A stretch of 28,291 nucleotides of DNA from a virus (lineage: Duplodnaviria > Caudoviricetes), in IMG/VR virus record IMGVR_UViG_3300033480_000013, positions 1-28,291 of that record, one strand, 5' to 3'. This document shows, piece by piece, positions 1-28,291 of the stretch. How positions within the stretch are numbered: the stretch's first letter is position 1; every line of letters begins with the position of its first letter. Position numbers and translations under genes: made by a program. The notes beneath the pieces are model-generated. The model saw only the letters and a list, made by a program, of their open reading frames with translations. It had not been told where the DNA came from and made no database searches.

Positions 1-1
1 G

Positions 2-130
2 TTCGCGTCCATTGGAAAGATGATGATCGGCGGGGCGATTCAAGCGGCAGAGGAAGACATCGACGCGGCGCTAGCCGAGCTTCAGGACAAGCTGCTGACG
101 CATGATCTTGGCGGGAGAGGCTTGCCATGA
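2..130 (+). CDS. 3' end of a hypothetical protein, truncated by the window edge
   Basis: Open frame FASIGKMMIGG...GRGLP*. Its TGA (128-130) overlaps the next ATG (127). Confidence 0.55.
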   Translation, partial: FASIGKMMIGGAIQAAEEDIDAALAELQDKLLTHDLGGRGLP

Positions 131-318
131 TCCTCCTCCTCGTCATCTGCAACACCTGCACAGAACGGCGCATCGGCTCCTGGAAGCGCCCGCACCTGCT
201 GCGGAAGCGTCTTGCCGCGCGCGGGTGGAGGCACGTGGCGGCCGGCGGCAAGGACTACTGCCCGAAGTGCCTGGCCAACGGTGAGCGAAAGGCAAAGGCG
301 AAAGTCAAATGCGCCTAA
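127..318 (+). CDS. Small CxxC...CxxC zinc-binding phage protein
   Basis: CNTC ... GW ... DYCPKC; ATGA coupling to the upstream gene. Confidence 0.6.
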
Positions 319-398
319 CTCCCAACGAAGTCCTCGGCGTGGTCGCGATGGTGCTGATCCTCGTGGCCTACGTGGGGCTGATGGAGGCGCGACGGTGA
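309..398 (+). CDS. Putative 29-aa single-TM peptide (not in the ORF track)
   Basis: [29 protein letters not shown]. It fills the gap and its TGA overlaps the GTG at 395. Confidence 0.5.
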
Positions 399-655
399 AG
401 GAAATCCGCCCAGGCTGGGGAATCGGAGCCGACCTGACAGACCGGCAAGCCGAGATCGTGCACTTCATTGCGAACTTCTTCGCAGAGCACAACTACTGGC
501 CAACCCTGCGAGAAATCGGGAAGCACTTCGGCATCCGTTCGACCAACGGCGTGAACGACCATCTCCGCGCGTTGGAGCGCAAGGGATACATCAAGAGGCA
601 CCAACTCCTGTCGCGGGCCAACACGGTCCCGGAGTGGTTCGAATGGGTGGACTAA
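395..655 (+). CDS. LexA-type winged-helix DNA-binding domain protein lacking the S24 peptidase domain
   Basis: [12 protein letters not shown]...[33 protein letters not shown] is the LexA N-terminal pattern. Start reassigned to GTG 395 with GGAGG at 383-387; 86 aa. Confidence 0.85.
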
Positions 656-726
656 TGGACCATGTAGCCGCCACTTTCGTCGAGGCGCTGGCGGGCGGGA
701 AGCCGAAGCTCAAGGTGGTGGCGTAG
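655..726 (+). CDS. Possible 23-aa peptide
   Basis: [28 protein letters not shown] overlap upstream; ends 2 nt before the next start. Confidence 0.35.
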   Translation: MDHVAATFVEALAGGKPKLKVVA

Positions 727-728
727 CA

Positions 729-1559
729 GTGGACTGGGCCAATGAGAGATATGTGCGCCTCTACGTCAGGGACACGACGACGTGGAAGCTGTTGCCATGG
801 CAGTCGAAGCTGCTACTGCCGGCGATCCTTCGAAAGCTCGACAGGTCTGGGATTCTTGATCTTGGGGACGATGGCGAAGAGGGGTTGGCGGCCGTCGTTG
901 AGGCGCCGGTTGACTTCATCAAGGCTGGGTTACCTGAGCTACTGCGACGCAAGGTGTTCCAGTTGGTGCGCGGGAAGCTGGTGATGCCCAACTATATGGC
1001 AGCCCAGGAGGCAAAGCAGAGCGACGCCCAGCGGAAGCGGGAAAGCAGGGAAAAACAGCGTGTTGCGGCTTTGGCGTCACCGCCTGTCACAGGTTGTCCA
1101 GAACCGTCACGCGAGGTCACTCCGAGCCTAACTGAGCCTAGCCTTGCCGAGTCTTCTCTCTCTTCTCTACCGGCTTCCGATCAAGCGCGCGCGGGTAGCA
1201 ATGGAGATGCCAAGGCACCAGAGCCACACCACTGGCTGAGCTACTTCAAGGCCCAGTACCACCGAACCAAGAGCCGCCAGTACGGGCAGGGAGAGGCAGA
1301 CGCGAAGGCTCTCGCGCGTCTCGGCGACCTCATGGGTACTACCGGGGCAGAGCAGTGCGCGGCCGATTGGGAGTCTCGCGAGCGCATCGTTGGCGAGTTC
1401 CTGGCAAGCACGGACGCGCGCACGGTGCAGGCCGGCTGGCCGTTCGCGTTCTTCGCGGCCAACTTCCGCGGGCTGGCGCTGCCACCGGAGAAGCGGCCAA
1501 AGCCTCCCGTGCGAGCCGCCGGCAACGGACAGCGCCCCGTGGTCTGGAGGTCCGAGTGA
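729..1559 (+). CDS. Phage replication initiator (lambda O-like/replisome organiser)
   Basis: Lies directly upstream of DnaB. N-terminal domain, then a charged helix (AQRKRESREKQR), then a low-complexity linker encoded by DNA repeats, then a C-terminal domain. Confidence 0.7.
   Translation: MDWANERYVRLYVRDTTTWKLLPWQSKLLLPAILRKLDRSGILDLGDDGEEGLAAVVEAPVDFIKAGLPELLRRKVFQLVRGKLVMPNYMAAQEAKQSDAQRKRESREKQRVAALASPPVTGCPEPSREVTPSLTEPSLAESSLSSLPASDQARAGSNGDAKAPEPHHWLSYFKAQYHRTKSRQYGQGEADAKALARLGDLMGTTGAEQCAADWESRERIVGEFLASTDARTVQAGWPFAFFAANFRGLALPPEKRPKPPVRAAGNGQRPVVWRSE
1076..1170 (+). repeat. Putative origin iterons inside the initiator gene
   Basis: GTCAC at 1076, 1086, 1106 and 1116, with the variant GTCCA at 1096. 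GAGCCTA at 1124 and 1134. Exact 10-bp phasing, then a pyrimidine tract at 1152-1168. Confidence 0.65.
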
Positions 1560-2995
1560 ACCTGGACGGACAGCTACCCCACGACGAAGCGGCCGAGCGG
1601 TCTGTCATCGGCGCCGCCCTACTGGCCCCAGACTTCGTGCTGGCCCGCGTTTCCGACCTGCTGGCCGAGGAGTTCTACATCCCGCACCACGTGGAGGCCT
1701 GGGCCGCGGTGCTGGCCGTCCACGGAGCCGGCAAGCCGGTCGACGTGCTGTCGCTGGCGGATCACCTGAAGCGCGAGAAGCTCGAAGGGCGCTTCCCGGG
1801 GGGGTTCCAGTCCTGGGCGGTGGCTGCAGCGGCAGAGGTCCCCACGGCAATGAACGTCGAGTTCTACGCCTCCATCGTGCACGACAAGGCGACGCTTCGA
1901 AAGACCATCACACTGTGCACGGAGCTGCAGGCCAGGGCCCTACAGGGAGAGCCGGCCGAGTCGGTCGTTGGGTTGGCGCGTTCAGGTGTCGCGGACCTCG
2001 AGTCGCGCGCGGCTGGCGGCGGGCCGGTGCTGCTCGAGGAGTCATTGGGGGCGGCCATCAACGAGATCGCTCGGCGCTGCGACCCGGATAGCCGCCACCT
2101 GATCCACACCGGGATCTCGACTTTGGACGAGAAGATTGGCGGGCTGGCGGCCGACGAGATGATTATCGTAGCCGGGAGGCCCGGGATGGGCAAGACGTCC
2201 CTTGCCGACGGCGTTGCAACCGACGCCGCACAGGTGGTGCCGGTACCGTTCCCGGTCCTGTTTTTCTCGCTCGAGATGTCGCGCCAGCAGATGGTCGAGC
2301 GCATTCTGTCGGCCAAGACCGGGATCCCGGCGTCCCACATGCGGAGCGGCCGGAACGACAAAGGCGAGCCCCTTGGCTTGCCAGAGCACAACGTGATGCT
2401 GACGGGCGCCGGCGGGCTCGAGGGGACGCGCCTCTACATCGACGACCGCCCCCTGTCGCTCGGCCAGATCCTTGGGCAGGCCAGGCGGTGGCACGCGAAG
2501 CACATCGTCCCCGCGGGCGCCGACGGCAACAAGGAGCTCGGGCTCGTCGTGGTCGACTACCTGCAGTTGGTACGGGTCGACAACGCGCGGGCATTCGGGA
2601 GTCGCGAACAGCAAGTAGCTTTCATCTCGGCCTCGTTCAAGGGGCTGGCCAAGGGTATCCACTGCCCCGTGATGGTCCTGTGCCAGCTCAACCGCGACGT
2701 CGAGAAGCGCGGCGGCGAGCCGATGTTGCAGGACCTGCGCGAATCGGGGGCGCTCGAGCAGGACGCCGACATCGTGATCTTTGTTCACCGTGAGTTCGAC
2801 CCAGAGGACCCGATGTCGAAGAACAAAGACGGTCCCGCGAAGCTCATCGTCGGGAAGAACCGCAACGGAGCAGTTGGTCCAGCGCTTGCCAACTGGATTG
2901 CCAAGACAATGACGTTCACGGCGCGCGACACGCGCCACGATGGATACACCGGGCCGGACACGAGAAGCGAACCACCGCCAGATTGGAGGGACTGA
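1556..2995 (+). CDS. dnaB: Replicative DNA helicase
   Basis: LPHDEAAERSVIG N-terminus, Walker A AGRPGMGKT, FSLEM, VVDYLQL, QLNR, DLRESGALEQDADIV, KNRNG. Start GTG 1556 (GTGA overlap, GGAGG at 1546-1550); 479 aa. Confidence 0.96.
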   Translation: MNLDGQLPHDEAAERSVIGAALLAPDFVLARVSDLLAEEFYIPHHVEAWAAVLAVHGAGKPVDVLSLADHLKREKLEGRFPGGFQSWAVAAAAEVPTAMNVEFYASIVHDKATLRKTITLCTELQARALQGEPAESVVGLARSGVADLESRAAGGGPVLLEESLGAAINEIARRCDPDSRHLIHTGISTLDEKIGGLAADEMIIVAGRPGMGKTSLADGVATDAAQVVPVPFPVLFFSLEMSRQQMVERILSAKTGIPASHMRSGRNDKGEPLGLPEHNVMLTGAGGLEGTRLYIDDRPLSLGQILGQARRWHAKHIVPAGADGNKELGLVVVDYLQLVRVDNARAFGSREQQVAFISASFKGLAKGIHCPVMVLCQLNRDVEKRGGEPMLQDLRESGALEQDADIVIFVHREFDPEDPMSKNKDGPAKLIVGKNRNGAVGPALANWIAKTMTFTARDTRHDGYTGPDTRSEPPPDWRD

Positions 2996-3198
2996 TGGCG
3001 ACCCCGATCGAGAACCTCGCTGATTGGCGCATCCACTGGGCCGCCGCCGATGCCGCCAAGGCTCGCGGCGAATGCTGGGACTGCCAACAGCGCGCTGGAT
3101 TCGCCGCAGTCGGGGCCGCTCACGGGCGCCCGGCGCTCCGGTTCGATTGCCACCGTTGCGCTCCACCGAGGAGGGCCAGCCATGCAAGCAGCCGATAG
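2995..3198 (+). CDS. Small zinc-ribbon-like hypothetical protein
   Basis: CWDC...CHRC; TGATG overlap with dnaB. Confidence 0.55.
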   Translation: MATPIENLADWRIHWAAADAAKARGECWDCQQRAGFAAVGAAHGRPALRFDCHRCAPPRRASHASSR

Positions 3199-3367
3199 GT
3201 TTGTCGCCGCCATCTCCCAACTCCTCTGCCTTCTCCTTGGCCACCGCTGCGCGCAGCTCGCCGGTCTGCCTGTCAGCGCCAACTGTGGAGGCCCTGGGTA
3301 TCGGCAGTGCTACACCTGCGACGAGACGTGCCCACGGTGTGGGCGGCCCTGCAGGCAGGTGAGGTAA
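3182..3367 (+). CDS. Small Cys-rich protein with a LCxxxGH...CxRCG pattern
   Basis: ATG 3182 preceded by GAGGAGG; LLCLLLGHRC...CYTC...CPRCG. Confidence 0.55.
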   Translation: MQAADRFVAAISQLLCLLLGHRCAQLAGLPVSANCGGPGYRQCYTCDETCPRCGRPCRQVR

Positions 3368-3377
3368 GGACAGCACG

Positions 3378-4766
3378 ATGAAAACCTATCAAGAATTCGT
3401 TTCGACCAAGATCCAGGCGCCGGCAATCTATGGGAATAACCCGGCGCCTGTACATCCGATGCTGTTCGACTTCCAGGAGGCGATCACGAGATGGGCAATC
3501 CGTCGAGGACGCGCGGCCATTTTCGCTGACTGCGGCCTTGGAAAGACGCTGTGCCAACTGGAGTGGGCGCGGCAGTCGGGAGAGCGCGTTCTAATTCTCG
3601 CCCCGCTCGCTGTCGCCGAGCAGACGATTTCCGAGGGCAGGCGCATCGGGCTTTCCGTCCGCAAGGTTGACCGCCCAGACGCGGAGCCTGGAATCCAGAT
3701 CACGAATTACGAGAAGCTGTCTCACTTCGTAGCCGTGCCATACGACGGGATCGTGCTGGACGAGTCAGGAATCCTCAAGAGCCTCGACGGCAAGACGCGC
3801 ACCATGTTGCTGCGCGAGTTCACCGGCATCCCACGACGGCTCTGCTGTACGGCGACCCCGGCCCCCAATGACTTAAGCGAGCTTGCCAACCACGCCGAGT
3901 TTCTTGGGGTGATGTCGCGGGTCGAGATGCTGGCAACATTCTTCGTCCACGACTCTGACCGCAGCGGGTCCGATGGGTGGAGGCTCAAGGGTCACGCGCA
4001 AGATGCGTTCTGGCGCTGGGTCGCCAAGTGGGCCACCTACGTGCGGATGCCGTCGGATCTCGGGTTCGACGATGGTGAGTTCAGGTTGCCAGAGCTGGCT
4101 ATCACGCAGGAGCTTGTGCGGGTCGATTGGAAACCCGAGGGCATGCTGTTCTCGGCCGGCCTCGGCGGAATCTCGGACCGTCGCGACGCCCGTCGGAATA
4201 CTCTCGACGCTCGCGTGGCCAGGTCTGCCGAGATCATCGGGTCAAGCGATGAACAGTGGCTCGTGTGGTGTGGGCTGAATGCCGAGGGCGACGGGCTGGA
4301 GAAGGCGCTTGGTGACGACTGCGAACAGATCGCCGGCTGCGACTCCGACGAGGAGAAGATCGAAAAGGAGCGACGGTGGCGAGCTGGCGAAGTGCGGACG
4401 CTCATTACCAAGTCGTCGATCTTCGGGTGGGGCATGAACTGGCAGCACTGTCGCAACATGCTGTTTCTCGGCATCGGCGACAGCTACGAGCAATACTACC
4501 AGTCGATTCGCCGGTGTTGGCGCTTCGGCCAGAAGCGGCCCGTTAATGCCATCATCGTGGTGAGCGATGCCGAGCAGACCGTCGCCGAGAATGTGCGCCG
4601 GAAGGAGAAGGACGCGGCTTCGCTCGCCGAGGGCATTGTTGCGCACGCGAAAGACGCCATGCGGGCCGAGGTGCGCGACGGGGAACGTCAACAGGAAACC
4701 TACAACCCAACCGTCAGGATGAAGCTGCCCGCGTGGGCGAAAGGATCGAAGGAATGCGCAGCGTGA
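3378..4766 (+). CDS. SF2 (SNF2-like) helicase of the phage helicase/methylase pair
   Basis: LFDFQ Q-motif, DCGLGKT, LDES, TATPAPND, FGWGMNWQ, QSIRRCWRFGQ. Confidence 0.9.
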   Translation: MKTYQEFVSTKIQAPAIYGNNPAPVHPMLFDFQEAITRWAIRRGRAAIFADCGLGKTLCQLEWARQSGERVLILAPLAVAEQTISEGRRIGLSVRKVDRPDAEPGIQITNYEKLSHFVAVPYDGIVLDESGILKSLDGKTRTMLLREFTGIPRRLCCTATPAPNDLSELANHAEFLGVMSRVEMLATFFVHDSDRSGSDGWRLKGHAQDAFWRWVAKWATYVRMPSDLGFDDGEFRLPELAITQELVRVDWKPEGMLFSAGLGGISDRRDARRNTLDARVARSAEIIGSSDEQWLVWCGLNAEGDGLEKALGDDCEQIAGCDSDEEKIEKERRWRAGEVRTLITKSSIFGWGMNWQHCRNMLFLGIGDSYEQYYQSIRRCWRFGQKRPVNAIIVVSDAEQTVAENVRRKEKDAASLAEGIVAHAKDAMRAEVRDGERQQETYNPTVRMKLPAWAKGSKECAA

Positions 4767-5644
4767 AGGTGCTGGACCAACGAATCGAGGCCGATTGGGC
4801 TCTGTACCACGGGGACACGATGGAGGTCATCAAGGGCATGGATGATGCCAGCATCGACCTCTCCGTGTTTTCTCCTCCGTTCGCATCGCTCTACACCTAC
4901 TCGGCGAGTGAGCGGGACCTTGGCAACTCCAAGGACTACGAGCAGTTCTTCGACGGGTTTGCCTTCCTGATTCGCGACCTGCTGCGGGTGACCAAGCCTG
5001 GGAGAATCGCTGCGGTCCACTGTCAGGATCTGAGCACGACCAAGGCCACCCATGGCGTGATAGGGCTGCGCGACTTCCCTGGCGACATCATCCGCGCGTT
5101 CTCCAAGGAAGGCTGGATCTACGACGGTCGCGTCACCATCGACAAGGATCCACAAGCGCAAGCCATCAGGACCAAGAGCAAGGCGCTGCTTTTCGTACAG
5201 CTCGAAAAGGACAGCACATGGTCTCGCCCGGCCATGGCCGACTACATCGTGCGATTCCGCGCGCCAGGTGACAACCCGGTGCGGGTGAAGCCGGACCTTA
5301 CCCGCGACGAATGGATCCTGTGGGCGCGCCCCATCTGGCAGGACATCGACGAATCCGACACTCTCAACACGGCGCTGGCGCGCGAGGAAAAGGACGAGCG
5401 CCACATCTGCCCACTGCAACTCGGGACCATCGAGCGGTGCGTGCGTCTTTGGTCCAATCCTGGCGAGGTTGTGTTCTCGCCGTTCGCTGGAATTGGAAGC
5501 GAAGGGGTGACGTCTCTTCGCCAGGGTCGCAGGTTCATCGGGTGCGAGCTGAAGGAAAGCTACTACAAGACAGCGCTGAGAAACCTTGAAGGCGCCGTCA
5601 GGCAGACCAGCATCTTCGACAGATTGAAAGGCTCGCCCCCATGA
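4763..5644 (+). CDS. N4-cytosine/N6-adenine DNA methyltransferase, beta-type motif order
   Basis: Catalytic FSPPF near the N-terminus, HICPLQL, SAM-binding FSPFAGIGSEG, GRRFIGCELK. Start at GTG 4763 or ATG 4754. Confidence 0.9.
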   Translation: MKVLDQRIEADWALYHGDTMEVIKGMDDASIDLSVFSPPFASLYTYSASERDLGNSKDYEQFFDGFAFLIRDLLRVTKPGRIAAVHCQDLSTTKATHGVIGLRDFPGDIIRAFSKEGWIYDGRVTIDKDPQAQAIRTKSKALLFVQLEKDSTWSRPAMADYIVRFRAPGDNPVRVKPDLTRDEWILWARPIWQDIDESDTLNTALAREEKDERHICPLQLGTIERCVRLWSNPGEVVFSPFAGIGSEGVTSLRQGRRFIGCELKESYYKTALRNLEGAVRQTSIFDRLKGSPP

Positions 5645-5865
5645 CCAAATCCATGCAACTCGGCGACGTCCCCAGCATCACGAACCCGCGCAAGCGCGTG
5701 CGGGCGAAGCGCCGGCCGGCGAAGGCCACCATGTGGCGGGGATGGGGCGTGCTATTTGGCGGGATCCTGAATACCCACGATGAGGTCATAGCGCGCGAAC
5801 TCGCAGCCAATGAGGGCGCCAAGCTCGTGCGCGTAACCGCCAAGCTGACGCCGGTGAAGCCATGA
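5641..5865 (+). CDS. Hypothetical protein
   Basis: ATGA overlaps at both ends. Confidence 0.55.
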   Translation: MTKSMQLGDVPSITNPRKRVRAKRRPAKATMWRGWGVLFGGILNTHDEVIARELAANEGAKLVRVTAKLTPVKP

Positions 5866-6167
5866 CCGACGCCGAGCGAGTGGCCGAGGCGCGCGTGATG
5901 CTGGCGAAGTGCATCGTCGAGTACCGAGGCGCATCCATCGGCCCCTCTCGTGATGTGGCGCTGGCGCTGGTCAACGACGCTATCGACGCCTTCGCCGCCG
6001 CCTGCGTTGCTGAGGCGTTCGAGTACCTTGCTGACGTCTACCAGAACTGCGCGAAGCAAGCGCGGCACAGCGTGAAGATGGACAACAGCCACCACTGGAT
6101 AGGTAAGGCGTGGGACCAGGCAGCTGTGATTGCCAAGCAGCAAGCCGAGAAAGCAGGCGGACGATGA
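5862..6167 (+). CDS. Hypothetical protein
   Basis: ATGA overlaps at both ends; protein-like composition. Confidence 0.6.
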   Translation: MTDAERVAEARVMLAKCIVEYRGASIGPSRDVALALVNDAIDAFAAACVAEAFEYLADVYQNCAKQARHSVKMDNSHHWIGKAWDQAAVIAKQQAEKAGGR

Positions 6168-6502
6168 GCACCATGCGGGAACGATGGGTGGCATGGATGG
6201 CCGAGGCCGGCTTCACCGGCGCAACCTTGGCCCAGGACGCGGTCAAGGCAGCCATGAACTTCGCCGAGTCCGAGGTTGCCCTTGCCCTTCAGCCGCGCGA
6301 GGTGGCTCCGGAGCTGGATGCGCTTAAGGTGGAGGCGTCGGTGGTGGTGTTTGTCAAGGCCGTTAGCCCAGACGAAGCGGTGGAATCTGCGGCGTGTGGC
6401 GATGGATGGGCAACGCGAGACGACGCGAAGTGTGAGGGCACTAGCGGCCACGTCTACGCCGTGACGCTGGTTGCCCGCCGCTGCGAGGAGCCGCGCAAGT
6501 GA
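6164..6502 (+). CDS. Hypothetical protein
   Basis: Start reassigned to ATG 6164 (ATGA overlap): MSTMRERWVAWM... Confidence 0.6.
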   Translation: MSTMRERWVAWMAEAGFTGATLAQDAVKAAMNFAESEVALALQPREVAPELDALKVEASVVVFVKAVSPDEAVESAACGDGWATRDDAKCEGTSGHVYAVTLVARRCEEPRK

Positions 6503-6660
6503 GGCGCCTGCTCAAGCTAGTTCTGTGCGCGCTCGGGTGTCACCGAGTTTCGCACAAGGTGCGCCGGATGGCGTGGGGCTGGCGCGGCTTCTGCGACAGG
6601 TGCGGAAGAGACGTGATCAACGGCCGCGTGGTTACGCCGAAGTGGTGGGGGCTGCCATGA
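6499..6660 (+). CDS. 53-aa Cys/His protein with a LCxLGxH...CDRCG pattern (not in the ORF track)
   Basis: MRRLLKLVLCALGCHRVSHKVRRMAWGWRGFCDRCGRDVING...GLP*; GTGA and ATGA overlaps. Confidence 0.55.
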   Translation: MRRLLKLVLCALGCHRVSHKVRRMAWGWRGFCDRCGRDVINGRVVTPKWWGLP

Positions 6661-6728
6661 CCCGCCTTTACGCCGCCCTGCTTTGGATGTCCTGGTTCTG
6701 CCTGACGTGTATCGAGGGGGTGGGGTGA
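6657..6728 (+). CDS. Possible 23-aa hydrophobic peptide
   Basis: MTRLYAALLWMSWFCLTCIEGVG*; coupled by overlaps on both sides. Confidence 0.35.
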   Translation: MTRLYAALLWMSWFCLTCIEGVG

Positions 6729-8056
6729 TGGCATGCGGCGCCTACTACAACGAGATCGAGCCATTCGCCGCGCAGTGGTTGCGCAAGCTGATCGCGGCCA
6801 ACCTCATCGCGCCGGGAGACGTTGACGAACGGAGCATCCGAGATGTCCAGCCAACTGACCTTCGCGGCTATCGACAGTGCCACTTCTTTGCCGGCATCGG
6901 CGTCTGGTCCCATGCCTTGCGCCTCGCTGGCTGGCCCGACGACCGCGAAGCCTGGACCGGCTCTTGCCCATGCCAGCCCTTCAGCGTTGCCGGCTCCCAG
7001 CTCGGCACCGCAGACGAGCGCCACCTGTGGCCCGAGTTCTTCCGGCTCATCCGCGAGTGCCGCCCTCCAGTCGTCATTGGCGAGCAGGTTGCGGGCCCGG
7101 CTGCCCTTGCCTGGTTTGACCTTGTTTCGGCTGACCTGGAAGGAGCGGGTTACGCCGTCGGGGCGGCGGATCTCTGCGCTGCGAGCCTCGGCGCCCCGCA
7201 CATCCGGCAGCGCCTCTACTGGGTGGGCCACGCCGGCCGGACACGAAGCTGGCGGGACGCCGGAGCAGTTCCTGGAACGGAAGCGCAAGGCGGTGGCGAA
7301 CGGCGCAGAACTCGGGGTGTCGCTGACGAGCCTATCGCTTCAGGCCCAACTCTCGGGATGGCCAACTCCAGACGCTCACCCGGACGCACCGAACAGCTCG
7401 ACGAACCGAGGCAAGGACTACGGCGGGAACCGGGCCAGGCTGACTGTGCAGGGATTGGGGAATGTGGCGAGGCTGGCGCCATGGCCGACGCCACGCCGAG
7501 AGGACAGCGAATCGACGGGGGCGCACCACGGGACGCCGGACACGCTCCACAGTGCGAGCCAGCTTGCGACGTGGCCAACGCCGAATGCAACGGGAGCGGA
7601 TCGTGGCGGCCAGGCGGAGCGGACGGGCCAGCGGAGGTCGAATCTGATCGACACGGCGCAACTGGCAGGATGGGCGACGCCAGTCAGGCAGGACAGCCAT
7701 GGCCACGGGAGAACGACGGAGGATGTTGGAACAGCGACACACCACACCGGCCAGACGCTAGTGGACCACGCGCGCTTGGCGGTTTCTGGGAAAACGCCCA
7801 CTGGCTCCACTGCACCGACGGAAAAGCGCGGCCAGTTGAACCCCAATCTGAGCCGTTGGCTGATGGGGCTGCCGGTAGCTTGGGACTTGTGCGCGCAACA
7901 GGTTATCCCCCGTATGAAGACCAGGAAGTTGTATTCTTCGCGCCCCTCATTGCCGGAGGTAAAAGCCGCGCTGCGAGGCTACGGGGGTACGGCAACGCGC
8001 TCTGCGAGCCCGTCGCGCAAGAGTTCATCGAAATCGTGATGGAGTGCTGCCAGTGA
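6728..8056 (+). CDS. C5 cytosine DNA methyltransferase, 'alpha' chain (motifs I-VIII and X)
   Basis: AYYNEIEPFAAQWL, FFAGIG (I), GSCPCQPFSVAG (IV), GEQV (VI), APHIRQRLYWV (VIII), RLRGYGNA (X). The middle is low complexity and this frame has no motif IX. Confidence 0.9.
   Translation: MACGAYYNEIEPFAAQWLRKLIAANLIAPGDVDERSIRDVQPTDLRGYRQCHFFAGIGVWSHALRLAGWPDDREAWTGSCPCQPFSVAGSQLGTADERHLWPEFFRLIRECRPPVVIGEQVAGPAALAWFDLVSADLEGAGYAVGAADLCAASLGAPHIRQRLYWVGHAGRTRSWRDAGAVPGTEAQGGGERRRTRGVADEPIASGPTLGMANSRRSPGRTEQLDEPRQGLRREPGQADCAGIGECGEAGAMADATPRGQRIDGGAPRDAGHAPQCEPACDVANAECNGSGSWRPGGADGPAEVESDRHGATGRMGDASQAGQPWPRENDGGCWNSDTPHRPDASGPRALGGFWENAHWLHCTDGKARPVEPQSEPLADGAAGSLGLVRATGYPPYEDQEVVFFAPLIAGGKSRAARLRGYGNALCEPVAQEFIEIVMECCQ
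6843..8039 (+). CDS. Overlapping alternative-frame 'beta' chain of the C5 methyltransferase
   Basis: 398-codon frame nested in the alpha gene, with GGAG at 6831-6834 before ATG 6843. Five W[PA]TP repeats and a motif IX-like GQLNPNLSRWLMGLPVAW at 7830-7883. Confidence 0.75.
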   Translation: MSSQLTFAAIDSATSLPASASGPMPCASLAGPTTAKPGPALAHASPSALPAPSSAPQTSATCGPSSSGSSASAALQSSLASRLRARLPLPGLTLFRLTWKERVTPSGRRISALRASAPRTSGSASTGWATPAGHEAGGTPEQFLERKRKAVANGAELGVSLTSLSLQAQLSGWPTPDAHPDAPNSSTNRGKDYGGNRARLTVQGLGNVARLAPWPTPRREDSESTGAHHGTPDTLHSASQLATWPTPNATGADRGGQAERTGQRRSNLIDTAQLAGWATPVRQDSHGHGRTTEDVGTATHHTGQTLVDHARLAVSGKTPTGSTAPTEKRGQLNPNLSRWLMGLPVAWDLCAQQVIPRMKTRKLYSSRPSLPEVKAALRGYGGTATRSASPSRKSSSKS

Positions 8057-8562
8057 TCCGCACCCTCCTCCTCGCCACCATCGGCGCCCTCGGGTGCCTG
8101 ACCCATTGGTGCGGGCCGGCGAGGGCAAGCACGACCACCGAAGCCGCGCTCGCGGTAGCCTGCCCCGGTCACGCAGACCTAGCCAAGCACGTAGACCGCG
8201 CCGCCCGCACGCACCTGTTGCACCCGGTGACGCTCGTAGCCTTGATCAGCAACGAAAGCCACTGCGACACCATGGCCGTCAACCACCGCAGTGGTGCTCT
8301 GGGCCTAGGCCAGATACTCCCAGGCCGCAGCGCGGATTTGCCGGGGCGCTACCTACTCGACCCCGCCGACAACCTGTACCTGACGGCTCGGCACCTGTCC
8401 GGCCTGCTGCTGCTGTGCGGGTCGCTGGCGGGCGCCGTCCACGTGTACCACGGGCACCGCAAGTGCTCGGGCTGGCGGCGTGACTGGTACGCGAAGAGGG
8501 TGGCCGGGGATGTGGAGAGGATTTGGCGAGAGATGCGACGACAACGAGAAGGGAGAAGCTGA
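8053..8562 (+). CDS. Lytic transglycosylase (SLT domain) with an N-terminal signal-like segment
   Basis: ISNES catalytic motif, GALGLGQI, LLDPADNL, VYHG, WYAKRV; hydrophobic N-terminus ending ...ARA. Confidence 0.8.
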   Translation: MIRTLLLATIGALGCLTHWCGPARASTTTEAALAVACPGHADLAKHVDRAARTHLLHPVTLVALISNESHCDTMAVNHRSGALGLGQILPGRSADLPGRYLLDPADNLYLTARHLSGLLLLCGSLAGAVHVYHGHRKCSGWRRDWYAKRVAGDVERIWREMRRQREGRS

Positions 8563-8756
8563 TGAAGAAGACGAAGGCGACGAAGGCGAACGTGTGCGGG
8601 TCGGTGTGGAACCGGGGGAGAACCGTGATGTGCTCCAGGCCCTTCGGCCACAAGGGGCTGCACAAAGGTAACGGACACGCGGGCGTCATCACGTGGCGCT
8701 TGCCATGGGAAGACACCGCGATTGCAAAGCGCGAACGCGCCGCAAAGTCCAAGTGA
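8562..8756 (+). CDS. Small basic Cys/His protein
   Basis: C...CSRPFGHKGLH; TGATG overlap. Confidence 0.55.
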   Translation: MKKTKATKANVCGSVWNRGRTVMCSRPFGHKGLHKGNGHAGVITWRLPWEDTAIAKRERAAKSK

Positions 8757-8935
8757 CCCTCCCCCTTGAGCGCTGCGCGGTCTGTAAGGCTCCCCTGGTC
8801 ATCCGCGAGGCCCGCCCCGACTGGGTCGTGTGCTGCGCGGTGTGCAAGGTGCCGGCCAGCGTGGCGCCGACCAGGGATAGGGCGCTGGCGGAGTACAGGC
8901 GGCAGGAAGAGAGAAGGATGGAGGCCAAGGCATGA
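8753..8935 (+). CDS. Lar (restriction alleviation)-like zinc-ribbon protein
   Basis: LERCAVCK...VCCAVCK...TRDRALAEY resembles the Lar pattern; GTGA start overlap. Confidence 0.45.
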   Translation: MTLPLERCAVCKAPLVIREARPDWVVCCAVCKVPASVAPTRDRALAEYRRQEERRMEAKA

Positions 8936-9252
8936 CCTCGATGGCGCCACGGTTCCGCGGGCGGGCGTTCTCGTTCATCGGCACCACCGCGGCCCAGCGA
9001 CGCCTGGAGAGCATGCGGCGCCAGGACGGCAGCCACCTCGTGGTCGGGAAGTGCGTGATGGTACGGGTGAGCCCGCCGGTCTGGAAGGCCGAGACAAGCG
9101 ACGGCATGCGGTGGGTGAGCAGGACTGCGGATGGGGTGTGGGTGGTCGCCAAGGTGGCGCCGGTCGAGGTGTGCAGGCGGGTCGAGGTATCGGTGAGGGT
9201 GCCAAGGATTGACGTTAGGGTGACGGTGGGTGGACCGCTACGGAAGGAATAG
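8932..9252 (+). CDS. Hypothetical protein
   Basis: ATGA overlap with GGAGG upstream. Confidence 0.5.
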   Translation: MTSMAPRFRGRAFSFIGTTAAQRRLESMRRQDGSHLVVGKCVMVRVSPPVWKAETSDGMRWVSRTADGVWVVAKVAPVEVCRRVEVSVRVPRIDVRVTVGGPLRKE

Positions 9253-9275
9253 GCGCGATAGTCGGAGACGCTGAA

Positions 9276-9920
9276 TTGAAGAAGCGATCCAAGATCCGGC
9301 GGTTCGGGTTCAGCCCCATGAGCCCAGGCCGCAAGAACTGGAAGGCCAAGCGTGGCTCGCGGTGGAGCCCATACGGAAGCTGCGACTTCGAGTGGCGAGC
9401 GCCGCGCGTTCTGCGAAAGGTGCTGCTGGGAGATCTTCCTTGTTCCGGACGGATCATGCAACGCGACTCCGTGAACCCGGCGGCGATCTACGCACTGATC
9501 GACCCGCGCACCGAGGAGATCCGATACATTGGGAAGACCACGCAACGGTCTGACGTGAGGCTACGCCAGCACTTCGAGAAACCGACCAACAGGAACATTC
9601 GCCAGTGGTTCAAGGCGCTCGGATTCGATGGTCTCGCCCCGAAGATCCGTCTGATCACGTGCTGCCCGCTGGCGATGTGGGAGCATGAGGAGTCGCGGTG
9701 GATTCGCTGGGCGCGAGAGCGTGGGGCCAGGTTGCTGAATTTCGATCCAGGCGGTCAGTGCCGGAAGCCCGGCGGCAAGCTGAACGCCTACGGAAGGGCA
9801 AAGGGGCTGATCGCCAAGCGGGATGGCGTTCGGTTCCGAAAGGGCGCGGCTGCGGACTTGTACGGAAGGAAGCAGAGCGGGCCCACGGTCAACGATTGCA
9901 CTGGCCTTCGTCCATCCTGA
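9276..9920 (+). CDS. GIY-YIG family endonuclease
   Basis: AIYALIDPRTEEIRYIGKT...RLRQH...E..WI...LLN. Start uncertain (TTG 9276 or ATG 9456). Confidence 0.8.
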   Translation: MKKRSKIRRFGFSPMSPGRKNWKAKRGSRWSPYGSCDFEWRAPRVLRKVLLGDLPCSGRIMQRDSVNPAAIYALIDPRTEEIRYIGKTTQRSDVRLRQHFEKPTNRNIRQWFKALGFDGLAPKIRLITCCPLAMWEHEESRWIRWARERGARLLNFDPGGQCRKPGGKLNAYGRAKGLIAKRDGVRFRKGAAADLYGRKQSGPTVNDCTGLRPS

Positions 9921-10023
9921 TCCGGATACCGCCCAACGCGGTTAGCACATAACGGCGAGTCAAGTCTAGTGGGCTGCGCTACAGTTCGCCAACATATCAG
10001 TCCAATACGTGGGCGATTCCATC

Positions 10024-10056
10024 TTGACGTGGTGGCGGCGCGGTCGTACCACGCGA
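10024..10056 (+). promoter_or_regulatory. Putative late promoter 1
   Basis: TTGACG-N17-TACCAC, containing GTACCACGCGA (10046-10056); intergenic, just before TerS. Confidence 0.6.
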
Positions 10057-10060
10057 GAGT

Positions 10061-10516
10061 GTGGCTGACACGCCATTGCCAGAAAATGAACGGGAGAAGG
10101 CTGCGCCCAATGCGGGCTACGGCAACCTGAGACCCATCAAGCCGGGTGAGGTTCGGAACAAGGCCGGCACCAACCGCTGGAAGAAGGCCCAGGCTCGGCT
10201 GGCCAAGTTCATGATGGAGTACGATCCGGATCATCCGGATCAAAGGCGCCTGGACAGCGTGCTGCGCGCGTCATTCGAGAGCGCCCTCGTCGTCGGGTTG
10301 AAGGGCGCCCCAGATCGCAAGCTTCTGATTGAGCAGACCGTCGGCCGTGCTCGCCAGCAACTCGACCTGTCAAACCAAGACGGAACCCTGCAGCCGGTAC
10401 GGGCCGACGCGATCCTATCGGCCCTCCAATCCGCCATAGCGGCGCGCAAGGCCGACGCCGAAGATGAGCAGGCCGCCACGATGGAGGCGCCCGGTGACGG
10501 CCATCCCGTTGAGTGA
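10061..10516 (+). CDS. terS: Terminase small subunit
   Basis: Directly precedes TerL. GNLRPIKPGEVRNKAG resembles the common TerS N-terminal motif. Confidence 0.7.
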   Translation: MADTPLPENEREKAAPNAGYGNLRPIKPGEVRNKAGTNRWKKAQARLAKFMMEYDPDHPDQRRLDSVLRASFESALVVGLKGAPDRKLLIEQTVGRARQQLDLSNQDGTLQPVRADAILSALQSAIAARKADAEDEQAATMEAPGDGHPVE

Positions 10517-11855
10517 GAAGCGTTCCCCGTTCCAGATGGCTGTCGACGCTATCGGAGGCCCTGATGCGTTCCTGGCGTTCTGGGAACAGCAGGACCCCGG
10601 CCAACGCGAGGCGCTGGCCTACAACTGGGAATTCGTGGCGCGCCCGAAGCAACTCCCTCCTCCCGGCAAGTGGAGCACCTGGAATGTGCGGGCTGGCCGC
10701 GGGTGGGGCAAGACCAAGACCGGGGCTGAGTGGGTGCGGGCCAAGGTCGAGCGCGACGGTTGCCGCCGCATTGCCCTGGTGGCCCCCACGGCGGCCGACG
10801 CCCGCGACGTCATGGTGGAGGGCCCATCCGGGCTGCTCGCCATTTGCCCGCCGTGGAACCGCCCGCTGTACGAGCCAAGCAAGCGGCGCGTGACGTGGCC
10901 AAACGGCGCCCAGGTGACGCTGTTCTCGGCCGAGGAGCCCGACCGCCTACGCGGGCCCCAGCACGAGGCAGCGTGGTGTGACGAGATTGCCGCGTGGGCG
11001 GCGCCCGAGGATTGTTGGGACATGCTGCAGTTCGGGCTGCGGGCGGGCGAGAACCCACAGGCGCTTTGCACCTCGACCCCGCGGGCCCTGAAGTTCCTCC
11101 GCGAGCTCGAAGCCGACCCTACCACCGTGACGGTGCACGGCGCCACCTACGAGAACGAGGCAAACCTGGCGCCACGGTTTCTCGCGCGCATCCGCAAGAA
11201 GTACGAAGGCTCGCGGCTCGGGCGCCAGGAAATCTCGGCCGAGATCCTGGACGACAACCCGGGCGCCCTGTGGAAGCGCGCCCTCATCGACGCGAAGCGG
11301 ATGGGGCTCGGCGAGTTCCTGCGCGCCAAGCTGCAGATGACCCAGATCGCGGTGGCGCTCGACCCGGCCACGACCGCGACGGCCGAGAGCGACGAGTCCG
11401 GCATTGTGGCCGTGGGGAGCGGGATGTGTCCGTGTAACGGCAAGCCAGAGCTGCACGGGTTCGTGTTCGAGGACGCGACCGGCATCTACTCGCCCAACGA
11501 GACGTGTGAAAAAGTGCTGGAGATCTTCCGCCGCCGCTTCGCCAACTGGGTGATCGGCGAGACCAACCAGGGCGGCGACTGGATCGAGGCCCTGTTCCGC
11601 ATGCACCCGGGCGCCAAGGCGCTGCCCTACAAGGGCGTGCACGCCAAGGACGGCAAGCGGCTGCGCGCCGAGCCCGTGGTGGCGCTCTACGAACAGGGCC
11701 GCGTCCACCACGTCGGGATGTTACCCAAGCTCGAAGACCAGATGTGCGACTGGGATCCCAAGCAATCGGTCGACTCGCCAGACGACATCGACGCTCTCGT
11801 GCACGGCCTGACGGCTCTGATGATCTCAGGCGGCAGCATCTTCAACGCCCTCTGA
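10494..11855 (+). CDS. terL: Terminase large subunit
   Basis: AGRGWGKT, LRGPQHEAAWCDE, STP, ALDPA, ETNQGG, SPDDIDAL. Start GTG 10494 with GGAGG at 10483-10487. Confidence 0.95.
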   Translation: MTAIPLSEKRSPFQMAVDAIGGPDAFLAFWEQQDPGQREALAYNWEFVARPKQLPPPGKWSTWNVRAGRGWGKTKTGAEWVRAKVERDGCRRIALVAPTAADARDVMVEGPSGLLAICPPWNRPLYEPSKRRVTWPNGAQVTLFSAEEPDRLRGPQHEAAWCDEIAAWAAPEDCWDMLQFGLRAGENPQALCTSTPRALKFLRELEADPTTVTVHGATYENEANLAPRFLARIRKKYEGSRLGRQEISAEILDDNPGALWKRALIDAKRMGLGEFLRAKLQMTQIAVALDPATTATAESDESGIVAVGSGMCPCNGKPELHGFVFEDATGIYSPNETCEKVLEIFRRRFANWVIGETNQGGDWIEALFRMHPGAKALPYKGVHAKDGKRLRAEPVVALYEQGRVHHVGMLPKLEDQMCDWDPKQSVDSPDDIDALVHGLTALMISGGSIFNAL

Positions 11856-11865
11856 AAGGCTCACC

Positions 11866-13407
11866 ATGTCCAACTTCATCTCCCGCATGTTCAAGCGCCC
11901 CATCGCGGCCGACGCCATCGCGCAGGCCGAAGCGGCGGCCGTTGCCCAGCGTCGCACCGCCTTCGACGGGCTCGCCAACTACATCAGCGGCATGGGGACA
12001 CTCGCCGACCCGGCCCAGCACGACCGCTACCTGTCCGAGACCAACATGGACCGCGTGACGGCGGACGCCATCTTCCGCTCGAGCTGGCTCGGCCGCCGCG
12101 TCGTCACCACCATCGCCGACGACATGGTCCGCGAGTGGCGCACCGTCATGTGGGACGGCAGCCAGGACGACGACGGCATCTTCGACATTGCCCGCGAGGA
12201 AGAGCGCCTGCAGGCGCCGAAGCGCGTGCACTCTGCCATCAAGTGGGCGCGCCACTACGGAGGCGCCATCGTGGTGATGCTGATCAAGGGCCAGACCAGC
12301 CGGGAGGCCATGGCAGAGCCGCTAGACGTCGAGAAGGTCAAGAAGGGCGACCTGCAGAACCTCGTGGTGTTCGACCGCTGGCGCGTCTACGGGACGCCTC
12401 CCAACGTGCGGGACTACTCCGATACGTCGCTACTGGTGCCGCACCTGAACCAGACAATGGACGATCCCAACTTCGGGCTACCCGAGATGTACTACCTGGC
12501 CGACATCGGCAGCCCGATCCATCACACCCGCTGCATCCGCTTCGACGGCGAGGAGCTTCCCTGGTACGAGTGGGCGCGAAACTCCATGTGGCACGACAGC
12601 GTCTACAAGTCGCTCTACCGCGCGCTCAAGAGCTACGACTCGCTCATGCTCGGGTGCAGCCAGATCGTGCGGAAGGCGAGCGTCGACGTGTTCTCGGCCC
12701 AAGGCCTGGCTGAGCTGCTGTCGAGCAACGAGGGGACCACGAAGGCCCAACTGCGCTACCAGTACATGTCGCAGATGATGTCGCTCTACGGCGTGGTGGC
12801 GCTCGACAAGGACCAGGAGACCTTCGAGCGCAAGCCCGCCACCTTCGCCGGCCTGCGGGACCTGGCGGACCGCTTCGCCGTGGATGTGGCGGGGGCCGCC
12901 GACGTGCCGATGACCCGCCTGTTCGGCCAGAGCCCGGGCGGCCTGAACGCCACTGGCGAAAGCGACCTGCAGAACTATGACAACCACATCGCGGCCCGCC
13001 AGCGGTCGAACCTGTCGCCCCAGATGCAGCAACTCGACCATGTGCTGGTCAGGTCGGCGCTGGGGCGCATGCCGGAAGACTACCGCTTTGAGTGGAAGCC
13101 GCTGCGCCAGATGAGCCAGAAGGACAAAGCGGAGATCGACAAACTGAACGCCGATCGGGACGCTGTCTATGTCGACCGCGAGGTGGTGCTGCCCGAGGCG
13201 GTAGCGCGCGAGCTGCGGGCCGCCGGCACCTACCCGAACCTGACCCAGGAGGATGTGGACGATGTGGCCGAGGTCGGGGAGGAGATCACGCCGGTCGTGC
13301 CCACCAAGCAGCCGGCCGCGGTGGTGAAGGCGCCGCCGGAGGCCGAGGAACCCGAGGATGGCGAGGAAGAAGCCGCCACGCCCGCGCCTCTCCGAAAAAC
13401 AGCTTGA
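11866..13407 (+). CDS. Portal protein (DUF1073 type)
   Basis: DGLAN, ARHYGGA, IHHTRCIRF, GAADVPMTRLFGQSPGGLNATGESDLQNY; follows TerL. Confidence 0.92.
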   Translation: MSNFISRMFKRPIAADAIAQAEAAAVAQRRTAFDGLANYISGMGTLADPAQHDRYLSETNMDRVTADAIFRSSWLGRRVVTTIADDMVREWRTVMWDGSQDDDGIFDIAREEERLQAPKRVHSAIKWARHYGGAIVVMLIKGQTSREAMAEPLDVEKVKKGDLQNLVVFDRWRVYGTPPNVRDYSDTSLLVPHLNQTMDDPNFGLPEMYYLADIGSPIHHTRCIRFDGEELPWYEWARNSMWHDSVYKSLYRALKSYDSLMLGCSQIVRKASVDVFSAQGLAELLSSNEGTTKAQLRYQYMSQMMSLYGVVALDKDQETFERKPATFAGLRDLADRFAVDVAGAADVPMTRLFGQSPGGLNATGESDLQNYDNHIAARQRSNLSPQMQQLDHVLVRSALGRMPEDYRFEWKPLRQMSQKDKAEIDKLNADRDAVYVDREVVLPEAVARELRAAGTYPNLTQEDVDDVAEVGEEITPVVPTKQPAAVVKAPPEAEEPEDGEEEAATPAPLRKTA

Positions 13408-13435
13408 CACCTGCGGCGTGTGGTGTACCACGCGA
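13404..13435 (+). promoter_or_regulatory. Putative late promoter 2, heading the accessory block
   Basis: TTGACA (overlapping the portal stop)-N16-TACCAC, containing GTACCACGCGA (13425-13435). Confidence 0.6.
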
Positions 13436-13438
13436 TCC

Positions 13439-13555
13439 ATGCCAGTCACCCATCATCCGTCGAGCGAGACCGCGCGCACGCCCCTCGGTGACTGGCGTCG
13501 TTCGGGGCCAGCTTGTGCGCGGTCTCGCCGGGCGGGTGGGATGGTGATGCCGTGA
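13439..13555 (+). CDS. Possible 38-aa leaderless first gene of the accessory operon
   Basis: ATG 3 nt after the motif; its TGA overlaps GTG 13552. Confidence 0.35.
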   Translation: MPVTHHPSSETARTPLGDWRRSGPACARSRRAGGMVMP

Positions 13556-13908
13556 GCACGCTGGAGAAGCACCCGGGGCCGTGGAAAGCCGACTATGAGC
13601 GCGTGATGGCCGCGAATGGCGAGTGCGTTTTCAGCGGAGGAAGCGTCGACCTTGCCAACGCGGAGATTGGGTGGGGAGGCGACGAGGATGAAGGCAAGCG
13701 GCTCACCCTGGCCGCCCCCATCCTCCTGGAAGCCCTAGCTGTCGCCGTGTCCGAGAACGCTCCGCGCGACCTCACGCCGTTCAACCTGCTCATTGGGTGG
13801 CTGAACGGTGAGCCTGGGTATCCAGAGGTCGACCTCGAAGCGTTCCTGAAGTGGCTGCGGGAGGAGAGGATCACGATCGTCATTACGCGCGAGGGTGACC
13901 ACACGTGA
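13552..13908 (+). CDS. Phage hypothetical protein of the HxPGPW...AAP.LLEAL type
   Basis: KHPGPW ... RLTLAAPILLEAL. Confidence 0.7.
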   Translation: MSTLEKHPGPWKADYERVMAANGECVFSGGSVDLANAEIGWGGDEDEGKRLTLAAPILLEALAVAVSENAPRDLTPFNLLIGWLNGEPGYPEVDLEAFLKWLREERITIVITREGDHT

Positions 13909-14381
13909 AGACCTGCGGCACATGCGTCAGCTTCAAACGGCTGGAGTCGGATCCGAAGTGGGGCGAGTGCGGATACAAACTCTTGATACCCGATGCCGCC
14001 GAGTACGCCATTGACCCGGGTTTTCGAAACGTCCGTGAGGATGATGGGGTTGCTTGCCCGTGCTGGGCAAGAAAGAGTGACAACCCAGCCGAGTCGCTGC
14101 GGCACTTGATCAAGAGCGATCCGCAGTCGCTGGAAGCCATCGGCCAGCGCCTCGGTGCGACCTCTCCGGTGAAGCTCGACGAGGCATCTTTCGACGAAGC
14201 GGCCCGTGCGCTGGAACGCCCGGCGCTGCGCTGCCACGTCTGCGGCGCGCCCACCGAGAAGACCTACACCTTCGAGCGCACGTACGAAAACAAGGCGTAC
14301 GAGGCGCGGACCATGCGCTTTTCCGGCCTTCCACTTTGCGACGGCTGTGTGCCGCGGACGCAGGACGAGGAAGGAACCTGA
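13905..14381 (+). CDS. Cys-rich protein with two putative metal-binding modules
   Basis: CGTC...C...CPCW and CHVC...CDGC. Confidence 0.65.
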   Translation: MKTCGTCVSFKRLESDPKWGECGYKLLIPDAAEYAIDPGFRNVREDDGVACPCWARKSDNPAESLRHLIKSDPQSLEAIGQRLGATSPVKLDEASFDEAARALERPALRCHVCGAPTEKTYTFERTYENKAYEARTMRFSGLPLCDGCVPRTQDEEGT

Positions 14382-14860
14382 TGGGTGAGCACGCCACCAA
14401 CATCAACGCCCTCATTGCCAAGACGCTCCCCCACTTCCCGCCCGATGGTCGCGCCGGCCACGTCCAGCTCGACTACCGGGTAGCCCAGAAGCGGCACGTC
14501 TACCTCGTGGCCCCTGGCGCGCCCATGAACGAGGAAGGCATTGCAGCGCACGCCAAACTGTGCCAGGAGCGCGGGTGGCCAGCGCAGGAGATCCTGCCTT
14601 TGGGCCAGCCGCTGCCGCACGAGAAGTGCGACGTGGTGGTCATAGCCGCCGCGGTGTGGGTGGACACGACGCCGAATGGAGCGCGCCACGTCGTCAACCC
14701 GCAGACCAAGGAGATGGTGCTTCAGCCGCGCATGGGCGCGCATGCCATCCCGGGCGAGATTGCCCGCCTCGACATGGTTGAGTTCCTGGCGCACGCCGAG
14801 GCCTCGCTGGGGGAGGCGTCGCGCATCGTGCAGCCGGGGCTGCAGATGGTGAGGGACTGA
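14381..14860 (+). CDS. Hypothetical protein
   Basis: ATG 14381 (TGATG overlap, GAGGAAGG upstream); GC3-rich codons. Confidence 0.7.
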   Translation: MGEHATNINALIAKTLPHFPPDGRAGHVQLDYRVAQKRHVYLVAPGAPMNEEGIAAHAKLCQERGWPAQEILPLGQPLPHEKCDVVVIAAAVWVDTTPNGARHVVNPQTKEMVLQPRMGAHAIPGEIARLDMVEFLAHAEASLGEASRIVQPGLQMVRD

Positions 14861-14874
14861 GCACAAGGAGCAAC

Positions 14875-15363
14875 ATGAGCAAGAACACGCGCCAGCAATG
14901 GAAGGACAAGAGCCAGGGCCAGCAGGAGCCGCAGCCTGACCTCGCCGCTGGAGGACCCATCTCCGGACATCCTGGCCACGAGCCGGACCCGGTGGAAGTC
15001 GTCCGTCCGCTCGACCCTGCCGCAAAGCTGACTCCGCCGGATGTCGCGGAGGCGAAGCTACGCGAGCTTGCAGCCGCCGTTCCGCCGCTCGCCAAGGACG
15101 GCGCCATCGCGGCCAACCCCGACGCGCTCCAGGCGCCGAAGCCAGACGCCAAGGGCATCAGCAAAGGGCAGGTGTGGGTTGACGTTGTGGTCCCCGACCG
15201 CCCGATCAACAAGATGGGCCTCCGCCCCGGGGCCCGACTGAATCCGCTGGAGATCGAGACGCCCTATGGCGACGGCCGATGGATGGCCTGCTTCGTCGGC
15301 GAGCGCGCGACCAAGATCGAGGTGGACGCAGAGATGCTCAAGACCGGGAAGCTGAGGGCATGA
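14875..15363 (+). CDS. Pro-rich hypothetical protein with a small beta-rich C-terminal domain
   Basis: Strong RBS CACAAGGAG at 14862-14870; disordered P/Q/D N-terminus followed by ISKGQVWVD... Confidence 0.75.
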   Translation: MSKNTRQQWKDKSQGQQEPQPDLAAGGPISGHPGHEPDPVEVVRPLDPAAKLTPPDVAEAKLRELAAAVPPLAKDGAIAANPDALQAPKPDAKGISKGQVWVDVVVPDRPINKMGLRPGARLNPLEIETPYGDGRWMACFVGERATKIEVDAEMLKTGKLRA

Positions 15364-15653
15364 CATTCGCGGAGGCGGAGGAGAATTTCAGGAAGGCCCT
15401 GCGCGGTTTGGTCGTCGAGATTTTGCGTGGCTTATTTGGGCAACGGCTTTTGTCGGAAGCGGCGCAACTACCAGTAGAGAGCGACGAGTTACTCGCCGTC
15501 CTGAAGGCGCTCGCCGACAGGTGCGAGGCCGACACGCGGTTCATGTTCGACGAGGCCGCCTACGGAGTTGACCGGGAGAAGGGGCCGACAATGCCAGAGG
15601 AGGCCTTGGCCGCCCGCGCCCTCATCGATAGATTGGAGAAGCCAGAAGGATGA
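15360..15653 (+). CDS. Hypothetical protein
   Basis: ATGA overlaps at both ends: MTFAEAEENF... Confidence 0.6.
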   Translation: MTFAEAEENFRKALRGLVVEILRGLFGQRLLSEAAQLPVESDELLAVLKALADRCEADTRFMFDEAAYGVDREKGPTMPEEALAARALIDRLEKPEG

Positions 15654-17179
15654 AGCTCTACGCTTGCCTGACCCCATCCCACACCAAGATGTTCGAGCGC
15701 CACTTCATGGTGTCGCTGCCCAAGGAGTTCCGTGGGCGCAACCTCGTGGTGCGCAAGCTCAGGCAGAAGAGCAAGACAGGCGAGTTCGCGTCCGCTGGCT
15801 TCTTTGACACCTGCTTCCAAAAGGTAGAGTTCGTCATCGAGGCGTGTCGGTCGGAGAAGAAACCCTTTGTCTACTCTGACGTCGACGTTCGCTTCTACAC
15901 CCGATGCGGGAAAGACCTGGAGGAGCTACTCGGAACACACGACATTGCCTGCCAGTGGGACGGGCCCCGCGGTCGCTTCTGCACTGGCTTCATGGTCATG
16001 CGCCCATCTGAGAAGCTGATTGCCTTTTGGCAAGAGGTGCTCGAGCTCATGAAGAAGCGTCGGCTTCTCGACCAGGATGCCACCGACGAGGTCATCGCCA
16101 AGGGAGCCGAGCCACGGATGGCCGTGACAGCCCTGCCGGCGCGCTACTGGTCGTTCGGCCGGAACGACCACCACTGGATTCCTGGCATACCCGTCGACCC
16201 GCCGATCGACCTGGCGATGCACCATGCGAATTGGACCAAGGGCATACCCAACAAGCTGCTCTTGCTCGCCGAGGTGCAACAGACGGTGGAGGCTCGCAGG
16301 ACGAACCACCCGGAGAAGCTGCCCCACATGATCGAGCGGAACCCCATGGGGGCAACGGCGGCAATGGCCAGGATCCTTGACATCCACCGAGCCCAGATTC
16401 GCGCCTATCACCACCCGATGCCAATGGCGCTCGTGCTGCAATTCTGGAAGAAGGACAAGCACCGCGCGTGGGAGCTGGCCCGCATGATGGCAGACCTCGA
16501 ACCCGAGTTCCGCGATGACGTCGGGTTCTTCTTCGCGCGCCAGACGAACGTCACGCCGGCCAGCCAGGATCCAGAGTTCCTGGACACCATGCTCTACGTC
16601 GGCAAGAAGTTCCCCGTGACCGAGATCGAGGCGTTCGTCGACGAGTCCAAGCCGTATCCGGGCGTGTGCTTCGACCCGTGGGCATCGGCGGCACAGAAGA
16701 TCTCCGACCTGTACTTCACCGGCAAGATGCCTTACGGGCGCGCGTTCTTCTTCGAGGCTGACGGCTGCCCCATTGGCATCGACTGGATCAACCGGCTCAA
16801 GAAGGCCCACGAGGAGACGCTGCTCGCGGGCAAGCGCGTGACGGGGCCGCTGATGCGGTTCGGTGGCGTCGACCGGCTGCACTCACCGGGCGGGCACGTC
16901 AACGGAACGCTTATCATGGAGTGCTCGTTCTGGGAGGACCACCCGAGCCTGCGCCGATGCCCGCCCAATGACGCCTGGGACGTGTTTTTAGGGCCGGTGT
17001 TTCGCACCGAGCTTGGCACCACGAACCCAGACATCATCCTGAATCTACACGGCGGGCTTGGTCTTTCTGAGTCGCTGTACTGGATCAACCAGAAGGAGAC
17101 CGCTTTCATCACATCTCTTAAAGACGGTCTGCATCATCATTGGCTGCGGAAGTACATCAACTCCTTGGGGGCGCGGTGA
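15650..17179 (+). CDS. Two-domain glycosyltransferase (N-terminal nucleotide-diphospho-sugar transferase/GT77-like; C-terminal putative second GT-A domain)
   Basis: N-terminal: YSDVDV (DxD), CTGFMVMR, DQ, HHANW...K. C-terminal: FFFEADGCP...W, HVNG, DAWD. Confidence 0.8.
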   Translation: MKLYACLTPSHTKMFERHFMVSLPKEFRGRNLVVRKLRQKSKTGEFASAGFFDTCFQKVEFVIEACRSEKKPFVYSDVDVRFYTRCGKDLEELLGTHDIACQWDGPRGRFCTGFMVMRPSEKLIAFWQEVLELMKKRRLLDQDATDEVIAKGAEPRMAVTALPARYWSFGRNDHHWIPGIPVDPPIDLAMHHANWTKGIPNKLLLLAEVQQTVEARRTNHPEKLPHMIERNPMGATAAMARILDIHRAQIRAYHHPMPMALVLQFWKKDKHRAWELARMMADLEPEFRDDVGFFFARQTNVTPASQDPEFLDTMLYVGKKFPVTEIEAFVDESKPYPGVCFDPWASAAQKISDLYFTGKMPYGRAFFFEADGCPIGIDWINRLKKAHEETLLAGKRVTGPLMRFGGVDRLHSPGGHVNGTLIMECSFWEDHPSLRRCPPNDAWDVFLGPVFRTELGTTNPDIILNLHGGLGLSESLYWINQKETAFITSLKDGLHHHWLRKYINSLGAR

Positions 17180-17829
17180 GCAGCGACGGAACCATGTCCG
17201 CCATGCTGGCCCGTCTCGCGAAGCGGTGCACGCCGGCCAGCATCGTCGACGTTGGTGCGAGCAACGGTTCGTGGTCTACAACGGCGCTGCTTCACTGGCC
17301 CGCGGCGAAGACGCTGCTCATCGAGGCGGACCTGCGGCACTGGTCTGCGCTCGACGCCTTCGCCGAAAGCGTAGGCTCCCATGCCGTGCACGCCATGGCT
17401 GGCGATCACGTGGGCACCGGTCACTTCGCCTCCACGTCGGACCCATACGGAGGTCAAGGCAGTGACCACCCACGTGTGGACACGCGAGAGGCGCCGTGCA
17501 CCACGGTCGACCACGAGGTCGCGCGCCTTGGCCTGCCAGCCCCCTACCTGCTCAAGCTCGATACCCACGGGTACGAGAGGCAGATCATGGCCGGCGCGCA
17601 GTGGGTGCTGGCTGGCGCGGTGGCGCTCGTGATCGAGGCCTACACCTGCACCCTGCAGCCCGGGGCGTGGCGCTTCTGGGAGCTGTGCCAGTACCTGGAG
17701 GGCTTCGGGTTCGTCCCTACCGACGTGGCAGACGTCATGCGCCGGCCGCTCGACGGGCGCTGGTGGCAATGCGACATGGCGTGGGAGCGCGCGAGCGCGC
17801 CCCACGTGGGCGAGGGGAGGTATCGGTGA
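17176..17829 (+). CDS. FkbM-family SAM-dependent methyltransferase
   Basis: IVDVGASNGSWS, LIEA, TTVD, LLKLDTHGYERQIMAGA. Confidence 0.88.
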   Translation: MSSDGTMSAMLARLAKRCTPASIVDVGASNGSWSTTALLHWPAAKTLLIEADLRHWSALDAFAESVGSHAVHAMAGDHVGTGHFASTSDPYGGQGSDHPRVDTREAPCTTVDHEVARLGLPAPYLLKLDTHGYERQIMAGAQWVLAGAVALVIEAYTCTLQPGAWRFWELCQYLEGFGFVPTDVADVMRRPLDGRWWQCDMAWERASAPHVGEGRYR

Positions 17830-18008
17830 AGCCAGAGGAGATCAAGCAGGCCGCCAGGAAGGCCTTGTTCGGGCGTCCTGCGTGTGTCGCAGACTACACG
17901 GCCCAGATAGAAGTGACCAGAGACGAAGTGGTCTATCGGTACGGTAATGAGGAATGCCGTGAGTCTCGTGCCGGTGAGCAGATTGTGGATGCGGACACAG
18001 GCCGATGA
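17826..18008 (+). CDS. 60-aa hypothetical protein
   Basis: MKPEEIKQAARKALFG...; GTGA and ATGA overlaps bridge the two methyltransferases. Confidence 0.55.
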   Translation: MKPEEIKQAARKALFGRPACVADYTAQIEVTRDEVVYRYGNEECRESRAGEQIVDADTGR

Positions 18009-18643
18009 ACGCCCAGCGCCCGCACCTCATCGCCCGCCTCATCGGCACCCAGGAGGCCGAGGCGTGGGCAATCATCCGCGCCCTGGAGGCTACCCGCGCG
18101 CTACCGGGCGACGTCTGCGAGTTCGGCGTCGCCCAGGGAGCGACCTCGGCCCTCATGGCCAACGAGCTACTCGAGACCGCCGAGCGCCTGCACCTGTTCG
18201 ACAGCTTCGCCGGGCTGCCAGCCCCCACCAAGAAGGACGAGCTGCTCCACGACATCTTCGGCCTGAAGAGCATGGCAGCCTACGCCGGCACGATGGCGTG
18301 CGGGCCAGACATGGCGCTGGCGCGGCTCGCGACCGTGGGGTTTCCACCCGAGCGCACCGTCATCCACGCCGGGTTCCTGCGCGAGACCCTGGCAGGCCCA
18401 AACCTGCCCGCGGCGGTGCGGTTCGCCTACGTGGACGTTGACCTCTACGAGTCGACCCTCCAGGCGCTGGACTTCCTAACCGTCGCGATGGTGCCGGGCG
18501 GGGTGGCGCTGGTTGACGACTACGGGTTTTTCAGCTCGGGCGCCCAGACGGCGGTCGAGGAAGTGGCGGCCTGCGGCGGATGGGATGTGCGACCGAGCGA
18601 GCCGGAGGCGCTGCACTTTTGCACGCTGACCAGGAGGCCGTGA
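18005..18643 (+). CDS. TylF/MycF/NovP-family sugar O-methyltransferase
   Basis: PGDVCEFGVAQG, LFDSFAGLP, GFLRETL, YVDVDLYEST, VDDY. Confidence 0.9.
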   Translation: MNAQRPHLIARLIGTQEAEAWAIIRALEATRALPGDVCEFGVAQGATSALMANELLETAERLHLFDSFAGLPAPTKKDELLHDIFGLKSMAAYAGTMACGPDMALARLATVGFPPERTVIHAGFLRETLAGPNLPAAVRFAYVDVDLYESTLQALDFLTVAMVPGGVALVDDYGFFSSGAQTAVEEVAACGGWDVRPSEPEALHFCTLTRRP

Positions 18644-19398
18644 CCGTGACCGAGCCGCTGCACCTCTTTCTCCACATCCCCAAGACGGCCGGGGTCACGA
18701 TCCACGAGATCGCCGTGAGGCAGTACCCGCCAGGGTGCACCTTCATCGTCAACGAGGATCCATCCCAAAAGATCGAGGATCTGTTGGCCTTGACGCCAGG
18801 GACGCGAGCTGGGTTGCGCTACGTGGGCGGCCATTTCTCGTACGGCTTTCACAGCCATTTCCTCCGCCCCTGCCGCTACGTCACCATGCTGCGCGACCCG
18901 GCCGACCTTCTGGTGTCTTGTTACCACTACATACTCCGCTGCCAGTACCAGCCCAACCACGGTCCGCTGGTCGACGGGAATGTGGAGTTCGCTCAGTGGA
19001 TCTCGCAGGAATGGCTCGGCCACATCGACAACCATCAACTACGCTGCCTGCTCGGCAAGTGGCCGCCAGAGCCCATCGCGCGCTCCGACCTTGAACTTGG
19101 CAAGCGACTCCTGACCGAGGAGTTCGCAGCCTTCGGGCTGGTCGAGCGGTTCGACGAGTCGATGCTGTTCTTCCAGGATGCCTTCGGGTGGGGCGTGCCG
19201 ACCTACACCGCGCGCAACGTGTACCACCACCCGCAGGACGCCGACGTGCTGACGCCGGAGACGCGGGGGATCATCACCCGACACCACGCTATGAGCTGCG
19301 AGCTGGTGGCGTTTGCCCGACGGCTGTTTGACCAGCGGGTGCGGGATGCGGGGCAGGCGTTTACGGCGCGGCTAAGGCGGTTCCAGGGGACCACGTGA
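18640..19398 (+). CDS. PAPS-dependent sulfotransferase (Sulfotransfer_2/Gal-3-O-sulfotransferase-like)
   Basis: 5'-PSB FLHIPKTAGVTI, 3'-PB TMLRDP....VSCY, GLVERFDESM. Confidence 0.88.
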   Translation: MTVTEPLHLFLHIPKTAGVTIHEIAVRQYPPGCTFIVNEDPSQKIEDLLALTPGTRAGLRYVGGHFSYGFHSHFLRPCRYVTMLRDPADLLVSCYHYILRCQYQPNHGPLVDGNVEFAQWISQEWLGHIDNHQLRCLLGKWPPEPIARSDLELGKRLLTEEFAAFGLVERFDESMLFFQDAFGWGVPTYTARNVYHHPQDADVLTPETRGIITRHHAMSCELVAFARRLFDQRVRDAGQAFTARLRRFQGTT

Positions 19399-20150
19399 CC
19401 GCGACTGTCCGCATCATCCACAACCTGGCCCGCTCGGGCGGCACCATCTTCGCGCGCTGCCTCGGATGCATGGACAGCGTGGCGCTCCTGAGCGAGATCC
19501 ACCCGCTGACGGTCGGCATCTTCGGCGCTACCCAACAGGCGGCCGAGTGGCACGGCCTACAGGTGCCCCCGGGCCAGAGCTTCGTGGCCAACATCGGTGC
19601 CCTGGCCGAGGCCGCGGCTGGCGCCGGCAAGGCCCTCGTGCTGCGCGGCTGGGACCACGTCGACCTCATGCCGTGCCCCCACAACGGATGGGTGCCCAGC
19701 ATGCACTCCGAGCTGTTCGACACGCTGGCGGGCCGCTTCGAGGTGCGGCGCTTGGCGCTTGTGCGCGAGCCACTGGCCATGTGGGCAAGCCTGCGGCGGC
19801 ACTGGGCGAAGGCGACGCAGCCGCAGTACGGAGACGTCTCGCTGGCGGACTTCCTGCGCGGCTACCGGGCCTTTGCCGAGATGGCCTACACGATGCCGCT
19901 CGTGCGATACGAGGACTTCTGCGCCGACCCGGTCGGAACGCTGGCCGAGGTGTGCGAGCTGCTCGACCTGCGGTTCGACGCCGGCTGGCCAGGCAAGTGG
20001 CGGCACTACCGCAAGGTCACGGGCGACATTGCGAACCAGGGCGAGAGGCGGGGCATCGCCATGCCGCCGCCGGTGCGCGACCCAGAGCTCGAAGCGAAGG
20101 CCGCGGGGAATCCTGACTACCGGGTGGCGGTGGCGCTGTTGGGGTACTAG
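19395..20150 (+). CDS. Second PAPS-dependent sulfotransferase of a different subfamily
   Basis: 5'-PSB HNLARSGGT, LSEIHP, 3'-PB LVREP....AS, VRYEDFCADP. Confidence 0.85.
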   Translation: MTATVRIIHNLARSGGTIFARCLGCMDSVALLSEIHPLTVGIFGATQQAAEWHGLQVPPGQSFVANIGALAEAAAGAGKALVLRGWDHVDLMPCPHNGWVPSMHSELFDTLAGRFEVRRLALVREPLAMWASLRRHWAKATQPQYGDVSLADFLRGYRAFAEMAYTMPLVRYEDFCADPVGTLAEVCELLDLRFDAGWPGKWRHYRKVTGDIANQGERRGIAMPPPVRDPELEAKAAGNPDYRVAVALLGY

Positions 20151-20383
20151 CGATCGCTGCGAACCGCTTTCCGCAGATCTTCCAGAAGCTCGGCAAATGG
20201 CATCCGCTCTGGGACGGTCAACTCAATGGGTCCAGTGTCTCCGCCGTAGCTGTAGAGGGACGATGCATCGGCGTCGTAGACGTGGACGGTGCGGTAGGGT
20301 ATCCCGTCTTTCTCGTACATCCCGCCTCCGTCATCGATAAAGCCAAGAGCAATGATAGCGGCGATGAATTCGTCGCGAGTCAT
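20147..20383 (-). CDS. Hypothetical protein
   Basis: MTRDEFIAAIIALGF...; ATGA overlap with the upstream minus-strand gene. Confidence 0.6.
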   Translation of the reverse strand: MTRDEFIAAIIALGFIDDGGGMYEKDGIPYRTVHVYDADASSLYSYGGDTGPIELTVPERMPFAELLEDLRKAVRSDR

Positions 20384-20937
20384 GGCTTCGCTCCAACCAG
20401 CTCGCGCAGCTTGGTCCACCACCCCGACGGTGGTGTCAACGGGGAGAAGTGGTCTCGGCTATGCTCCTCCTGGAACTTTGCAACGCCCTCCACGTGCTCC
20501 CGCACGGCCGCCAGCGGGTCGGGCTCCCCGTCCGGCTTCCAGAATTTGCCCCTGTCCTTGGCGCCGAAAATGCCGGCCCTGCCGGTGACGGTGAAACCGG
20601 GTTCGCGCGCTACCCCGCTCGGAGCTTCCGAGAAGTCAGTGTGCCCCTCGACGTTGTGGGCACACCATGCATCTCCGTCGAGGGTAAGAACTATCGTCCC
20701 TGGCTCCGGCAAACCACCCTCGCCGATCATCTCGCGGAGCATGGCAGCGTGCCCCTCTTGAACCGAGATCATGACGGTGTCGTCCTTGAGCGCGTTCCGG
20801 GATGCGTCGACAGCGTCTCCGGCAGACCTGACCGCACGGGCGGTAGCCAAACGGTACTCAACTTGGCGGGCCATCTCTACTCCATACTCACGCGCGAACG
20901 CAGCCGCCCAGATCCTCTTCTCGCCGGTGGTCATCAT
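20380..20937 (-). CDS. Hypothetical protein
   Basis: 185 aa with protein-like composition; 4-nt overlaps at both ends. Confidence 0.65.
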   Translation of the reverse strand: MMTTGEKRIWAAAFAREYGVEMARQVEYRLATARAVRSAGDAVDASRNALKDDTVMISVQEGHAAMLREMIGEGGLPEPGTIVLTLDGDAWCAHNVEGHTDFSEAPSGVAREPGFTVTGRAGIFGAKDRGKFWKPDGEPDPLAAVREHVEGVAKFQEEHSRDHFSPLTPPSGWWTKLRELVGAKP

Positions 20938-21185
20938 GGCGTTGTCCCTGTCTTCTTGAGATACCGAGCGAGGTAGCTACTCACCAGGTTTCTGCCAGGC
21001 TCGTCGGCGTCCCATAGATCGCCGCTGTCTTTGATGGTTCCGTCAGTGTGCCGCCAGACCATGCGCCCATCTTCGAGCAAAAGTTGCGTGATGTGCGCCG
21101 CCGGTGCGTATGCGGCAACGATGGGGAGACCCGTCTCGCGACGGTAGCGCGCCATCTTCTGCGGGCTGACGACTTGGGTGCCCAT
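20934..21185 (-). CDS. Hypothetical protein
   Basis: 83 aa; overlap-coupled. Confidence 0.6.
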   Translation of the reverse strand: MGTQVVSPQKMARYRRETGLPIVAAYAPAAHITQLLLEDGRMVWRHTDGTIKDSGDLWDADEPGRNLVSSYLARYLKKTGTTP

Positions 21186-21400
21186 TACGGGCTCTTTCCC
21201 GTACCGTCCCGCTCCGCGATCTTGAGCGTCACCTTCGCCACTGTCCCGCTCGACACCGGCCCGCCGAGGGACGCGATCTTGAGCGAGTCCGGGCAGACGT
21301 CAAGTAGCTTGGACGTTCGACAGAGCCCCTTGGCGGCGATGATGGCGTTCACCCTGTCGAGCTGGTCCTGGGAGAGCCGCGCTTCCGCCCGGGCCATCAT
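21185..21400 (-). CDS. Small protein, possibly HTH/Cro-like
   Basis: KGLCRTSKLLDVCPDSLKIASLGGPV loosely fits an HTH; lies next to divergent promoters. Confidence 0.5.
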   Translation of the reverse strand: MMARAEARLSQDQLDRVNAIIAAKGLCRTSKLLDVCPDSLKIASLGGPVSSGTVAKVTLKIAERDGTGKSP

Positions 21401-21444
21401 CGGGTTGGCCTTCCGGTGTTGTCGTTCGCCGTGTGCCTCATGTT

Positions 21445-21476
21445 TTGCGTTCTACGAATCGGCGCCCCGCTGTCAA
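21445..21476 (-). promoter_or_regulatory. Putative leftward promoter
   Basis: Minus strand TTGACA (21476-21471)-N16-TAGAAC. GTAGAACGCAA is followed 3 nt later by ATG 21441 of a 14-aa ORF (MRHTANDNTGRPTR) coupled to 21400. Confidence 0.55.
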
Positions 21477-21484
21477 GAACTTCT

Positions 21485-21516
21485 TTCGCCCGCCTGTCGC
21501 TTTGCGTACCACGCGA
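21485..21516 (+). promoter_or_regulatory. Putative late promoter 3, heading the head/tail genes
   Basis: GTACCACGCGA at 21506-21516; weak -35 TTCGCC 16 nt upstream of TACCAC. Confidence 0.5.
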
Positions 21517-21525
21517 ATCAGAACC

Positions 21526-22497
21526 GTGGGCCTGCGAATTGCCAATCTGGTCAGGGCAGCGCGGGGCAGCCGCCCGCCTGGGAAGAGAAGCGCCCGGTTC
21601 AAGACGTTGCGGCCGGTCCGCCCCAGCAAGCGCACCGAGATCTGGTACCGCGGCCAACTCTTGGGGCTCGTGGCCCACCTGCGCCGGCTGATTACCGAGC
21701 GCTTCCAGGGGCTCCGCGACGAGTGGCCGGCCCGCACCGGTGACGCCGCCGTGGTGGGAGACCGCGAGCCGGACGTCGGGACGTTCGCTGATCCCAACTT
21801 CGAGGGCGCGCCCCGCATCCAGATGGTGATCGAGGGCGTGAAGCGCGACATGCCAGGGTTGCTGGAGTTCGCCAGCAAGACCTCCGTCAGCGCAGCTACC
21901 AAGAACCTGGCCAAGATCGACGACGACCTGGCCTACGTCATCGAGCAGCAGCTCGGCGTCGACGTGGGGCCAATCCTGGAAGGCTTCGGCCCGCTGTCGC
22001 AGCAGATGCGCAAGGCGGTGCAGGACAACATCGAGCTGATCCGGTCCATCCCGACGGAGTACCTCGACCGGGTCAAAGAGACGCTCTCGACGGCGTGGCA
22101 AGAGGGCGTCGGGTTCGAGCAGGCGGGCAAGATGCTCGAGCGCGACTTCGCCACCACCGAGAGCCGGGCCGCCCTCATCGCGCGGGACCAGACCCAGAAG
22201 ATGGCCGGGCAGTTCAACCGCGAACGGCAGCAGCAAGTCGGGATCGACAAGTACCAGTGGCGCTGCACCCGAAAGAACACGCGGCCCGAGCACCTGGCGA
22301 TGGAGACCGGTGGTGAGGGCGGCAAGGGGATCTACCGCTGGGACGAGCCGGGCCCGCTCAAGGGGACGATCGACGGAGAGCCGTGCCACCCAGGAATCGA
22401 CGTGAATTGCCATTGTCTCGCCGTCCCATTTGTTGACCTCTCCGACGGTAACGAGGACTTCTGGGCCAGCATGCGGGCTGCACAGGAGGCCGCTTGA
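21526..22497 (+). CDS. Head morphogenesis protein (SPP1 gp7/Mu gpF family)
   Basis: NIELIRSIP, RAALIARDQTQK, YQWR...RPEH, HPGIDVNCHC. Start tentatively GTG 21526. Confidence 0.88.
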   Translation: MGLRIANLVRAARGSRPPGKRSARFKTLRPVRPSKRTEIWYRGQLLGLVAHLRRLITERFQGLRDEWPARTGDAAVVGDREPDVGTFADPNFEGAPRIQMVIEGVKRDMPGLLEFASKTSVSAATKNLAKIDDDLAYVIEQQLGVDVGPILEGFGPLSQQMRKAVQDNIELIRSIPTEYLDRVKETLSTAWQEGVGFEQAGKMLERDFATTESRAALIARDQTQKMAGQFNRERQQQVGIDKYQWRCTRKNTRPEHLAMETGGEGGKGIYRWDEPGPLKGTIDGEPCHPGIDVNCHCLAVPFVDLSDGNEDFWASMRAAQEAA

Positions 22498-23717
22498 GCG
22501 CCATGCGCGAGTGCCGCGCCTTCGACCTGTTCATGCTGGGCACCCAGCGGGTCAAGGACGCCGACGGGTTCCTGCACGTCCCGGGCTGCATCGCCAAGGC
22601 GGGCAACGTCCAGGAGTACCGCGCGGCCGAGCTTGAGCTGGACGGCGATCCGAACCGCGTGGTGCGCCTCTATCGGCCGCGGGACGAGGTCGCCAAGTCG
22701 ACCGTCACCTTCGCTCGCAAGCCGCTCACCAACGAACATCCGCCGGGCCGGTGGATCACGCCGGACAACTGGGAGCGGCACGCGGTCGGCGACTCCGGCA
22801 GCGCCGTCGACATGCAGGGCGACGACATGGTGACCGAGCTGATCTTTCGAAAGAAGTCGGCCATCGCCGACCTGGAGGCCGGCAAGGTCGCGCTTTCCAA
22901 CGGGTACAAGTTCAACTTCGACGACAGCAAGAAGACCACGCCGGAAGGCGAGGCGGTTGACGGCTGGATGACAGCAATCCAGGGCAACCACATTGCGCTC
23001 GTCGACCGGGGGCGCGGCGGACCCGGTTGTGTTGTCGCCGACGTCAAGGAGACCCACATGGCAACGAGAACAGTGAAGATCGGAAAGCTCTCGTTCGAGC
23101 TCGACGCCACCGCCGCAGACGCCGTCGAGGCCGAACGTGAAGACAAGGACAAGATCGCGGCCGACTGCGCGGCGGCGATGAAGCTCGCCGAGGACGCCGA
23201 AAAGCGCGCCGTCACGGCCGAGGCCACCGCGAAGGAGCAGCTTGCGAAGCTCACCGCCCAGGACGCGGAGATCAAGCAGCTCAAGGACAACCCGCCCGCG
23301 CCCAAGCCCGAAGTGGTCGAGCAGCTCGCCGAAGAGCGCGCGGCCGTGGTGGGCGACGCCGCGGTACTGGCCCCCGACCTGAAGCCCGAAGGCAAGACGG
23401 TCGACCAGATCCGCCGCGAGGCACTGACCGCTTGCGTGGCCAAGGACGCGGGCATCAAGGCCGTGGCCGACGCCGCCATGGCGGGCACCCCCATCGACAA
23501 GGCAGCTCCCGAGGTAGTGAAGGCCACCTTCTCGGCGGCGGCCTCGATCGCCAAGACCTCCAGGACCGCGAACGACAAGGACTCGATCGCGGCCGACCTC
23601 TTGACCGCCGGCAGCGGCCAAGGAAACGGCAAGGACAAGACGGCTGCCGATGCGGAAGGGCTCGTGGGGTACGCCCTGTTCTGCGATCGCCTCAATCACC
23701 CCAAGGCCCAAGCGTAA
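22494..23717 (+). CDS. DUF2213 prohead protease/scaffold
   Basis: DGFLHVPGCIAKAG..QEY, YRPRDEV, PLTNEHP, LSNGY, NHIALVDRGRGG, then an Ala/Lys/Glu coiled-coil tail. Confidence 0.9.
   Translation: MSAMRECRAFDLFMLGTQRVKDADGFLHVPGCIAKAGNVQEYRAAELELDGDPNRVVRLYRPRDEVAKSTVTFARKPLTNEHPPGRWITPDNWERHAVGDSGSAVDMQGDDMVTELIFRKKSAIADLEAGKVALSNGYKFNFDDSKKTTPEGEAVDGWMTAIQGNHIALVDRGRGGPGCVVADVKETHMATRTVKIGKLSFELDATAADAVEAEREDKDKIAADCAAAMKLAEDAEKRAVTAEATAKEQLAKLTAQDAEIKQLKDNPPAPKPEVVEQLAEERAAVVGDAAVLAPDLKPEGKTVDQIRREALTACVAKDAGIKAVADAAMAGTPIDKAAPEVVKATFSAAASIAKTSRTANDKDSIAADLLTAGSGQGNGKDKTAADAEGLVGYALFCDRLNHPKAQA
23058..23717 (+). CDS. Nested in-frame scaffolding protein (internal start)
   Basis: AAGGAG at 23046-23051 before an in-frame ATG 23058, right after the protease domain. 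Confidence 0.65.
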   Translation: MATRTVKIGKLSFELDATAADAVEAEREDKDKIAADCAAAMKLAEDAEKRAVTAEATAKEQLAKLTAQDAEIKQLKDNPPAPKPEVVEQLAEERAAVVGDAAVLAPDLKPEGKTVDQIRREALTACVAKDAGIKAVADAAMAGTPIDKAAPEVVKATFSAAASIAKTSRTANDKDSIAADLLTAGSGQGNGKDKTAADAEGLVGYALFCDRLNHPKAQA

Positions 23718-23729
23718 GGAGACCGGATC

Positions 23730-24257
23730 ATGTCTACACCCTCTCTCTCGACGGCTGGTGGCGCGCTCCTGTCTCTCGGTTACGCCGGTCAGCCGGCCAA
23801 CCTGGAGGAGAGCTCCACCTTCACCCTCCACAACGAAAGCACCACCGGCGGCGACGACAGCGCCGGCATGCTGGACTTCGGCATCGCGGTCGCGCGCGGC
23901 ACGAACGACGGCTACTGCAAGCGCATCGCGGCCGACGGGGATCTCCCGGTCGGCATCACGGTCCGCCACCCGACCATGCCGGCCACCACCACGGGCTACG
24001 TGGGCTACAAGGCATCGACCGCGGTTCCCATCATGTACCTCGGCTGCATCTACGCCGAGGCCTACGAGGACGTGGTCGCGGGCGACCAGGTCATCAGCGT
24101 CACAGCCCAGGGCGGGAAGCTCTCGGGCACCCACTCGGGGATCGTCGGGGCCGGCCGCGTGCTGGTGCCCAACGCCTACTGGGTCAAAGCGGTCTCCGCT
24201 GGATCGGTCGGACTCATCCGGCTCACCGGCGTGTGCAACCCCAACACCACCACGTAA
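23730..24257 (+). CDS. Head decoration/cement protein
   Basis: Lies between DUF2213 and the major capsid gene; G/A/T-rich, GYAGQ, FGIAV; RBS TAAGGAG. Confidence 0.75.
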   Translation: MSTPSLSTAGGALLSLGYAGQPANLEESSTFTLHNESTTGGDDSAGMLDFGIAVARGTNDGYCKRIAADGDLPVGITVRHPTMPATTTGYVGYKASTAVPIMYLGCIYAEAYEDVVAGDQVISVTAQGGKLSGTHSGIVGAGRVLVPNAYWVKAVSAGSVGLIRLTGVCNPNTTT

Positions 24258-24274
24258 GGAAAGGCAGGGGCATC

Positions 24275-25378
24275 ATGTCTCAGGGAAAGAAAGTTGTCAC
24301 GATCCTCGATTCGGCTTCCTGCCAGAAGAAACAGGTCGCGGTCGACGAGAAGCGCTGGAACGAGATCAACACCGGCATCCAGAAGATCTTCAAGTTCGAC
24401 TGGAACCACGAGTATCTGCTGGCCGCGGACTCCTCGGAGGGCATGGCCTTCCTGGTCTCCCAGCTCGCCTACACGGAGGCCGAGACCTACGCCAAGGAGT
24501 ACACCGAGGCGCAGTATCGCATGCTCATCCCGGTCACCTCGGAGGCTGGCCCGGATGCGTCCTCGGTGCGCTACCAGATCTACGACAAGGTCGGCCAGGG
24601 GAAGCGCATCAACGGCGCGGCCGACGACCTGCCCGGGGTGGATGTGGCGGGCGCCGTCGTCGAGACCGCAGTCTCGACCGGCGGCATCTCGTACCAGTAC
24701 ACCCAGGACGAGTTGGTTCAGGCGGCCCGCATGATCCGCCCGCTGCCGAGCGAGCGCATGGCAACCGCCATCGAGGCGTCGGAGCGGCACCTGAACGAGG
24801 TCGCGATGAACGGTGAGAACACCGGCGTGGCGGGCGAAGCTCGCTACTACGGCCTGCTCAACCAAAGCGGCGTCACGACCCACAATGACCTCACGTCCGG
24901 CTACACGGCCGCGTGGGGCACGACCGCGACCGCCGACCAGGTGCTGGCCGACGTCAACAAGGGGATCCTGGCCTACTGGCAGGGATCCAACTACACCGTG
25001 CTGCCCAACACGTTCGGGATGGCCCCGGCGTGCTACTCGGCACTGGCGACGCGCTACAACTCGCTCGGGACCAAGACCCTGCTGCAGCTAGTGCAGGAGG
25101 GCAACATGACGACCGCGCGCTCTGGCGAGAAGCTCAACATCATCCCGATCCTGCAGGCTGCCACGGCCGGCACGTCGGGAGGCGGCGCTGCGAGCAAGAG
25201 CCGGAACGTCCTCTACCGCAACGAGAAGCGCCGGATGGTCATGCACGTCCCGATGCCGGTCCGGTTCCTGGCCCCGCAGCCCGTCGGGCTCAAGGTCAAG
25301 ATCCCGGGCTGGTACAAGTACGCCGGCCTGAACGTCCGCTACATCTACACCGTCCTGTACCAAGACAACATGGCGTAG
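24275..25378 (+). CDS. Major capsid protein (DUF2184, HK97 fold)
   Basis: FLVSQLAYTE, LIPV, YDKVGQGK, ADDLP.VD, YTQDEL, GLLN, PMP..FLAPQ. Start ATG 24275; 367 aa. Confidence 0.92.
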   Translation: MSQGKKVVTILDSASCQKKQVAVDEKRWNEINTGIQKIFKFDWNHEYLLAADSSEGMAFLVSQLAYTEAETYAKEYTEAQYRMLIPVTSEAGPDASSVRYQIYDKVGQGKRINGAADDLPGVDVAGAVVETAVSTGGISYQYTQDELVQAARMIRPLPSERMATAIEASERHLNEVAMNGENTGVAGEARYYGLLNQSGVTTHNDLTSGYTAAWGTTATADQVLADVNKGILAYWQGSNYTVLPNTFGMAPACYSALATRYNSLGTKTLLQLVQEGNMTTARSGEKLNIIPILQAATAGTSGGGAASKSRNVLYRNEKRRMVMHVPMPVRFLAPQPVGLKVKIPGWYKYAGLNVRYIYTVLYQDNMA

Positions 25379-25387
25379 CGAGGCGCG

Positions 25388-25810
25388 GTGACGGCCTCCG
25401 AGTTCAAGGCGCTTTTCCCGCAGTTCACGTCGGAGACGGACGCCCGGGTCCTGATCGTCATGGGCCTGGCCGCTCCGCACTTCGACGTGACCCGCTGGGG
25501 CGACTTCTACTCGGAGGGCCTCGCCAACTGGGTCGCGCACTCGATCGTGGTGGCCAATGCCGAGGCGACCGCGTCCACAAGCGTGATCGATGCCGACGAC
25601 GCCACGACCGAGACGTTCTCCCGCATTTCGACCACGCGCTCGCCCGAGCTGGCCAAGATGGCGGCCACCGACCCGTACATGCGTACCACCTACGGGCGCC
25701 GCTACGCCTACCTGCGCCGCATGGTGGGCCTGGGCGGGGTGGTGGTGCACTCCGGTTCTTGCGTCGTTTCGGCGGTGGAAACGGAGTGCGCCTGTGTCGA
25801 CAGCGACTGA
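25388..25810 (+). CDS. Head-tail adaptor (DUF4054-like)
   Basis: FKALFPQF, WVAH, TTYGRRY; follows the major capsid gene. Confidence 0.82.
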   Translation: MTASEFKALFPQFTSETDARVLIVMGLAAPHFDVTRWGDFYSEGLANWVAHSIVVANAEATASTSVIDADDATTETFSRISTTRSPELAKMAATDPYMRTTYGRRYAYLRRMVGLGGVVVHSGSCVVSAVETECACVDSD

Positions 25811-26174
25811 GCGCGCGGAGGCGACGGCCTACCGGCAAATCACGAAGTACGGCACCACCGGCATCCTCACGCGCAAGGTGTTGGCGTCGGTCTCGACCGC
25901 AGGAGCCGTCACCTACGGGACGGCCCTGACCGACACCCTCAAGTGCGTCTTCCTGCCCCTGAGCGAGTACACCGACAACCTGGAGGAGCGAAACTCGCTC
26001 GCCCAGCGGGGGGTGCGGTATCTCGCGATGGCTGCCCGGGACTTGTCGCTCGAGCCGCGCCCTCAGGACACGGTCACGATCGGCGCCACCGTCTGGGACA
26101 TTCAATCTTCCACCCCCATCAACCCCGACGGCGCGCACCCAATCTCCCACTGTGCGCTGGTGGTGAAACTGTGA
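25794..26174 (+). CDS. Head closure/neck protein
   Basis: Gene position; ITKYG...LTR, PRPQDTVTIG, INPDG; GTG 25794 with GGAG upstream. Confidence 0.7.
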   Translation: MSTATERAEATAYRQITKYGTTGILTRKVLASVSTAGAVTYGTALTDTLKCVFLPLSEYTDNLEERNSLAQRGVRYLAMAARDLSLEPRPQDTVTIGATVWDIQSSTPINPDGAHPISHCALVVKL

Positions 26175-26563
26175 ACTTCACGCTGGACCTCCAGAAGTGG
26201 GCCAAGGGCGCCAAGCACACCATTGGCGAGATCCGCCGGTACGTGCTTATCAACATGGGGGGCGCCATCATCGCCGATACGCCAGTCGCGACCGGGATGC
26301 TCCAGGGCAACTGGCAGACGAGCGTCGGGGCGCCCAAGACGTCCGAGGTGCCACTGCGCCCGGCCAACATGGCACAGGCAGAGTTGGTCAACGCTGCGGC
26401 GACCGTCAAGGGCGATCAGCCGGTCTACATCGTCAACCACTGCCCCTATGCCCGCGCCATCGAATACGGCCATTCCAAGAAGCGGCCCGAGGGAATGGTC
26501 CGCAAGAACGTGGCCAAGTTCCAGCGTGTCGTGAAGAACGCCGTCCGGGAGGGCAAGCTGTGA
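26171..26563 (+). CDS. HK97 gp10-like neck/tail completion protein
   Basis: TPVATGMLQGNW, YARAIEYGHS, PEGMVR. Confidence 0.85.
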   Translation: MNFTLDLQKWAKGAKHTIGEIRRYVLINMGGAIIADTPVATGMLQGNWQTSVGAPKTSEVPLRPANMAQAELVNAAATVKGDQPVYIVNHCPYARAIEYGHSKKRPEGMVRKNVAKFQRVVKNAVREGKL

Positions 26564-26967
26564 CGTGCCAGGCGGTCCATACGGCGCTCACGACCGCGAT
26601 CCTGACGTCGCTCGGCTCGACGCCTGTAGATCGCGAGAATGCCCCATTTACCAAGCCCGCAGATTCCGTGTGGGCCCGCCTCACGTACCTGCCCAACCTG
26701 CCGAGCGTCGAGACTCTAAGCGACAACGGCCAGGACATGGAGGACGGGATCGTCCAGATCGATTTCATGTTCCCGACCGGGGGCGGCGACAAGGCGGCAG
26801 ACGACGTGACCGAGACGTTTCGGGCTGCCTTCAAGGCCGGCAAGAAGCTCACCTCGAGCGGCCAGGCCGTCACGATCACCAACTGCGGCAGGTCGCCCGG
26901 CCGCAAGGAAGACAACTGGTTCATCGTCAGCGTGACCATCAGTTGGTACGCGCTCGTTTCGAGATGA
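26560..26967 (+). CDS. Tail terminator-like protein
   Basis: ENAPFTKP, WARL, GIVQID..P.G.G; lies just before the tail tube. Confidence 0.78.
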   Translation: MTCQAVHTALTTAILTSLGSTPVDRENAPFTKPADSVWARLTYLPNLPSVETLSDNGQDMEDGIVQIDFMFPTGGGDKAADDVTETFRAAFKAGKKLTSSGQAVTITNCGRSPGRKEDNWFIVSVTISWYALVSR

Positions 26968-26985
26968 CGACACAAGGAGAACACC

Positions 26986-27900
26986 ATGGCTGATGGCTCA
27001 AGGCACTCACTGCACTACATCGTCGAGGTCGTTTACGGGACATGCCCCGCGACTCCGGCGTTCAAGCCCATTCGCCACCGCGGCGTCAGCGGTGGGCTCA
27101 CGAAGGACACCTTCCAGAGCGAGACCCTGCGGTCAGACCGTCAGATCGAAGACCTGCGGCACGGGGCCCGCAAGGTGGCGTTCGACATCCCGATCGAGTG
27201 GAGCTACACGTCGTTCGACGATCTGCTCGAGGCGACTCTATGCGGGACCTGGAGCGCGAACGTCCTAAAGGCCGGCACCACCCGCCGGTCCTACGCGATC
27301 GAGAGCCACTTCGCCGACGTCGCGACCGGCGGCTACCACCTGTTCGAGGGCTGCGTCTTCAACAAGGCGCAGTTCCAGATCGACGCCAACGCGATGGTGA
27401 CGGGCTCCTTCGGCGTCGTGGGCCAGGACAACACGGTCGGCGATGCCGCGACGGGCGGCGCTTCCTATGCGGACCCCGCCACCACATCGCCGTTCGATGC
27501 CTTCACGGGCACCATCGACGAGGGCGGATCTCCCATCGCGACTGTCACCGCGATCTCGCTCGACCTCGACAACGGCGTGGAGCCTCGGTTCGTGGTCGGG
27601 TCCGACCTGACGCTGCTGCCCTCCATCGGGCGATCGACCCTCACGGGCCAGGTCACGGCCTACTTCGAGAACAGCACGCTGCTGAATAAGTTCATCAACG
27701 AGACCGAAAGCTCCATCGAGGTCGAGCTCGAAGACGTGGCGGGCAACACGCTGACCATTCTGCTGCCGCGGATCAAGTACACCGGCGGCCCGGTCAACGT
27801 CGGCGGGTTCGGCCCCCTGACGGTCGCGCTCCCATTCCAGGCCCTCTACGAGGCCTACACCAACGACAGCAACATCGTCATCACGCGCGCCGCCGCATAG
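26986..27900 (+). CDS. Tail tube (major tail) protein
   Basis: E..YGT.P, SETLRSDRQ, RRSYAIE, GQVTAYFEN, LPRIKY; strong RBS; no sheath gene precedes it. Confidence 0.88.
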   Translation: MADGSRHSLHYIVEVVYGTCPATPAFKPIRHRGVSGGLTKDTFQSETLRSDRQIEDLRHGARKVAFDIPIEWSYTSFDDLLEATLCGTWSANVLKAGTTRRSYAIESHFADVATGGYHLFEGCVFNKAQFQIDANAMVTGSFGVVGQDNTVGDAATGGASYADPATTSPFDAFTGTIDEGGSPIATVTAISLDLDNGVEPRFVVGSDLTLLPSIGRSTLTGQVTAYFENSTLLNKFINETESSIEVELEDVAGNTLTILLPRIKYTGGPVNVGGFGPLTVALPFQALYEAYTNDSNIVITRAAA

Positions 27901-27902
27901 CC

Positions 27903-28291
27903 ATGGACAAGGAAGCATTCTTCACGAGAGACAAGGCCAACGCGGGCATTCGACTATCGCTGTTCGACCCGGCAACGAACAAGCCAACCGAGCACTGGTT
28001 GCTGGTGCTCGGGCGCGACTCCGATGCCTACGTCAAGCAGGAGCTGGAGAACGAGCGGAGGCTCATGGAGATAGCGCGCGAGGACGCAGGCGCGGACGAG
28101 AAAACCCGCGCCAAGGCGTTCGCGGTCAAGTTCGTCGAGGGGGCGGTCGCGCGCCGGCGCCTCAAGACGTCCGCTCTTGTGGCGGGGTGGAGCTTCCCCG
28201 GCGAGTGCACGCGCGAGGCAGTGGTCGAGCTACTGGAGAAGGTCCCCCAGATCGAGCGCGAGCTGCGGGCCATGGAGGAAGACCAGACCCT
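27903..28291 (+). CDS. Tail assembly chaperone, truncated by the window edge
   Basis: MDKEAFFTRDKANAGIRLSL...VLGRDSDAY...LVAGWSF...; open to the end of the window; follows the tail tube. Confidence 0.75.
   Translation, partial: MDKEAFFTRDKANAGIRLSLFDPATNKPTEHWLLVLGRDSDAYVKQELENERRLMEIAREDAGADEKTRAKAFAVKFVEGAVARRRLKTSALVAGWSFPGECTREAVVELLEKVPQIERELRAMEEDQT

Follow-up and report, generated by a model that had tools for sequence, protein, structure and literature searches.

Why would a tailed phage carry glycosyltransferase, methyltransferase and sulfotransferase genes in the midst of its head genes? The question is raised by a viral stretch of 28,291 nucleotides (IMG/VR record IMGVR_UViG_3300033480_000013, hereafter the window), where a cassette of six ORFs at 15650-20150 lies between the portal and MuF genes (Table 1). 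We consider it about 60% probable that the cassette specifies a virion O-glycosylation pathway with methyl and sulfate caps, which would take its donors from the host and use the Ser/Thr tail of the decoration protein as the acceptor. This reading draws on comparisons of sequences and predicted structures.

Table 1. Features of the window relevant to the cassette (GT, glycosyltransferase; ST, sulfotransferase)
Feature	Position	Strand	Remarks
First motif copy, TTGACG-N17-TACCAC-GCGA	10024..10056	+	Directly 5' of the probable small terminase start (GTG 10061)
Portal protein	11866..13407	+	Upstream flank; PF06381, E 4.5e-95
Second motif copy, promoter-like TTGACA-N16-TACCAC, then GCGA	13404..13435	+	7 nt 5' of the ATG of the 38-aa ORF
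Six small ORFs (38, 118, 158, 159, 162, 97 aa)	13439..15653	+	No assigned function; mostly overlap-coupled; bridge the promoter-like site to the GT
GT, tandem GT-A glycosyltransferase	15650..17179	+	509 aa
FkbM-family SAM O-methyltransferase	17176..17829	+	PF05050; sequence shows the SAM motif VDVGASNG
60-aa orphan ORF	17826..18008	+	Overlap-coupled at both ends
TylF/MycF/NovP-family sugar O-methyltransferase	18005..18643	+	PF05711; DxDLYES and DDY motifs intact
ST1, carbohydrate sulfotransferase (HS6ST/HS2ST/Gal3ST) type	18640..19398	+	HIPKTAG and TMLRDP...S motifs intact
ST2, Sulfotransfer_3 type (CurM-ST/TPST-like)	19395..20150	+	LARSGGT and VREP...S motifs intact
Third motif copy	21506-21516	+	Before MuF; TTGAC half absent
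MuF head morphogenesis protein	21526..22497 (alternative start 21433)	+	Downstream flank; PF04233
Capsid cement/decoration protein (Pam3 gp6/E217 gp24 type), predicted glycan acceptor	23730..24257	+	PF22758; C-terminal NPNTTT

All six ORFs are present and consecutive, joined by 4-base ATGA or GTGA overlaps as the initial annotation had described, and their proposed position between portal and MuF is likewise confirmed, with the six small ORFs intervening upstream and four reverse-strand ORFs downstream. The likely start of MuF is GTG 21526, at the same place as in its homologues and 9 nt 3' of the third motif copy. On the other side of the cassette, the 162-aa ORF has a homologue ahead of the GT in L055, the closest relative, and in L199, L203 and L207. 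The GC3 of the cassette genes is 0.83-0.92, compared to 0.86-0.92 for the head genes, the exception being the 60-aa ORF with 0.64. Searches of Pfam, PHROG and Atlas give no match for this ORF, which is found neither in L055 nor in any of the 24 other GT-bearing records tabulated and is probably dispensable.

Pfam, profile-to-PDB comparisons and the folds of AlphaFold models agree on the enzyme families first proposed for the GT, FkbM, TylF and the two sulfotransferases, and the DxD-type, SAM, DDY and PAPS motifs are intact. Domain 1 of the GT (residues 1-215) is PF03407-like (E 1.5e-8, above the cut-off), the match covering the N-domain only, while domain 2 (residues 250-509), the constant core of the cassette, belongs to an unnamed, mostly viral GT-A family. 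The AlphaFold model shows a GT-A fold in each half, and D77-x-D79 of domain 1 and E369-x-D371 of domain 2 are invariant in 38 aligned sequences. The top structural match of domain 1 is PBCV-1 A064R-D1 (Z 15.3, rmsd 3.1, 187 residues aligned), tied with other GT-A enzymes and with 12% identity; domain 2 matches Manic Fringe (Z 14.8, rmsd 3.3, 203 residues aligned). In a tblastn search of 50,697 annotated phage records, GT domain 2, ST1 and ST2 have no match and the full GT matches only two unannotated jumbo phage records, which leaves no cultured relative to test.

The FkbM enzyme scores well above the Pfam threshold (36.2 vs 22.7 bits, E 8.6e-9) and has no sequence match in the PDB. TylF (E 6.5e-17, above the cut-off) carries the E-x-G-V SAM motif as well as DxD/DDY residues, to which we assign the metal-binding and catalytic roles presumed from MycF, and its PDB matches are 5i10/4cdz (E 3e-10) together with MycF, NovP and CalS11. 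It is 30% identical to the C-domain of Che8 gp108, a methyltransferase domain, and the best 30 of its 34 matching records comprise only GT/methyltransferases of cluster F mycobacteriophages, such as Che8 gp108, and mtfD of M. avium. The two sulfotransferases fall just under their Pfam cut-offs (21.6 vs 22 bits and 26.7 vs 27 bits; PF13469 gives E 8e-6 for ST2). As profiles against the PDB, ST1 finds HS6ST3 (E 1.6e-23) and HS2ST1 (E 1e-12), and ST2 finds the CurM ST (E 1.2e-6). Both have the 5'-phosphosulfate loop (K/R-T/S-x-G/T) and the 3'-phosphate R...S motif by which we recognize a PAPS sulfotransferase, the conserved residues being K15, R85 and S93 in ST1 and R13, R124 and S132 in ST2. The similarity to HS6ST/HS2ST suggests a sugar hydroxyl as the acceptor of ST1, while the nearest solved relatives of ST2 act on non-sugar hydroxyls and tyrosine. 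A scan of half of the viral contig collection with the ST1 profile yields 31 loci, all of them distant (at most 31% identity).

Among 144 loci holding both portal and MuF, the GT lies between the two in 21, corresponding to the window and 11 distinct relatives, and none of the cassette families occurs in this interval in the other 123; L207 and L287 were located by portal or MuF alone. In relatives, GT domain 2 alone is constant and the full six-gene set is not conserved, the methyl- and sulfotransferases being variable add-ons: ST2 is present in 7 and ST1 in 2 of 25 GT-bearing records. GT domain 2 is nearby in all six viral loci retrieved by the ST2 profile. A fusion of GT and TylF, in the order GT-GT-MT, is seen in P0024 and P0030, and a fusion of a DUF6492-like GT, FkbM and ST2 in L202, a podovirus-like genome; such fusions indicate that the enzymes belong to one pathway. 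GT domain 2 is also fused to a second GT in L287, and the tandem GT to a TPR/GT2-like region in L058. In L200, L201 and L287, the cassette is inverted relative to the head genes.

The candidate acceptor emerges from the C-terminus of the decoration protein, the model of which matches 8hdt in fold (E 7e-10) and has pLDDT values below 50 at residues 172-175, indicating a flexible tail. At least two Ser/Thr among the last three residues are found in 12 of 13 GT-positive and 0 of 31 GT-negative clusters (90% identity), by a criterion chosen post hoc, across lineages that are not independent and with many fragments among the GT-negative records. Ser/Thr at the last residue alone gives 13/13 vs 8/31. 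The overall Ser/Thr content of the decoration and capsid proteins provides no clear separation of the groups, which only the termini separate, and one GT-negative clade has Thr-rich decoration-protein extensions that end in AGS, AGA or AGV. The GT-positive phages cluster on a quick capsid tree (supports 80-95; L291 is labelled GT-negative although its record carries the GT), and the tail contrast therefore rests on about two independent comparisons. A prediction from the tail was also set beforehand for distant phages: it held for L225 and L297, which have an RTTT tail and encode GT domain 2 at another place, the only two matches to it in 49 records, and for the tail-less L215 and L294, which lack it. 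In three phages where the GT is located behind replication genes, all three decoration proteins have the Ser/Thr tail as well. In L004, L005 and L008, the GT comes after genes for a DNA polymerase, a helicase and a thymidylate kinase.

The two GT-A domains, the two SAM O-methyltransferases and the two sulfotransferases likely constitute one cytoplasmic pathway, in which an O-linked glycan would be built on the Ser/Thr tail of the decoration protein and capped with methyl and sulfate. GT domain 2, the sole constant part, would add the first sugar to the protein, and domain 1 or the DUF6492-like GT would extend the glycan. TylF and FkbM would then O-methylate it, and ST1, and probably ST2, would sulfate it, with nucleotide sugars, SAM and PAPS supplied by the host, perhaps a Myxococcota bacterium. 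As the set of extending and capping enzymes varies, the surface glycan would differ from one phage to the next; speculatively, this might alter charge, adsorption to extracellular matrix, or resistance to proteases or predators. A methylated, sulfated virion glycan had been suggested at the outset, and it is now supported by the conserved location of the GT within the head module, the fusions, the tail that tracks the GT, the homology of TylF to Che8 gp108 and the absence of integrase and DNA-hydroxylation genes from near-complete relatives. A broader proposal, to which we give slightly less than an even chance, is that the widespread GT domain 2 family initiates virion O-glycosylation in non-actinobacterial tailed phages by reading a Ser/Thr tag built into the decoration protein, and that swappable genes for extension, methylation and sulfation provide every phage with a coat of its own, among them the first sulfated glycosaminoglycan-like phage surface.

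We have also considered that the cassette acts at the cytoplasmic face on glycans of the host surface (O-antigen, exopolysaccharide or glycolipid precursors), causing a superinfection block or the conversion of carrier cells. The enzyme types of the cassette are all frequent in bacterial loci for surface glycans, as the match of TylF to mtfD illustrates. The partner set varies, the promoter-like site appears to resemble a host sigma-70 site and is no proof of late timing, and a LexA-like repressor encoded in the window may point to a temperate life style; variable cyanophage GT clusters have been interpreted along these lines in a part of PMC7824862. Such a role is nevertheless unlikely. Integrase or resolvase genes are found in 0/5 relatives (two at least 90% complete and three incomplete), in searches whose positive controls worked, and the hydropathy analysis detects no clearly membrane-spanning or exported enzyme in the cassette, the 19-residue maxima of 1.75 and 1.68 both belonging to the methyltransferases, families of soluble folds. 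No Wzy/Gtr-type membrane enzyme is present among the Pfam matches of G091 and G093. Modification of the host surface would, moreover, leave the tracking of the GT by the decoration tail unexplained.

Another possibility, which we judge quite unlikely, is that virion proteins are glycosylated by the GT but the glycan stays unsulfated, the sulfotransferases, and ST2 in particular, having some other target such as tyrosines, a host protein or a small molecule. This would agree with the closeness of ST2 to the CurM sulfotransferase and tyrosylprotein sulfotransferase and with the lack of sulfotransferases in most GT-bearing records, but ST1 belongs to the heparan-sulfate O-sulfotransferase type, and ST2 is fused with GT and FkbM in L202 and stands beside the GT in all six viral loci retrieved by its profile. 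It is very improbable that the genes are independent morons without a common pathway, accumulated at an insertion hotspot; although unrelated genes share the interval (an MmeI-like methylase in L006 and small ORFs without assigned function) and its content varies, the repeated fusions, the overlap coupling, the GC3 near that of the head genes and the recurrence of the same set in L202 argue against it. Least credible of all is DNA hypermodification, with sugars and then methyl or sulfate put on phage bases before packaging: glycosylation of DNA by phage GT-A enzymes does occur (10.1101/2023.12.21.572611), the window encodes a C5 methylase, the GT follows replication genes in L004, L005 and L008, and a 2OG-Fe(II) oxygenase is near the GT in the distant L020, but 2OG-Fe(II) oxygenases (PF13640) and thymidylate-synthase-family hydroxymethylases (PF00303) are found in 0/5 relatives with working positive controls, the 100% complete G091 has orphan DNA methylases and a dUTPase with no DNA polymerase among 89 ORFs scanned, and sulfotransferase, FkbM and TylF go unmentioned in the main text of two DNA-glycosylation papers, one of them the above preprint. 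PF12851 (Tet_JBP) gives no match in four relatives, in a search where no positive control scored either, and the window is itself a fragment of 28 kb.

To our knowledge, phage virion glycosylation has been shown only for a few mycobacteriophages, reportedly by Freeman et al. in 2023 for Che8, Corndog and Myrna. The corresponding genes include Che8 gp108-110 (PMC12619734, PMC12363180, PMC10955285, each in part), and the published Che8 glycans are located at the C-termini of the capsid and the tail tube (PMC12619734). Virion glycosylation by the present cassette would share with the Che8 type the overlap-coupled GT genes, the TylF-like methyltransferase domain and a candidate acceptor ending in Ser/Thr at the C-terminus of a structural protein. 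Unlike the Che8 genes, which are at the genome end, the cassette is within the head module, it adds two sulfotransferases and FkbM, and its predicted acceptor is the decoration protein rather than the capsid and tail tube, both of which end in Ser in Che8 and in Ala in the window. Its GT has no detectable sequence similarity or profile match to gp108-110, a remote GT-A relation being possible, and neither Che8 gp110 nor Corndog gp38 is named among its best 50 viral structure matches. The host probably lies outside the actinobacteria.

The pathway had been thought to be without precedent in characterised phages, which appears to hold for the sulfation and this GT family but not for methylation, the pairing of GT and methyltransferase being already present in the characterised virion-glycosylation systems PBCV-1 A064R/A061L and, by sequence, Che8 gp108. 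A064R (GT-GT-methyltransferase) and A061L extend and doubly O-methylate the capsid glycan (PMC9614988), and the likeness extends to the two GT domains and two O-methyltransferases, the domain order in P0024 and P0030 and the fold of domain 1. PBCV-1 is, in contrast, a eukaryotic giant virus with N-linked glycans, for which the relevant passages of that source report no sulfotransferase. The same passages describe glycogene clusters with sulfate-metabolism genes in Moumouvirus australiensis and Cotonvirus, again GT clusters alongside sulfate-related genes, but these are giant eukaryotic viruses that make their own nucleotide sugars and in which sulfated virion glycans are only suggested. Phage serotype-conversion and cyanophage surface-polysaccharide clusters (PMC7824862, in part) resemble the cassette in their variable GT and O-methyltransferase sets; the cassette differs in having neither nucleotide-sugar nor membrane enzymes and in its constant link to head genes and the decoration tail. 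Among the papers listed by literature searches, with subscription journals and bioRxiv supplements outside their reach, no title or opening of an abstract points to a precedent for a phage-encoded sulfotransferase or a sulfated phage virion glycan. If our reading is true, particle glycosylation reaches beyond mycobacteriophages and gains sulfation, the cassette pointing to an independent GT family that glycosylates virions in another host group and to a short, testable acceptor tag. As the particle never meets antibody in its habitat, such a coat would raise the question of what phages gain from glycans in nature. Glycoengineering, too, would benefit from a small soluble pathway that attaches methylated, sulfated glycans to a C-terminal tag.

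Concerning expression, the cassette was initially placed downstream of a promoter-like motif shared with the terminase and head genes. The 11-mer GTACCACGCGA does occur in exactly three copies in the window (10046, 13425 and 21506), a pattern picked by eye; with one mismatch allowed, 0.37 matches are expected, and three were reached in 2 of 100 shuffles. The shared promoter itself is less certain: 2.2 kb separate the GT from the copy that precedes the cassette, the MuF copy is incomplete (Table 1), a sigma-70 scan of the window calls none of the three, and the motif is absent among the 20 largest families listed by a repeat finder. A loose search finds similar sites in some relatives, with one in L011 just 5' of the GT, and many relatives have none, which leaves a shared late regulon unproven. 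The 38-aa ORF behind the second copy is the first gene of the chain that runs to the cassette, and this promoter-like site is kept in L055.

The window, a tailed-phage fragment of 28.3 kb, runs from a LexA-like repressor, DnaB, an SNF2 helicase and two DNA methylases to terminase, portal, MuF, protease, the cement (decoration) protein, the major capsid protein and the tail tube. The six ORFs between portal and MuF are as the initial annotation described them, joined by 4-base start/stop overlaps: a tandem glycosyltransferase (GT), FkbM, a 60-aa ORF, TylF and two sulfotransferases (ST1 and ST2). This cassette is real, coherent, variable and glycan-building. We put at about 0.6 the probability that it O-glycosylates the tail of the decoration protein and caps the glycan with methyl and sulfate, virion glycosylation in any form being somewhat more probable.

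Coordinates of features in the window and in related loci (L-numbers)
Feature	Source	Position	Strand
Motif-to-start spans	window	10046–10061, 13425–13439, 21506–21526	
Promoter-like site, head of the chain leading to the cassette	window	13404–13435	
Inverted repeat	window	13454–13538	
Six-ORF cassette	window	15650–20150	
Tandem GT	window	15650–17179	
Four small ORFs	window	20147–21400	-
Cement protein	window	23730–24257	+
Phage_tube_2 region	window	25943–27900	
Region compared with Phage_tube_2 region	L371	7380–17155	
Cys-rich ORF	L055	11529–12176	
'YYxPV/L' family	L010	12336–12980	
'YYxPV/L' family	L134	2750–3400	
'YYxPV/L' family	L006	5837–7093	
Sugar epimerase	L006	4605–5888	
STELLO-like GT	L287	4252–5292	-
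RF-1-domain protein	L379	1925–2290	-
Inverted portal gene	L367	8619–10085	
Post-capsid gene, product ending KTSSVTP	L377	12868–13353	
Post-capsid gene, product ending KLSSASP	L366	2039–2521	

The predicted model of the 509-aa GT (pLDDT 89.9) has a confident fold of two GT-A domains, and over the whole chain it resembles other tandem GT-A proteins, among them LH3, LARGE1 and Mimivirus R699. For domain 1, the top structural match, PBCV-1 A064R-D1 (Z 15.3), is level with the GT domain of LH3 (15.0); domain 2 resembles Fringe, B3GalT6 and LgtC (Z 14–15). No Pfam family covers domain 2, nor is one common to its 30 Atlas look-alike clusters, of which the three listed are 94–96% viral. FkbM and TylF pass the Pfam cut-offs, the latter aligning with MycF, NovP, CalS11 and 5i10, which we take to be a spinosyn-type O-methyltransferase. 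The ST1 profile matches heparan sulfate 6-O- (E 1.6e-23) and 2-O-sulfotransferases (E 1e-12), and that of ST2 the CurM sulfotransferase (E 1.2e-6), with a weak match to tyrosylprotein sulfotransferase. The key motifs are kept: D77-x-D79 and E369-x-D371 of the GT are invariant in 38 homologues, the acidic motifs of TylF are intact, and the PAPS motifs are kept in both sulfotransferases.

Upstream of the cassette, the overlap chain extends through six small ORFs to the site TTGACA-N16-TACCAC-GCGA. The 11-mer GTACCACGCGA has exactly three copies in the window, each just 5' of a likely start codon (small terminase, cassette chain and MuF); the third copy lacks TTGAC. The two complete copies are retained in the closest relative, L055. 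In appearance the site is a sigma-70-type promoter giving short leaders. All three copies lie 3–9 nt ahead of a start codon, which points to transcripts with little or no leader. Directly after the site, within the 38-aa first ORF, lies a 28-nt inverted repeat (79% complementary, 29-nt gap), possibly a regulatory leader. The four small reverse-strand ORFs separating the cassette from MuF stand behind a TTGACA-type site near 21483; the 71-aa one is also found, divergent and just before MuF, in L055, L006, L011, L203 and L283 and may be a regulator.

The GT is matched by 68 proteins. Among 358 loci, it lies between portal and MuF in 21 of the 144 rows having both genes, i.e., in the window and 11 distinct relatives, a count that is partly selected, because the portal and MuF profiles came from GT-bearing phages and four relatives from the ST2 search; L207 and L287 were recovered via portal or MuF alone. 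Cassette families are absent from this interval in the other 123 rows, which are not de-duplicated and include 5 with portal and MuF on opposite strands. The portal gene is inverted relative to MuF and the other head genes in L367, L215, L225, L294, L295 and L297. In the 25 GT-bearing records, several of them fragments or examined in fetched flanks only, domain 2 is always present (25/25), accompanied by domain 1 in 13, a DUF6492-like third GT in 11, FkbM in 11, ST2 in 7, TylF in 4 and ST1 in 2. Of this gene set, domain 2 alone is constant, and its partners vary. Domain 2 is also close by in all six viral loci found by the ST2 profile, and fusions join the parts: GT-GT-TylF (P0024, P0030), DUF6492-like GT-FkbM-ST2 (podovirus-like L202), domain 2 with a second GT (L287) and a TPR/GT2-like region with the tandem GT (L058). 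From these counts, proximities and fusions, we conclude that the block is a single pathway of varying composition, with the GT as its constant part.

Several further genes occur in these loci. L055 has an insertion between its GT and FkbM genes, a Cys-rich 215-aa ORF with lower GC3 and no Pfam match that resembles mobile endonuclease-associated proteins. In L010, L134 and L006 the GT is followed by a ~215-aa family with an initial 'YYxPV/L' motif and no informative Pfam match, possibly another GT. The L287 cassette has a STELLO-like GT (weak match), and relatives of single GT domains in L060, L061 and L118 are surrounded by bigger glyco-clusters with fucosyltransferase, FkbM, Methyltransf_24 and radical SAM/SPASM genes.

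The candidate acceptor is the decoration protein. In GT-bearing phages it carries a C-terminal extension closing on Thr/Ser, whereas most others end at the last strand. The phi29 head fibre, whose C-terminus projects outward, has a base of the same fold as the window protein. The latter is modelled as a Pam3 gp6/E217 gp24 decoration protein with its last four residues flexible, and E217 gp24 is described as forming 180 surface trimers (PMC10329688). We predicted beforehand a GT in L225 and L297, which have RTTT tails and no GT in view, and none in L215 and L294. The prediction held: in 49 whole records, domain 2 was found in exactly L225 and L297 (E 6e-88 and 1e-84). It was absent from the other 47, of which 11 are at least 90% complete and five (L205, L283, L284, L286 and L293, four with S/T tails) are uninformative, being fragments that break off within or next to the portal-MuF interval; PF00535 was found in 0/49. 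Three phages have the GT after their replication genes, and the C-termini of their cement proteins read YSAT, KTTT and KTTS. The 66 cement sequences form 47 clusters at 90% identity, and with 3 truncated clusters set aside, two or more S/T among the final three residues, a post hoc criterion, are seen in 12/13 GT-positive vs 0/31 GT-negative clusters; the last residue is S/T in 13/13 vs 8/31. The independent contrasts number about two, because in the capsid tree the GT-positive phages share one 21-row group (support 81) with the tail-less, GT-less L215 and L294. In the podovirus-like, GT-bearing L377 and L366, the gene that follows the one for the major capsid protein encodes a product with an S/T-rich end, a candidate further acceptor.

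TylF matches 34 of 50,697 phage records, and the 30 matches listed comprise GT/methyltransferases of cluster F mycobacteriophages, Che8 gp108 (30% over 154 columns) among them, plus M. avium mtfD. Che8, Corndog and Myrna are reported to glycosylate virion proteins with their own GTs (PMC12363180), with mycobacteriophage glycans placed at the C-terminal ends of the capsid and tail-tube proteins (PMC12619734). Both of these Che8 proteins end in Ser, comparable to the Ser/Thr tail of the decoration protein. However, the GTs of the window and Che8 have no detectable similarity in sequence, and we therefore liken the systems in their working rather than assign the window to the Che8 family. PBCV-1 A064R (GT-GT-methyltransferase) and A061L are described as extending and doubly methylating the capsid glycan, and some mimivirus-related clusters as including sulfate-metabolism genes (PMC9614988). 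The window system likely works like these known ones; our searches of the open-access literature found no phage or viral sulfotransferase.

Two alternatives, that the cassette modifies DNA or the host surface by lysogenic conversion, are weakened by gene absences. In five relatives (55–100% complete), with positive controls, there is no 2OG-Fe(II) oxygenase or thymidylate-synthase-family gene, which argues against the former, and no integrase or resolvase, which argues against the latter. Pfam likewise gave no membrane conversion enzyme, nor any PAPS-making or nucleotide-sugar enzyme, among 89 ORFs of G091, a complete relative, and 46 of G093; an NAD-dependent sugar epimerase is present in the L006 cassette. 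Against our reading, we count the inverted cassette in L200, L201 and L287, its position after the replication genes in L004, L005 and L008, and the sulfotransferases being a minority add-on.

Of 89 Myxococcales genomes, two contain phage contigs with the GT, a bin titled Myxococcales bacterium (L134, G001) and G055, although binning may mislead. A full-length APS kinase match (E < 1e-40) is found, by our count, in 48 of the 89, including both of these, so that PAPS could plausibly come from the host.

The tail tube of the window follows immediately after the neck genes. G090 and G091 have the same head module, yet a DUF3383 sheath-type contractile tail, and a tail-module swap is probable; G090 also encodes an RF-1-domain (ArfB-like) protein.
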